From Allosphingosinicella sp. (GTDB lineage Bacteria; Pseudomonadota; Alphaproteobacteria; Sphingomonadales; Sphingomonadaceae), in contig NZ_DASVTH010000032.1 of assembly GCF_036387615.1 (NCBI RefSeq), forward strand, positions 7,491 to 71,490: DNA of 64,000 nt, given 5' to 3'. The notes under the pieces are model-generated. The model ran no database searches. It was given only the letters and a program-made list of their open reading frames with translations, and had not been told where the DNA came from. A program made the translations under genes and the position numbers. Of this stretch, positions 1 through 64,000 are shown piece by piece (within the stretch, counting starts at the first letter, position 1; each line of letters starts with the position of its first letter).

Positions 1-179
1 TGATGGACACGAGCTTCTTCCTTGCCCGCCAGACGCTGATCGCCTCGTCGCGGCCGGGCATGGCGGTGTGGCGCGAGAAGCTGTTCGCGTGGATGCTGCG
101 CAATGCGGAAAGCGCGATGGAGTTCTTCAAGCTTCCGACCAACCGGGTCGTCGAGCTCGGCTCGCAGGTTGAAATCTGA
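1..179 (+). CDS. kup: Potassium transporter Kup, C-terminal end (partial at window edge)
   Basis: Frame from nt 3 reads [58 protein letters not shown], the typical Kup C-terminus. Confidence 0.93.
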
Positions 180-202
180 CCCCGGATCCAGTCCGGGGTG
201 AT
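178..202. repeat. REP-like short palindrome
   Basis: GACCCCGGATCCAGTCCGGGGTGAT: CCCCGGA/TCCGGGG stem just after the kup stop; resembles sphingomonad REP-type repeats (from memory). Confidence 0.55.
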
Positions 203-205
203 GGC

Positions 206-712
206 ATGGTTGGGGAGCCGATCATCGTCACCGCCTTGTTCGGGGACGGTGACAATGGCTGGCTCCAGGATCTGCGGCGGCGGCACTTTCCGCCCGAACG
301 CAACATCGTTCCGGCTCACCTGACCCTGTTCCATCACCTGCCGCCCGCTGTCGAGCGGGAGCTCGGGCAGCGACTCAAGAGCTATGCGGCGGTTCAAGCA
401 CCCGAGGCCAGGATCATCGGGATCATGGACCTTGGCCGCGGCACCGCCTTTCGGGTCGAAAGCGAAGAGCTTCAGGACATACGCTACGATCTTCTGGAAG
501 CATTTCGGGGCATGCTGATCCCTCAGGATCAGGCGCCCTGGCGGCCCCACATCACCATCCAGAACAAGGTCGAACCACGTTTAGCCAAGAGCTTGCAGGC
601 CGAACTTCGCGCCCGGTTCGAACCGCGCCCGCTCAGCATCAAGGGATTGGCTTCCTGGCGCTACATGGGCGGGCCGTGGCAGCCTATCCGGGAACACGTG
701 TTTCGGGGGTGA
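206..712 (+). CDS. 2H phosphoesterase / 2'-5' RNA ligase family protein
   Basis: Two HxT motifs (PAHLTL, PHITI) with typical spacing. Confidence 0.85.
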   Translation: MVGEPIIVTALFGDGDNGWLQDLRRRHFPPERNIVPAHLTLFHHLPPAVERELGQRLKSYAAVQAPEARIIGIMDLGRGTAFRVESEELQDIRYDLLEAFRGMLIPQDQAPWRPHITIQNKVEPRLAKSLQAELRARFEPRPLSIKGLASWRYMGGPWQPIREHVFRG

Positions 713-719
713 CGAGCGT

Positions 720-1145
720 TCAGTCGTTCTGTCCGACGCCCTCGCAGCTGTAATCGAAAGCTGCCAGCCCGGCTTCCAGGTGCGATGCGAGCAGGGGCAT
801 GTCCATCAGCTCGTCGATCGAGAATTCGGGATCGGTGTCGGACGCCTCCGCAAAAGCGTCGTCCCACTCGCTGACATCATAGGTGCCGCGGCCCACCCAG
901 GCCAGAGCCAGCGCCTCCGCGAGCTGATCGTCGGCGAGATCGTCGAGCGCCGCCCGCATCTCCTCCTCGACGCCGCTGTTGAGCTCGTCCTCGAGCACGG
1001 ACAGGCTCTGATCCTCGGCATCGTCGTCGAGATCGTCGACATTGTCCGCGTCTTCGTCGGGATCGAGCGCGGGGACCTGCGCTTCCAGCTCCTTTGCCCG
1101 CAGGATCAGCCGGCAATAGGTTTCCAGGGGGGTTAGAAGGTCCAT
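720..1145 (-). CDS. DUF3775 domain acidic protein
   Basis: ALAWVGRG and LASHLEAGL motifs, very acidic. Confidence 0.8.
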   Translation of the reverse strand: MDLLTPLETYCRLILRAKELEAQVPALDPDEDADNVDDLDDDAEDQSLSVLEDELNSGVEEEMRAALDDLADDQLAEALALAWVGRGTYDVSEWDDAFAEASDTDPEFSIDELMDMPLLASHLEAGLAAFDYSCEGVGQND

Positions 1146-1220
1146 AACGCTCTCCGTCGGCTACTGGCCAGACTTGCGAACGACAGGGGAAGCGGGCGGT
1201 TCCGGCTGCCGGCGCCCCAG

Positions 1221-1249
1221 TTGACCGGCTTGGCGGGGCTCCTTATACC
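1221..1249 (+). promoter_or_regulatory. Sigma70-type promoter of tRNA-Met
   Basis: TTGACC-N17-TATACC about 45 nt upstream of the tRNA. Confidence 0.65.
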
Positions 1250-1292
1250 GCCGCCGGCACGTGCTCCTCGAAGGAGCGAGCCTCGCTAAAGG

Positions 1293-1369
1293 GGCGGAGT
1301 AGCTCAGCTGGTTAGAGCAGCGGAATCATAATCCGCGTGTCGGGGGTTCAAGTCCCTCCTCCGCTACCA
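1293..1369 (+). tRNA. tRNA-Met (CAT), elongator-type
   Basis: GGCGGAGTAGCTCAGCTGGTTAGAGCAGCGGAATCATAATCCGCGTGTCGGGGGTTCAAGTCCCTCCTCCGCTACCA; cloverleaf, CAT anticodon, encoded CCA. Confidence 0.93.
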
Positions 1370-1440
1370 TTCCCGTTCAGGCTGTGGCTATACGGGGCGC
1401 AGCAGGCCTCGGTCCGGCCTGTTCAAACCTCGGAGTTCAG

Positions 1441-2058
1441 ATGTCGGCAACGCTTCGCACAATCCTGATCGCGGTCGCTTTTCTTCTCCAGACGGGTGCC
1501 GCCTTCGCGCAGGACAGCAAACAGCCGGCCTCTGCGCAGAAGCCGGCCGAGGCGAAGTCTGCGCCGGCCGACCCGTTCGCCGCGATTCCTGCCGCAAGGC
1601 CGGAGGACGTCCGCTCGATGGATGCGATCATCGCGGCGCTGTACGATGTCATTTCCGGCGATGCAGGGGCCCAGCGCGATTGGAATCGCTTCCGCTCGCT
1701 CTTCTATCCCGGCGCGCGGATGATCCCGACCGGCAAGAACGCGAAGACGGGGCAGATCGGCGCCCGCATCGCTACGCCGGACGATTACATCAAGGCCAAC
1801 GAGGCGTTCCTGGAAGGGGAGGGTTTCCATGAACAGGAAATGTTCCGGCACGTCGACAGCTTCGGCAACATGGCGCAGGTCTTTTCCGTCTATCAGGCGC
1901 GCAACAAGCTGTCGGACGCCAAGCCGTTCCTGCGCGGGATCAACAGCATCCAACTGCTGAACGACGGCAAGAGGTGGTGGGTGATGACGATCGCCTGGGC
2001 GCCCGAAACGCCGGACAACCCGATCCCGGCGCAGTATCTCAAGAAGGTCGAGCGCTGA
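1441..2058 (+). CDS. Secreted NTF2/SnoaL-like fold protein
   Basis: Signal peptide (AFA-Q); motifs YDVISG, RDWNRFRSLF, RGINSIQL. Confidence 0.7.
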   Translation: MSATLRTILIAVAFLLQTGAAFAQDSKQPASAQKPAEAKSAPADPFAAIPAARPEDVRSMDAIIAALYDVISGDAGAQRDWNRFRSLFYPGARMIPTGKNAKTGQIGARIATPDDYIKANEAFLEGEGFHEQEMFRHVDSFGNMAQVFSVYQARNKLSDAKPFLRGINSIQLLNDGKRWWVMTIAWAPETPDNPIPAQYLKKVER

Positions 2059-3284
2059 GCGGGCCGAGCCCCGCCTGCTCGATCGAGCGGCTGCGCTGGG
2101 ACGACCCGGAGCTGGGGTCGATCAGGCTGCCAAAGCGGGAGATGCGGCTGCGGGCCGGGTTCGGCTCCGGGCTGGCGGTCCGTCCGGGCGATCCGCCCGG
2201 GGCCTTGTGGGCTGTCTGCGACCGTGGACCGAACCTCAAAGCCGAGACGCTGGCCGAGAAATACGGGGTTGAATTGGCACCTGAAGTCGCCGCCAAGGGC
2301 GCGAAGATCATGCCGCGCCCCGATCTTGGTCCGGCGCTGGCCGAACTGCGCATCGTCGGCGACGAGATCGGCCTGGTTCGCACGATCCGGCTCACTGACG
2401 ACAGCGGCAAGCCGATCTCCGGATTGCCGATGGCAGGGTCGCAGCACGCGCGCGCCGAGCCGGCCTTCGACTTGGCCGGACGCCCGCTCGCGCCCGATCC
2501 GCAGGGTGCGGACAGTGAGGGGCTGATCGCGTTGCGCGACGGCGGCTTCTGGGTGGGGGACGAATATGGTCCGTCGCTGATGCGGATCGATGGCGAGGGC
2601 AGGGTGGTTGACCGCTGGCTGCCCGTCAGATCCGACCGAGAGGGGATCAGTCTGCCAGCCATCGCCGGGCGTCGTCAGATCAATCGCGGCTTTGAGGCGC
2701 TTGCGATCTCGCCGGACGAGCGATCGCTGTTCCTGGCTTTCCAAAGTCCGCTCGCGCACCCGGACGAGGCAGCGCACGAGCAGGCGAGCCACGTCCGGCT
2801 TTGGCGGCTGGACGCGTCGAGCGGAGCCGTGAGCGCGCAATATCTCTATCCGCTCGACGAGCCGAAAAGCTTCCGCCGGGATTGCGAGAAGGGTCCGTTC
2901 GAGCGAGGCGACATCAAGGTCAGCGAGATCCTCTGGGCGGGCGATGAAGCCCTGATCGTGCTGGAACGCGGTTCAGAGACCACGAAGCTTTATCGCGTCC
3001 AGCTCGATGCGAGCCTGGCGATCGGGGCTGAGCATCTGGACGTGGCCACGCGCCCGACGGTGGAGGAACTGAGCGGCCGCGACAGCCCCTTCCCGCTTGC
3101 GGTGCTTCGCAAACAGCTCTTGTTCAATAGCGATGATGCACGCCAAGTCGCTGCCGACCTTGAAGGAATGGCGTGGCTGTCGGACGCGCAGTTGCTGCTC
3201 GTCAGCGACAATGATTTCGGGGTGGAGGGGGCCGAGACGAGCTTCTGGCGGCTGACTTTGCCATCTTCAACGAGCGATGCCTGA
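2055..3284 (+). CDS. Phytase-like (esterase-like activity of phytase) beta-propeller protein; start uncertain
   Basis: CDRGPN, DSEGL, DEYGPS, NRGFEAL and DNDFG motifs. Confidence 0.8.
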   Translation: MSGPSPACSIERLRWDDPELGSIRLPKREMRLRAGFGSGLAVRPGDPPGALWAVCDRGPNLKAETLAEKYGVELAPEVAAKGAKIMPRPDLGPALAELRIVGDEIGLVRTIRLTDDSGKPISGLPMAGSQHARAEPAFDLAGRPLAPDPQGADSEGLIALRDGGFWVGDEYGPSLMRIDGEGRVVDRWLPVRSDREGISLPAIAGRRQINRGFEALAISPDERSLFLAFQSPLAHPDEAAHEQASHVRLWRLDASSGAVSAQYLYPLDEPKSFRRDCEKGPFERGDIKVSEILWAGDEALIVLERGSETTKLYRVQLDASLAIGAEHLDVATRPTVEELSGRDSPFPLAVLRKQLLFNSDDARQVAADLEGMAWLSDAQLLLVSDNDFGVEGAETSFWRLTLPSSTSDA

Positions 3285-4005
3285 GCTTCGGATCGGGACC
3301 GCGGGCTGGTCGATCCCGGTGGCCACTGCCGACGCCTTCCCGGCCGAGGGAAGCAGCCTCGAACGCTATTCGGCACATTTCCGCTGTGCGGAGATCAACT
3401 CCACCTTTCACCGCAGCCATCGCCCGAGCACCTTCGAGCGTTGGGCGGAGTCCACGCCCGCCGACTTCCGCTTCTCGGCGAAGCTGCCGAAGACGATCAC
3501 GCACGTGCAAAAGCTCGTCGATTGCGAGGCGTTGCTGGATCGATATCTGGAGGAGGTCGCCGGGCTCGGCGAGCGCCTGGCGGTCCACCTGGTCCAGTTG
3601 CCGCCGAGCCTGCAGTTCGACGAAGCGTTGGCAGACCGCTTCATTGGCGCCTTGAAGTCGCGCACCGAGCTCAGTGTTGCTTGCGAGCCGAGGCATGCCA
3701 GCTGGTTCGATCTCACTGCCTCCGCTTTGCTGGCGAAGCTGGATGTTGCCCGTGTTGCCGCCGATCCGGCCCGAGTCGAGGCCGCAGCCGAGCCGGGCGG
3801 CTGGGGCGGGTTGGTCTACCTTCGCCTGCACGGATCGCCGACCATGTACCGGTCCAGCTACAATGATGGGCGGCTCAAGTCCTATGCGGCGCAAATCAGG
3901 ACAACGCTGCCGCAGGCGGACGTGTGGTGCATCTTCGACAACACGGCTTCGTCCGCGGCGACTGGGGACGCGCTTGCGCTCAGTCGCTTGCTCGCCGAGC
4001 TTTAG
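3277..4005 (+). CDS. DUF72 family protein
   Basis: IGTAGWS, EINSTF, LVQLPPS, CEPRH, YLRLHG and FDN motifs. Confidence 0.9.
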   Translation: MPELRIGTAGWSIPVATADAFPAEGSSLERYSAHFRCAEINSTFHRSHRPSTFERWAESTPADFRFSAKLPKTITHVQKLVDCEALLDRYLEEVAGLGERLAVHLVQLPPSLQFDEALADRFIGALKSRTELSVACEPRHASWFDLTASALLAKLDVARVAADPARVEAAAEPGGWGGLVYLRLHGSPTMYRSSYNDGRLKSYAAQIRTTLPQADVWCIFDNTASSAATGDALALSRLLAEL

Positions 4006-4011
4006 GCCGGT

Positions 4012-5082
4012 TCAGGCATCTTCCTTGGCGGCGGGCAGGACGCCGCGGCGGATTTGATCGAGTTCGATCGACTCGAACAATGCCTTGAAGTTGCCTTCGC
4101 CGAAGCCCTGGTTGCCCTTGCGCTGGATGATCTCGAAGAAGATCGGGCCGACCATATTCTCGGTGAAGATCTGCAGCAGCAGGCCTTCGCCCGTCTCGGG
4201 CGAGCCGTCGATCAGGATGCGGCGCTTGCGCATCTCGGTTACGTCGTGGCCATGGCCGGGCAGGCGCTGGTCGATGAGGTCGAAATAGGTCTCGGGGCTG
4301 TCCTGGAAACGGATGCCGTTGGCGCGCAGCTGGTCCACGGTTGCGAAGATATCGTCGGTGGCGAGCGCGATATGCTGGATCCCCTCGCCCTTATATTCGC
4401 GAAGGAACTCCTCGATCTGGCTGTGCTCGTCCTGGGATTCGTTGAGCGGAATCCGGATCTTGTCGTCGGGAGCTGTCATCGCGCGTGAAAGCAGGGCGGT
4501 CTGCTTGCCCTCGATGTCGAAGTAGCGGATCTGGCGGAAATTGAAGATGCGCTCGTAGAATTCGGCCCAATGGTTCATTCGGCCGCGGTTCACGTTGTGG
4601 GTGAGGTGATCGAGCGTGTGGAGGCCCGCGTTGGAGGTGCGGCTGACGCCCGGCACCGGCTCGAAATCGACGTCGTAGATCTGCTCGGCGCCATAACGGT
4701 CGACCAGATACAGATAGGAGCCGCCAATGCCCTCGATCGCGGGGATGTCCAGTTCGCCCGGTCCGCGCGCCGTTTCGACGGGCACCGCTCCGCGCTCCAC
4801 GGCCATCACAAAGGCTTGCTTGGCGTCCTTCACCCGGAACGCCATACCGTTGGCCGACGGCCCGTGCGCCTGGCGGAAGGCGGCGGCTTGGCCCGCCGGC
4901 TCCATGTTCAGGATGAAGTTGATGTCACCCTGGGCATAGTGGCGGACGTTCTTGCTCTTGTGATTGCCCATGTGGGTGAAGCCGAGCGCGCTGAACAGGC
5001 CGCCGAGCGCTTCGGGGTCCGGGCTGGTGAATTCGACGAATTCGAAGCCATCGAGGCCGAGCGGGTTTTCATGTGCGGTCAT
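4012..5082 (-). CDS. hppD: 4-hydroxyphenylpyruvate dioxygenase
   Basis: ENPLGLDGFEFVEF, DHLTHNV, GIQHIAL, LLQIF, GFGEGNFKALFES. Confidence 0.96.
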   Translation of the reverse strand: MTAHENPLGLDGFEFVEFTSPDPEALGGLFSALGFTHMGNHKSKNVRHYAQGDINFILNMEPAGQAAAFRQAHGPSANGMAFRVKDAKQAFVMAVERGAVPVETARGPGELDIPAIEGIGGSYLYLVDRYGAEQIYDVDFEPVPGVSRTSNAGLHTLDHLTHNVNRGRMNHWAEFYERIFNFRQIRYFDIEGKQTALLSRAMTAPDDKIRIPLNESQDEHSQIEEFLREYKGEGIQHIALATDDIFATVDQLRANGIRFQDSPETYFDLIDQRLPGHGHDVTEMRKRRILIDGSPETGEGLLLQIFTENMVGPIFFEIIQRKGNQGFGEGNFKALFESIELDQIRRGVLPAAKEDA

Positions 5083-5234
5083 GCAGGGCGAACCTTCTGC
5101 TGGAGACGGAACGGCCCCTGTAACAGCGGCCCCGGAGCGCCGCAAATCGCGCCCTGCGGATTAGACTTGGAGGGTTCCAGTCCCTATCTTCAGTTGGCAA
5201 TCTCTCCCTCACATCGAGGCTTCGAAGGAACGAC

Positions 5235-6200
5235 ATGGTCGCGACCCATTCCACCCGCATGTTGATTTTAGGCTCGGGGCCGGCAGGTCTGTCGGCCGCG
5301 ATCTATGGCGCACGCGCCGGAATGGCGCCGATCGTCGTGCAGGGCATCCAGCCGGGCGGGCAGCTCACCACCACGACCGATGTCGAGAATTATCCCGGGT
5401 TCCGGGACGTGATCCAGGGTCCCTGGCTGATGGAGCAGATGCAGGCCCAGGCGGAGCATGTCGGCGCGCAAATGATGTGGGATCAGATCGTCGAGATCGA
5501 CCTCAGCCGCCGCCCGTTCCGGCTGATTGGCGATGGCGGCACGATCTATTCGGGTGATGTGCTGGTGATCGCGACCGGCGCGCAGGCGCGCTGGCTTGAG
5601 ATTCCGTCTGAAGAGCATCTTAAAGGCCGCGGAGTTTCCGCCTGCGCGACCTGCGACGGCTTCTTCTACCGCGGCAAGAAAGTCGCCGTGATTGGCGGTG
5701 GCAACACCGCTGTAGAGGAGGCGCTCTACCTCACTAACCACAGCCACGACGTGACCCTGATCCACCGGCGCGACTCGCTTCGCGCCGAGAAGATCCTGCA
5801 GGAGCGCCTGTTCAAGCATCCGAACATCAAGGTGCTGTGGAACCGCGAAGTCGCCAAGTTCGTCGGTGGCGGCCAGCCCGAAGGCTTGGTCGCGATCGAC
5901 CTTCGCAATACTCGCACCGGCCAGATCGAGCGGCTCGAAACCGAGGGTGGGTTCGTCGCGATCGGCCACAGCCCGGCGACCGAGCTCTTCCGGGATCATC
6001 TCGAGCTCGACGAGGATGGCTATATTAAGGTCGAGACCGGAACGACCAGGACGAGCGTGCCCGGTGTGTTCGCGTGCGGGGATGTGATGGACAAGGTCTA
6101 TCGCCAGGCGGTTACCGCCGCGGGCACCGGCTGTATGGCTGCGCTTGATTCAGAGAAGTTCCTGGCCGAAGCTGATTTCGAGGCTTCACTGGCCGCTTAG
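5235..6200 (+). CDS. trxB: Thioredoxin reductase
   Basis: GSGPAG, CATCDG, GGGNTA, IHRR, RQAVTAAGTGC. Confidence 0.97.
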   Translation: MVATHSTRMLILGSGPAGLSAAIYGARAGMAPIVVQGIQPGGQLTTTTDVENYPGFRDVIQGPWLMEQMQAQAEHVGAQMMWDQIVEIDLSRRPFRLIGDGGTIYSGDVLVIATGAQARWLEIPSEEHLKGRGVSACATCDGFFYRGKKVAVIGGGNTAVEEALYLTNHSHDVTLIHRRDSLRAEKILQERLFKHPNIKVLWNREVAKFVGGGQPEGLVAIDLRNTRTGQIERLETEGGFVAIGHSPATELFRDHLELDEDGYIKVETGTTRTSVPGVFACGDVMDKVYRQAVTAAGTGCMAALDSEKFLAEADFEASLAA

Positions 6201-6968
6201 GCTGCGGAGCGACTGCAGGACGGCGGCGGTCAGCGCGTCCAGGTCGCCGGCGCGTGCGAAGGTGTGCGAGTCGGTTTCGATGTGGACGGGCTCGGGCAGG
6301 CCGCACGAACGCCAGATCGGCTCGGCGGCGATTGCAGTGGTGTCCCCGCGGCTCAGGAGTAGCCGGACGGGGAGGTGGGAGGCTTTCAGCGCTGCGATGG
6401 CTTCGCGGCCAAGGCCGGAGCGGGTCGGCGCGGCCGCGCGCCTGAGCCCGCCGGCAAGCTTGTGCAGCGATACTTGGCCAGCAAGCAGCCTTTTCCAGCC
6501 CTCGCGACTGGTGAGCCGCTGGGCATAAAGCCGCCGAATCGCCGCTGGCGGGGGTTGGCCCGCCGACGCTTCGACCAGCCACGGATTGGCGAGTATCAGG
6601 CCGTTCAGGCCGGCTTCGGCTCCGTGCAGCATCAGTGCCGTTGCCCCATCGCACAGACCGAGCCCGTACAGCCGCCGCAGTTCAGGGACACTCCCGCGGA
6701 ACGCCGCCGCCGCGGCGAGGACGTCGTCCCGGCTGCCGCGGAAGCCTGGGTCCTCTCCCTCGCTGTCACCGACGCCGCGCCGATCGAACCGGAAGCAAGG
6801 GTGGCCGGACGCGGCGAGCGAAGCCCCGAGCCGCTCGAACAAACGATGCGAGCCGATGCGGGTCTGCGTGCCTCCGGTTGCGATCAGAAGCCCGACCGGG
6901 CTCTCTGCGCGATCCAGGGAACCGGCGAGCACAGAACCTGCGCAGGCGAAGGTCATCAGCTCGCGCAT
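6186..6968 (-). CDS. Alpha/beta hydrolase 1, exosortase A system-associated
   Basis: GGxQTRIGSHR, FDRRGVGDSEG, GLCDG, NPW; locus context. Confidence 0.88.
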   Translation of the reverse strand: MRELMTFACAGSVLAGSLDRAESPVGLLIATGGTQTRIGSHRLFERLGASLAASGHPCFRFDRRGVGDSEGEDPGFRGSRDDVLAAAAAFRGSVPELRRLYGLGLCDGATALMLHGAEAGLNGLILANPWLVEASAGQPPPAAIRRLYAQRLTSREGWKRLLAGQVSLHKLAGGLRRAAAPTRSGLGREAIAALKASHLPVRLLLSRGDTTAIAAEPIWRSCGLPEPVHIETDSHTFARAGDLDALTAAVLQSLRSLSGQ

Positions 6969-7624
6969 TCATGAGCCCAATCAGTCAAATCCGAGACCAT
7001 TAGCTGTGCTAGCTCAGACGATGTTGCAGGTTCGGAGCGCCGCCACAAGGCAGGGCCATCCAGCTTCGTGTCCGCGGGCTTCGGGTCCACCGCCAGTCGC
7101 ACCGTGCGGCAGGGTACGACTTCGGCCGGGCTCGCCCCAGCCAGGCCGGAAGCGAGCGAAGGAGGCAGACGGTAGCCAGCGGCGCCGTCTCCGCCGGTTA
7201 GGCCGGACCGGTCAAGGTCGCGCAGCAGCGATCGGCCCTCTGCCGGCGAAAAGCGCCAATGCGCCGCTTGCGGGATGTCGTCGAGTAAAGCGCCGCCGCG
7301 CAGACTTGCGACCAGCAGCGGTTCGCCACTCCGGACGCGATCCGAGGCGGCGAGCGCAGCCTCTCGCCATTCGTCCCAGGAGCAGGCCTCCAGCGCACGC
7401 TCGCTCTCGCCGGTGCCGGGAAGGTCCGGGAGCCAGCAGCAGAAGCCCTCCTGCGCAAGCCCCCGCATCACGGCCACGACGAGCGCGCGGGTGCGGTTCA
7501 TTTCTTCGAACAAGGGCGGGATGAACAGCACCGGAGCGCCCTCCACGTGCCCGATCCTCATCAGCCACTCGGCTCGGCCCTCAACGAAATAGCGGTCGTA
7601 GAAGGGACCGCCGGCTCCGCTCAC
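6956..7624 (-). CDS. Alpha/beta hydrolase 2, exosortase A system-associated
   Basis: PPLFEEMNRTR, DLPGTGES, SLRGG; locus context. Confidence 0.85.
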   Translation of the reverse strand: MSGAGGPFYDRYFVEGRAEWLMRIGHVEGAPVLFIPPLFEEMNRTRALVVAVMRGLAQEGFCCWLPDLPGTGESERALEACSWDEWREAALAASDRVRSGEPLLVASLRGGALLDDIPQAAHWRFSPAEGRSLLRDLDRSGLTGGDGAAGYRLPPSLASGLAGASPAEVVPCRTVRLAVDPKPADTKLDGPALWRRSEPATSSELAQLMVSDLTDWAHECAS

Positions 7625-7899
7625 CTCAGCGCCTTGGCCCGAACGAAGGTGAGCAGCGAGCCGAAGCTTTCCAGCATGTCGGCATCGACCTCATGATCTT
7701 CGATGAGGATGCCGAGCCGCTCCTCCAATTCCGTGAGCAGGCCTGCGACTGCCATCGAGTCGAACTCCGGAAGGGCGCCGAACAAGGGCGAGGCCTCCGT
7801 GAACCCGCCGACGCGCTCCGGCGCGAGGCCGAGCACGTCGACCAGGACCGCCCGAAGCGTCTTGTCGACTTCCTGTTCGTCGTTGAAAGCGGCGACCAT
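7621..7899 (-). CDS. Acyl carrier protein
   Basis: Small acidic protein with LFGALPEFDSMAV phosphopantetheine site. Confidence 0.88.
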   Translation of the reverse strand: MVAAFNDEQEVDKTLRAVLVDVLGLAPERVGGFTEASPLFGALPEFDSMAVAGLLTELEERLGILIEDHEVDADMLESFGSLLTFVRAKALR

Positions 7900-7923
7900 C
7901 CTGTTTCCCTGTTTGAGGCGCGC

Positions 7924-8997
7924 CTAATTGTTTCGCAGCCGACGGACAAGCGCCCGCGCTGCGGCATGTCCGGCTGCCGTGATGCCGCGCGGGCTGCGCA
8001 GATTGTACAGATCAAGCCGGTAAAGCGGGCGCTTCAGATCCATCCAGTCCGCCTTGTAGGCGTCGTCGCCGGTGCCGAAATCGATGATCGCGGGTCGATC
8101 GCGCTCGATGACATGCTCGAACATGGCCGCGCTGAGCAATGTGCCGGGCGATTCCGCCTTGGCGGCTTCATCATGGGCGAGCTTGTGAATGGTCGCGACG
8201 CTCTGGTCGACTGTCCAGAGCTGAGCCGCCACCGGGCGGCCGGCGTCCCGGGCGATGCCGAGACGGAGCGAGCCCCAGCGGCCGGATCGTTCGGCAAAGG
8301 CGCGCAGGAACTCGGGAGAGCCTTCGGCCGGCTTCCAGCTGGAGCGGTAGACGCTCTCATAGTCGGCCCAGGCAGCGGGATCGAAGTGGTCGTAAATAGC
8401 GATCTCGAGTTGCGTACGCCGACGCTTGCGCTCGACGGTGTTGCGAAGCCTGCTCGGCCTGTCTTCCCAATATCTTGCAAATGGTTGTTCATGCGTCTTG
8501 GCAATCCAGTTCGCGGTCGTTGCGGCTCGCAGCGCCAGCCAGCCGGCCGAAGCAAAGGCGTGCTTCAGCAGGGCCACGTCGCGGTCCTCATCGGCCATTG
8601 GGGCCAGACTGATCACATCGAAGCGCGCGCGCAGTTTTCGAGCGAGCGCGGCGGCGAGCGGCGCCCGTAGGTCCGGCCGCTCGTCGCTGGTCGGCACCGC
8701 TAGGCCGGCAAAGATTGGGGCGAAGGCCAATGTGTACCAGCTGGCGAAAGCGGCCGCGCGGCCATTACCGTGATCCTGCAGGAACAGCCAAGCGGTGCGT
8801 CCCGAAGCGTCGCGAGCCCGGGCCGCGACCAGCGGCACCTGGCTGAGCACGTGCGCACGGGTCAGCTTCAGCCATTCGATGCTGTCGTACACATTTCGCT
8901 GCCGTTGGCGATCCAGCGCGCCCGCGGCATCGCGCTCGACCTCGTCCAGGCACTCGAACAGTTCCACCTGCACGGCCAACGCGCTATTCCCCGACAT
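7924..8997 (-). CDS. GNAT-family acyltransferase (CelD/BcsL-like)
   Basis: SWKPAEG, IHKLAHDE, SPGTLL, IDFGTGDDAYKADW. Confidence 0.82.
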   Translation of the reverse strand: MSGNSALAVQVELFECLDEVERDAAGALDRQRQRNVYDSIEWLKLTRAHVLSQVPLVAARARDASGRTAWLFLQDHGNGRAAAFASWYTLAFAPIFAGLAVPTSDERPDLRAPLAAALARKLRARFDVISLAPMADEDRDVALLKHAFASAGWLALRAATTANWIAKTHEQPFARYWEDRPSRLRNTVERKRRRTQLEIAIYDHFDPAAWADYESVYRSSWKPAEGSPEFLRAFAERSGRWGSLRLGIARDAGRPVAAQLWTVDQSVATIHKLAHDEAAKAESPGTLLSAAMFEHVIERDRPAIIDFGTGDDAYKADWMDLKRPLYRLDLYNLRSPRGITAAGHAAARALVRRLRNN

Positions 8998-9029
8998 CGG
9001 CCGCTTGTGTGGCTTAGCCAGGAGCCAAG

Positions 9030-10541
9030 GTGCAAGCCCCAGACCCCATACCGCGACCTCTCGATCAGCTGACGCTGCGAGGCGAGGCCAATGCGCCCGC
9101 TCTGGTCACGCGCGAAGGAATGCTCGACTATGCGGGGCTGGAGCGCGGCGTTGCCTCCCTGTCGGCGGCTCTCGCGGGCAAGGGGCTGGGGCCAGGACAT
9201 CGGGTGGCGAGCTGGCTTCCTAAAGGGCGGATGACCAGCCTCCTTCCACTCGCCTGCGCTCGCGCGGGGCTCGTCCATGTGCCGATCAACCCGCTGCTGA
9301 AACGCGCGCAGGTCGCGCACATCCTGACCGATAGCGGGGCGGCGATGCTGGTCACCGGTTCGGCCCGGCTTGCGACCCTTGCCACGGGCGATCTGCCGGA
9401 CGGGTGCCGGACCGTCGAGGAGGATGAGGGCGCGGCCATGCTGGCCGGGGAAGGCAGGCTGCCTCCCTCTAATGCCGACCCGGACAGCCTCGCCGCCTTG
9501 CTCTACACGTCCGGCTCCACCGGGCGGCCGAAAGGCGTGATGCTGAGCCACGCCAACCTCTGGCTCGGCGCGATCAGTGTCGCTCATTATCTGGAGCTCG
9601 GGCCGGGCGACCGGACGCTGGGCGTGCTTCCGCTCAGCTTCGACTATGGCCAGAATCAGCTGCTCTCGACCTGGGCGGCCGGCGGATGCGCGATCCCGGT
9701 CGAGTATCTGAATGCGCGCGACGTGATCCGCGCCGTCGAACGCCACCGGATCACCACGCTGGCGGGGGTGCCGCCGCTCTGGGTGCAGTTGGTCGAGGCG
9801 GGCTGGCCGCCCGCCGCTTCGCTGTCGCTCCGGCGCCTGACCAATTCCGGCGGGCGGCTTCCCGCCTCGATCGTCAGGCGCATGCGTGAGATGTTTCCCG
9901 CCGCCGAGCTGTTCCTGATGTATGGCCTGACCGAGGCGTTCCGCTCGACCTGGCTCGATCCTGCCTTTGTCGACACGCATCCGGACTCGATCGGCGCCGC
10001 GATTCCGTTCGCCGAGATCATGGTGGTCCGGCAGGACGGCACGCCCGCGCCGCCCGGCGAGACCGGCGAGTTGGTCCATGCGGGCCCGCTGGTCGCGCAA
10101 GGCTACTGGAACGATCCGGTACGCACCGACGAACGGTTTCGGCCGGCGCCCGCTGACTCTCAGTACGGAGGGACTTCCGTCTGGTCGGGCGATCGGGTCC
10201 GCGCCGATGAGCAGGGGCTGCTCTACTTCGTCGGCCGCGAGGACGCCATGATCAAGACCAGCGGCAACCGGGTCAGTCCGACCGAGATCGAGGAAGCGGC
10301 AGTGGCGAGCGGGATGGCGGCGGAGGCGGTCGCGATCGGCGTGCCGGACGATCGGCTTGGCCAGGCGATCGCGCTTGTCCTGCGCGGAGACCGCGGCCGG
10401 GAGGCGGACCTCAGACGGTATCTCAAAAGCGAGTTACCCAATTTTATGCAGCCCGCTTCTATTGTGTGGCGAAGCGAGCTGCCGCGCGGACCCAATGGCA
10501 AGCTCGACCGGGAGCGATTGCGGCAAGAGCTGATGTCATGA
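9030..10541 (+). CDS. Acyl-CoA/ACP ligase (AMP-forming), exosortase A-associated
   Basis: YTSGSTGRPKG, YGLTEAFRS, SGD, IKTSGNRVSP, NGKLDR. Confidence 0.92.
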   Translation: MQAPDPIPRPLDQLTLRGEANAPALVTREGMLDYAGLERGVASLSAALAGKGLGPGHRVASWLPKGRMTSLLPLACARAGLVHVPINPLLKRAQVAHILTDSGAAMLVTGSARLATLATGDLPDGCRTVEEDEGAAMLAGEGRLPPSNADPDSLAALLYTSGSTGRPKGVMLSHANLWLGAISVAHYLELGPGDRTLGVLPLSFDYGQNQLLSTWAAGGCAIPVEYLNARDVIRAVERHRITTLAGVPPLWVQLVEAGWPPAASLSLRRLTNSGGRLPASIVRRMREMFPAAELFLMYGLTEAFRSTWLDPAFVDTHPDSIGAAIPFAEIMVVRQDGTPAPPGETGELVHAGPLVAQGYWNDPVRTDERFRPAPADSQYGGTSVWSGDRVRADEQGLLYFVGREDAMIKTSGNRVSPTEIEEAAVASGMAAEAVAIGVPDDRLGQAIALVLRGDRGREADLRRYLKSELPNFMQPASIVWRSELPRGPNGKLDRERLRQELMS

Positions 10542-11773
10542 AGCCGATGGGAGCGATACCGGCCGGCTTCGGCCGTGAGGAAGCGATTCTGCAGGTGGGT
10601 GGCAGACCAGTGGACGCGCTCATCTCGGAGGCGGGAGGTACGCCGCTGTTCGTGTACGATCTTCAGCTGGTGGAGCGGCAGATCGCGCGTTTTCGCGCCG
10701 CCTTTCCCGGGGTTAAGCTGCATTATGCAATCAAAGCAAACCCTTATGGACCATTGGTGACGCATGTTGCGAGCTTGGTGGACGGGCTCGATGTGGCTTC
10801 AGGCGGCGAGCTTGCACTCGCCCTCGCGGCCAAAGTTTCGCCTCATCATATCTCTTTCGCCGGACCCGGTAAGCGCGACGCCGAACTGGAAGCGGCGATC
10901 TCGGCGGGGGTGACCATCAACTGCGAGTCATTGGGCGAAGCGGAACGTGGGCTTCGGATCGGCGACTTGCTCCGGCTTCGTCCGAGGCTGGCTGTGCGGG
11001 TCAATCCCGACTTCGAGATTCGCGGATCGGGCATGCGGATGGGAGGCGGAGCCAAGCCGTTCGGCGTCGATGCCGAGCAGGTGCCCGCTCTGGTCCGCCG
11101 CATCGTAGAGGCCGGGGCCGACTGGCGCGGCTTCCACATCTTTGCCGGATCGCAGGCGCTCAGCGCCGAGGCAATCATCGAAAGTCAGCGGGCGACGCTC
11201 GCGCTGGCGGCAGACTTGGCGGGGGCGGTCGGGCAGAGTCCGCCGGTGCTCAATCTGGGCGGCGGGTTCGGCATCCCCTACTTCAATAATGAGCAGCCGG
11301 TGGATGTCGAGCATATCGGCCGTGAGCTGACACGAAGCCTTGAGAGCCGCTCGGAACTCATTGCAAACACGATATTCGCAATCGAGCTCGGACGTTGGCT
11401 GGTGGGGGAGGCGGGGGTCTATCTGACCCGCATCCTCGATCGCAAGGTCAGTCACGGCAAGACCTTCCTGGTGACGGACGGCGGCATGCATCACCAGCTC
11501 GCCGCGTCCGGCAATTTCGGCCAGGTGGTCCGCCGCAACTACCCCGTCGCGATCGCGAACGGGATGGATCAGGACGCGACAGAGGAGGCGACAATCGTCG
11601 GCTGCCTTTGCACGCCGCTCGATCGCCTCGCCGAAGACGTCATGCTGCCGCGCGCGGCGGTGGGCGACATCGTGGCGGTGTTCATGGCCGGCGCGTACGG
11701 CCTTTCGGCCTCCCCTCAGGCCTTCCTGGCGCAGGAGCCAGCCCGCGAGATCTTGGTCGGCGCTGCGGATTAA
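10538..11773 (+). CDS. PLP-dependent decarboxylase (LysA/ODC fold), exosortase A-associated
   Basis: YAIKANP, DVASGGE, HIFAGSQ, NLGGGFG, ELGR, CTPLD. Confidence 0.92.
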   Translation: MKPMGAIPAGFGREEAILQVGGRPVDALISEAGGTPLFVYDLQLVERQIARFRAAFPGVKLHYAIKANPYGPLVTHVASLVDGLDVASGGELALALAAKVSPHHISFAGPGKRDAELEAAISAGVTINCESLGEAERGLRIGDLLRLRPRLAVRVNPDFEIRGSGMRMGGGAKPFGVDAEQVPALVRRIVEAGADWRGFHIFAGSQALSAEAIIESQRATLALAADLAGAVGQSPPVLNLGGGFGIPYFNNEQPVDVEHIGRELTRSLESRSELIANTIFAIELGRWLVGEAGVYLTRILDRKVSHGKTFLVTDGGMHHQLAASGNFGQVVRRNYPVAIANGMDQDATEEATIVGCLCTPLDRLAEDVMLPRAAVGDIVAVFMAGAYGLSASPQAFLAQEPAREILVGAAD

Positions 11774-11930
11774 TCAGGTTTTTCAACCTCGTCCCAGCCT
11801 GGGACAGGCCGGAAATGCACCTTGTTCCTAACGGTAATTTTACCTCTTGAACCCATAGCAGACCCATATCTCGCGCCCGTTCGCCTGGTCTTTGGGTAGC
11901 GCGGCGGGCCGACGTTCAAGAGGACCGACG

Positions 11931-12569
11931 ATGCATACGTTCAAGCTCCCCCTGATCCTCGGCCTTGCCGCCACCGCGCTCGCCGGGTGCGCAACCACCC
12001 AGACAGCCGGCAACCAGCTCCCCGCCGCCTCCTTCGTCGGCACGGAGACGGAAGTCGGAGATAAGTACATCATCGGCGCGCTCGACGAGCTGACCGTGTT
12101 CGTGTGGCGCAATCCCGAGCTTGGCGCGAAGGTTCAGGTCCGCCCGGACGGGCGGATCACCACGCCGCTGATCACCGACATGACTGCGGTCGGCAAGACG
12201 CCCGCCCAGCTGGCCGAGGATATCAAGAAGAGCCTCACTCAATATATCGAAGACCCGCTCGTCTCCGTGATGGTGGACAAGTTCCAGGGCACGTTCAGCC
12301 AGCAGGTACGGATCGTCGGCGCTACCGAGAAGCCGGCCTCCATCCCGTACCGCGCGAACATGACGCTGCTTGACGCAATGATCGCGGTCGGCGGGCTCTC
12401 CGAATTCGCCGCCGGCGACCGCGCCCGCCTCGTCCGTCAAGACAAGGCCACAGGCGGACAGAAGGAATATGACCTCAAGATCGCCCGTCTGCTCAAGAAG
12501 GGCGACACCAGCGCAAATGTGAAGCTGGAGCCGGGCGACGTCATCATCATCCCCGAGAGCATGTTCTGA
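11931..12569 (+). CDS. Polysaccharide export lipoprotein (Wza-like), XrtA/PEP-CTERM system
   Basis: Lipobox LAGC, VRPDGRITTPL, PGDVIIIPE. Confidence 0.92.
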   Translation: MHTFKLPLILGLAATALAGCATTQTAGNQLPAASFVGTETEVGDKYIIGALDELTVFVWRNPELGAKVQVRPDGRITTPLITDMTAVGKTPAQLAEDIKKSLTQYIEDPLVSVMVDKFQGTFSQQVRIVGATEKPASIPYRANMTLLDAMIAVGGLSEFAAGDRARLVRQDKATGGQKEYDLKIARLLKKGDTSANVKLEPGDVIIIPESMF

Positions 12570-12579
12570 GGAACACCTG

Positions 12580-14145
12580 ATGGACGGCCTCTACGAACAG
12601 CTTCGGATCGCGATCCACTCCGTCTGGCGTCGGCGCTGGCTGGCGCTCGGCGTCGCCTGGGCCTTGAGCCTTGCCGGATGGCTGGCGGTGGCGCTCATCC
12701 CGAACAGCTATGAATCGACCGCCCGCGTCTATGCGCAGATGCAGTCGATCCTGCCCGACAAGATCGGCATCACCGCCGCCGAGCGGCAGGGCGATCTGCT
12801 CCGCGTAAAGCAGACCCTGACCTCGACCGAGAACCTGACCAAGGTGGTGCGCCGCACCGATCTCAACCTGCTGGTCGGCTCCGAGCGCGATCTCGCCGCC
12901 CAAGTCGAGAAGCTGCGCGAGAACATCAAGGTCACCGCGCAGCAGGACAATCTGTTCGAAATCAGCGCCACGTCCGGCGTTGGCGGATTCTCCAATTCGC
13001 AGAACGCCCGGACCGCCGCCGTCATCGTCCAGACGCTGCTCGACCTGTTCGTCGAGGAGAACCTGTCCGGCGACCGCGCCGAGACCGGCCAGACGCTGAC
13101 CTTCCTCGACGAGGAGCTGCGCCGCCGCGAGCGCGCGCTGCAGGAGGCCGAGCAACGCCGGGTCGATTTCGAAACCCGTTTCATGGGCATGCTGCCGGGC
13201 GAGGGATCGATCGACCAGCGCATGTCCGCGGCACGGCTCGAGCTGTCCAACGTCGAGCAGCAGCTCATGTCGGCGCAAGGCTCGCTGAACGCGGTCCGCA
13301 GCCAGATGGCCGGCGTGCCGTCGACCATCTCCACCCCGAACTTCGCGGCCAGCGTCGTGACCGGCGGCGGCTATGCCACCGCCCAGCTCGGTGCGCTCGA
13401 AGCTCAGCTCAGCCAGGCGCGCGCCAAGGGCTGGACCGACTCGCACCCGGACGTGGTGGTCACGCGCCAGCAGATCGAGCGCATCCGCCCCGCCGCCGCG
13501 GCCGAGCGCGCCAACGCGGCCCCATCGGGCGCGTCGACCATTTCCACGCCCAACCCGGCGTTTACGTCCCTGCGCGCGATGGCCGCGGAGCGGGAGGCGC
13601 AGGTTGCGGCTGCTTCAGCCCGCAAGAACCAGATCACCCAGGCGATGCAGCTGCTCGCCGGCAAGCAGGCCGAGGAACCCGGCATGGCCGCCGAGCAGGC
13701 GCGCCTCAACCGCGACTATGAGGTGCTGAAGCGCCAGTATGACAAGCTGCTGGAGGATCGCGAACAGGTCCGCCTGCGCAGCGACGTCCAGAGCAAGACG
13801 GACGCGATCGATTTCCGCATCATCGATCCGCCGAGCCGCCCCAACGTTCCGGTCGCGCCGAACCGGCCGCTGCTCCTCAGCCTGATCCTGATCGTCGCGT
13901 GCGGCATCGGCGCGGGCGTGGCTTTCGCCAAGGGACAGCTTCAGGCCACCTTCGCCACCCAGAATCGCCTCGAGCAGATCACCGGCCTGCCGGTGCTGGG
14001 CTCCGTGGGCGAGGTCGTCACGGCCGAGCGGCGGACGCAGGACAAGCAGCGGCTGAAATGGTTCGGCGGGGCCGGGGCGGCGCTGGCCGGCAGCTACGCG
14101 ATCCTGATGCTGGTGGAATTCTGGCAGCGCAGCACGGTCGCGTGA
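12580..14145 (+). CDS. Polysaccharide chain-length determinant (Wzc/GumC-type membrane part)
   Basis: Two TM segments flanking a coiled coil; HPDVV and IIDPP...PNR motifs. Confidence 0.9.
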   Translation: MDGLYEQLRIAIHSVWRRRWLALGVAWALSLAGWLAVALIPNSYESTARVYAQMQSILPDKIGITAAERQGDLLRVKQTLTSTENLTKVVRRTDLNLLVGSERDLAAQVEKLRENIKVTAQQDNLFEISATSGVGGFSNSQNARTAAVIVQTLLDLFVEENLSGDRAETGQTLTFLDEELRRRERALQEAEQRRVDFETRFMGMLPGEGSIDQRMSAARLELSNVEQQLMSAQGSLNAVRSQMAGVPSTISTPNFAASVVTGGGYATAQLGALEAQLSQARAKGWTDSHPDVVVTRQQIERIRPAAAAERANAAPSGASTISTPNPAFTSLRAMAAEREAQVAAASARKNQITQAMQLLAGKQAEEPGMAAEQARLNRDYEVLKRQYDKLLEDREQVRLRSDVQSKTDAIDFRIIDPPSRPNVPVAPNRPLLLSLILIVACGIGAGVAFAKGQLQATFATQNRLEQITGLPVLGSVGEVVTAERRTQDKQRLKWFGGAGAALAGSYAILMLVEFWQRSTVA

Positions 14146-14156
14146 GGGACAAGGGC

Positions 14157-15284
14157 ATGAACCAGCACAGCTCGATCAAACGCCGCGGCTCGCTGCTCGA
14201 ACGCGCGTCGGAGCTTTACGACTTCAACGCCGCGATTCGCCCGCCGGTGATGCCGCAGCCGCCGGCGCCGCTTGCGCCGGTGATGCCGATCAAGGCCGAA
14301 CCGCCTGTGGCGACTCGGACTGAAGCCGTGGTGGAGGAAGTCGTCACGGCCGGGAAGCGGCGTAAGCGGCCCGTAATAATTTCGGAGCCGGAACCAGAGC
14401 AGGATGCCGCGGCTGTTGATCTTGCCGCGTCGGAACAGACGGAGGCAGGAGCCAGCGAGGCCGGTATTCTCTCCTTGGACGGCTACCAAAACAGCTATCC
14501 TCAAGCCGAAGAGCAGGTTCAGACCAGCTCTGAGCCCCGCCCCGCAACTTCGTCCCGCTCCGGGACGGTGGATCGCGAGGGCTTGCTCGAGGACGGTTAC
14601 ATTCTTCCTGATGCCCCGGTGAGCGCCCTTGCCGAGGAGTTTCGCATCATCAAACGTCAGCTGCTCCTAAGCGTCAGCCGCGGTGGCAAGATCGCCGAGG
14701 ACAAGCGCCAGACCATTCTCGTGTGCTCGGCCCAGCCGGACGAGGGCAAGACCTTCTGCGCCTTGAACCTCGCCTTGTCGCTCGCCGGCGAGCGCGACGT
14801 CGAGGCGCTCTTGGTCGACGGCGATTTCGCCAAGCCGGAGATCCTCTCCATCCTCGGCCTGCAATCCGGACCGGGCCTGATCGATGCGATCGGCGACCCC
14901 GACTGCGATCCGAACGATTTCGTTATCCGGACCGACATCGAAGGATTGTCGGTGCTTCCTGCCGGACGCCAGGCGAACAACGTCACCGAGCTGCTCGCCT
15001 CCGGCCGTACGCGCGATGTGCTCGCCGCGCTCACCCGCGATCATCCTCGCCGCGTCGTGATCTTCGATTCCCCGCCGGCGCTGATGGCCTCGCCGGCTTC
15101 GGTCCTGGCGGGACATGTCGGCCAGGTGCTGCTCGTGGTTCGCGCCGATCAGACCACCGAGGCCGATCTCAAGGAAGCGGTCGGCCTGCTTTCCGGCTGC
15201 GAGCATCTCAGCCTCATGCTGAACGGGGCCGGCTTCGCAGCCACCGGCCGCCGCTTTGGCGCTTATTACGGATATGGCCAATGA
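14157..15284 (+). CDS. Protein-tyrosine kinase ATPase (CpsD/CapB-like) with long N-terminal extension
   Basis: EEFRIIKR, Walker A SAQPDEGKT, LVDGD, IFDSPP, C-terminal YYGYG tyrosine cluster. Confidence 0.88.
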   Translation: MNQHSSIKRRGSLLERASELYDFNAAIRPPVMPQPPAPLAPVMPIKAEPPVATRTEAVVEEVVTAGKRRKRPVIISEPEPEQDAAAVDLAASEQTEAGASEAGILSLDGYQNSYPQAEEQVQTSSEPRPATSSRSGTVDREGLLEDGYILPDAPVSALAEEFRIIKRQLLLSVSRGGKIAEDKRQTILVCSAQPDEGKTFCALNLALSLAGERDVEALLVDGDFAKPEILSILGLQSGPGLIDAIGDPDCDPNDFVIRTDIEGLSVLPAGRQANNVTELLASGRTRDVLAALTRDHPRRVVIFDSPPALMASPASVLAGHVGQVLLVVRADQTTEADLKEAVGLLSGCEHLSLMLNGAGFAATGRRFGAYYGYGQ

Positions 15285-16918
15285 GCGCGCTGGGTCAGTT
15301 CAAACGCTGGGCCGTGCGGCTCGGCGCGGTCGCGCTTGCCGCGTCGGCAGCAATGCCCGCCTCCGCTCGTGTCTCGACAGGAGTTCACCCCTACATCGAG
15401 GTTCAGCAGGTCCTCAACGCCGACCTCGATAGCGGCGAGACGCTGACTTACACGGCGGTGGCGGCCGGGGTCGATGCGGGGGTCAGCACGCGCCGCGTTC
15501 GCGCCCAGATCAGCTACCGCTACGAGAAGCGCTTCGGCTGGGGTGATGACCTCGTCGATGGCGATTCCCACACCGGCATCGCCCAGCTCAGCGCCGACCT
15601 CATCCCCAACATGCTTCGGGCCAGTGCCGGCGCGCTCGCGACGCGGGCCCGATCGGACGGTGTCGGGCCGATCTTCGGCTTCACCAATGTCGACGATCCG
15701 GCGATCTCGGAAGTCTACAGCTTCTATGCCGGGCCTGAGCTTTCCACGCGCATCGGCGCATTGAACGTCACGGGCAGCTACCGCTTCGGCCTCGTCGAAG
15801 TCGACAACAAGGCCCTGCGCGGCCTGCCGCTCGCGCCCGGCGCGATCCTGCTCGACCGGTTCGACAGCTCGACCAACCACAGTCTGTCCGCCAGCGTCGG
15901 CATGGATGTCGGCGAGCTGCCGTTCGGCTGGACGGTCGGGGGCGGCTACTTTCTGGAGGAAGCCGACCGGCTCGACCAGGAGTTCGAAGCTCGCTTCATC
16001 CGCGGCGACGTGGTCGTGCCGGTTGGGTCCACGCTCGCGCTGACCGCCGGAGTCGGCTACGAGAAGATCGAGTCCAGCCAGCAGGACATCCTGCGCGATG
16101 CCGCCGGCCGCCCGGTGGTCACGCCCGGCGGTCGCCTGATCGGCGATCCGACCAAGCCGCGCCTGCTCGCTTACGAGACGGACGGCATCATCTGGGACGC
16201 GGGCGTGATCTATCGCCCGAGCCGCCGCACGGAACTGCAGGCGCGGGTCGGCCAGCGTTATGGCGGGACCACCGTCACCGCTTCGCTCAGCCACAAGATC
16301 AACGAGCGTTATGGCCTGAGCGCCAGCATCTATGACGGCGTCGAGACCTTCGGCCGCCTGCTGATCGCCGATCTTGCCGCAGTGCCTGTCGAGTTCGACA
16401 TCCGGCGCAATCCGCTCAACAACAATGTCGGCGGGATCGGCGGCTGCGTGTTCGGCACGGACCCGGGGACCGGCGCCTGCTTTGACGACGCCTTCCAGTC
16501 GATCGCCGGTTCCAGTTTTCGGAACCGCGGCGCCAACATCCTCTTCTCCGGCGGGCGCGGACCGTGGGGCTTCGGGATCGGCGCGAATTATTCCTCGCGC
16601 CGTTATTATCAGCCGATCGTGGAACAGGGCTTCGCGCTCGACCGGCGGACGGACGAAAGCTTCGGCCTCTATGCCGGCGCCACGCGTGACCTCAGCCGCA
16701 CCTCCACTGTCTCGCTCGACGCTTACGCGAACTGGTTCGACAGCGGCCTGACCGGTGCGGAGAGCGCCTTCAGCACCGGCATCACTGGCGGCTATTATCA
16801 GAGCTTCCTGTTCGATCGCCTCCAGGCCCACGCCGCGCTCGGCCTGTTCACCACCGACAATGGCGAGTTCGACAGCACCGTCGCTTCGGCGCTGGTTGGT
16901 CTGCGATACGGTTTCTGA
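15281..16918 (+). CDS. Outer-membrane beta-barrel protein of the PEP-CTERM locus
   Basis: Signal peptide, amphipathic beta strands, C-terminal LRYGF; ATGA overlap with the upstream gene. Confidence 0.8.
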   Translation: MSALGQFKRWAVRLGAVALAASAAMPASARVSTGVHPYIEVQQVLNADLDSGETLTYTAVAAGVDAGVSTRRVRAQISYRYEKRFGWGDDLVDGDSHTGIAQLSADLIPNMLRASAGALATRARSDGVGPIFGFTNVDDPAISEVYSFYAGPELSTRIGALNVTGSYRFGLVEVDNKALRGLPLAPGAILLDRFDSSTNHSLSASVGMDVGELPFGWTVGGGYFLEEADRLDQEFEARFIRGDVVVPVGSTLALTAGVGYEKIESSQQDILRDAAGRPVVTPGGRLIGDPTKPRLLAYETDGIIWDAGVIYRPSRRTELQARVGQRYGGTTVTASLSHKINERYGLSASIYDGVETFGRLLIADLAAVPVEFDIRRNPLNNNVGGIGGCVFGTDPGTGACFDDAFQSIAGSSFRNRGANILFSGGRGPWGFGIGANYSSRRYYQPIVEQGFALDRRTDESFGLYAGATRDLSRTSTVSLDAYANWFDSGLTGAESAFSTGITGGYYQSFLFDRLQAHAALGLFTTDNGEFDSTVASALVGLRYGF

Positions 16919-16945
16919 CGGGCTGGCAGCCCCACGGAGTGTCCC

Positions 16946-17947
16946 ATGTACAGTGATTTCTACGGCTTCAGCGACAGGCCCTTCCAGCTCACGCCGGATG
17001 CGCGCTTCTACTTTGGCAGCCGCACGCACAAGAAGGCGATGGCCTATCTCGGCTATGGCCTCGCCCAGGGCGAAGGCTTCATCGTCATCACCGGCGACAT
17101 CGGCGCCGGCAAGTCGACCCTGGTGGCGCATCTGATGGCGACCGTCGATCGTTCGCGTCTCAACGCGATCAACATCGTCTCCACCCAAGTCGAGGGGGAC
17201 GACATGCTGCGCCTGGCGGCGCAGGGCATGGGCCTGTTCACCGAAGGCGTAACCAAGGCGCAGCTGCTGGAACGAGTCGAGCGGCACCTTGACGACGAGG
17301 CGAGGCACGGCAAGCGCACGCTGCTGATCGTCGACGAAGCGCAGAACCTGTCCGTCTCCGCTTTGGAAGAGCTGCGCATGCTCTCTAACTTCCAGGTGAG
17401 CGGGCAAGCGCTGCTGCAGATCTTCCTGCTCGGGCAGCCGGAGTTCCGCGAGAAGCTGGCGTCCGAGAGCCTGGAGCAACTGCGCCAGCGGGTGATCGCC
17501 ACGCATCATCTCGAGCCGATGGAGCCGAACGAGGTTGAGCCCTACATCGTCCACCGGCTGAAGACCGTCGGCTGGGAAGGCAATCCGGTGATCGAAATCC
17601 CGGCCTTTGCCGAGATCTATCGTCACACGGGCGGTGTGCCGCGCAAGGTCAATCAGTTTGCCGGGCGCCTGATGCTCCACGCTGCGGTTGAGGAGCTCGA
17701 CACCATCGACGCGGAAACAGTGGTCGCGGTGGCCGAGGACCTCGAGGAAGACGCGCCGCGTCCGACGATCGAGCAACGTGGCATCAAGCCGACCTACGAG
17801 CCCGTCCGGGACCTCGCACTGGAGCGCCGCGTCGCGATGCTGGAGGCGCAGCTCGAGGAGCAGGAGCGGGCGACTCGGCGAGTCTTGACCTTGCTCGTCG
17901 ACTGGGTCGAGAGTGAGGAAGACGCCGTCATCCACCACGCGGCTTGA
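16946..17947 (+). CDS. ExeA-like AAA ATPase, XrtA/PEP-CTERM-associated
   Basis: PFQLTPD, GDIGAGKS, VDEAQNL, LLGQPEF. Confidence 0.92.
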   Translation: MYSDFYGFSDRPFQLTPDARFYFGSRTHKKAMAYLGYGLAQGEGFIVITGDIGAGKSTLVAHLMATVDRSRLNAINIVSTQVEGDDMLRLAAQGMGLFTEGVTKAQLLERVERHLDDEARHGKRTLLIVDEAQNLSVSALEELRMLSNFQVSGQALLQIFLLGQPEFREKLASESLEQLRQRVIATHHLEPMEPNEVEPYIVHRLKTVGWEGNPVIEIPAFAEIYRHTGGVPRKVNQFAGRLMLHAAVEELDTIDAETVVAVAEDLEEDAPRPTIEQRGIKPTYEPVRDLALERRVAMLEAQLEEQERATRRVLTLLVDWVESEEDAVIHHAA

Positions 17948-17975
17948 AGCGCGGCTCGCGCCCGGAAGGCTGCTC

Positions 17976-18821
17976 ATGCTGAACGCAATGTCCGTCGACG
18001 TGGAAGACTGGTTCCAGGTCGGCGCCTTCGAGAACGTAATTGCGCGGGAGAGCTGGGACCAGCTCGCGCCCCGCGTTGAGCGCAACGGTCATGCGGTGCT
18101 GGACCTGTTCGACCAAGCGGGCGTGAAGGGCACCTTCTTCACGCTCGGGTGGGTGGCCGAGCGTTACCCCACGCTGATCCGCCGGATCGTCGGGAGCGGT
18201 CATGAGATAGCAAGCCACGGCTGGGACCACCGGCGCGTCTTCACCATGGACGCGAACAGCTTCCGGGCCGACCTGCGGCGCGCACAGGCCGCGATCGAGG
18301 ATGCGGGCGGCCAAGCCCCCGTTGGCTATCGCGCGCCCAGCTTCTCGATCGACAAGCGCACCCCCTGGGCGCACGCGGTTCTGGCGGAGGAAGGCTATTG
18401 CTATTCCTCCAGCGTCGCACCCATCCGGCACGACCATTATGGCTGGCCCGAGGCGCCGCGCTTTGCGTACCGGCCGCTTGCAGACGCGGACCTGATCGAG
18501 TTGCCCGTGACTACGGTGGAGCTGCGCGGCCGGCGGATGGCTGCCGGAGGAGGAGGCTTCTTCCGGATGCTTCCCTACCGATTTTCCAGCTGGGCGATCT
18601 CGCGCGTGAACGGGACGGAGCAGCGCCCGGCCGTGTTCTACTTCCATCCCTGGGAAATCGATCCGGGCCAGCCGAGGGTAGCCAGGGCGCCGGTCAAGGC
18701 GCGTCTTCGCCATTACACCAATCTGCACGCGATGGAGGCCAAGCTCCTGAAGCTTCTTGGCGAGCATCGCTGGGGCCGCACCGACGAGGTGGTTCGCTCC
18801 GAACGTGAGCGGCTGCAATGA
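17976..18821 (+). CDS. Polysaccharide deacetylase, XrtA system
   Basis: SVDVEDWFQ, HEIASHG, GYRAPSFS, YFHPWE. Confidence 0.92.
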   Translation: MLNAMSVDVEDWFQVGAFENVIARESWDQLAPRVERNGHAVLDLFDQAGVKGTFFTLGWVAERYPTLIRRIVGSGHEIASHGWDHRRVFTMDANSFRADLRRAQAAIEDAGGQAPVGYRAPSFSIDKRTPWAHAVLAEEGYCYSSSVAPIRHDHYGWPEAPRFAYRPLADADLIELPVTTVELRGRRMAAGGGGFFRMLPYRFSSWAISRVNGTEQRPAVFYFHPWEIDPGQPRVARAPVKARLRHYTNLHAMEAKLLKLLGEHRWGRTDEVVRSERERLQ

Positions 18822-19876
18822 ACGCTTTCTCGGCCATTGCAGGTCTGGCCGTGCGCACGGCCGATCTGACCGATCCGGCGGAGCGGGCGCGGATCGGCGC
18901 GTTTTTGGCGGAGCATGCGGGTGCCGAGCCGTTTCACCTGCCCGCCTGGAGCCTGGGCGCGGAGCGCGGCTGCGGGCAACGCGCGCACTATCTGCTCGCC
19001 GAGGACGGGCGGGGGATCAGGGGTGTCCTGCCGCTGACCGATGTCCGCTCGCCTTTGTTTGGCTCCGCATTGGTTTCGGCGGGCTTCGGCGTGGGCGGAG
19101 GAGTAGTCGGCGATGCTACGGAGGCGCTTGCGGGAGCGGCTGTCGACCTGGCGCGCAGGATTGGCGTGCAGAGCCTGGAATTGAGGGGCGGCCCCATCCC
19201 GTCCGGCTGGCATGCTCGTGAGGGAACTTATGCGGGGTTCGCCCGCGACCTGCCGGGACGGGAGGAGGAGATCCTGAAGGCGATCCCGCGCAAGCAGCGG
19301 GCGGAGGTGAGGCGCGCCCAGACAATGGGACTAGACGTCCGCGTCGGCCGGAGCGAGCGGGACCTTGCCGACCACTATCGTGTCTATTCCGAAAGCGTGC
19401 GCAACCTTGGCACCCCCGTTTTTCCGCGCGCGCTGTTCCGGGCCATGCTCGAGAGCTTCGGAGAGCAAGCCGACATCCTCACCGTCAGCAAGGATGGCCG
19501 TTCGATTGCGAGCGTCCTCAGTTTCTACTTCAATGGCGGCGTCTATCCTTATTGGGGCGGCGGCACCGCCGAGGCGCGGGCGCTCCGCGCCAATGAGCAT
19601 ATGTATTTCGAGTTGATGCGCCACGCCGCAGCGCGGGGCTGTACCCGCTTCGATTTCGGCCGCTCGAAAGTCGGCACGGGCGCTTACGCCTACAAGAAGA
19701 ATTGGGGCTTCGAGCCGCGCCCGCTTCGCTATGCCGTCCATGCGCTGGACGGGGGCGAGCCCCGCGAGATCAATCCGCTCAGCCCCAGATACCGGCTCCA
19801 GGTCCAGCTTTGGCAGAAGTTGCCCTTGCGGCTCGCCAACCTGCTCGGGCCCTGGATCGCGCGAGGGCTCGGTTGA
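18818..19876 (+). CDS. FemAB-like protein, XrtA/PEP-CTERM-associated
   Basis: SVRNLGTPVF, FDFGRSK, YKKNWGF. Confidence 0.9.
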   Translation: MNAFSAIAGLAVRTADLTDPAERARIGAFLAEHAGAEPFHLPAWSLGAERGCGQRAHYLLAEDGRGIRGVLPLTDVRSPLFGSALVSAGFGVGGGVVGDATEALAGAAVDLARRIGVQSLELRGGPIPSGWHAREGTYAGFARDLPGREEEILKAIPRKQRAEVRRAQTMGLDVRVGRSERDLADHYRVYSESVRNLGTPVFPRALFRAMLESFGEQADILTVSKDGRSIASVLSFYFNGGVYPYWGGGTAEARALRANEHMYFELMRHAAARGCTRFDFGRSKVGTGAYAYKKNWGFEPRPLRYAVHALDGGEPREINPLSPRYRLQVQLWQKLPLRLANLLGPWIARGLG

Positions 19877-21090
19877 TGCGCGACATCCTCTTCCTCGCGC
19901 ATCGCATCCCCTACCCGCCGGATCGGGGGGACAAGATCCGCTCCTGGAACATCCTGAAACATCTCGGCACGCTGGGGCGCGTCCATCTCGCATCCTTCGC
20001 CGACGACGCAGCGGATGCCGCCCATCTGCCGGCGCTGAGGGCCGTGATGGGCGGGAGCCTTGGGGAAGCGCATGTGGAGGTGCGCACCAAGCCCAAGCTG
20101 ACTGCGGCTGCCGAGGCGCTGCGGGAGGGCAAGCCGATCTCGCTGACCGCGTTCGACAGCGCTGCGATGCGCGGCTTCGTCCGGCGCATGCTGGAGCGCG
20201 ATGGCGTCGATACGGTGTTCGCCTTTTCCAGCCAGATGGCGCAGTTCGTGCCGGCCAAGTGCCGGCAGCGCTTCATCATGGATTTCGTCGATATGGATTC
20301 GGCCAAATTCGCTGCTTATGGCGGCAAGGGGCCGATGCGCTGGATCCACCGCCGTGAGGCCGTCAGACTGCTCGAGCATGAGCAGGAGGTCGCGTCCCGC
20401 GCCGATGCCAGCCTGTTCGTAAGCCCTGGAGAGGCGGCCCTTTTCCGGGAACGCACCCGCGCCGCCAATGTGCACGCCGTTTGCAACGGCATCGATCTCG
20501 ATTTCTACAATCCCACGGCCGGTTTCGATCGGCTGCCAGAGCAGCAGAGTCCGCTGCTCGTCTTCACCGGGCAGATGGATTACCGGCCCAATGCCGAAGC
20601 AGTGCTGGATTTCGCGGACAAGGTGTTGCCGATCATTCTTCAGACACGACCTGAAGTTCGATTCGCCATCGTGGGCCGAAACCCGACCGCTGCCGTCCGC
20701 CGCCTTGCCGACCGACCCAATGTGATCGTCACCGGTGCCGTTCCCGATGTGCGCAGCTGGCTTGCTGCGGCGAACGTCGCGGTGGCGCCGCTCGGAATCG
20801 CGCGCGGCATCCAGAACAAGGTGCTCGAAGCGATGGCGATGGCGCGCCCTGTCGTCGCCTCGGCCGCCGCCTTCGAGGGCATCAACGCCGTGCCCGGCCG
20901 CGACCTGATCGTGACCGACCGGCCCGAAGCCCAGGCGTGGCACGTTCTTGATCTTCTAGCCCATCCGCAGGACGCCGCAGAGATCGGTGCCGCCGCCCGC
21001 CGCCGGATGGAGACCCGCTACCGCTGGGAAGCCCAGCTTGCCCCGCTCGCCGCCTTGCTCGGCCGCGCACCTCGTCTGGTGGCGGCATGA
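19876..21090 (+). CDS. GT4 glycosyltransferase, PEP-CTERM/XrtA system
   Basis: AHRIPYPPDRGDKIRS, FTGQMDYRPN, GIQNKVLEAMA. Confidence 0.92.
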   Translation: MRDILFLAHRIPYPPDRGDKIRSWNILKHLGTLGRVHLASFADDAADAAHLPALRAVMGGSLGEAHVEVRTKPKLTAAAEALREGKPISLTAFDSAAMRGFVRRMLERDGVDTVFAFSSQMAQFVPAKCRQRFIMDFVDMDSAKFAAYGGKGPMRWIHRREAVRLLEHEQEVASRADASLFVSPGEAALFRERTRAANVHAVCNGIDLDFYNPTAGFDRLPEQQSPLLVFTGQMDYRPNAEAVLDFADKVLPIILQTRPEVRFAIVGRNPTAAVRRLADRPNVIVTGAVPDVRSWLAAANVAVAPLGIARGIQNKVLEAMAMARPVVASAAAFEGINAVPGRDLIVTDRPEAQAWHVLDLLAHPQDAAEIGAAARRRMETRYRWEAQLAPLAALLGRAPRLVAA

Positions 21091-22637
21091 CGGCGCACGC
21101 CGCGATCGAAGCAGCGCCGCAAGCTCGAGCGGTAGCGGATGGCTGGCGGCCGCACCTCGTGGCGCTCGGCCTGGTCGCGGCCGCGATCCTCATCTTGTTC
21201 GCTCGCGATGCCGCCGACATGGCCGCGATCTGGTGGAACAGCTCCACCTATAATCATTGCGCGCTGGTGCCGCCCATCATCGCGTGGCTGGTCTGGCAGC
21301 GGCTGCCGGAACTTCGCCGGCTCCCGCCCTCCGCCTGGGCGCCGGGGCTCGCCCTCCTAACGGCTGGCGCCATCCTGTGGCTGCTGGGGGAAGCGGGCGG
21401 AATCGCGCTTGCCCGCCACATCGCCCTCGTCGCGATGCTGCAGGGCGCGGTGATCGCCTGCCTCGGCAAGGCCGTCGCGCGCGCGCTCCTGTTTCCGATC
21501 TTCTACACCGTCTTCCTGATCCCGGCGGGCGAGGAGCTCGTGCCGCTGCTTCAGACGGTGACTGCCTATATGTGCATGGCGCTCCTGGCGCTGGTCGGCA
21601 TCCCGGCGCACCTCGAAGGCATCTTCATCACCACGCCGAACGGCTATTTCGAAGTGGCCGAGGCCTGTTCGGGTGTGAAGTTCCTGGTCGCCATGATCGC
21701 GTATGGCGCGCTTGTCGCCAATGTCTGCTTCCGCACCTGGACCCGGCGCGCCCTGTTCATGCTTGCTGCGATCACGATCCCGATCCTGGCGAACGGCGTC
21801 CGCGCCTGGGGCACCATCTACATCGCCTCTGTCACCGACAGCGACTTTGCTTCGGGCTTCGACCATGTCGTCTATGGCTGGGTCTTCTTCGCAGTCGTGA
21901 TCGCATTGCTGATGGCCGCCGGCTGGCGCTTCTTCGACCGCAAGCCGAGCGACCCCTGGTTCGATGCAGCCGCGTCACAGCCGCAGGCGCTCAGTCACCG
22001 GAGCTCGATCCTGCCCGTCGCAGCGGCGGCGGTCGCGCTTGCCGCGGTGCCGCTCGTCTGGTCGGCGGCAGTGGCTTCGGCCGGTACCCAGGCTGCGCCC
22101 GCCAATCTGAGCTTGCCGGACGTGCCCGGCTGGACCCGGGTTCCCGCTTCGGCTGGCAGGCCCTGGCAGCCGCACTTCGCGGGCGCCGACCTTTTCCGCA
22201 TCGAACGCTACCGGGACGGGCAGGGCAGGATGGTGGACCTCGCCATCGCCGTCTTCGCGCGCCAGGCGGAAGGCCGCGAGATGATCGGCTTCGGCCAGGG
22301 CGCGGTCGGTCCAGACAGCGATTGGGCGTGGATCGCCGCGGGGCCGCCGCCGCCGAACGGCCGGCTCGACCGGATCGCCACCCATGGCATCGTCCGCGAA
22401 GTCGCGACCTTCTACCGCGTCGGCGAGATCGTCACCGGCCGCGCCGTCGAAGCGAAGATCGAGACCACCAAAGTGCGCCTGCTCGGCGGCCCGCAGCGCG
22501 CTGTCGCCATCCTCGTCTCGGCGGAAGCGCCGAGCGAGGGCGAGAGTCCCCGCCCGGCGATAGACGCCTTCCTTTCGGCGCTCGGCAACATCGCACCCCT
22601 TGCGGATCGGGCGGCCGGACTGCCAAGAAGCCGCTAA
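21087..22637 (+). CDS. xrtA: Exosortase A (EpsH plus EpsI-like domain)
   Basis: Multi-TM protein with VAEACSG (Cys), ANGVR (Arg) and DH (His) catalytic motifs. Confidence 0.94.
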   Translation: MTAHAAIEAAPQARAVADGWRPHLVALGLVAAAILILFARDAADMAAIWWNSSTYNHCALVPPIIAWLVWQRLPELRRLPPSAWAPGLALLTAGAILWLLGEAGGIALARHIALVAMLQGAVIACLGKAVARALLFPIFYTVFLIPAGEELVPLLQTVTAYMCMALLALVGIPAHLEGIFITTPNGYFEVAEACSGVKFLVAMIAYGALVANVCFRTWTRRALFMLAAITIPILANGVRAWGTIYIASVTDSDFASGFDHVVYGWVFFAVVIALLMAAGWRFFDRKPSDPWFDAAASQPQALSHRSSILPVAAAAVALAAVPLVWSAAVASAGTQAAPANLSLPDVPGWTRVPASAGRPWQPHFAGADLFRIERYRDGQGRMVDLAIAVFARQAEGREMIGFGQGAVGPDSDWAWIAAGPPPPNGRLDRIATHGIVREVATFYRVGEIVTGRAVEAKIETTKVRLLGGPQRAVAILVSAEAPSEGESPRPAIDAFLSALGNIAPLADRAAGLPRSR

Positions 22638-24613
22638 TGTGCGGCATTGCAGGCATTTTTCACCCGGGCGTGCCTAAGCCCGTCGATCCGTCCAGGGTGC
22701 GCGCCATGGCGGACGTGCAGGCCCATCGGGGGCCGGACGGGAGCGGCGTGTGGACCGCGCCCGGCGTCGGCTTCGGCCACCGCCGCCTTGCGATCATCGA
22801 CCTAGAAGGCGGCGCGCAGCCGATGCTGACGCCGGACGAGAAGATCGCGGTCACCTACAACGGGGAAATCTACAATTTCAGGGACGTGCGCCGCGATCTT
22901 GAGAGATCGGGGCACGTCTTCCAAACGGATTGCGACACCGAGGTCATCCTGGCCGGCTGGCGCCAATGGGGCCCTGCCTGCCTGACCCGCTTCCACGGTA
23001 TGTTCGCCTTCGCGCTCTACGATGCGGATCGGGGCGCGCTCTTTCTCGCTCGGGACAGGCTTGGCGTGAAGCCGCTTCACTATGCCGAGCTGTCGGACGG
23101 CGCGCTGATCTTCGCGTCGGAGCTCAAGGGCCTGCTCGCCCATCCCTTGCTCCGCCGGGCGCCGAGCCCACAGGCGATCGAGGATTTTCTCGCCCTGGGC
23201 TACGTTCCGGACGATGCCTGCGCCCTCGCGGGCGTCCGCAAGCTGCCCGCGGGACACTGCCTCCTTATCCAGCGCGGCAAAGGCGTGCCAGAGCCCTTCG
23301 CCTGGTGGGACGTTCATTTCGGCAAGCCCGCCCGTGGCTCGACCGAGCGGCTTGGCGAGGAGCTGGTCGGCCATATGCGCGAAGCGGTGCGTTCGCGCAT
23401 GGTGGCGGACGTGCCGCTCGGCGCCTTTCTGTCCGGGGGCGTGGACAGTTCGGCCGTGGTCGCTTTCATGGCGGAGGCGAGCCGCAAGGCGGTCGAGACC
23501 TGCTCGATCGGCTTCGGCCAGGCCGATCTTGACGAGACCCGCTACGCGGCGCTGGTCGCCGAGCGCTTCGCCACTCATCACCGCACCCGCATAGTCGCCG
23601 CGGACGATTTCGAGCTTATCGAGACACTTGCGAACGCTTTCGACGAGCCGTTCGCGGACGCTTCGGCCCTCGCTACCTACCGGGTCTGTGAGCTCGCGCG
23701 CGAAACCGTCACGGTTGCGCTGTCCGGCGACGGCGCGGACGAAGCCTTCGCGGGCTATCGCCGCTACCGCATGTTCGCAGCGGAGGAGCGTGTCCGCAGC
23801 ATTATCCCGGAGCGCGCTCGCACTGCGATCGGCCGCATCGGCAGCCTCTATCCCAAGCTCGACTGGGCGCCGCAGTTCCTGCGCGCCAAGACCACGCTTC
23901 AGGCGCTGGGCGCAGGGAGCGGGGAGGCCTATGCGAGAGCGGTCGGCGTCACTCCGCCCGAGATCCGCCATCGCTTCTACAGCCCCGACTTCCGTGCGGC
24001 GCTGCAGGGCCACCGCGCCGAGGATCGCTACATCCGCACAATGGCGAGTGCGCCCGCGGACGATGCCTTGTCTCGCGCGCAATATGCCGACCTTAAGATC
24101 TGGCTGCCCGGCGACATCCTTACGAAGGTCGACCGGACCAGCATGGCCGTGAGTCTGGAGGCGCGCGAGCCGCTGCTCGACCACCGCCTCATCGAATTCG
24201 CGGCGAAGCTGCCGGTCCGCCAACGGCTGCGCGGGGGCACCGGCAAGTGGCTGATGAAGAAGTCGCTCGAAGGCTTCCTCCCCGACGAAATCCTCTATCG
24301 CCGCAAAATGGGCTTTGTCACGCCGATCAGCGCCTGGTTCAGGGGCCCGCTCGCTGAACAAGCCGCCGCTGTCGCAAACAGCCCCGCATTCGCTCAGCTC
24401 GGCTGGTTCGATCCCGGAGCGATAGCGAAGATCGCGGCCGATCACCGCGCCGGGAAGGCCGAGCATGGCCGGTTGCTCTGGCAATTGCTGATGCTGGATC
24501 GCTCGCTTCAGCGCCTGTTCGGGCTCGGCGAGGCCTCGTCATATGATGCTTCGACGAAGTACAACCCGTCCGGCGGCGCGTTGAAGCCGAGGGCCGCGCG
24601 ATCCCGCGCCTGA
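22637..24613 (+). CDS. Asparagine synthase-like amidotransferase, XrtA/PEP-CTERM system
   Basis: N-terminal [33 protein letters not shown]. Confidence 0.93.
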
Positions 24614-25275
24614 AGCGCGTTCTTCAGGTCCCGCGCTGTCCACTTGCCGCGTCCGACCAGCTGCAGGCAACCGACCATCGATCGCACCTGATGGTGGAGG
24701 AAGGAGCGCGCCGCCGCCTCGATCTCGATGATGCCGCCCAAGCGCCGGACGATCAGCAGGTCGAGCGTCTTGACCGGGTTCTCCGATTGGCAATGCGCGG
24801 AACGGAAGGTCGTGAAATCATGACGTCCGACAAGGGTTTGCGCCGCCTTGTTCATGACGTCTGCATGGAGCGTGACCGGCACGCGCCACGCGCGCCCTAC
24901 CTCCAGAGCGAGCGGGGCCCGGCGATTGGCAATGCGGTAGACGTAGCGCCGGCCGATGCAGCTGAACCTGGCGTGCCAATCGTCCCGGACGATCTCCGCC
25001 TTCAGGATCGCGACCGGCTGGGGCCTGAGCTTCGCGTTGAGAGCGTCCGCGAGTCGGAACGGCGTCATTGGCCGTTCGATGTCGACATGCGCGGCCATCG
25101 CCTGAGCGTGGACGCCGGCGTCCGTGCGTCCGGCCGCGTGCACCGTCACCTCCTCGCCGGTGATGGTGCGGACCGCTTCCTCGATCGCCTGCTGAACGGA
25201 CGGTCCATGCGCCTGACGCTGCCAGCCCATGAAGGGTCGGCCGTCATATTCGACCCACAGGCGGAAGCGGGTCAT
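24508..25275 (-). CDS. truA: tRNA pseudouridine(38-40) synthase
   Basis: [23 protein letters not shown]. Confidence 0.96.
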
Positions 25276-26177
25276 TGCAAAAGGCTCCCGCGCGGGATGG
25301 CGAAGCCGCGCAGCAATTCGGCCGGCGTCATGGCGCCGCGGCCCGCGCGCTGCACCAGGGCAGGGGCGAGGGCAGCGGTGCCGCAGGCAATGGTCAACTG
25401 GTCGTCGAGGACCGTTCCCGGCTCTCCGGAGCCGGACACAGGGTCAGCCGCCAGAAGCTTGATCCGCTCGCCCCCATGCTCGAAGAATGCGCCGGGGTGC
25501 GGATTGAAGGCGCGGACCTGCCGCTCGGCGGCTTCAGCGCTGGCGCAGAAATCGAGTCGCGCTTCCTGCTTCTCGATCTTGGCTGCGTAGGTCACGCCTT
25601 TTTCCGGCTGAGGCACGGGCTGGATCTGATCGAGCCGGCTGAGGGCCTCGACCATCATAACCGCACCGAGGATCGCCAAGTCCGCCGTGAGTTCGCCCGC
25701 CGTCTTGCGCCCGATCGGCGTCTCCCGGACTAGGAACATGGGCCCGGTGTCGAGCCCGCGCTCCATGCCCATGATGGTGATGCCGGTGCGCTCGTCCCCC
25801 GCCAGGATCGCGCGCTGGATCGGCGCGGCGCCCCGCCAGCGCGGCAGAATGGATCCGTGGACGTTGAGGCAGCCATGATTGGGCGCGTCCAGGATCGGCT
25901 GCGGCAGGATCAGCCCGTAGGCGGCGACCACCGCCACATCCAGGTTCAGCGCCACGAACGTGGTCTGCTCGTCGGGGTCCCGGAGCGACATCGGCGTCCG
26001 CACCGGGATGCCGAGCGCTTCCGCACGTGCCTGAACGGGGGAGGGCTTCATCCCCTTGCCGCGCCCCGCGGGCCTGGGCGGCTGCGAATATACGGCGGCG
26101 ATGTCGTGCCCAGCCGCGTGGATCGCGTCCAGCGTCGGCACCGCGAAGTCCGGCGTTCCCATGAAGGCGATGCGCAT
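25272..26177 (-). CDS. fmt: Methionyl-tRNA formyltransferase
   Basis: [24 protein letters not shown]. Confidence 0.96.
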
Positions 26178-26242
26178 TCGTGCTGCTTAGCGGCGGGCGT
26201 GGCCAATTGCATCGGCCTGTCTCGCCCCATATCTCGCTTTCG

Positions 26243-26839
26243 ATGGCCTCTCCCGAGATTGACGCGCTGACCCAGGCGCTTGCCCGGCTGCCGGGGCTCG
26301 GGCCCCGCTCGGCGCGGCGCGCGGTGCTGCATCTGCTCAAGAAGCGCGAGGCGGCGCTGACCCCGCTGATCCGGGCCCTAGAGCGGGTCAACGAGCGGCT
26401 GGCGGTCTGCGCCACTTGCGGCAATGTCGACACCAGCGATCCGTGCGCCATCTGTGTCGACTCGCGCCGCGACTCGAAGCTGCTTTGCGTCGTCGAGGAA
26501 GTTTCGGACCTCTGGGCGCTCGATCGATCGCGCCTATTTCCTGGTCGATTCCATGTGCTTGGCGGGCGTCTTTCCGCGCTGGAGGGAGTAAGGCCGGAAG
26601 ATCTGACGGTGGACCGGCTGATCGGCCGCGTCGCCGCGGGCGGCATCGATGAGGTCGTGCTCGCGATGAACGCGACTCTGGAGGGCCAGACCACCGCGCA
26701 CTATCTGGCTGAGCGGCTCGAAACCTTTCCTGTGCGTCTGACGCAGCTCGCCCACGGCCTGCCGGTCGGCGGCGAGCTCGATTATCTGGACGAGGGGACG
26801 CTTGCGCAGGCGCTGCGGGCGCGCCGCCCGGTCTCCTGA
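26243..26839 (+). CDS. recR: Recombination mediator RecR
   Basis: LPGLGPRSA HhH, C4 zinc finger, Toprim region (EGQTTA). Confidence 0.96.
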
Positions 26840-26890
26840 GGCCGCCGCCCGATGCTTGACGCTTCTCCGGCCCGACTTTAGCGCGCGGCA

Positions 26891-27430
26891 ATGGCTCTGC
26901 TCCCCATCATCGAAGTTCCCGACCCGCTGCTTCGCGCCCAGTCGGCGCCCGTTGAGCGGATCGACGATGAGCTGCGCCAGTTCGTGTCCGACATGTTCGA
27001 TACCATGTATGCCGCTCCCGGCATCGGCCTCGCCGCCGTGCAGGTCGCGGTGCCGCGCCGCGTCATGGTGATTGACCTGCAGGATCCGGAAGAGGAGGGC
27101 GGCGAGCCGGTCAAGAAGCCTTACGCCTTCATCAATCCCGAGATCGTCTGGTCGTCCGACGATCGCAGCGTCTACAATGAGGGCTGCCTTTCCATCCCCG
27201 ATCAGTATTCGGAGATCGAGCGCCCGGCACGGGTCCGCGCCCGCTGGCTCGACGAACAGGGCCGGCAGCATGACGCGGAGGTGGATGGGCTTCTCGCCAC
27301 CTGCGTACAGCATGAGGTGGACCATCTGAACGGCGTCTTGTTCATCGATTATTTGTCCCGGCTGAAGCGAGACATAGTCTTGAGAAAGCTCGCCAAGCTT
27401 CGGAAAGAACAAGGGATCAAGGCGGCCTGA
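26891..27430 (+). CDS. def: Peptide deformylase
   Basis: [18 protein letters not shown]. Confidence 0.97.
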
Positions 27431-28404
27431 CCGGGCGCCTGCCTACCCGCGACGGCGTGCGCGCCGCGGCCGAGCGGGTGCGTGATCACGTGCTGCGCAC
27501 GCCGCTGCTGCCGCTCGAGATCGGCGGCGTGCGGCTCTGGGCCAAGCCGGAGTGTCTTCAGACCGGCGGGAGTTTCAAGCTGCGCGGCGCCGCAAATCGG
27601 CTGCTTCAGCTCAGCCCCGAGCAGCGGTCCCGCGGCGTGGTCGCTTTCTCTTCGGGCAATCACGCGCAGGGAGTCGCGATCGCCGCCCGGCGGCTCGGCA
27701 TCGCGGCCACCATCGTGATGCCGGCCGATGCGCCGGCCGTTAAGCGCTCAGCGACGCTAGCGGCGGGCGCTCGCATCGTCGACTATGATCGGGGGTCCGA
27801 AAGCCGCGAGGAGATCGGCGCTCGCCTGGCCCGTGACAGTGGAGCCGCGCTGGTGCCCTCCTTCGACGATGTAGACATCATCGAAGGCCAGGGAAGCGCC
27901 GGCGTGGAAATAGGCGAGCAGCTGCAAGATGTCGTCGGAGCAACGCCGGACAAGGTGCTGGTTTGCTGCGGCGGAGGCGGACTCTCCGCCGGAATCGCGC
28001 TGGCGTTGCCGGAGGCCGAGATCGTGACGGTGGAGCCGCAAGGCTGGGACGACATGGCCCGCTCGATCGATGCGGGCAGGCCCGTACCCGTACCGGACGA
28101 CGCCCCGCCGACCCGCTGCGATGCGCTCCAGACCAAGCTCGTCTCCCCGCTGACACTCGGCGCCCTACGCGATCACGGCGCGCGCGGCGTGTCGGTCCGC
28201 GAGGACGAGACCGCCGCCGCAATGGCCTGGGCGGCCCGCCATCTGCGACTCGTCGTCGAGCCCGGTGGCGCGGTGGCATTGGCCGCGGCGCTGACCGGCA
28301 AGGCGGGCCCGCTCAGCGAGCGTTCGGTGGTGGTCCTGTCCGGCGGGAACGTCGACCCTGTGGTTTACGCCGACATCCTGAAGGGCCATTCAGGCACGGT
28401 CTGA
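27427..28404 (+). CDS. Threonine/serine dehydratase (PLP); start uncertain (27427 or 27457)
   Basis: [25 protein letters not shown]. Confidence 0.9.
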
Positions 28405-28622
28405 GCGCGGCTTGTCGCTGCTTCGAGCTGGCGAACGACCATGTTCAGCTGAACGGCTATTGCTCGCAGCTCAGCAGCTCGGGCCGCATCGCCTTGGCCG
28501 GGGCGGGCGAGGCGGGTTGCGTCCAGCAAGGCTTCGAGGGTGAGCGCGAGACCCGGCAGGATCGTGCCCTCGATCCGGTCCAGCGCCTCCTCAGTCCCGC
28601 GCGATTGTGCCGTGCTGCTCAT
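28365..28622 (-). CDS. Small hypothetical protein
   Basis: 85-aa helical-looking ORF filling an intergenic gap. Confidence 0.5.
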   Translation of the reverse strand: MSSTAQSRGTEEALDRIEGTILPGLALTLEALLDATRLARPGQGDAARAAELRAIAVQLNMVVRQLEAATSRAQTVPEWPFRMSA

Positions 28623-28662
28623 GTGGCGAAGCTAGAGCGGCTTCCCTAACGAAAACTGAAGA

Positions 28663-29916
28663 TCAGCGGGGCTGGGACGCCGGCGCCAGATCCCGACCGA
28701 ACAGCTTCCCGTGCTCCGTCACGAACGCACATGCCAGCGCGAGCACACCGAAGATCGCGAACCCGGCGACCAGTGGGATGATCGTCCCATCGAAGCTTTG
28801 GCCGACGACCAGCCCGAGTAGCGCGCCCAATATGGTGCCGATCGTGCCCTGTACGGATGATGCGGTGCCCGCGACATGGCCAAGCGGCTGCATCGCCAGC
28901 GAGCCGAGATTGGCGGAGGCGAGGCCGAAACTCGCCATCGTCAGCCCCTGCAGGGCGATGAACACCCAGATATTCTCGCCGATCTCCGCCACGACCAGGT
29001 GCACGGCCGCGAAGATCGTAAAACAGAGCAGGCCGAGATGGGCGAGCCTGCGGATGCCGATCCGCCCGACCAGTCGCGAGTTCAGATAGCTGGTCAGCGC
29101 CATCGGAGCGGCGATCGCCGCAAAGGCGATGGCGATCAGGTCCGGTCGGCCGAACACGTCGAACACAATCTGCTGGATCGAGTTGATATAGCCCATCAGC
29201 GCGCCCATCATCGCGGTGAAACCAAGCGTGTAGCCGAGCGACTGGCGGTTGCTCAGCGTTTCGCGCGTGCCTTCCCACACCGCCGCGAAGGAGAACGGCC
29301 GGCGGAATTGCGGCCGCAGCGTCTCGGGCAGCCGCAGCGCGCACCAGGTCAGCATGATCGCGCTGAACGCCGCCAACCCGAAGAAGATCGCTCGCCACGG
29401 CGCCACCAGCAGAGTGAGCTGGCCGAAGGTGGGCGCGAGCATCGGCATCAGCAGGAAAACGAGGAAGACAAGGCTCATCAGCCGCGCCATTTCCGCGCCT
29501 TCGAACCGATCCCGCACGATCGACACGACGAGCACCCGCGTCGCCGCAGCCGACGCGCCTTGCAGCAGACGGGCGATGAGCAGCAGCGTGAAGCTCCCCG
29601 CAGCCGCGCAGGCCAGCGCGAAGCCGAGATAGAGGAGCAGGCTCACAACCAGCACGGGCTTGCGTCCGAAGCGGTCCGACACGGGGCCGTAGATGATCTG
29701 CGTCGTCCCGAAGCCGAGCACGTAAAGCGAGACCACCAGTTGCCGCTGGTTTTCGGCGGCGACGCCGAGCGCGTCGCCGATCGCGGGCAAGGCGGGAATC
29801 ATCGCATCGATGGCGAGCGCGTTCAGCGCCTGCAGCCCGGCCATCATGATCACAAATTCGCGGTAGCCCGGGCCAGTCCAGGCGCGCGCCTCGACGGGCG
29901 TGTTTCGATCAGCCAT
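28663..29916 (-). CDS. Bcr/CflA-family MFS efflux transporter
   Basis: About 12 TMs; AIDAMIPALP, SDRFGRKP, LPET. Confidence 0.9.
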   Translation of the reverse strand: MADRNTPVEARAWTGPGYREFVIMMAGLQALNALAIDAMIPALPAIGDALGVAAENQRQLVVSLYVLGFGTTQIIYGPVSDRFGRKPVLVVSLLLYLGFALACAAAGSFTLLLIARLLQGASAAATRVLVVSIVRDRFEGAEMARLMSLVFLVFLLMPMLAPTFGQLTLLVAPWRAIFFGLAAFSAIMLTWCALRLPETLRPQFRRPFSFAAVWEGTRETLSNRQSLGYTLGFTAMMGALMGYINSIQQIVFDVFGRPDLIAIAFAAIAAPMALTSYLNSRLVGRIGIRRLAHLGLLCFTIFAAVHLVVAEIGENIWVFIALQGLTMASFGLASANLGSLAMQPLGHVAGTASSVQGTIGTILGALLGLVVGQSFDGTIIPLVAGFAIFGVLALACAFVTEHGKLFGRDLAPASQPR

Positions 29917-30030
29917 GTCGTGGAGCCCCCTAAAGCGAAGCAGTCCCTGCGCGACGCCGGCAGGCTGCACAAGTTCCCTGTGCGTTGTCGCAAGAGCGAC
30001 TACAGGTCCGCGATCACAGGAGCAGTCCGC

Positions 30031-30654
30031 ATGATCACCGTCCACCATCTCGAGAATTCCCGCTCACAACGCGTGCTGTGGCTGCTCGAGGAACTCGGTC
30101 TTCCCTACCGGGTCCGGCGCTACGAGCGCGATCCCAAGACCATGCTGGCGCCGCGCTCGCTTCGCGATATCCACCCGCTCGGCAAGGCTCCCGTGATCGA
30201 TCATGATGGCCTGGTAATCGCCGAGACCGGCGCGATCATCGAATATCTGGTCGAGCAAGCTGGCGGCCGTCTCGGCCCGCCCGCCATTCGCGAATCGGTG
30301 CTGCGCTACCGGCACTTCGTGCATTACGCCGAAGGCTCGATGATGCCGCCGCTGCTCGCGATGCTCGTCATCGGCCGCCTCGGGCTGCTCGGTCGCCCGG
30401 CCCACGCCCCGCTCCAGCGCATGTTCGACGTCCATCTGGACTGGCTGGAAGGCGAGCTTGGGACCCGGCCATGGTTTGCCGGCGAGGACTTCACGGCCGC
30501 CGATGTGATGATGAGCTTTCCGCTGGAAGCCGCTCGCGCCCGCGCCGGCCTTGACGAGCGCCGCCCCAACCTCACCGACTGGCTCGAACGCATCCACGCC
30601 CGCCCGGCCTATGGGGAAGCGCTGTCGAAGGGCGGCCCCTACGCTTACGCGTAG
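30031..30654 (+). CDS. Glutathione S-transferase
   Basis: SRSQRVLWLLEEL, HPLGKAP, ETGAI, FTAAD. Confidence 0.92.
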   Translation: MITVHHLENSRSQRVLWLLEELGLPYRVRRYERDPKTMLAPRSLRDIHPLGKAPVIDHDGLVIAETGAIIEYLVEQAGGRLGPPAIRESVLRYRHFVHYAEGSMMPPLLAMLVIGRLGLLGRPAHAPLQRMFDVHLDWLEGELGTRPWFAGEDFTAADVMMSFPLEAARARAGLDERRPNLTDWLERIHARPAYGEALSKGGPYAYA

Positions 30655-31971
30655 CTAGAAGGGCTCATTCCCCCGTACAGGCGGGGCCACATGCGCCGGA
30701 GCGTGCGGCGGCTCGATGTCCACCGGCTCCGGCGGGTCGAGCTGGCCTTCCCATTTGGCCACCACAACGCTCGCAACGGCATTGCCGACTACATTGGTTG
30801 CAGAGCGGCCCATGTCGAGGAAGTGATCCACCGCTAGGATAAGCAACAGGCCCGCCTCTGGTATATTGAACTGCGCCAGCGTCGCCGTGATGACCACAAG
30901 GCTGGCCCGCGGGACGCCGGCCACGCCCTTCGACGTGATCATCAGCGTCAGCAGCATCAGGATCTGCGTGCCGAGGCTGAGATCGATGCCATAAGCCTGG
31001 GCGACGAAGATCGTCGCGAAGGTCATGTACATCATCGATCCGTCGAGATTAAAGGAATAACCGAGCGGCAGCACGAAGCTGGCGATCCGCGGCGGCACGC
31101 CGAACCGGTCGAGTGCCTCCAGCGTCCTGGGATAGGCAGCCTCCGAGGAAGCAGTAGAGAAAGCGAGCACGATTGGATCGCGGATGTAGCGTACGAGCAC
31201 CCGCGTGCGGCTTCCCACGATCACGAAGCAAATGCCGATCAGCAGCGCCCACAGGATCGCCAGGCCGATATAGAAGCTGCCCATGAAATAGCCGAACGTG
31301 CCGAGGATCCCGAGCCCCCGCTGCGCGATGGTTGCGGTGACGGCGGCGAACACCGCGATGGGCGCGAAGCGCATCACATAATCGGTGATCTGCAGCATCA
31401 CCTTCACCAGCGCCTCGGTGGCGCGCACCAGCGGCCGTGCAGGCTCTCCCACCGCCAGGATCGCGACGCCGACGAACAGCGAGAAGACGACGATCTGCAG
31501 GATGTCGTTCTCGGCCATCGCCCCGATCATCGATTCCGGGAAGATGTGGGCGATGAACTTGGCGAAATCGAACGCCGATCGATCGACCCCGACGGTCGCG
31601 TCCACGGGTGGAAGTGGAAGGCCGAGCCCGACGCCGGGCTGGAAGACGGTGACAAGCAGCAGGCCCAGGCTGAGCGAAACCAAGCTTGCGCAGATGAACC
31701 AGCCAACCGCTTTTGCGCCAACGCGACCGAGCGCCGCGGAATCCCCCATGTGCGCGATCCCGACCACCAGGGTCGAGAAGACCAACGGTGCGATGATCAT
31801 CTTGATGAGGTGGAGGAAGATCGTCGTCAGGATCGAGATGTAGCCGGCAATCGTCTTGAGCTGCGCCTCGCCCGCCGGGGTTCCGTCGCTGATGCTGACG
31901 TTCAGGATCCAGCCGACCAGGACGCCGAGCACAAGGCCTGCGATGATGTAGTAGGTCAGGCGTTTGGCCAC
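30655..31971 (-). CDS. Dicarboxylate/amino acid:cation symporter (DctA/GltP family)
   Basis: FSTASSEA, GYSFNLDGS, TSKGVAGVP, DMGRS. Confidence 0.93.
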   Translation of the reverse strand: MAKRLTYYIIAGLVLGVLVGWILNVSISDGTPAGEAQLKTIAGYISILTTIFLHLIKMIIAPLVFSTLVVGIAHMGDSAALGRVGAKAVGWFICASLVSLSLGLLLVTVFQPGVGLGLPLPPVDATVGVDRSAFDFAKFIAHIFPESMIGAMAENDILQIVVFSLFVGVAILAVGEPARPLVRATEALVKVMLQITDYVMRFAPIAVFAAVTATIAQRGLGILGTFGYFMGSFYIGLAILWALLIGICFVIVGSRTRVLVRYIRDPIVLAFSTASSEAAYPRTLEALDRFGVPPRIASFVLPLGYSFNLDGSMMYMTFATIFVAQAYGIDLSLGTQILMLLTLMITSKGVAGVPRASLVVITATLAQFNIPEAGLLLILAVDHFLDMGRSATNVVGNAVASVVVAKWEGQLDPPEPVDIEPPHAPAHVAPPVRGNEPF

Positions 31972-32124
31972 ATGCAGCTCCTTCCAGGCGAGCCGACTAG
32001 GAAGGCGATTGCGCGGCCCGGGTCAAGTGCGCCGCGTGCTCCCGGCCGTCATAGCGAGGAGGCGTCCAGAGCCTCGGACGTCCAACTGGTGTGCTTCGCC
32101 GCGTTCGCAATAGCGCCAGGGGCA

Positions 32125-34152
32125 TCACGCCGGCTCAAGCACCTTGTGCGCCACCTCGTCGGCCAGCTTGCCGTTCAGTTCGGCCATGTGGTCGAATTGG
32201 GCATGGTAGCTGGCAAGGCCCTGGCTCAGCGAACGCAGCTCCGCTTCCAGCCCCTGCAACTCAGCCTCGGGCAGCAGCGCCTCGATCTTGTCCCAGCGTG
32301 ACCAGCCCTCGCGGGGGCCCATGCCCAGCATCTGCCCGCGCCGGCTCGACACCGCGGAAGTGATCCGCGACGTCGCCACGCCAGGCGCATAGATCGTCAC
32401 CCGGTGCACCGGTTCCAGCAGGTGGGGGGACGCAGCGGACAGTGCCTCGCTCATCGCGATCCGCCCGGCGGTGCGGAACGCGAGTTCGGAGCTGTCGACG
32501 GTATGGTAGCTGCCGTCCGTCAGCGTGACCGCCACGTCCACCACCGGAAAGCCGAGCGGTCCCTTGGCGAGCGCATCGCGAACGCCCGCCTCGACCGCGG
32601 GGATATACTGGCGCGGCACCGCTCCGCCCGTGATCTTCTCGTCGAAGGCGAATCCGTCGCCGCGTCCCTGTGGACGGACTTCGATGACGACATCGCCGAA
32701 CTGGCCGTGGCCGCCGGACTGCTTCTTGTGCCGCCCGCGCTGGGTGACAGGTTTGCGGATCGACTCCATATATCCGATCGTGGGCTGCCGCGAGTCGACC
32801 GCAACGCCATAGCGGCGCTTCAGCCGCGCAATGGTCACGTTCAAATGCTCGTTGCTGACCCCGCGGATGCGGGTCTCGTGCAGCGCCTCGTCCTGCTCCC
32901 AGCCAAGCGTCGGGTCCTCCTCGACCAGCTTGTGGAGCGCAGTTGACAGCCGGACGTCGTCCTTGCGGTCGCGCGTCGTGATCGCCAGCGCATAATTGGT
33001 GGCGGGCATGTCGACGCTGACCGTTGGGGCAGTGTTCGCGCCGGAGCTGAGCCACTCCCCGGCGCGCACCCCTTCGGCCTTCGCGACCGCGACCACGTCG
33101 CCACGCTCAGCCTTGCCGAGCTTGGCCGTCTTTTCGCCCTGGACTGAAAAGAGCGTGCCGATCCGAACCGCATTGCCGTCCGGCCCGCTGAGCTCTGCGC
33201 CTTCCTTCAGCGTCCCGCCGAACACACGCGCGAGCGCCAGCCGGCCCATCGCTCCTCCATGCGATATCTTGAACACGAAGGCGCAGCTGTCGCTGGCGCC
33301 GAGCCGCTCCGCCGTCGCCTGGGGGGCTGGCGCCTCGTGTCGGAGCGCCTTCATCAGCCGCCGAACGCCAAAGCCGTTCAGCGCCGAGCCGAACAGGACG
33401 GGGACCCCGAGATTTTCCCGGGTCTCGCGCGCAAGATCGGCGAGCACGGTCGGGAGGGCGGGTGTCTCGTCCATCAGCAACTGTTCGAGCAACTGGTCGT
33501 CGTGATCGGCCAATTGCTCGAGCATGTGGAAACGAGCGGAACGCTCCCTGTCGATCAGTTCCGGCGGGATCTCCATTCGTTCGGAAGGCTTGCCGGCGCG
33601 GTAATGAAAGGCGCGCTCGAGCGCCAAGTCGACGAAGCCGGTGATCTTCTCGCCTTCGCGGATCGGGATCTGCCGCGCGATCAGCGGCGAAGCGCTCATT
33701 GGCTGCAGCGCTTCGAGCAGTTCCTGGATCGAGCCGCGAGCCTGATCGATCTTGTTGACGAAGATGGCGTGCGGAATGCCAAGCGCTTCAAGCTGCCGCA
33801 GCACGGGCTCGGCGAGCAGCGCGCGGTCCGGTTCGGGATCGACAACCACGATGGCGATGTCGGCAGCGGCGATGCCAAGCGCCGCGTCGGCCGAGAAACC
33901 GATCGAGCCCGGGCAATCGAGCAGAGCATAGCGATCGCCCAGGAACTCAAAATGCGAGAGGTTGAGTTCGGTAGAGCCGTGCCGAGCGCGCGCTTCCGGG
34001 CTGGAGTCGCCGACGCAATTACCGGCATCGACGCTGCCCTGTCGGTCGATACTTCCAGCTGCGAACAACAAGCTTTCGGCGAGCGTCGTTTTGCCAGCCC
34101 CGCCCGGGCCGACAAGCGCGACCAATCGGGTGCCAACCTTTGTCTCCGGCAT
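32125..34152 (-). CDS. Elongation factor G-like paralog (EF-G2 type)
   Basis: GAGKT, DCPG, NKID, KKQSGGHGQF, DGSYHTVDSS; divergent G1/G2. Confidence 0.9.
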   Translation of the reverse strand: MPETKVGTRLVALVGPGGAGKTTLAESLLFAAGSIDRQGSVDAGNCVGDSSPEARARHGSTELNLSHFEFLGDRYALLDCPGSIGFSADAALGIAAADIAIVVVDPEPDRALLAEPVLRQLEALGIPHAIFVNKIDQARGSIQELLEALQPMSASPLIARQIPIREGEKITGFVDLALERAFHYRAGKPSERMEIPPELIDRERSARFHMLEQLADHDDQLLEQLLMDETPALPTVLADLARETRENLGVPVLFGSALNGFGVRRLMKALRHEAPAPQATAERLGASDSCAFVFKISHGGAMGRLALARVFGGTLKEGAELSGPDGNAVRIGTLFSVQGEKTAKLGKAERGDVVAVAKAEGVRAGEWLSSGANTAPTVSVDMPATNYALAITTRDRKDDVRLSTALHKLVEEDPTLGWEQDEALHETRIRGVSNEHLNVTIARLKRRYGVAVDSRQPTIGYMESIRKPVTQRGRHKKQSGGHGQFGDVVIEVRPQGRGDGFAFDEKITGGAVPRQYIPAVEAGVRDALAKGPLGFPVVDVAVTLTDGSYHTVDSSELAFRTAGRIAMSEALSAASPHLLEPVHRVTIYAPGVATSRITSAVSSRRGQMLGMGPREGWSRWDKIEALLPEAELQGLEAELRSLSQGLASYHAQFDHMAELNGKLADEVAHKVLEPA

Positions 34153-34367
34153 GCCTCTCTCCCAAGTTCCGCGCACGGATCGCCAGGAGCGCGCCCGCGC
34201 CTTGCGACACCCTTCTCCGATCCGGGCCCGGACGCAAGGGGGTGCGAGGGCAGGGGCGGCGTTAACCGTCTTTGCGAAATCGGACCCGGAACGAGCGCGC
34301 CGCTGCTCCGTTTAATGTGGGTCGGGCCGCTGTGCCCGGCAGCACCTTGTTCAGGCGAGTATCTGCC

Positions 34368-34844
34368 ATGGTCCCACGTGCAACCCTCCCAGCCCTGGCC
34401 GCCCTGGCGCTCGCCGGCACCGGCACCGGCATCTATTTGGGCAAGGCCGCAGTCGCCGAGATCAACCCAATCTACTACAGCGAGCCGGAAGCACGCTTCC
34501 ACAGCGATCTGGCGCCCTATCGGGCGACCGAGGCGTCCGGCTACCAGGCCGGCGATCTCAGCGTTGCGAACCTGAACCAGGCACTTGGCAGCGGCTGCAT
34601 TGGATGCCGGACCTATCCCGAGGAGGTGATCCTCGTCCATCGCGGACGGGCGGACAAGTATGTCCCGGGCGGGGCGGACGTCAGCGTCGAACCTGTCGCG
34701 GCAGTGCAGGTGGAGCAGGCGCACTCTCCGGAGTTTGCAGCCGTTGAGCGCTATGCGACTTATCCGATCACGCAAGAGGCCGAGATCGCGCCCGAAGCGC
34801 CGGTCGAGATCGAACTCGCGGCGGCAGAAACGGAAACGGAGTAG
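34368..34844 (+). CDS. Hypothetical exported protein with CxxC
   Basis: N-terminal hydrophobic segment, CIGC, acidic tail. Confidence 0.6.
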   Translation: MVPRATLPALAALALAGTGTGIYLGKAAVAEINPIYYSEPEARFHSDLAPYRATEASGYQAGDLSVANLNQALGSGCIGCRTYPEEVILVHRGRADKYVPGGADVSVEPVAAVQVEQAHSPEFAAVERYATYPITQEAEIAPEAPVEIELAAAETETE

Positions 34845-34918
34845 GGGGCCCCGGTGGGAAGGTCATTGGCAGCGAATGTGTGCTGCAAGTGATCGGGTTG
34901 GGCGGCTAAGGAGCTTCC

Positions 34919-35764
34919 ATGAGCTTCTCCCTGCCCGGCTTCGATCTCGACGCCTTCATACGCGCCACCCTTGCCGAGGATCTGGGCGAAGCGGGTGACA
35001 TCACTTCCGCCGCAGTTATCCCCCCGCAGGTCTTGTTTCGGGGCGTCATGGCGAGCCGCGACTCGATCGTGGTGGCCGGGCTGCCGATCGCGGAATGCTT
35101 CTTCCGAGCGCTCGACCCCGGCGTCATTCTGGACCGCATTGTCGAGGACGGCGCCTATGTGCCCGCCGGCACAGACCTGCTGCGGATCGAGGGCAGGGCT
35201 CGCGCGCTGCTGACGGCCGAGCGGTCCGCGCTGAACACGCTCCAGCACCTGTCCGGCGTCGCGACACTGACGCGGGCTTATGCCGACGCGATCGCCGGCA
35301 CGGGCGCGATCCTGCTCGACACCCGCAAGACCATCCCGGGGCTTCGCATCCTGGACAAATATGCGACGAGGATGGGCGGCGCGAGCAACCATCGCATGGG
35401 TTTGTGGGATGCCGCGATGATCAAGGACAATCATGTCGCGGTGGCCGGCAGCGTCGAGGAGGCAGTCCGCCGCGCGGTAACAGTTGGCATCGACCGGATC
35501 ATTGTGGAGGTGGATCGGATCGAGCAGATCGAGCCCGCAATCTCGGCCGGCGCGACGCATCTGCTGCTGGACAACATGAATCCAGAAACACTGCGCGTGG
35601 CGGTCAGACTCGTCGGCGGTCGGGTGCCAACGGAGGCCAGCGGCGGGGTGACGCTGGAGACCATCCGCGCAAAAGCAGAAACCGGTGTCACCTACATCTC
35701 TGTCGGTCGTCTCACGCAATCGGCCCCGGCCGCGGATATCGGTCTGGACTTCGTCACCCGCTGA
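34919..35764 (+). CDS. nadC: Nicotinate-nucleotide diphosphorylase (carboxylating)
   Basis: AEDLG..GDITS, DTRKTIPG, IKDNH, LLLDN, EASGG. Confidence 0.96.
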   Translation: MSFSLPGFDLDAFIRATLAEDLGEAGDITSAAVIPPQVLFRGVMASRDSIVVAGLPIAECFFRALDPGVILDRIVEDGAYVPAGTDLLRIEGRARALLTAERSALNTLQHLSGVATLTRAYADAIAGTGAILLDTRKTIPGLRILDKYATRMGGASNHRMGLWDAAMIKDNHVAVAGSVEEAVRRAVTVGIDRIIVEVDRIEQIEPAISAGATHLLLDNMNPETLRVAVRLVGGRVPTEASGGVTLETIRAKAETGVTYISVGRLTQSAPAADIGLDFVTR

Positions 35765-35829
35765 AAATTCGGTTTGCGGAGTGGTGAGGGCGCGATAGTG
35801 TCCCCTCAGCCCCGGGGAGGAATCTGCAC

Positions 35830-36255
35830 ATGCGCCCAAAGTCGATTGTCCTGTTCGAGCGTCTTGTTCTGCTGTCGATCCTCCTTGGCATCATCAATAC
35901 TGTTCTGATCTGGGATCAGCTGAACTCCCAGGTGGCGCAAGCCGGGATGGGTGCAGGCACGGTGTTGGGTATCCAGGCGGTCACGATCGCGCTGTTCCTG
36001 CTGTTGATCTGGTTCATCAGCCGGAAGGGCAGCCCGGTCGCTAAATGGATCTACGTCGTTCTCGGGGGGATCGGCCTGATCTCCAGCCTGGTGGGAATCG
36101 GCCAGGCATTCGAGATGGGCACCATCTCCGGCGCGATCTCGATCGTCAGCATCCTGCTTACCCTCCTGACGATCTGGCTGCTGTTCAGGCCCGACGCAAA
36201 GGCGTGGTTCGCCGACGGACGCAGCGCTTCGCCCGATCCCGACGTGTTTCGCTAA
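35830..36255 (+). CDS. Four-TM membrane protein
   Basis: Four hydrophobic segments, GGAGG RBS. Confidence 0.75.
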   Translation: MRPKSIVLFERLVLLSILLGIINTVLIWDQLNSQVAQAGMGAGTVLGIQAVTIALFLLLIWFISRKGSPVAKWIYVVLGGIGLISSLVGIGQAFEMGTISGAISIVSILLTLLTIWLLFRPDAKAWFADGRSASPDPDVFR

Positions 36256-36257
36256 GC

Positions 36258-36695
36258 CTATCGGCGCGCAGTCACCTCGCCCTCGATGACGCGCGTTTCG
36301 GGATGGTGCTTGTCGAGATAGCGCTTGAGGATCCGGAGATTGCGACTGTTCGATCGGAACACGAAATCAAACAGGTCGCCGACCAGCGGGATCGCGCCTA
36401 ACGCCGCGTCCATTCCGACATTCCCGGCCATGCGCGCCAGCTGAAACTTGGACATACCCAGGTTGCGCGCCTCCCAGACCAGCCAGGCGCCCATTGAGGC
36501 CGTCACCACGTCGCCGACCACCGGGATGAGGCCGAGAATCGAATCCAGGCCGACCGGACGATTGATGCCCGGGATAACGAACAGACGCTCGAGAAGCTTT
36601 TCCACCGCTTCCAGCCGCCGCCGTACCGAAGCCGGATCGCGTCCCAAGGGGAGTTGGGTGGCTAGCTCGTCCAGCCGGTGCTGAGAATCTTGCAT
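36258..36695 (-). CDS. DUF4112 domain protein
   Basis: GLDSILGLIPVVGD, GAIPLVGDLFD, N.RN. Confidence 0.88.
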   Translation of the reverse strand: MQDSQHRLDELATQLPLGRDPASVRRRLEAVEKLLERLFVIPGINRPVGLDSILGLIPVVGDVVTASMGAWLVWEARNLGMSKFQLARMAGNVGMDAALGAIPLVGDLFDFVFRSNSRNLRILKRYLDKHHPETRVIEGEVTARR

Positions 36696-36735
36696 TGGCC
36701 CAACATAGGAAGGCGAGCGACCGTTGCGAGTGGGA

Positions 36736-38187
36736 TCAGCGCCTCGGCGCCACCAGCGAGCCTATGAAGTGAATTGCGAACGGATTGGGCTGGAACCCCG
36801 TCAGGCGCGGCGAGACCAGCGACCAGCGGACCGGGGCGGCCAGGGGAATGAAAGGCACCGCGTCAGTCAGCAGGCGATCGGCGCTAGCCAAAGCGTCCCG
36901 GCGCTCGCCGAACGAACGTGCATTCCGGGCCGTTTCCAACGCGGCATCCGCCTCCGCGCTGCAGACCATGCTCGCCTGGCAGGTGAAATGGCGCAGGTAC
37001 CAGCTGGCGAGGCTTGCCGGGGCGACCTCGTCCAGGAAGACGAGATCGGCGCGGTCCGCCGGGCCCACCTGTTCGGCATCCACGCCGACCGCGCGCCAAT
37101 CCCGGCGCAGATAGGCGAAGATCAGCCGAGCGCCGGGACCATCGGGCATCCTCACGCGAAGCTTGGGCGGATCGTCACCGTCGATGCGACCGGCGAGGAT
37201 TGCCCGCGCAGCAGCCCGGCGCGCGGGCAGGGGGTCCCCAGCCCAGGCTGGCAGCGCGGGAGTCGGTTGCTCCTCCACTCCTGTAGGCAGCAGGCTTGTG
37301 CGGGGCGCCAGGTTCGGCACGGCAAGGGCTCCCACCAGGGCGTCGCGATCGAGCGCCATGCTCAGGGCTCCGCGCACGTCCGCATCGGCGACCAGACCAG
37401 TTCGGCTGGCGATCGCCAGCCCGAACAGGCCCGCGGCCGGATCAAATCGCAAAGCAGCGGCCGGCGCTCCGGAAACCCTGGCGATCGGCAGGCCGGCGGC
37501 CGTTCCGCCGGTCACGAGCCCGGCACCCCCGGCACGAAAGCGTGCGACGGCAAGTGCAGCCGGCTCTCCCCTCAGCTGAATTTCCGGCGCTTCCGCCCGG
37601 TCCTCCGCTTCATCAGCCGGCCTTGGGCGCAAGATGAGCGCGCCCTCGGGGCCGGCTTCGGCCGTGAACGGACCTGTGCCCTGCCCCGCGCGGATGATCC
37701 CCATTTCGGGCTGGGCGAGCAATTGCAGGAAATTGGGCCGCGGCGAGCGCAACCGGATCTCGATCACGGTGTCGGTCATGGCGACGATCTCCGCGATCGC
37801 GCCCATCACCGGTTTCAGGCGGTTGCGGCTCGCCCGGCTCGCCGCGGCCCGGAGGCGGACGGCGACCTGCTCGGCGGTGACAGTCGAACCGTTCGGCCAG
37901 GTCGTGCGCGCAATACGGAAGATGTAGCTGGTGCCATCGTCCGTTACCGTCCAGCTCTGCGCCAGGGCCGGCTCGATCTGGCCGGCGGCATCGAAACGGA
38001 CCATCCCTTGCGCAACGGCGCTTGTGAGCATGGCCGAGGGCGCATCGAGCGCGGTCCGGTTCGGGTTCGCCAGAACCGGCGCCGTCCCGATCGCGCTGAC
38101 AATGATCGGGCCGCTCTCGCCCTGCCGGCAGCTGGCGAGCATCAGGGCTGCCGCGCCTGTCGCAATAAAGCCTGCTCGAATCACCAT
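36736..38187 (-). CDS. ABC transporter family-5 substrate-binding lipoprotein
   Basis: Lipobox MLASC, IEPALAQSW..DDG.SYIFR. Confidence 0.82.
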   Translation of the reverse strand: MVIRAGFIATGAAALMLASCRQGESGPIIVSAIGTAPVLANPNRTALDAPSAMLTSAVAQGMVRFDAAGQIEPALAQSWTVTDDGTSYIFRIARTTWPNGSTVTAEQVAVRLRAAASRASRNRLKPVMGAIAEIVAMTDTVIEIRLRSPRPNFLQLLAQPEMGIIRAGQGTGPFTAEAGPEGALILRPRPADEAEDRAEAPEIQLRGEPAALAVARFRAGGAGLVTGGTAAGLPIARVSGAPAAALRFDPAAGLFGLAIASRTGLVADADVRGALSMALDRDALVGALAVPNLAPRTSLLPTGVEEQPTPALPAWAGDPLPARRAAARAILAGRIDGDDPPKLRVRMPDGPGARLIFAYLRRDWRAVGVDAEQVGPADRADLVFLDEVAPASLASWYLRHFTCQASMVCSAEADAALETARNARSFGERRDALASADRLLTDAVPFIPLAAPVRWSLVSPRLTGFQPNPFAIHFIGSLVAPRR

Positions 38188-38224
38188 CCAACTGTCGCAT
38201 AAATCAGGCTGCGGCGGCGCGCCA

Positions 38225-38240
38225 TTCACCGCTTTTTAAC
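38225..38240 (+). promoter_or_regulatory. CtrA-like binding site upstream of the PilZ gene
   Basis: TTCA-CCGCTTT-TTAAC, one mismatch to TTAA-N7-TTAA. Confidence 0.4.
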
Positions 38241-38279
38241 TGTGCCGCCCGTAGCTGGGCGAAATCATTGGGACACCTC

Positions 38280-38606
38280 ATGATGCCCGCCCAGGAAAGC
38301 TCCCACTTCGTTGAACGCCGGTCCGAGCGTCGACAGGTCGACTCGGCCGCGGAGCTGCGCCATCAATGGTACAGCGTGGAAGTGAAGGTATGCGACGTTT
38401 CGCAATGCGGCTTCATGGCCGAGTGCGGGGACGCGGTCGCGATCGGCAGCCATGTCACGCTGGACGTTCCAGGTATCGGCCCTGTCCGGGCGCAAGTGCG
38501 ATGGCAGCTTGGCGGCAAGATGGGCGGCAGGTTCCTCGATCCGATCCGGTTGACCGAGTGCGAATGGACTGCGGTGAAAGCGGAATGCCCGGAGCTTCTG
38601 GCCTGA
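38280..38606 (+). CDS. PilZ domain protein
   Basis: RRSERR (RxxxR) and DVSQCG (DxSxxG) motifs. Confidence 0.88.
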   Translation: MMPAQESSHFVERRSERRQVDSAAELRHQWYSVEVKVCDVSQCGFMAECGDAVAIGSHVTLDVPGIGPVRAQVRWQLGGKMGGRFLDPIRLTECEWTAVKAECPELLA

Positions 38607-38610
38607 AGGC

Positions 38611-38664
38611 TGGTGCGGACGGCGGGACTCGAACCCGCACGCCCCGGGGGCAGAAGATTCTAAG
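38611..38664 (-). pseudogene. Orphan 3' half of tRNA-Leu (anticodon loop to CCA); left att junction of the island
   Basis: Minus strand CTTAGAATCTTCTGCCCCCGGGGCGTGCGGGTTCGAGTCCCGCCGTCCGCACCA, with no 5' half adjacent. Confidence 0.9.
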
Positions 38665-38849
38665 CTTGGGGCTTTGGGGTAAGGTCGTTCCCGACGGCGA
38701 CCTGTCTTCGCGCGAAAAAGCACTCGATCAGCCACTTAGGCTTACTCGGCCGGTTGCGCTCCTACTCTGCTGGCGTCTGGAACAAGCCGCGGGACTAGCG
38801 GTCGCGGCTCCCGGCGATCCTATTTAGAGGGGCCGGGAAGGAGGACACG

Positions 38850-39114
38850 GTGCGCGTCAAGCTGACCAAATCGGCGGTCGATGCGGCCGCCGGCCGCGAC
38901 CGAGTACGAGCTGAGACACGGTAACGCCCGGCTTCATGGTGCGTGTGCAGCCAAGCGGGCGCAAGACTTTCATGCTGGCGTTCAGGACCGAAGCCGGCGT
39001 GCGGCGCAAAGTCAAGCCCATCCTTGGCGGCCTCAAGCTTCGAGACGTAACCCGCCCGAGCGGGTGGCGGCGCTCAGGGGCGCCATGCTTCGGGGGAAGG
39101 TACGGATCAGCTAA
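38850..39114 (+). pseudogene. Tyrosine integrase remnant (arm-binding DUF4102-like N-terminus plus internal fragments)
   Basis: AAGGAGG RBS, GTG; VKLTKSAVDA..EYELR..PGFMVRVQPSGRKTFML..RRK, then PILGGLKLRDVTR; frameshifts and large deletions. Confidence 0.78.
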
Positions 39115-39243
39115 CTCCCGCGGACGTGGCCGGCGATCCATTCGACGAGGTTGTGCAGGTGCCGCCGGTCACTCCGGACTCCGTGACAAGCCTTTCCTCC
39201 TACGCCGTTGAAAAGATATGACGGGTGAGTCAAAACCCAAGGC

Positions 39244-39786
39244 ATGGGGAGCGTCGAAGGGGATTGCTGCGGGCCCGACCAGATGGAGCGGGTTCTCGAG
39301 TGCTGTTACGACGACATGCGCAGGCTGGCGCGCCGGATGGTGGCCGGCGACTCGCTCCGGATCGTGTTTCAGCCTACGGACCTTGCCAACGAAGCGGTAT
39401 TGCGGCTTTTGCAATCCGCCCCGGTCGCGGTCCAAGATCGAGGTCACCTGCTTGCGCTCGCGGCCCGAACGATTCGGCGCGTGCTGATCGACGAGGCGCG
39501 CCGGCAGGCACGGATCAAGCGAAGACGACCTGAACTGCTAACCCGCTTGCCCGGCGCGCCGCCGACCGCCCTGATCAGCGTGGAGGATTTCGATGCTGCC
39601 TTGGCGGCGCTGGAGCGCTTCTCGCCCGAGCATGCCCGAGTAGTCGAGCTGCGCTTCACCTTCGGACTGACGGTCGAGGAGGCCGCGGCCACGCTTGGCG
39701 TTGCCGAACGCACGGTGAAGCGGCGCTGGCAGGCGGCGCGGGCCTGGCTGCAGGACCATATCGGCAACGCCCATGAGCCAGGCTGA
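39244..39786 (+). CDS. ECF sigma factor of the kinase-associated type (ECF43/EcfK-like)
   Basis: FQPTDLANEAVLRL, RRVLIDEAR, VVELRFTFGLTVEE, VKRRWQAARAWL; overlaps the kinase gene. Confidence 0.88.
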   Translation: MGSVEGDCCGPDQMERVLECCYDDMRRLARRMVAGDSLRIVFQPTDLANEAVLRLLQSAPVAVQDRGHLLALAARTIRRVLIDEARRQARIKRRRPELLTRLPGAPPTALISVEDFDAALAALERFSPEHARVVELRFTFGLTVEEAAATLGVAERTVKRRWQAARAWLQDHIGNAHEPG

Positions 39787-42079
39787 GATCGAGCTCCGCG
39801 CGCTCGCCATCTTCGAACGGCTGGCGGAGCGGCCTGGCGACCGGCACTTGCGCGAGCGCCTGTTGCGCCGGGAAGCGGCCGAGGTTGCCGACCGCGTCTC
39901 CGCACTGGAACGCGCCAGCCAAAGCGCCCGGCGGTGGATGCCGACCGATTTCGACGGCGTTTCCGGCGAGGCGCCGCCCCCGCCCGAGCGGATCGGCCCG
40001 TTTCGACTCACCGCTCAGATCGGCGAGGGCGGTATGGGCCAGGTCTGGCGCGGCGAGCGCGACGACGGGCTCTACGATCAGGCGGTCGCGATCAAGCTGA
40101 TCCACGCTCACCTCACCCCGATCGCCGCAACGCGCTTCGCCGACGAACGCCGCATCCTTGCCCGGCTGGAGCATCCGGGCATCGCGCGGCTGATCGACGG
40201 CGGGATCGCCGAGGGCGGCCAGCCTTATCTGGTGATGGAGCTGGTCGAAGGCCGCCCGATCGACGAGGCCTGTGACGGCCAACCGTTGCGCGAGCGTGTT
40301 GCGACCTTCATCAAGGCCGCCGATGCCGTGCAGTTCGCGCACAGCCGGCTGGTTGTCCACGCCGATCTTAAGCCCTCCAACATCCTCGTTGCCGGCTCGG
40401 GCTGGGTCAAGCTGCTCGATTTCGGCATCGCCCGCCTGCTCGACGGCGATGAGCGCGCCGAGGCGCCCCAACACCCCATGACTCGCGCATATGCCAGCCC
40501 CGCGCGGGTGGCCGGCGCTGGGCCGACGATCGCCGACGATGTTTACGCGCTCGGGATGATCCTGCGCGAGCTGATCGGTGCGGCGGGCGACCGGGACCTC
40601 GACGCGATCGCCGTCAAGGCCGCCGCCGATGACGAAGCCGAGCGCTACGGCAGCGTCACCGCGCTGATCGGCGATCTTGAGCGCTGGCAGGAGCGCCTGC
40701 CAGTCACCGCTCGGCCTGCGACCCTAGGCTATCGCTCGGCGCGTTTCGTTGCGCGCCACCGACTGGGAGTTTCCGCGACTGCCGCGGCGCTGGTGCTGCT
40801 GCTCGCCACCAGCGTCGTAGCGACCCTGAGCTATTTCCGGGCAGAGCGCGCCCGTGCCGAGGCGAGCGCCCGCTTCGAGGACGCGCGCGGCACGTCCCGT
40901 TACCTGCTCTACCGGCTCTCCGACCGTCTGGAGCGCCAACCAGGCTCGCTTCCTCTGCGAGCCGAAGTCGCGCGCGTTTCACAGCATTACCTGACCCGCC
41001 TTGCTGCTAGCGAGAACGCTCCGGCCGAAGTCCGGCTGGAGGCGGCCGAAGGACTGATTCGGTTGGCGGAACGGCTGGGAGCGCCCGGGCGCCCCAGTTT
41101 CGGGCAAGGCGAGGCTGCCCGCGCCAACCTGGAGCGAGCCATCCAAGCAATTGGGGAGGATGCCAGCCCACAGGCGGCTCAGGTGAGGGCTCGAGCATTG
41201 ATTGCGCGGGCGCGGCTTGAAATGCACACGTTCAACAACCTGCCGGCGGCGAGCCAGGCGCTACACGCAGCCGCGACAATCGCCCGGTCGTCTCCCCGGC
41301 ACGAGCTCGGGGCGGACTTCCTCGTGGCCCTTGCTTCGCTGCGCATGGCACAGGGCCGCTATGCCGACACGATCCGTCACACGCGCGCCGTCCTGGACGT
41401 TCGCGTTCCACCGAACGACTATAAGGGTCTGGTGACGCAGGCCTACGCAACGGAGCTTCTGGGCGACGCAACTTATTACTCTGACCCGACGATCGGTGTG
41501 GCCAATAGCATCGCCGTTTATCGAAGGCTTATCCGCCAATGGGAAGCGATCGGCATCCGCTGGCCTGGGGATCCGCTCGCCAGCCGCCGGGTCCCGATGG
41601 CCCGATACTCGCTCGCGACCACCCTGCTTGGCCATGACCCAGCGACCGGCGCGCGGGAAGCGGAGGCGCTGCTGGCGAAAGCTTCCCGCGAGATGCGGGC
41701 GGTCAGCGAAGCTGAGCCGAGCGACCGCGAGACGGCACGTCAGTACATGGTGGTGCGGGGCGGACATGGGCAGGCGCTGGCGGCTTTGCGTCGCTTCGAT
41801 GAGGCAATCGCAATCGCGCGGGAGCTGATTGCATTCCGCCTCGAAGAATGGAGGTCGGCGCCCACCGAACCCCGTCGCCTGCGGGAGTATGCGGTAAGCA
41901 TCGCCATTCTCGCCGACATGGAGGCAGATGCGGGCCGCGAGGCGAGCGCGTGCTGGCGATACGGGAAGGTGATGCAGCTGTTCGAGCAGTTGCGGCGCAT
42001 CGACCGGCAAGTCAGGCTCGATGAGGATTATGGCGTGCGCCTCGTCCGGCAGCGGCAGGCAAGGCACTGTCGCAGCTGA
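39773..42079 (+). CDS. Membrane-anchored Hanks-type Ser/Thr kinase with extracytoplasmic TPR-like region
   Basis: GEGGMGQV, VAIK, HADLKPSN, DFG, one TM, then helical repeats. Confidence 0.92.
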   Translation: MSQAEIELRALAIFERLAERPGDRHLRERLLRREAAEVADRVSALERASQSARRWMPTDFDGVSGEAPPPPERIGPFRLTAQIGEGGMGQVWRGERDDGLYDQAVAIKLIHAHLTPIAATRFADERRILARLEHPGIARLIDGGIAEGGQPYLVMELVEGRPIDEACDGQPLRERVATFIKAADAVQFAHSRLVVHADLKPSNILVAGSGWVKLLDFGIARLLDGDERAEAPQHPMTRAYASPARVAGAGPTIADDVYALGMILRELIGAAGDRDLDAIAVKAAADDEAERYGSVTALIGDLERWQERLPVTARPATLGYRSARFVARHRLGVSATAAALVLLLATSVVATLSYFRAERARAEASARFEDARGTSRYLLYRLSDRLERQPGSLPLRAEVARVSQHYLTRLAASENAPAEVRLEAAEGLIRLAERLGAPGRPSFGQGEAARANLERAIQAIGEDASPQAAQVRARALIARARLEMHTFNNLPAASQALHAAATIARSSPRHELGADFLVALASLRMAQGRYADTIRHTRAVLDVRVPPNDYKGLVTQAYATELLGDATYYSDPTIGVANSIAVYRRLIRQWEAIGIRWPGDPLASRRVPMARYSLATTLLGHDPATGAREAEALLAKASREMRAVSEAEPSDRETARQYMVVRGGHGQALAALRRFDEAIAIARELIAFRLEEWRSAPTEPRRLREYAVSIAILADMEADAGREASACWRYGKVMQLFEQLRRIDRQVRLDEDYGVRLVRQRQARHCRS

Positions 42080-42183
42080 GTCCCGGCAGAAGTGAAAAAA
42101 TCCGAAATCAGTGGCCCCTAATCGACCCCGTTGACGCACTTGCCGTGTGAAAGCCCGGAGGAGCGGGCTTGGGGGAGGTTTCC

Positions 42184-45100
42184 ATGGCGACGATCAACGG
42201 CGGCATTGATCCGGACACGCTGAACGGCACGACCGGTTCGGACATCATCAACGGCTTTGGCGGCGACGACACGCTCGACGGCAAGGAGAGCGGCGACACA
42301 CGCTCAACGGGGGCGACGACAACGACATTTTGAAGATGTCGCACTCCGGAACCGACTTCATCAACGGCGACGCGGGATCGGATACTCTGGTCCTGGACTG
42401 GCGGGCTGCAACCGGCGGATATTTCACCTTCTCACGGCAGACCTTCACGCCAAACCCGAATGGCGGCTTCGACGGCCGATACGAGAACGTCAACGGCTAC
42501 ACCGTCAACTTCACGTCGGTCGAACATTTCGATATTACAGCGCACGACAACGATATCGGCGACCAGCTGCGGACCGGTAGCGGCAATGATCGCCTCTTCC
42601 TCCTCGGCGGCAACGACTATGTCGATGTGGGCTCCGGGCTGGAGACGGCCGACGGCGGTGCCGGCGACGACGGCATCTCGGCCGATCTGTCGGCGACCTC
42701 TACACCGATCACCTGGAACCTGCAGGCCAACAGCTATGCAGGGCCGGCCGGAACAAGCTTCACCAACTTCGAATATTTCGGGCTGTTCAGCACTGCCGCT
42801 TCCGGCGCGCTTCGGACCGGCAGCGGCGACGACACGATTGTCACGAGCCTGAATTTGCATCGCGACATCATGCACCTGGGCGGCGGCAACGACACGGCCA
42901 GCGTGTTCCGCGGCTCCGACACGGTGCACGGTGATGCCGGCAACGACACCCTGACCATCGATTGGAGTAGCTCGTCGAGCGGCTCCGCATACTTCACCTT
43001 GCACTCGTCTGGCTTCTCGCTGCTCGTAAACTCGGCTGGCGGCTTTGACGGCTTTTACGACAATATCAACGGATCGAGGGTGACGTTCACCTCGATCGAC
43101 CACTTCCACATCACCGCGCATGACAACAATATCGGTGATCAACTCCGCACCGGCAGCGGCAATGACCGCGTGTTCCTCCTCGGCGGCAACGACTACGTCG
43201 ACGTGGGTTCCGGACTGGACACGGCCGATGGGGGCGCCGGCATCGATGGCATCTCGGTCGACCTGTCGACCACCTCGGCCCCGGTCATCTGGGATCTTCA
43301 GAAGAACAGCTATGCAGGCCCGGCGGGAACAAGCTTCACCAACTTCGAATATTTCGGGCTGTTCAGCACTGCCGCTTCCGGCGCGCTTCGGACCGGCAGC
43401 GGCGACGACACGATCGTCACGAGCTTGGAATCCCAGCGGGACATCATGCACCTGGGAGGCGGCAACGACACGGCCAGCGTGTTCCGAGGCTCCGACACGG
43501 TGCACGGGGATGCCGGCGACGACACTCTGATCATTGATTGGAGCAGTTCCTCAAGCGGCTCTGCCTATTTCACGACTTCCCGCCACAGTCTAAGCGTCAG
43601 CTCGAACGGCGGCTTCGACGGCTTCTACGACAACGTCAACGGGTCAACGGTCACCTTCACGTCCATCGAACATTTCCACATCACTGCGCATGACAACAAT
43701 CTTGGCGACGACATCAGGACGGCGGGCGGCAACGACCGGGTGACGGCCCTCGGCGGCAACGATCGGGTAAATGTCGGCGCGGGCGATGACGTCGTGACCG
43801 GCGGCGCAGGCAACGACACGCTGATCGGAGAAGCGGGCAGCGACACGGCCGTGTTCAGTGGCAAGCGCTCCGACTACCGGATCACCTACAACGACACCAG
43901 CAAGACCTATTTCGTCAGCGACCAGCGCGCGGGCGCGCCGGACGGGACCGACTCGCTGTTCGAGTTCGAGTTCGTTCAGTTTTCGGACGGCATCCGCGGG
44001 CTCGGCCAAGGCGCGAGCGCCGGAATGCTTAGCGACGTGATCATCCGGCCTGAGCATGACGGGAGCCGAGCGACCTTGGTCGAGTCGGTCAACGCGTTCC
44101 ATTTGGACGTTGCTGCCCTTGAGGGTGGCGGCTTCGCAATGCTTTCGTCAGATTTCATCAACGAGGACGGCGAGTCGGTCTATCGCATCCGCTTGTTCAA
44201 CGATGAGCGGCAACAGGTTGGGGAGCCGATTCAGCTTAGCACCACACAGCATTCCCCTCAGCCCCACATCACGGCTTTGTCGAACGGCCGTTTTGCAGTG
44301 ACTTATACGATCGATCACCCGGTCGACAGGGCCGATGTGATCATCATCACCCGCATCTTCGAGGCGGACGGCGCCGAGGTTGGAGAGCCGAAGACGGTCG
44401 ACAATTCACAAGCCGAGGACCGGACGCTGATCGACGTGGAGGGGTTGTCCGACGGCAGCTACGTCGTGGTCTGGTCGGAAGGGATCATCGAACAGCAGAC
44501 GACCTATGGCCAGCGTTACGCTCCGACTGGAGAAACCATCGGCCAAAGCTTCACCCTGGCGGGAGCCAAGGAGTCTGTTGGAGACATCGAAGCGCTGCCC
44601 GACGGGAAGTTCGTCATTTCCTACACGACGCAGTTCGTGGATCGCGACGCGCTGAAGATCTACCCCCTGCAGGGCTTCGTCCGGCTGTTCTCTAACGATG
44701 GGACTCCGGCGACACAGTCTATCGCGGTGACGGAACCGACCGCCAGCCCTTTCGCTGCCGAGATCGCTGCCCTGGACAATGGCGGGTTCGCAATCGCCTA
44801 TCGGCAGGACCAAGGCGCAATCCATGTCCAGGTGTTTGACGCAGCCGGCCAGAGGGTTGCGAACGACGCGGTCGTCACGACCTTGTCGCAGATCGATCTC
44901 GACGGAATCCGCGCGGTGCAAGGCGGTTTCCTGGTTTACGGGTTCAGCCCCCACCACAATTTCATCGGCCAGCAATTTACCGCGGAGGGAGAGCTCGTCG
45001 GGGCGGGTTTCGACATCACTCCGCGCGACGACCGTGAACGGCAATCCGAGGCGATCGGCAAGGCAGGCTTCGTCGAGCTGGCCGATGGGCGCCTCCTGGT

Positions 45101-48100
45101 GGTGTATCCCGATTACCCGAGGGTGTCGCAAGTCGATGATGCCGGGGAGATCGTGTTCGACTTCGACAGCACCAGCTTGATCAACTCGACCGTCCTGACG
45201 GCGCAGTTGGCCATTCCCGGTACGCAGAACAACAACATCCTCACGGGGTCGATCGGCGATGATCGGCTGACAGGGCTGGACGGCAATGACGACCTGTTCG
45301 GGAAGGGTGGCGACGACGTTCTGATCGGCGGTCCGGGCGCGGACAAGCTGGACGGCGGCGCCGGAACCGACACGGCCAGCTATCTGGGGTCGTCAGGCAT
45401 CAATCTTTCGCTGTCCAACCCTGCCGCCAATTCTGGCGATGCGGCCGGCGATACGTTCAACGGAATCGAACGCTTCGTCGGCTCGGAGTTCCAGGACATC
45501 ATGGCCGGCGACGATACGGCCAATCATTTCGACGGCGCCGCTGGCGACGATTTCCTCTTCGGCTTGAGCGGGAACGACACGCTGATTGGCGCGCTTGGCG
45601 ACGATGTTCTGGAAGGGGGGCGCCGGAGCCGACCATCTGGATGGCGGCATCGGGATCGACTCGGCAAGCTATGTGGGAGCGGCAAGCGGGGTCACGGTCG
45701 ACCCCGTCAACCCGGCCCTCAATACCGGAGATGCCGCCGGGGACACGTATCGTTCCATCGAAGGCGTGCTCGGCACTGCCTTTGGCGATCACATCAGTGG
45801 CGGTGACGGACTGAACCGGTTCGAGGGCGGGGGCGGCAACGATCACCTGGACGGCCGCGGCGGGAAGGACGCGCTGTTCGGGGGCGATGGCGACGACACG
45901 CTGATCGGCGGCGCGGGCGATGATGTCCTAAATGGCGGGGAGGGCGCCGACACACTGGACGGTGGCGATGGATCCGACACCGCGACTTATGCCGATGCAG
46001 CAGAGTTCGTGAACATCGATCTGGAAGCGCTGGAGAAGCGAGCCGGGCCGCCAAGCCAGACACGCTCATCTCGATCGCGAACCTCGTCGGCACCACTTAC
46101 GACGATACGCTGCGCGGTGATGGAGCGAACAATCTTCTGATCGGGGGCGCTGGCGATGACCGCATCAACGCCCGGGGCGGCGACGACACGATCGAGGGAG
46201 GGGAAGGTGACGACAAGATCGCCGGCGGCGATGGCACCGACACCTTCCTCGTCAGCGGCCGCTTCCAGGACTACGAGATCACCGCAACCCAGACCCATGT
46301 GCGGGTGCGCGACAAGCGCGAAGGCTCGCCGGATGGCACCGACATCCTGGTCGGCATGGAGAAGATCAGCTACGGGACTCCCTCCACATCCGGTTTCGTT
46401 ATCGACGATCTTCCCCCGCTCGCGCCGCCGGTGCAGGTGCAGCCCGGCAAGACTTACGATCTTTCCGAGAATACCGGCTTTGTCGGCACCGCGCAGGAGC
46501 TCAACCTCACCAGCTTCGCCTTTGGGGGCGAGAGCGCGGCCAAGGCGACGTTCGAGGGCGTGTTCTTCAACGTGCTCGGCTCCGTCCTGAACCCGCTCGC
46601 GGCCGCGCTGAAGATCGGGTCGATCAAGATCAGCCTCGACACGAATGGGGACGGCGCCGCCGACACGCTGTTCACGATCGAAGATCCGGTCCGCAACCTC
46701 AGCTTCGAGATTACTAGCGATGGAACGGACTCGAAGATCATCCTGCACGAGCTCACCTCGTCCACGGCCGGTGCGGACACGATCACGGGCACCGACAATC
46801 CCGACTATCTGGATGGCCTTGCCGGGGACGATACGTTGAACGGCGGCGGCGGCTCGGATGCTCTCGCTGGCGGCGCGGGCTCCGACACCCTGTCCGGCGG
46901 CGCGGGCCGGGACGATCTGAGCGGTGGCGACGGTGCCGACCTGCTGGACGGCGGCGCCGAAGCCGATACCATGAAGGGCGGCGCCGGAAGCGACCTGTAT
47001 CTCGTGGATGATGTTGGCGACGTGGTGATCGAGGCCGCGGGCGAAGGTATTCGGGACGAGGTCCGCACCACGCTCGGCAACTATGCGCTGCCGGATGACG
47101 TCGAGGTGTTGACCTACACCGGCTCCTCGGGCGCGAGCGGACTTCGGGGCAATGCCGGGAACAACCTGATCACCGGTTCCTCGCTCGGTGACCTGATCTT
47201 CTTGAACCAGGGCGGCGATGACAGCGCTTCTGGCGGTGCTGGCGATGACGGTTTTTATTTCGGCGCGGCGTTTACGGGCGCCGACTCGGTGGATGGCGGC
47301 AAAGGGGCGCTCGACCAGATCGGCTTGCAGGGCGACTATTCCGCGGGAGTGACGTTCGGGGGCGGCAACGTCAATGGCATCGAGCAGATCGTGCTGTTGC
47401 CGGGTTCGAACTCGCGCTTCGGCGACACGTCCGGCGGCTCCTACAGCTACGATTTCGCCTGGAGCGGCGGCCTTGGCGTGGGGCAGCGGCTGGTGGTCAC
47501 CGCCAACACGTTGCGCCTTGGCGAAAATCTGACCTTCGACGGTTCGGCCGAGAAGAACGGCTTCTTCCTCGTCTATGGCGGCCACGGCATCGACACCCTG
47601 ACCGGCGGGGCCGGCGACGACGGCTTCTTCTTCGGGCGCGACGGTCGGTTTGGGCCGGACGACAAGCTCGATGGCGGCGCCGGCTCGCTCAACCAGCTTG
47701 GGCTCCAGGGCGACTACACCGGCCAGTTCGCGATTGTGTTCGGGGCCGATCAACTGACGAACATCGAGCAGATCGTGCTCCTGACCGGCGGCGACACGCG
47801 CTTCGGAGGTGGCGGCAGCGGCTACAGCTACGATCTCACCATCAACGACGGTAACCTGGTCGCCGGCGGAACCCTGGTTATCACCGCCAACCGACTGGCC
47901 GCGCACGAGACGCTGACCTTTGACGGCTCGGCCGAGACGGACGGCCGCTTCCGCATCTTCAGCGGAAACGGCGCCGATACGATCATCGGTTGCGCGGGCG
48001 CAGACGAGATCCACGGCCGGGGCGGCGTCGACCGGATCAACGGCGGCGCGGGCGCCGATCGGATCATCGGCGGGCTGGGCGGCGACTTCCTGACCGGCGG

Positions 48101-48470
48101 CGACGGCGACACGTTCGTCTACGCGACGGCCGCCGAGTCGACGGGTCTGGGCTTCGACACTCTGATCGGGTTCGACTTCCAGGTCGACCGGGTCGACCTG
48201 CCGGGCGACGCGCCTGCTTTTTCCGATGTCGTGAAAGGTGCGCCGCTTGCACAGGCGACGTTTGACATCGACCTTGCGGCCGCGCTCGACGGGCTGCTCG
48301 GCGCAGGCGAGGCGGCGGTGCTGGTTGCGGGCCAAGGCGATTATGCGGGCCGGACCTTCGGCATCGTCGATGCGAACGGGGTGGCCGGCTACCAGGCCGG
48401 CGAGGATTATGTGTTCGAACTCGTCGATCCCGTCGTCCCGCCCGACCCCACTACCGACTTCTTCATCTAG
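42184..48470 (+). pseudogene. Large RTX/hemolysin-type Ca-binding repeat protein (about 2,100 aa) with three frameshifts
   Basis: RBS plus ATG (MATINGG..); continuous GGxGxD repeats across frame changes near 42296, 45615-45620 and ~46045, joining ORFs 42330-45806, 45586-46140 and 46299-48470. Confidence 0.85.
42330..43800 (+). repeat. Tandem 576/570-bp (about 190-aa) internal repeat, about 2.5 copies
   Basis: GGFDG motif at 42462, 43038 and 43608; 42750-42838 is identical to 43326-43414. Confidence 0.9.
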
Positions 48471-48499
48471 GCGGCTGGGAAGCAGGGAGAAAGAGATAC

Positions 48500-48690
48500 G
48501 GCCTGGATCAACCTCGCCGATGAAGCGCCACTACGTCATCACAAGCATCGTCAGTGCCGATCGGACCGTCTTCAACATCAAGGGCAACGATTACCGGCTG
48601 GTGGTGGCAGTTGACCTAAGAAGGCGATTGCCTGGATCAAATGGTTCGCAGGCGCAAGGATCATGGTCGCATCCACGTGAAGGAGGTTGA
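48500..48690 (+). pseudogene. higB: HigB toxin remnant
   Basis: SIVSADRTVFNIKGNDYRLVVAVD, then frameshifted AWIKWF; N-terminus missing. Confidence 0.8.
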
Positions 48691-48692
48691 GC

Positions 48693-49070
48693 ATGGCAAC
48701 TGAGCTGAAAACCATCCGCAGCGAGGCGGACGATGATGCGCGATGGAGGAGTCCGCCGCGCTTTGGGTGCGAAGAGCGGCACTCGCGAGGCGATCGGCTT
48801 GACCCGCTCGTGACCTTGATCGACGCTTATGAAGCCACGCATCATGCGATGGACGCTCCCGACCCTGTCGAGGCGATCAAGTTCCGCATTGAGCAGCAGG
48901 GCCTGACCCCTCACGACCTTGAAGGCGCGATTGGCACCCGCACGCAAATCGCGGAGGTTCTGAATCGCAGGCGCGGCCTCTCCATCCACACGATCCGGCG
49001 CTTGCACAGCAAGCTCGGGAACCCCGCAAAGGTGCTGATTCGCCCTTGGCTGCAAGGAAGCAGCCTGTGA
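48693..49070 (+). CDS. higA: HigA antitoxin (HTH), possibly degenerate
   Basis: LKTIRSEAD, LVTLIDAYE, PDPVEAIKFRIEQQGL, EVLNRRRGLS..IRRLH. Confidence 0.82.
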   Translation: MATELKTIRSEADDDARWRSPPRFGCEERHSRGDRLDPLVTLIDAYEATHHAMDAPDPVEAIKFRIEQQGLTPHDLEGAIGTRTQIAEVLNRRRGLSIHTIRRLHSKLGNPAKVLIRPWLQGSSL

Positions 49071-49092
49071 AGGCTTTCCCTAACAGGAAAGG

Positions 49093-49395
49093 TGGTGCGG
49101 ACGGCGGGACTTGAACCCGCACTCCCGTTCGAGAAGCAGATTTTCTTACCACTTCGACTTTCGCCGCCGCCCGCAACAGGCGTTCGTGGTCTGGACTATC
49201 CCTTCGCCTTAGCCATCAGGCCGTAGGCGCCGCCCGTCTAGTCTCTACACCTTCCCGGCCGGAAGCCGGGCTTGGCTCGGGATCGGCAAGGTTTGGCACC
49301 CCAGCTTTCCCCGAATTTGAGCGGTTCTACTCCGAGCGTTTCCCCCCGGGCACTCCTGTGAAGTCTGCTGCGTCTACCGATTTCGCCACGTCCGC
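49093..49395 (-). tRNA. tRNA-Leu(UAA) with group I intron (exons 49361-49395 and 49093-49144)
   Basis: Spliced 87-nt cloverleaf GCGGACGTGGCGAAATCGGTAGACGCAGCAGACTT|AAAATCTGCTTCTCGAACGGGAGTGCGGGTTCAAGTCCCGCCGTCCGCACCA. Confidence 0.93.
49145..49360 (-). ncRNA. Group I self-splicing intron (trnL/IC3-like), 216 nt, no ORF
   Basis: P AAATTCGGGGAAA, Q GATCCCGAGCCAAG, R GGTGTAGAGACTAGACGG, S AAGGGATAGTCCA; P7 GACTA/TAGTC; P1 with U.G at the 5' splice site; terminal G. Confidence 0.92.
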
Positions 49396-49588
49396 ATTGC
49401 CGGCGTAGTGCCACAGCGCAGGCTTTCGCGCGATGGCTTGTTTTGGCTCAAGCGCCGGGCTCTTGCCTCCCCGCGGACCCTTCGAGCACGTCAGAGCATA
49501 CTGCCTGACTGCGGCCGCCAACTAAGTCATTGCTAGGGGAACGAGGATTCGGCGCAAAAAGTCGGCGTCACGCGAGAAAACAGTTTTC

Positions 49589-49623
49589 AAGTCTCCGGCG
49601 TCTACCGGTTCCGCCACGTCCGC
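49589..49623 (-). pseudogene. Orphan 5' half of tRNA-Leu; right att junction of the island
   Basis: Minus strand GCGGACGTGGCGGAACCGGTAGACGCCGGAGACTT followed by non-tRNA sequence. Confidence 0.9.
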
Positions 49624-49720
49624 GCTGACGCCCTGCTAGCCTTGGCCGCACTGCCCGCGAAGGGGAAATCCGCGCAAACGCTCAATGCGGGTCGAGGACC
49701 CCTCAATGAGCTGGCATCGC

Positions 49721-49999
49721 TCAAACGTTGAGACGTTCGCGCATTTCCTTGCCGGGTTTGAAGTAGGGCACACGCTTGGCGGTGACGTCGACCGCTTCGC
49801 CGGTCCGCGGGTTGCGCCCTTTGCGCGCATCGCGCTCGCGGGTGGAAAATGCGCCAAAGCCGCGCAATTCCACACGGCCGCCTTGCTGCAACTGGTCAGT
49901 GACGGAATCGAAGAATGCCGTGACGACCCGTTCGATCTCCTTGCCCGTGAGATCGGGATGGTCATCGCACAGCTTCTGGACGAGTTCGGAACGGATCAC
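49721..49999 (-). CDS. ihfB: Integration host factor beta subunit
   Basis: IRSELVQ, RVELRGFGAF, GRNPRTGE, PYFKPGKEMR; downstream of rpsA. Confidence 0.95.
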   Translation of the reverse strand: MIRSELVQKLCDDHPDLTGKEIERVVTAFFDSVTDQLQQGGRVELRGFGAFSTRERDARKGRNPRTGEAVDVTAKRVPYFKPGKEMRERLNV

Positions 50000-50197
50000 G
50001 GCTTCAATCCCCCACCCCAAGGTGTTCAGCTTCTCGCGAGTTCTACCGTAGTTCCCGCAATAGCCAATCCGATGCATCGCACCAACGGATCGGAAAAGCA
50101 AGCCGGGGCAAAGACATGTTGCGACCGGCCGCCACCCCGCAAATGCCGAGCTGAGGCGGCGGGCGCTGCTGACACCCGCCGCTCACACGTGCAGCAA

Positions 50198-51907
<1,710 letters not shown>

Positions 51908-52281
51908 TTGGAGATGTGTCCTTGTGTTTGTTTTGCCGGCCCCGGGTTGTTTCCCGAGGTCTTGTAACCCGACCACCGCGTCCGCCCCATGCGGAAACGC
52001 GGCCGTCCCGGCGGGCATGGGCGCGCGGAAGCATCGGAGCCGACAAGGCAAAAGAGCGCGGCCTGAGCGGGCGTCACCGCCACAACCCCACCACGCTGTT
52101 CCCGAGCCTCCGCAGGCGCTTACGCCCGCTGGACAGGCGGGGCTATAGGGGAGGGAGCCATTCGTCCGCAAGTGGTACTTGCGGACGAGGCAGGACTGTG
52201 CCGGAAGGCAGCTCCTGGCCCGCAACCAAACAGGCGCTCAAGCCGCTACGCGGATCGGGGAAAGCCGGCTATCGGCGCGCC

Positions 52282-54267
52282 ATGAACAGTGTCGCGTCCA
52301 CCGCCTCGATCGGTGCCACCTCGCTCCTGGCCTCACTCCTCTTCGGTTCGGCCGCACAGGCGCAGCAGCCGATCGCCGCCGAGCAGGAGCAGCAGCAGGA
52401 GACGGAGGCCGATGAAGAAGAGATCATCGTCCAGGGCACCCGCACAGGTCGGCGGATTCAGGACGAACCAATTCGGGTCGAGGTGATCACCCGCGAGGAG
52501 ATCGAGGAAAAGCTGCTGATGCGGCCGGGGAACATCGCCATGCTGGTCAACGAGACTGGCGGCGTGCGCGTCCAGGTGACCTCGCCTGCATTGGGCGCGG
52601 CCAACATCCGAGTTCAAGGCATGGAGGGTCGCTACACGCAGCTGCTCGCCGATGGCTTGCCGCTCTACGGCGGCCAGGCCTCTTCGCTCGGCGTCCTGCA
52701 GATCCCACCGACCGATCTCGGCCAGGTGGAGGTGATCAAGGGCACCGCCTCCGCACTCTACGGCGCCTCCGCGCTTGGCGGCGTCATCAACCTCGTCTCG
52801 CGGCGTCCGGGCGAGGAGTTCGAGGCCGAAGTGCTCGCCAACGCAACCAGCCGGAATGGCCAGGACCTGACCGGCTATCTCTCGTCACCGCTCGGCAATG
52901 GCTGGAGCGCCTCGATAACCGGCGGCGCGCACCGGCAGAGCCGTCATGACCTGGACGAGGACGGCTGGATCGACATTCCTTTCTATGAGCGATTGACGGC
53001 ACGTCCACGTTTGTTCTGGCAGGGCACAAGCGGCGCGTCCGCCTACCTCACGGTGGGGGCGATGATCGAGGAGAGGGAGGGCGGCACCCTGCCTGGTCGT
53101 ACCACGCCGGACGGTCGCCCGTTCGCGCAGACCCAGAGCACGGACCGGCTCGACACCGGGCTTGCCGCCGAGTTCCCGGTCGAGCGACTCGGCAGCCTGC
53201 ACCTTCGCGCATCCGCCATGACCCAGGGTCATCGGCATCGGTTCGGTGATGTCGCCGAGGAGGATCGCCACGGCACTTTGTTCGCCGAAGCCTCGCTGGC
53301 CGGACATTCGGATGCGACTGGCTGGCTCGCCGGCGTCGCGTTCCAGGATGACAGCTTCCGTTCCAAGACCTTTCCGGTCTTCAACTACACTTTCGATGTC
53401 CCGGCCTTGTTCGCGCAGGTCGAGCATGAGTTGGGCCCTGAGCTGACCGTAGCCGCCAGCGCGCGGCTCGACTTTCACAGCGAATACGGAACGCAGCTAA
53501 GTCCGCGCCTGTCGGCGCTCTACCGGCCTGGATCCTGGAGCATCCGCGCTTCGCTCGGCCGCGGCTTCTATGCGCCCACGCCGTTTGTGGAGGAGATCGA
53601 GGCTGCCGGCCTGTCGCGGCTGGAGCCGCTGAGCGGCCTGAGGGCCGAGACGGCGCAGACCGCGTCCATCGACATCGGGTACGCACCCGGGCCCCTGGAG
53701 GCTAGCGTCACCCTGTTCGCCTCCGACATCGACAAGGCCACGCGGCTGGAGATTGTCGCGGCGGATCGGGTGCGGCTCGTGAACATCGAGGGTCACACTC
53801 GCATCCGCGGGTCGGAGCTCCTGCTGCGCTACAGGTGGGACGCGTTCTCGATCACCGGCAGCTATGTCTTCGTCGACGCGACTGAGCCCGATGACATGGC
53901 CGCAAATCGGAGGCGGGTGCCTCTGACGCCCCGCCACACAGCTGGCGCGGTGGCGATGTGGGAACAGCACGGAAAAGGGCGCATCGGGATCGAAGCATAT
54001 TATACGGGCCGCCAATCGCTCGAAGACAATCCTTATCGAACGGAAAGTCGGCCTTATCTTCATCTCGGCGTCCTCGGCGAGGTCGTGCTTGGCAAGATCA
54101 GCCTGTTCGCCAACGCCGAGAACATTCTGGGCGTCCGCCAAACCCGTTACGATCCGCTCCTCCTCCCGCAACGCAGGCCCAGCGGCCAGTGGACAGTCGA
54201 TGTTTGGGCGCCAACGGAAGGCTTCATCCTGAACGGCGGCCTGCGGCTGCGCTTCGGCGGACAGTGA
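52282..54267 (+). CDS. TonB-dependent receptor
   Basis: Signal peptide, TonB box EIIVQGTR, plug VEVIKG.ASALYG..ALGGVIN, barrel strands. Confidence 0.92.
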   Translation: MNSVASTASIGATSLLASLLFGSAAQAQQPIAAEQEQQQETEADEEEIIVQGTRTGRRIQDEPIRVEVITREEIEEKLLMRPGNIAMLVNETGGVRVQVTSPALGAANIRVQGMEGRYTQLLADGLPLYGGQASSLGVLQIPPTDLGQVEVIKGTASALYGASALGGVINLVSRRPGEEFEAEVLANATSRNGQDLTGYLSSPLGNGWSASITGGAHRQSRHDLDEDGWIDIPFYERLTARPRLFWQGTSGASAYLTVGAMIEEREGGTLPGRTTPDGRPFAQTQSTDRLDTGLAAEFPVERLGSLHLRASAMTQGHRHRFGDVAEEDRHGTLFAEASLAGHSDATGWLAGVAFQDDSFRSKTFPVFNYTFDVPALFAQVEHELGPELTVAASARLDFHSEYGTQLSPRLSALYRPGSWSIRASLGRGFYAPTPFVEEIEAAGLSRLEPLSGLRAETAQTASIDIGYAPGPLEASVTLFASDIDKATRLEIVAADRVRLVNIEGHTRIRGSELLLRYRWDAFSITGSYVFVDATEPDDMAANRRRVPLTPRHTAGAVAMWEQHGKGRIGIEAYYTGRQSLEDNPYRTESRPYLHLGVLGEVVLGKISLFANAENILGVRQTRYDPLLLPQRRPSGQWTVDVWAPTEGFILNGGLRLRFGGQ

Positions 54268-54447
54268 AGCCTGAAAGCCTCGCCAGTTGAGCAACTGCGA
54301 ACGTGCAGCCGGGAACCTTCACGCTACGGCTTGTGCTAAAAGCAGACGCCTTGGGACGCAGCAGGGGCGGTCCGTTGACTCAGTGTCAATGCGGCGCTTA
54401 CCAAATCTCATCGGGGTGGTGAAAGCCGCCTCTCAACAGGGGAGGGC

Positions 54448-55269
54448 ATGATGCGTCTCACAATCCTTCTCGCCAGCGTCGTTTGGGCAACGCCAGCGCT
54501 CGCGTCCGGAAGTCCGCATCCTAAACACACGAAACCGCAAGGCATCCCGGTCGCGAAGCTGCCGCACCTCAACTATGGTGCCAAGCCAGCGCACCCGGCG
54601 AAGCCGCCGAAACTCGTGTACCAGCACTTGCCGCCAGCCTGGAAGGCGCCGCCAAAGGGAACACCTGTTGGTCATTTGCCGCACCTCAACTACGGCCAGA
54701 ATATCAAAAACAGCGCCCACGCGGGTGCTCATGCCGGAGCGAAGGCTGGTGCATCGGCCACCGGCGGCGCAGCCTCGATCGGCAATGTTTCGACGGGGCC
54801 TTCCACGGCCACAGCTTCGAACTCGAACACCAACAACGCCAACAACTCGTCCAATCTCTCGTCGAACGTCTCGGTGGAGGGCGACACCTACATCCATCGT
54901 GAAGCCCGCAACCGCCGGATCCCGGTGAGCACGGCATATGCTGCTCCGCTGACGTCTGGCATCGACACCTGTTTGGGAAGCGCAAGTGCCGGCGTTCAGA
55001 CGGGCATCCTCGGGGTGAGCCTGGGCGGCACGAAGCGGGACCGCATCTGCGAGACGATCAAGCTCTCCCGTGAGCTTCACCACATGGGCATGCGCGAGGG
55101 CGCGGTTCAACTGCTCTGCAACGACGAGCGCGTCCGCGTCGCCATGCGAAACGCCGGGACACCTTGCGAGGCAGTGACCTACGAGCCGCCGATGGCGTAT
55201 GACGCACCGCCTCCGCCCATCGAATATGCACCCCCTCCACCTAAGCCTAGGCGTGGGGAACGAGGGTAA
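54448..55269 (+). CDS. Secreted hypothetical protein with Pro/His repeats and a four-Cys C-terminal domain
   Basis: GGAGGG RBS, signal peptide (ALA), duplicated LPHLNYG, C-terminal Cys domain. Confidence 0.75.
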   Translation: MMRLTILLASVVWATPALASGSPHPKHTKPQGIPVAKLPHLNYGAKPAHPAKPPKLVYQHLPPAWKAPPKGTPVGHLPHLNYGQNIKNSAHAGAHAGAKAGASATGGAASIGNVSTGPSTATASNSNTNNANNSSNLSSNVSVEGDTYIHREARNRRIPVSTAYAAPLTSGIDTCLGSASAGVQTGILGVSLGGTKRDRICETIKLSRELHHMGMREGAVQLLCNDERVRVAMRNAGTPCEAVTYEPPMAYDAPPPPIEYAPPPPKPRRGERG

Positions 55270-55385
55270 GCTCACAGGACGGGAGGGGCTATTGCGGTCC
55301 GGCGGTCTCCGGTTCGGGACAATCCGCGCGGGTGCGGGATGAACGCGCCGATCCGGTCGGACGCCGAGCCGCCGGTGCTGACGCT

Positions 55386-56015
55386 CTAGGCGGAGTCCCG
55401 CTTCGGCATCAGGGCGGCGTCGGTGTCCTTGGCCTTGCAGTAAGCGGGACGGGCGGTGATGCGGGCAACATACTCCTCGAAGCCCGGGCGCTTTTCCATC
55501 GTGCCGAACTGCGTGCCCCAGGAGATCTGCGAGCCGAGATAAACGTCAAGCGCAGAGAATTTGTCGCCGAGCAGATACGGGCCCGTGGCGACAAGTTGCT
55601 CGAGTACACCGAGCACTGTGTCGTAGCCGCCATAACCAACCATCATCGACTGCTCGGGGCTTGGGTCCCATTTCAGATAGTGGTTGGTGACGGCGTGCTC
55701 GACCGGGCCGGCGCCAAAGAACATCCAGCGAAGATACGATCCTCGTAACGGGTCCCGGGGCGCGGGCGCGAGCTGGCGGTCGGGAAAGGCGTCGGCGAGA
55801 TAGGCGCAGATGGCCGCCCCTTCGGTGACCACCACCTCTCCGTGCCGGATCGCAGGGACCTTGCCCATCGGATTGATTGCCAGATAGTCGGGCGACTTCA
55901 TGGTGGTGCCGTAATCGAGCAGCACCGTCTCGTAAGGCTGGCCGACTTCCTCCAGCATCCAGCGCGCAATCTGCCCGCGCGACATTGGGTTGGTGTAGAA
56001 GGTGATGTCAGCCAT
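55386..56015 (-). CDS. Glutathione S-transferase family protein
   Basis: SRGQIARWMLEE, INPMGKVP, EGAAICAYLAD. Confidence 0.92.
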   Translation of the reverse strand: MADITFYTNPMSRGQIARWMLEEVGQPYETVLLDYGTTMKSPDYLAINPMGKVPAIRHGEVVVTEGAAICAYLADAFPDRQLAPAPRDPLRGSYLRWMFFGAGPVEHAVTNHYLKWDPSPEQSMMVGYGGYDTVLGVLEQLVATGPYLLGDKFSALDVYLGSQISWGTQFGTMEKRPGFEEYVARITARPAYCKAKDTDAALMPKRDSA

Positions 56016-56067
56016 GCGCGCCTCGTGGTGTGGTCAGGCGAGTTTAGCGCGAATGCTGAACAATGAA

Positions 56068-56306
56068 ACCCGCTCCCTTTGACGGGAGAGGGTACGGAGC
56101 CTTGCGATAAAGGAGCCTAGGCGGAGTTGGAGAGGGCGACCCCGTCGGCGGCTGAACTCGACCGGTGTCACCCTCTCCCAGCTTCGCCTAAGCTCGCCAA
56201 AGCGGCTCGCTAAGGCTGCGCAACCATGAGCGGGTGAACACGCCCCCGGCATGTTCATGATTGTCCGGAGGCATTCCGGCCCGCTCATCCCATCAAGGGA
56301 GAGGGT
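56068..56306. repeat. MITE/REP-like long palindromic element with a nested 63-bp insert
   Basis: Ends ACCCGCTCCCTTTGACGGG and CCCATCAAGGGAGAGGGT are imperfect inverted repeats; inner arms AGCCTAGGCGGAGTTGG / CCAGCTTCGCCTAAGCT. Confidence 0.75.
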
Positions 56307-56311
56307 CTGTA

Positions 56312-58660
56312 TCAGGCCTGCGGTTCGGGTTGGCCTTGGTCGGCCTGGCCTTCGGCCTCCCCGATCTGGACCTTTCGGCCCTTCTTCTTGGCCGCCTTGG
56401 GCGGGGCGGAGACGATCTCGAACGCGGGTGCGTTGTCCTTGATCGTGACCTTGACCTCGCCGCCGTGCATCAGCTTGCCGAACAGTAGCTCCTCCGCGAG
56501 CGGCTGCTTGATCTTCTCCTGAACCAGGCGGCCCATCGGGCGCGCGCCGTAGAGCTTGTCGTAGCCGCGCGTCGTCAGCCAGGCTTTGGCCTCGTCGTCG
56601 AGGTGGATGTGGACGTTGCGATCCGCCAGCTGAAGCTCGAGCTGGAGGATGAACTTGTCGACAACCCGGGCGACCACTTCCGGCGGCAGGTAGCTGAACG
56701 GCACGATCGCATCGAGGCGGTTGCGGAATTCCGGCGTGAACATCCGCTTGATCGCTTCCTCATCCTCGCCCTCGCGGGTCATGGCGCCGAAGCCCACCGC
56801 CTCGCGCGCCATGTCGCTGGCGCCCGCATTGGTGGTCATGATGAGGATGACGTTGCGGAAATCAACCGTCTTGCCGTGGTGATCGGTGAGCTTGCCGTTA
56901 TCCATCACCTGCAGGAGGATGTTGAACAGGTCCGGATGGGCCTTCTCGATCTCGTCCAGCAGAAGCACGGAGTGCGGATGCTGGTCGACGGCGTCGGTCA
57001 GCAGGCCGCCCTGGTCGTAGCCGACATAGCCCGGAGGCGCACCGATCAGGCGGCTCACCGAATGCCGTTCCATGTATTCCGACATGTCGAAACGCTGGAG
57101 CGGGATGCCCATGATGCTGGCCAGCTGACGCGCCACCTCCGTCTTGCCGACGCCGGTCGGGCCGGAGAAGAGATAGTTGCCGATCGGCTTGTCGGGATCG
57201 CGGAGACCTGCCCGCGACAGCTTGATCGCCGAGGAGAGGACGCCGATCGCGGCATCCTGGCCGAACACGACCCGCTTGAGGTCGCGGTCGAGATGCTCGA
57301 GCGCCTTCTTGTCGTCGGTCGAGACGCTCTTCGGCGGGATGCGAGCGATGGTCGAGATGACCTGCTCGATCTCCTTGACCGTGATCGTCTTCTTGCGCTT
57401 GTTCGGCGGCACCAGCATCTGCATTGCGCCGACTTCGTCGATCACGTCGATCGCCTTGTCCGGCAGCTTGCGGTCGTTGATGTAGCGCGCCGACAGCTCG
57501 ACCGCCGACTTGATCGCATCGGGCGTGTACTTGACCTTGTGATGATCCTCGAACGCGGTGCGAAGCCCTGCCAGGATCTTGATTGTGTCCTCGATCGTCG
57601 GCTCGTTGACGTCGATCTTCTGGAACCGGCGCAGCAGCGCGCGATCTTTTTCGAAGTGGTTGCGGAACTCCTTGTAAGTGGTGGAGCCGATGCACCGGAT
57701 CGTGCCGCCCGACAGAGCGGGCTTCAGGAGGTTTGAGGCGTCCATCGCGCCGCCCGAAGTCGCGCCGGCGCCGATCACCGTGTGGATCTCGTCGATGAAC
57801 AGGATCGCGTGGGGAAGCTTCTCGAGCTCCGTCACCACCGCCTTGAGGCGCTCCTCGAAGTCGCCGCGATAGCGAGTGCCGGCGAGCAACGCGCCCATGT
57901 CGAGCGAGTAGATCACCGCCTCGCGAAGCACCTCGGGGACGTCGCCCTCGATGATCTTGCGCGCCAGGCCTTCGGCGATGGCCGTCTTGCCGACGCCCGG
58001 GTCGCCCACATAGAGCGGGTTGTTCTTGGAGCGGCGGCACAGGATCTGCACCGTGCGATCGACCTCCGGCCCGCGGCCGATCAGTGGATCGACGCGGCCG
58101 GAGTGCGCCTTCTCATTGAGGTTGACGGTGAACTGCTTGAGCGGGCTCTCGCTCTTCTTCTTGCCGTCCTCCTGCTTGGGCTCCTCGGCGCCCTTGACCT
58201 CGGGCGCCTCGGTGGAGGTCTCGCCCTTGCCGACGCCGTGGCTGATATAGCTGACCGCATCGAGGCGGCTCATGTCCTGCTGCTGGAGGAAATAAACGGC
58301 ATAGCTCTCGCGCTCGGAAAAGAGTGCGACAAGCACGTTGGCGCCGGTCACCTCGTCGCGACCGGAGGACTGGACGTGGAGGATGGCGCGCTGGACAACC
58401 CGCTGGAAGCCGCTGGTGGGGGAGGGATCGGTATCCGCGTCGACCTTCAGCGCTTCCAGTTCGGTGTCGAGATACTGGCGAACCGCCTCACGCAGCTCCT
58501 TCAAGTCGACCCCGCAGGCTGACATGACCTTGGATGCATGGGCATCCTCGACAAGCGCGAGCAGCAGGTGCTCCAGCGTCGCATATTCGTGCCGGCGGCC
58601 GCTCGCCTCGGCCAAAGCCGTATGGAGCGTTTGTTCGAGTTCGCGGGCGAAAGACGGCAT
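56312..58660 (-). CDS. clpA: ATP-dependent Clp protease ATP-binding subunit ClpA
   Basis: HEYATLEHLL, two Walker A motifs (GDPGVGKT, GPTGVGKT), SRLIGAPPGYVG; no ClpB M-domain. Confidence 0.97.
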   Translation of the reverse strand: MPSFARELEQTLHTALAEASGRRHEYATLEHLLLALVEDAHASKVMSACGVDLKELREAVRQYLDTELEALKVDADTDPSPTSGFQRVVQRAILHVQSSGRDEVTGANVLVALFSERESYAVYFLQQQDMSRLDAVSYISHGVGKGETSTEAPEVKGAEEPKQEDGKKKSESPLKQFTVNLNEKAHSGRVDPLIGRGPEVDRTVQILCRRSKNNPLYVGDPGVGKTAIAEGLARKIIEGDVPEVLREAVIYSLDMGALLAGTRYRGDFEERLKAVVTELEKLPHAILFIDEIHTVIGAGATSGGAMDASNLLKPALSGGTIRCIGSTTYKEFRNHFEKDRALLRRFQKIDVNEPTIEDTIKILAGLRTAFEDHHKVKYTPDAIKSAVELSARYINDRKLPDKAIDVIDEVGAMQMLVPPNKRKKTITVKEIEQVISTIARIPPKSVSTDDKKALEHLDRDLKRVVFGQDAAIGVLSSAIKLSRAGLRDPDKPIGNYLFSGPTGVGKTEVARQLASIMGIPLQRFDMSEYMERHSVSRLIGAPPGYVGYDQGGLLTDAVDQHPHSVLLLDEIEKAHPDLFNILLQVMDNGKLTDHHGKTVDFRNVILIMTTNAGASDMAREAVGFGAMTREGEDEEAIKRMFTPEFRNRLDAIVPFSYLPPEVVARVVDKFILQLELQLADRNVHIHLDDEAKAWLTTRGYDKLYGARPMGRLVQEKIKQPLAEELLFGKLMHGGEVKVTIKDNAPAFEIVSAPPKAAKKKGRKVQIGEAEGQADQGQPEPQA

Positions 58661-58789
58661 GTTCAACTCCTTGAGCGCCCGCGCGAAACTGTCACGGGCG
58701 GCTTGATCGTAATGTCGTGCCGCCTCGGCCCGCGATCAAGCAGGCCACCCGCTTCACGGCATGATTAACGCCGGCCTCGGGGGAGCGGT

Positions 58790-58987
58790 TCATTTCCTGA
58801 AGATCGCTTCGGCGCTTGCGCGAAAGGAGACGGAGGCATCGATCTTGGCGCGCACCCGCGCGATCTCGGCTTCCAGCCCCGCAATCCGGGCGTGGAGTTC
58901 GTCCACGGACAGCGGATCGAGATCCTGCTTGCCAAGCTGGGTCAGCGGATCGTCCGGCTTGGCCGGGAAGAGTTCGTCCAGGTCCAT
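58790..58987 (-). CDS. DUF1192 small protein
   Basis: QDLDPLSVDEL..RI..LEAEI.R...AEAIF. Confidence 0.85.
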   Translation of the reverse strand: MDLDELFPAKPDDPLTQLGKQDLDPLSVDELHARIAGLEAEIARVRAKIDASVSFRASAEAIFRK

Positions 58988-59070
58988 CAACACGGAACGT
59001 TGACCGGAGCGGAGTCGCTGTCAACAACGCGCGCCACGACCGGCGCATATTCTCGATGGAGCGTGACTCG

Positions 59071-60081
59071 ATGGCCACCGTGCCGCCTACAATGCGGGCG
59101 ATCGACCCCGAAGGGCCGGGCGGGCCCGAGGTGCTGACCCTGGTCGAGCGGCCCGTGCCCGAGCCTGGCGAGGGCGAGGTGCTGATCAAGATCGAAGCGG
59201 CGGGCGTCAATCGCCCGGACCTGATGCAACGGATCGGCGCTTATCCGCCGCCGCCGGGGGCGCCTAGCATCCCGGGCCTGGAGGTCGCCGGCCGCGTGGT
59301 CGGCGTCGGCGCGGGTGTGTTTCCCTCGGGCTGGATGGCCAAGCGGGTCTGCGCACTGGTCAGTGGCGGCGGGTATGCGGAATATTGCACCTCGCCCACT
59401 GGCCAATGCCTGAATGTGCCCGGCCCGCTCAGCATGGTCGAGGCCGCCGCGCTGCCTGAGGCGGTGTTCACCGTCTGGACCAATCTGTTCGGCATCGGCG
59501 GCGCCAAGCGCGGCGACACGGTACTGGTGCATGGCGGGACCAGCGGGATCGGGACCACTGCGATCCTGCTGGGGCGGCTGTTCGAGCTTAACGTCATCGT
59601 CACTGCCGGATCGGACGAGAAGTGCGCCCGAGCGGTCCAACTGGGCGCGCGCTATGCGATCAACTACCGCTCCGGCGACTTCGTCGAGGCGGTCAAGGAG
59701 TTGACGCAAGACAAGGGCGTGCAGGTCGTGCTCGACATGGTCGGGGGCGATTATCTGTCCCGCAACCTGGCGTGCCTGGCCGAAGATGGGCGTCACGTCT
59801 CGATCGCGGCGCAGCGCGGAGCGATGGCCGAGGTGCAGCTGTGGCACATCATGCGCCGCCGCCTGACGCTCACCGGCTCGACGCTGCGCGCCCGGTCGGT
59901 CGCGTTCAAGTCATCCCTCGCGGTAGAAATCCAGAAGAAGGTCTGGCCCTTTCTCGAGACCGGCCGCATGCGCCCGGTCATCGACACGGTCTTTCCGCTC
60001 GCCCGGGCGAGCAAGGCGCACGCCCGGATGGAAAGCGGTGTGCACGTCGGCAAGGTGATACTGGAGGTCGGCGACGGGTGA
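59071..60081 (+). CDS. NAD(P)H-quinone oxidoreductase (PIG3 family)
   Basis: AGVNRPD, HGGTSGIG, GSTLRAR. Confidence 0.92.
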   Translation: MATVPPTMRAIDPEGPGGPEVLTLVERPVPEPGEGEVLIKIEAAGVNRPDLMQRIGAYPPPPGAPSIPGLEVAGRVVGVGAGVFPSGWMAKRVCALVSGGGYAEYCTSPTGQCLNVPGPLSMVEAAALPEAVFTVWTNLFGIGGAKRGDTVLVHGGTSGIGTTAILLGRLFELNVIVTAGSDEKCARAVQLGARYAINYRSGDFVEAVKELTQDKGVQVVLDMVGGDYLSRNLACLAEDGRHVSIAAQRGAMAEVQLWHIMRRRLTLTGSTLRARSVAFKSSLAVEIQKKVWPFLETGRMRPVIDTVFPLARASKAHARMESGVHVGKVILEVGDG

Positions 60082-60105
60082 GCCGGACCTAGCCCAAGGA
60101 GGAGC

Positions 60106-60585
60106 TCAATCGTCGCGGTCGCTGCCGCAGATTTCGCCCGTGCGGCAGGCCTCGCCCAGGGCGAACACGACCGCAACCAACACCCCCACGCCGATCGCGA
60201 CATAGCCGACCGTTGATATCCCGTGCTTGCCGGCGCGTTCGTCAACCCTGCCATTCGGCGCGATCCCGAGCCGATCGACGCGCCTGCCCGCGAGCCTGAG
60301 CGTGACCGGTTCCCCGCCGTCAGTTCCAAATGCCAGGCCCTCGCCAAAGCGCATCCGCACAGCGCCATCACCCGTCGTGGACCGCTGCATCGGCGCAATT
60401 GCGAAGGCGGCGCTCGCCTTGGGCGCCGCACCGAGCGAGAGCCGCAAGCGAGCGCCCGCGAACGCGCCCATGCTGCGCTCTCCCGCAGACGGCGGCCCCG
60501 CATCAAGGCTCGCAGCGTGTGCGGGCTGGGTGGCGCCTGCAATGGCAGCGACAATCAAAGCCGCGGCGGCAACGCACTTCATCAT
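60106..60585 (-). CDS. Hypothetical protein with signal peptide and C-terminal TM
   Basis: Hydrophobic N-terminus ending AHA; C-terminal VGYVAIGVGVLVAVVFALG. Confidence 0.6.
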   Translation of the reverse strand: MMKCVAAAALIVAAIAGATQPAHAASLDAGPPSAGERSMGAFAGARLRLSLGAAPKASAAFAIAPMQRSTTGDGAVRMRFGEGLAFGTDGGEPVTLRLAGRRVDRLGIAPNGRVDERAGKHGISTVGYVAIGVGVLVAVVFALGEACRTGEICGSDRDD

Positions 60586-60789
60586 GGTATCCCCTTCGTT
60601 CGCACCCGATCGCCCCTGCGGCGTTCTTGCGGGTCGGCTGCAGGCTCGATCCACAGTTCGGTTTTTGTGTGGCACAGATCGTTCGCAGGCGGCGCGGGAC
60701 TCACGGGCACGTTTTCGGGCGAATCCGGCACGCACGAACGCATTGCTTGCCCTTCGCGCCACCCTGCACTAAGTCTCCGCGATTGCTTC

Positions 60790-60822
60790 GGCCGCTCCGT
60801 GAGGGGCGGCCCTTTCTTTATT
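60790..60822 (+). terminator. Terminator-like hairpin in the DUF1013 gene leader
   Basis: GGCCGCTCC-GTGA-GGGGCGGCC followed by CTTTCTTTATT. Confidence 0.5.
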
Positions 60823-60838
60823 CCGGAGTACTTGCGCA

Positions 60839-61540
60839 GTGGCCCAGCCGCTCATGCCTCACGCGACCGCATCCTGGCTGGTCGACAATAGTTCGCTGAC
60901 CTTTCAGCAGATTGCGGAGTTCTGCGGGCTTCACATCCTTGAGATCCAGGCGATCGCTGATGACACCGCGGCGACAAAGCTGACCGGGCGCGATCCGATC
61001 CGGGCCGGCGAGTTGACGCAGGAGGAGATCGAGCGCGGGCAGAATGATCCCAATTACAAGCTGCGCATGTTCAAAGTGCCGGACGAGGTCCGCCGCACCA
61101 AGGGGCCGCGCTATACTCCCGTATCGAAGCGCCAGGACAAGCCCGACGGCATCGCCTGGATCATCCGCAATCACCCGGAAATCAGCGACGGCCAGATTGG
61201 CAAGCTGATCGGCACGACGCGGACCACGATCGCGGCGATCCGTGATCGATCCCACTGGAACATCTCCAACATCACTCCCAAGGATCCGGTCACGCTCGGT
61301 CTGTGCTCGCAACGCGAGCTCGATGCGCTGGTCGCCAAGGTGGCCAAGGCGGCAGGGCACGAGCCATCGCCGGACGATGGCCGTCTTGCCGGCGACCGCG
61401 AGGCGCTGATTTCGGAACTGCGCGCCGAGCGCGAGTCGAATGCGCGGCTAGCCGAGGCTGCACACGCCGCCGAGCTGGCCGGCGAGACCGCCGCTCCCGC
61501 ATCCAGCGACCGCGGCTTTGTCGACCCGTTCAGAAGCTGA
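60839..61540 (+). CDS. trcR: DUF1013 protein (TrcR-like)
   Basis: PLMPHATASWLVDN, GPRYTPVSKRQDKPD, HWN..I.PKDPV.LGLC. Confidence 0.88.
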   Translation: MAQPLMPHATASWLVDNSSLTFQQIAEFCGLHILEIQAIADDTAATKLTGRDPIRAGELTQEEIERGQNDPNYKLRMFKVPDEVRRTKGPRYTPVSKRQDKPDGIAWIIRNHPEISDGQIGKLIGTTRTTIAAIRDRSHWNISNITPKDPVTLGLCSQRELDALVAKVAKAAGHEPSPDDGRLAGDREALISELRAERESNARLAEAAHAAELAGETAAPASSDRGFVDPFRS

Positions 61541-62615
61541 GCTGTCGGGAGCGGAAAGTCCGTACACCCACAAGGGGCTGACCTACCCGTTCGGCCGCCG
61601 CTTCCCCGAAGCAGGCGAGTTGATCAGCGTCGCCGACGGGCTGCATTGGGCGCGGCTGCCGGTTCCGGGGCCGCTCAAACACGTCAATATCTGGCTGCTG
61701 GATGATGGCGAGGGCTTTGCCGCGATCGATGCCGGGCTCGACATCCCGCCGTGCCGCGAGGCCTGGGAGACGTTGCTCGCGGGGCCGCTCGGTGGGCGGC
61801 CGATCAGCCGGATGCTGGTCACGCACTTCCATCCGGATCATCTCGGTCTTGCCGGTTGGCTGTGCGAGCGTTTCTCCGCCCGGCTCTGGATGAGCCGTGA
61901 GGAATGGCTGTTCGCCCGGATGCTGACCAGCGACGTGCGCGACGCGCCGCCGCCCGATGCTTTTGCCTACTGGCGCTCGGCCGGGTGGAATGAAGAGCGG
62001 ATTGAGGCGGAAGCCGCCAAGGGCTGGGGCCGCTTCGCCTCGGTGGTGACGCCGGTGCCGGTCAGCTTCGTACGGCTGCGCGACGGCGATCTCGTCCCGA
62101 TCGGCGGCCGCGAATGGCGAGTCGTCACCGGCAACGGCCATTCACCCGAACATGTTTGCCTGCTCGACGAGGCGAACCGCGTGCTGATCGCCGGCGATCA
62201 GGTGCTGCCGCGGATCACGTCCAACGTGTCGCTGTCGCTCAGCGAGCCGGAAGGCGATCCGCTTGGCGACTGGCTGGACTCCATCGCCAAGCTGCGTCGC
62301 TTGCCGGATGATCTGCTCGTGCTGCCCTCGCATGGTGATCCGTTCATGGGTCTGCACGCCCGTCTGGACGCGCTCGACGCCGGACATCGCGACCGGCTGA
62401 ATGCGCTTGCCGAGCACCTTGAGGAGCCCCGCCGTGCGGTCGACTGCTTTTCGATCCTGTTCGGGCGCAAGATCGACGCCGGCATCTTCGGCCTCGCGAC
62501 CGGAGAGGCGATGGCACACCTGCGGCGGCTTGAGCTGGAGGGCAGGGCGGCGAGGGAATGGCGCGGCGACACCGCCTGGTTTCACTCCACCCAGTCGAGC
62601 CCGATCTCGCGGTAA
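61518..62615 (+). CDS. MBL-fold metallo-hydrolase
   Basis: THFHPDH, GHSPEH, GDQ, PSHG. Confidence 0.9.
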   Translation: MSTRSEAELSGAESPYTHKGLTYPFGRRFPEAGELISVADGLHWARLPVPGPLKHVNIWLLDDGEGFAAIDAGLDIPPCREAWETLLAGPLGGRPISRMLVTHFHPDHLGLAGWLCERFSARLWMSREEWLFARMLTSDVRDAPPPDAFAYWRSAGWNEERIEAEAAKGWGRFASVVTPVPVSFVRLRDGDLVPIGGREWRVVTGNGHSPEHVCLLDEANRVLIAGDQVLPRITSNVSLSLSEPEGDPLGDWLDSIAKLRRLPDDLLVLPSHGDPFMGLHARLDALDAGHRDRLNALAEHLEEPRRAVDCFSILFGRKIDAGIFGLATGEAMAHLRRLELEGRAAREWRGDTAWFHSTQSSPISR

Positions 62616-63475
62616 AGGCCGCGGTCCTCTTCCCAGTCGGGATTGACCTTGACGTGGAGGAAGAGGTGCACTTTGCGGCCGAGCAGTTCGGCCAGTTGCG
62701 CGCGGGCGGCGGCGCCGATCTGCTTGATGCGCGTGCCGCCCTTGCCCAGCACGATTGCCTTCTGAGTCGGCCGCCCGACCAGGATCTGCTGGTGGATCGC
62801 GACCGATCCGTCGCGGCGTTCTTCGTATTTTTCGGTCTCGACGGCGCTTGCATAAGGCAGCTCCGCGTGGAGCTGGAGGTAAAGTTGTTCGCGGGTGACT
62901 TCGGCGGCGAGCATGCGGTCGGTCGCGTCGGAAACCTGGTCTTCGGGGAAGTGCCACGGCCCTTCCGGAACGCGCGCGGCGAGCGCGGTCTTGAGGTCCG
63001 GGATGCCGTCGCCGGTCGTGGCGGAGACCATGAAGATTTGTTCGAACTGGAGCCGCTCGGAGAGCCTGGCGGTTAGGGTGAGCAGTTCCTCCTTGGGCGT
63101 AATGTCGACCTTGTTGAGGATCAGCCATTTGGGCTCGGGCCTGCCGCCAAGCCCGTCCAGCATCTCCTCCAGCCGATGCGACAGGCCGGTCTTGGCGTCG
63201 ATGACGAGCGCGAGCAGGTCCGCATCCTGCGCGCCCGCCCAGGCGGCCGCGACCATGGCGCGGTCCAGCCGGCGCTTGGGCTCGAAGATGCCGGGCGTGT
63301 CGAGCAGCAGCACCTGCGCCTGACCAAGGATCGCCACCCCCATCAGCCGCACGCGCGTGGTTTGCGCCTTGGGGCTGACGATCGCGACCTTCTGGCCGAC
63401 GAGCGCATTGACGAGCGTCGACTTGCCGGCGTTCGGCGCTCCGACAACGGCTACGAAACCGCAGCGCTCCGTCAT
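62582..63475 (-). CDS. era: GTPase Era
   Basis: GAPNAGKST, QTTR, DTPG, NKVD, KH domain. Confidence 0.97.
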   Translation of the reverse strand: MTERCGFVAVVGAPNAGKSTLVNALVGQKVAIVSPKAQTTRVRLMGVAILGQAQVLLLDTPGIFEPKRRLDRAMVAAAWAGAQDADLLALVIDAKTGLSHRLEEMLDGLGGRPEPKWLILNKVDITPKEELLTLTARLSERLQFEQIFMVSATTGDGIPDLKTALAARVPEGPWHFPEDQVSDATDRMLAAEVTREQLYLQLHAELPYASAVETEKYEERRDGSVAIHQQILVGRPTQKAIVLGKGGTRIKQIGAAARAQLAELLGRKVHLFLHVKVNPDWEEDRGLYREIGLDWVE

Positions 63476-64000
63476 GTGACTTTCTCCAGCAACGCCTTGG
63501 CGGCGGCAGTTTCAGCCTCCTGCTTGCTCAAGCCATCAGCGGTGGCGCTGCCCACATTCTTGATCTCGACTTCGACTACGAATTTCGGCGCATGGTGGGG
63601 GCCGGAGCGGCCGGTGAGATGGTAGGCGGGGGGCTTGCGGTTGTTGGCGGCAGCCCATTCCTGGAGCGCGGACTTGGGATGCTTGGGCGCGCGATCCTGG
63701 CCCTCGACGCGCTCGGCCCAGGCGGAGCGGACGAACCGCGCCGCTGCTTCCAGCCCTGCTTCCAGATAAAGGGCGCCGATCAAGGCTTCGGTGATGTCGC
63801 CCAGCACATTGTCGCTATCGGCCGCGCCGTCGTCACGAGCCTGCTTGCCGAGGATCACATGTTCGCGCGCGCCAAGCTCGCGCGCAACCTCGGCGCAGGT
63901 CTCGCCCGAGACGAGCACGTTGAAGCGGCGCGACAGCTTGCCCTCCGGTTCATCCGGATAGAGCTCGTAAAGCCAGGTCGCCATCGCGAGCCCCAGGACC
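63472..64000 (-). CDS. rnc: Ribonuclease III (5' end outside window)
   Basis: EGKLS, DITEALIGALYL, dsRBD PKSALQEW; upstream of era. Confidence 0.95.
   Translation of the reverse strand, partial: VLGLAMATWLYELYPDEPEGKLSRRFNVLVSGETCAEVARELGAREHVILGKQARDDGAADSDNVLGDITEALIGALYLEAGLEAAARFVRSAWAERVEGQDRAPKHPKSALQEWAAANNRKPPAYHLTGRSGPHHAPKFVVEVEIKNVGSATADGLSKQEAETAAAKALLEKVT

Follow-up and report, generated by a model that had tools for sequence, protein, structure and literature searches.

A tRNA-Leu(UAA) gene cut in two by a decaying genomic island that carries an intron-containing replacement in Allosphingosinicella

Introduction

Classical tRNA islands, as treated in the accessible text on Islander (PMC4383910), use a tyrosine integrase and an anticodon-centred crossover, and they restore the target gene with a carried fragment. 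Other elements break their target and bring a whole replacement. The tRNA-dependent lysogeny of actinobacteriophages was described by Guerrero-Bustamante and Hatfull in 2024 (PMC10865867, accessible text). According to the available parts of the respective papers, the alphaproteobacterial pelagiphages HTVC119P and HTVC200P break tRNA-Leu genes, including tRNA-Leu(TAA), in the middle and carry a complete substitute (10.1101/410191), and prophages of Sinorhizobium meliloti do the same at tRNA-Leu(UAG) (PMC11476347). All of these alphaproteobacterial elements are phages, and the word "intron" is absent from the available text of both papers.

The group I introns of tRNA genes in bacteria have been treated separately. 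The source of the published Leu.3Ug class presents it as a feature of tRNA genes and draws no connection to split genes or to copies borne on islands. A review (PMC3984707, accessible part) found little evidence for horizontal movement of tRNA introns among bacterial species.

Here we describe a locus of Allosphingosinicella sp. in a stretch of 64,000 nucleotides (the window), which belongs to contig C32 of an assembly (G000) with 66 contigs and 87% completeness. Like the classical islands, the element in this window integrated at a tRNA gene with an anticodon-centred crossover. In contrast to them, it leaves its target as two halves.

Results

Layout of the Island

The order of features on the minus strand is ihfB (49721–49996, minus strand, PF00216), the orphan 5' half of a tRNA-Leu gene, a spacer of 189 bp, an intact intron-containing tRNA-Leu(UAA) gene, cargo of about 10.4 kb, the remnant of an integrase, the orphan 3' half and a PilZ-domain gene (38268–38606, plus strand, PF07238). 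The island between the two halves spans 10.9 kb. The 5' half (49589–49623) and a copy of the anticodon loop, CTTGAAA at 49585–49591, make up attL (49585–49623, minus strand). The 3' half with the loop copy CTTAGAA at 38658–38664 makes up attR (38611–38664, minus strand). Each of these two 7-bp core copies differs by one substitution from the CTTAAAA of relatives. Against profiles of tRNA-Leu exons, the 5' half scored 26.9 bits (E 4e-7) and the 3' half (38613–38659) 32.4 bits (E 4e-9), both far above chance. The halves, the intact intron gene and the inner spacing of about 190 bp were all found where the original prediction had placed them, on the minus strand. No intact host-derived tRNA was present at either junction; both consist of halves, and the intact gene further inside is of another sequence type.

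The halves had been predicted to form a full tRNA-Leu. Joined at the common CTT they did give an 86-nt tRNA, but ARAGORN called it Leu(TAG) and not TAA, because both 7-bp loop copies are mutated. We rejected tRNA-Leu(UAG) as the identity of the split gene: the gene of the relatives is UAA, and an intact TAG gene is located on contig C17.

The cargo on the plus strand comprises an ECF sigma factor (39244–39786, PF07638), a Ser/Thr kinase (39773–42079, PF00069) and three ORFs with RTX calcium-binding repeats in successive frames (42330–45806, 45586–46140 and 46299–48470; PF00353 in the first and third), which probably derive from one large, now broken gene. These are followed by a partial HigB-like toxin (ORF 48238–48690, PF09907 over residues 93–129) and an HTH antitoxin-like ORF (48687–49070, weak match to HTH_3, E 0.002), annotated jointly as 48514–49070. 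The 189-bp arm between attL and the carried gene (49396–49584), with similar spacing in the genomes G171, G957, G958 and G959, presumably holds the tRNA promoter and the arm sites of the integrase. A scan of 49000–49800 for the sigma-70 consensus returned 0 sites. Pfam revealed no phage family among the scanned island ORFs, and no conjugation genes (coupling protein, mating-pair genes) were present among the island ORFs of the window.

Contigs of sequencing run X1, which may be the source sample, tiled 49000–49800 (the attL region) and 37000–42779 without differences at a depth of 36–49. Contigs from both X1 and X2 run through the attR junction and show no differences there, and attL was bridged by an X1 contig; among the X1 and X2 pieces listed, none covers the whole island. 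In X1, X2 and X4 there are joints that bypass the island; we considered them as excision products and rejected this. They have other variable arms and stem from other organisms, and are therefore not evidence for excision.

The Carried tRNA-Leu(UAA) Gene and Its Intron

The carried gene (49093–49395, minus strand, 303 bp) was found by ARAGORN with introns allowed. It consists of a 5' exon (49361–49395), a 216-nt intron (49145–49360) and a 3' exon with encoded CCA (49093–49144), all on the minus strand. The intron is ORF-less and is inserted after U34, directly behind CUU, with a U.G pair at the 5' splice site in P1 and a terminal G; the predicted spliced exons form tRNA-Leu(UAA). It matched Rfam Intron_gpI with 46.3 bits (E 1.8e-10). 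This is below the gathering score of 50, and the default scans therefore missed the carried gene: neither default ARAGORN nor Rfam at the gathering score detected the intron gene or the orphan halves. Two-sided compensatory changes occurred in 20 of 83 pairs among 8 aligned copies, with the structure taken from the same alignment, and P1 keeps its U.G pair across these copies. Judged by sequence, the catalytic core fits the group I model and class Leu.3Ug/IC3, and the intron is of the self-splicing type.

As had been anticipated, no second UAA tRNA was detected in the 87%-complete assembly, which leaves the carried gene as the sole one found. We counted 433 TTA codons within 364 of 2032 crude ORF calls, and the TTA at 5268, pointed out earlier, is indeed codon 12 of trxB. 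From these counts and standard wobble rules, the cell is predicted to need the carried gene for UUA codons. The claim that the host depends on the island for UUA decoding was kept in a narrower form, since the dependence would fall on the 303-bp gene and not on the island as a whole.

The Split Gene and Its Empty Sites in the Genus

An intact, intronless tRNA-Leu(UAA) gene was present in 122 of 156 genomes of the genus (including the unpublished G065–G067). The intron was present in 10 of the 156, and none of these ten had an intact intronless gene. Nine of the ten contained the orphan 5' half and eight contained both halves; in these eight, cores of 7–12 bp are common to attL and attR, in the window with one substitution in each of the two copies. 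No 3' half was visible in the intron genome G019. Of 20 loci checked in the relatives, 18 have ihfB no more than 600 bp upstream of the intact tRNA, and 10 have a PilZ gene no more than 1.5 kb downstream of it. The ihfB-linked site of the relatives holds one intronless tRNA-Leu(UAA), as expected for an empty site. The joined halves were closer to the intact gene of the relatives than was the spliced carried gene in 18 of 20 loci (80–85 versus 73–77 matches of about 87 nt). The empty sites show that the orphan halves are the host's own tRNA-Leu(UAA), cut in two by the island, as the original prediction of a destroy-and-replace element had it.

A classical integration would make the intron gene the host's own, 38611–38640 an ordinary 3' duplication, and the 5' half an unrelated sequence or an assembly artefact. 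Positions 38611–38640 do match the 3' end of the intact gene (49093–49122) in 29 of 30 nt, exactly as noted before, the host gene in G003 and G104 is of the carried type, and in G049 the intron gene sits at this same site with no halves and no integrase. Against these points, the orphan 3' piece extends as far as the anticodon loop and agrees with the gene of the empty sites, halves with common cores recur in eight genomes, and contigs cross both junctions of the window. We regard classical integration as scarcely credible. The locus is almost certainly a destroy-and-replace island in decay with an intron-split spare tRNA.

An Integrase Remnant and Intact Relatives

At the far end of the island, a sequence on the plus strand (38850–39030) encodes the N-terminus of a tyrosine-type integrase and points into the island. 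The predicted DUF4102 integrase was correct as to type (Arm-DNA-bind_3/DUF4102), but what is left is a frameshifted remnant of about 60 codons with stops. The remnant ORF itself had no Pfam match. It aligned to the intact integrase P0004 of G171 (422 aa, PF13356 and PF00589) with 53% over 38 aa (E 4.7e-7). In G171, the closest intact relative, the same layout extends over 81 kb, the core is the 7-bp CTTAAAA, and conjugation genes are present (PF02534, PF04610, PF00437). The layout was repeated in G957 (35 kb) and G959 (101 kb), whose intact integrases show 58–61% to P0004. Searching viral contigs with P0004 gave nothing. We also considered whether the window island belongs to a second integrase family (family B, see below) and rejected this, as the G000 genome is without such a gene.

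With its integrase reduced to a remnant and both att cores mutated, the window island is a decayed relic. Comparison with G171 suggests that it once was an integrative element of the DUF4102 type, similar to the 81-kb conjugative element there. In the relatives that are intact, the host gene would be restored by precise excision. In the window, no crossover point between the mutated cores would rebuild UAA, so that the cell would depend on the carried gene.

A Second Island Family and the Distribution of the Intron

Seven genomes of the genus harbored islands of the second family, with the order attL, integrase, intron tRNA, cargo, attR. They measure 20–30 kb where both ends are visible and have the core GACTTAAAA; the cores are 9–12 bp long in G009, G015, G047, G054 and G104. 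Their integrase shows about 22% identity to P0004 in the best stretch. Their carried tRNA is of a lineage other than that of the first family (type A, to which the window island belongs), and the intron occurs in both. Genes for the family B integrase were detected in 27 of 401 genomes of the order and 18 of 401 genomes of the class. Destroy-and-replace does not apply to all of them; some members adjoin intact tRNA-Met or tRNA-Arg genes.

An intron-first scan of GTDB, in which 80 of at least 120 loci were examined, yielded 47 Leu(UAA) intron genes, two of them with too little flank for the halves test. An orphan 5' half was near 13 of these 47, including loci from Alphaproteobacteria and Acidobacteriota; 34 showed no orphan half, and two of these have the integrase directly upstream. 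When loci without halves were searched genome-wide, the intron gene was the only matching copy in 5 of 5 cases. Intron-bearing tRNAs were frequent, too, in tRNA clusters of phages where no related integrase lies close by. A horizontal route for the ORF-less intron, as proposed in the original prediction, was supported: the intron rides in two island families, in phages and in 1266 plasmid records.

Does the Intron Shield the Spare Gene?

For family B we sampled by integrase first, a choice made to avoid selecting on the intron. Ten distant viral integrases (L438–L447) were left out beforehand. Of 135 family B loci, 63 were dropped because the att site or the carried tRNA was not in view; the other 72 came down to 66 once 6 near-duplicates had been removed. 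The att site was assigned by eye in thirteen cases, ten of which are free attP forms, and that of locus L437 is uncertain.

The UAA-targeting elements (n = 35) carried the intron in 31 cases, a loop change (U32) in one and a stem change in three. Among the CAA-targeting elements, 4 had an intron (one in a non-cognate UAA gene), 15 a loop change and 8 a stem change, and 2 were identical to the att site. The two Ser-targeting elements were both identical to it. Over all 66 elements, the 7-bp loop was identical to the att site in 15 and the 9-bp core in 4. Intronless spares equaled the att site over 9 bp in 4 of 31 cases; for the intronless CAA spares the count was 2 of 25, and spares drawn from the host pool would be expected to show an identity of about 0.60, a comparison in which kin are not independent. 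Individual loci illustrate the range. L426 differs from its attP solely two bases before the loop, and L388, with one intronless UAA spare adjoining an orphan half, has a changed loop. Three CAA spares have C at −1 and resemble the Leu.3Cg type of the published scheme that defines Leu.3Ug. In G453 an identical 9-bp core lies 300 bp from attL; a spare gene was sought on its attR contig and none was found. The intronless actinophages kept the 7-bp loop in 7 of 7 checked, two of them over 10 bp. The intron is one of several ways in which a spare differs from the att site and is not required, because these 7 actinophages and 15 of the 66 elements keep the 7-bp loop.

On a FastTree tree with 71 rows, intron status needed 15 changes. 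In 10 independent pairs, the link between UAA targeting and the intron went the same way in 6.9 and the opposite way in 0 (median p 0.016), a pattern that hitch-hiking also predicts. On the sequence comparisons, we put the role of the intron as a shield of the spare gene against the element's own integrase at a little better than even.

Destroy-and-replace could be real and the intron still a neutral passenger, drawn from a pool (phage tRNA clusters, other bacteria) in which it is common, with stem differences alone being enough to ward the integrase off. The intron does occur in many phage tRNA clusters, it also sits in resident genes, and both the published actinophages and, within the same integrase family, elements that target CAA or Ser work without it. 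Such a passenger fits poorly with the genus data, in which the intron occurs in 9 of 9 split loci and 1 unsplit locus versus 122 intact intronless genes, and with its presence in two island families with different tRNA lineages. Intronless spares, moreover, rarely equal the att site over 9 bp, and the lone intronless UAA spare beside an orphan half (L388) has a changed loop. We consider the passenger explanation unlikely, while giving it the most weight among the alternatives.

A benefit at the level of RNA or defence, against anticodon nucleases or tRNA-targeting spacers, would make the overlap with the att site a consequence of introns and integrases both favoring the anticodon loop. It would accommodate the introns that occur in phage clusters of tRNA genes without a related integrase in the vicinity, and tRNA-degrading defences are discussed in the accessible text of PMC10865867. 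However, a nuclease would presumably face the same target, because the spliced loop equals that of the host, and the C32/U32 and stem swaps of intronless spares would be left unexplained. We consider a defence benefit very improbable. We concluded that the island split the host tRNA-Leu(UAA) at a 7-bp loop and carries a second gene with an intron interrupting the same 7 bp, which probably hides the spare.

Intron-Split tRNA-Lys Genes Beside attP

Similar arrangements were seen for another isotype. On viral contig L082, a PF13356-type integrase occurs together with an attP whose core equals the loop of tRNA-Lys(CTT), and an intron-split tRNA-Lys(CTT) lies 118 bp from attP. In Gordonia phage Daredevil, ARAGORN at a lowered threshold detected a tRNA-Lys(TTT) that the annotation lacks. 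Its intron measures 238 nt, and the gene lies 169 bp from attP, which matches the tRNA exons over 16 bp. The intron scored 106.5 bits with an intron profile and had no Rfam intron match. According to the accessible text of PMC10865867, Daredevil lacks a tRNA of its own and forms clear plaques. Either the gene was missed by annotation or the intron copy fails to complement. We dropped the idea that an A at position 54 disables the Daredevil tRNA; the working tRNA of Fionnbharth has the same T arm.

Discussion

The following course of events would account for the locus. An element splits the host tRNA-Leu(UAA) at the 7-bp anticodon loop and does not rebuild it. As in G171, recombination would take place at the 7-bp core, and attP would have the integrase on one side and the tRNA on the other. 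In the excised circle a distance of about 190 bp would separate attP from the spare gene. Were the target copy there unbroken, it would compete with the chromosomal site, and the gene that the element needs would be destroyed; carried genes would therefore tend to differ from the att site. The difference may be an intron, as is usual for UAA, or, as is usual for CAA, an exchanged base in the stem or at position 32. The intron would hide the spare from the integrase at the DNA level, and splicing would still yield a working tRNA. In the window island the integrase and both cores would later have been lost. The rest of the island could then erode, and the cell would be permanently dependent on the intron-containing gene for UUA codons.

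A broader reading is that the introns are self-immunity devices of widespread destroy-and-replace elements, which would be the main vehicle of ORF-less tRNA introns between phyla, and that many resident intron genes are what remains after decay. The window would then represent an intermediate stage of decay and G049 the end stage. We put this forward tentatively, as a possibility with somewhat less than an even chance.

The proposed role of the intron would provide both a function and a vehicle for the group I introns of bacterial tRNAs; their patchy distribution without homing endonucleases has so far been unexplained. The islands described here take destroy-and-replace integration beyond phages, to islands that are conjugative or small. 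Neither the spare gene nor the island ends are picked up by standard tRNA finders and island mappers. For Daredevil, a published case is now read differently: it counts as tRNA-less in the accessible text of PMC10865867, whereas we found an intron-split tRNA-Lys(TTT) beside its attP.

The original prediction overstated the novelty of the element, as the replacement of a whole tRNA, in Alphaproteobacteria and at tRNA-Leu(TAA) as well, is already in the literature (10.1101/410191, available text). The prediction knew of no description of the combination, and our full-text search of mainly open-access literature returned no paper that joins destroy-and-replace with an intron-split spare. Rudi 2002 and Vepritskiy 2002 reportedly deal with tRNA-Leu(UAA) introns and could bear on this point.

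The intron resembles the published Leu.3Ug class in its insertion after CUU and before AAAA, the U at −1, the terminal G and the lack of an ORF. The shielding idea resembles the hypothesis of Randau and Soll, as cited in the accessible part of PMC4033280, that a tRNA gene interrupted at the DNA level blocks integrases. There, archaeal hosts defend their own genes, whereas in the present case it is the element that would guard its spare against itself. With the actinobacteriophages (PMC10865867, accessible text) the element shares a tyrosine integrase, a short core in the anticodon loop (in the window, two copies with one substitution each), a target that is not rebuilt and a cognate tRNA that is carried along. 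Unlike them, the window holds a non-phage island in an alphaproteobacterium, and its spare gene contains a group I intron. In the accessible text of that paper "intron" occurs solely in the title of one reference, and "intramolecular" is absent. Destroy-and-replace integration, also in Alphaproteobacteria and at tRNA-Leu(TAA), and the intron class are already known; the combination of the two appears to be new in the literature covered.

Attachment Sites and Cargo of the Islands

The att core of the window is present in two copies, one at the island's left end (49585-49591) and one at the right end (38658-38664). In three left ends, namely that of the window's island and those of locus L222 and genome G075, the core was changed at one common loop position, to CTTGAAA in two cases and to CTTTAAA in one. 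These mutations could reflect drift or a selection that locks the element in.

Whole attP sites, with arm motifs repeated on both sides of the core, precede the integrases of family B, the second and distant integrase family, at nine loci (L368, L377, L385, L387, L400, L402, L415, L419, and L426). These loci represent free or relocated forms. An Acidobacteriaceae genome (L188:7355-9733) holds a minimal island, about 2.3 kb long, that consists of the 5' half, the intron tRNA after 47 bp, and the 3' half; no integrase was found in it.

At 42330-48470 of the window, RTX calcium-binding repeats are distributed among three reading frames. The frame breaks look real because contigs from sequencing run X1 cover most of this stretch with zero differences.

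Relatives of the Carried tRNA

Some members of the genus (G003, G104, and G019; loci L063, L058, and L036) have an intronless host gene with a 5' half equal or nearly equal to the carried exon of the window. This match may point to capture from a host, or to loss of the intron following domestication.

In 1266 plasmid records, mostly from Enterobacterales, the intron tRNA of the window has a complete counterpart with about 82% identity, and no annotation was present at this copy in 19 of the 20 records listed. In pCTX-M3, a short tRNA 5'-half tail is followed by the copy (NC_004464.2:61823-62121; L498:3830-4300), with aac(3)-IId close by.

Among the viral contigs L064-L143, many low-GC phages harbor introns of this type inside tRNA clusters, in tRNA-Leu(UAA) as well as in genes for other tRNAs. 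In others of these contigs (L066, L067, L078, and L104) such an intron lies in apparent protein-coding genes.

Comparison with Known Systems

In Gordonia phage Daredevil, an unannotated tRNA-Lys(TTT) interrupted by a 238-nt group I intron adjoins attP (NC_048021.1, about 41820-42300; L497:3705-4185). The publication presents Daredevil as a phage without a cognate tRNA (PMC10865867).

Replacement genes were also seen for tRNA-Leu(CAA). Genome G957 has a second layout like that of the window's island type at this tRNA, in which an orphan half with C32 is followed about 195 bp further by an intronless spare with U32 (L495:1480-1770). Three family-B islands (L383, L408, and L409) carry a replacement tRNA-Leu(CAA) with the intron after CUC, that is, with C at -1. 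These introns resemble the Leu.3Cg class of Williams, which is unexplained.
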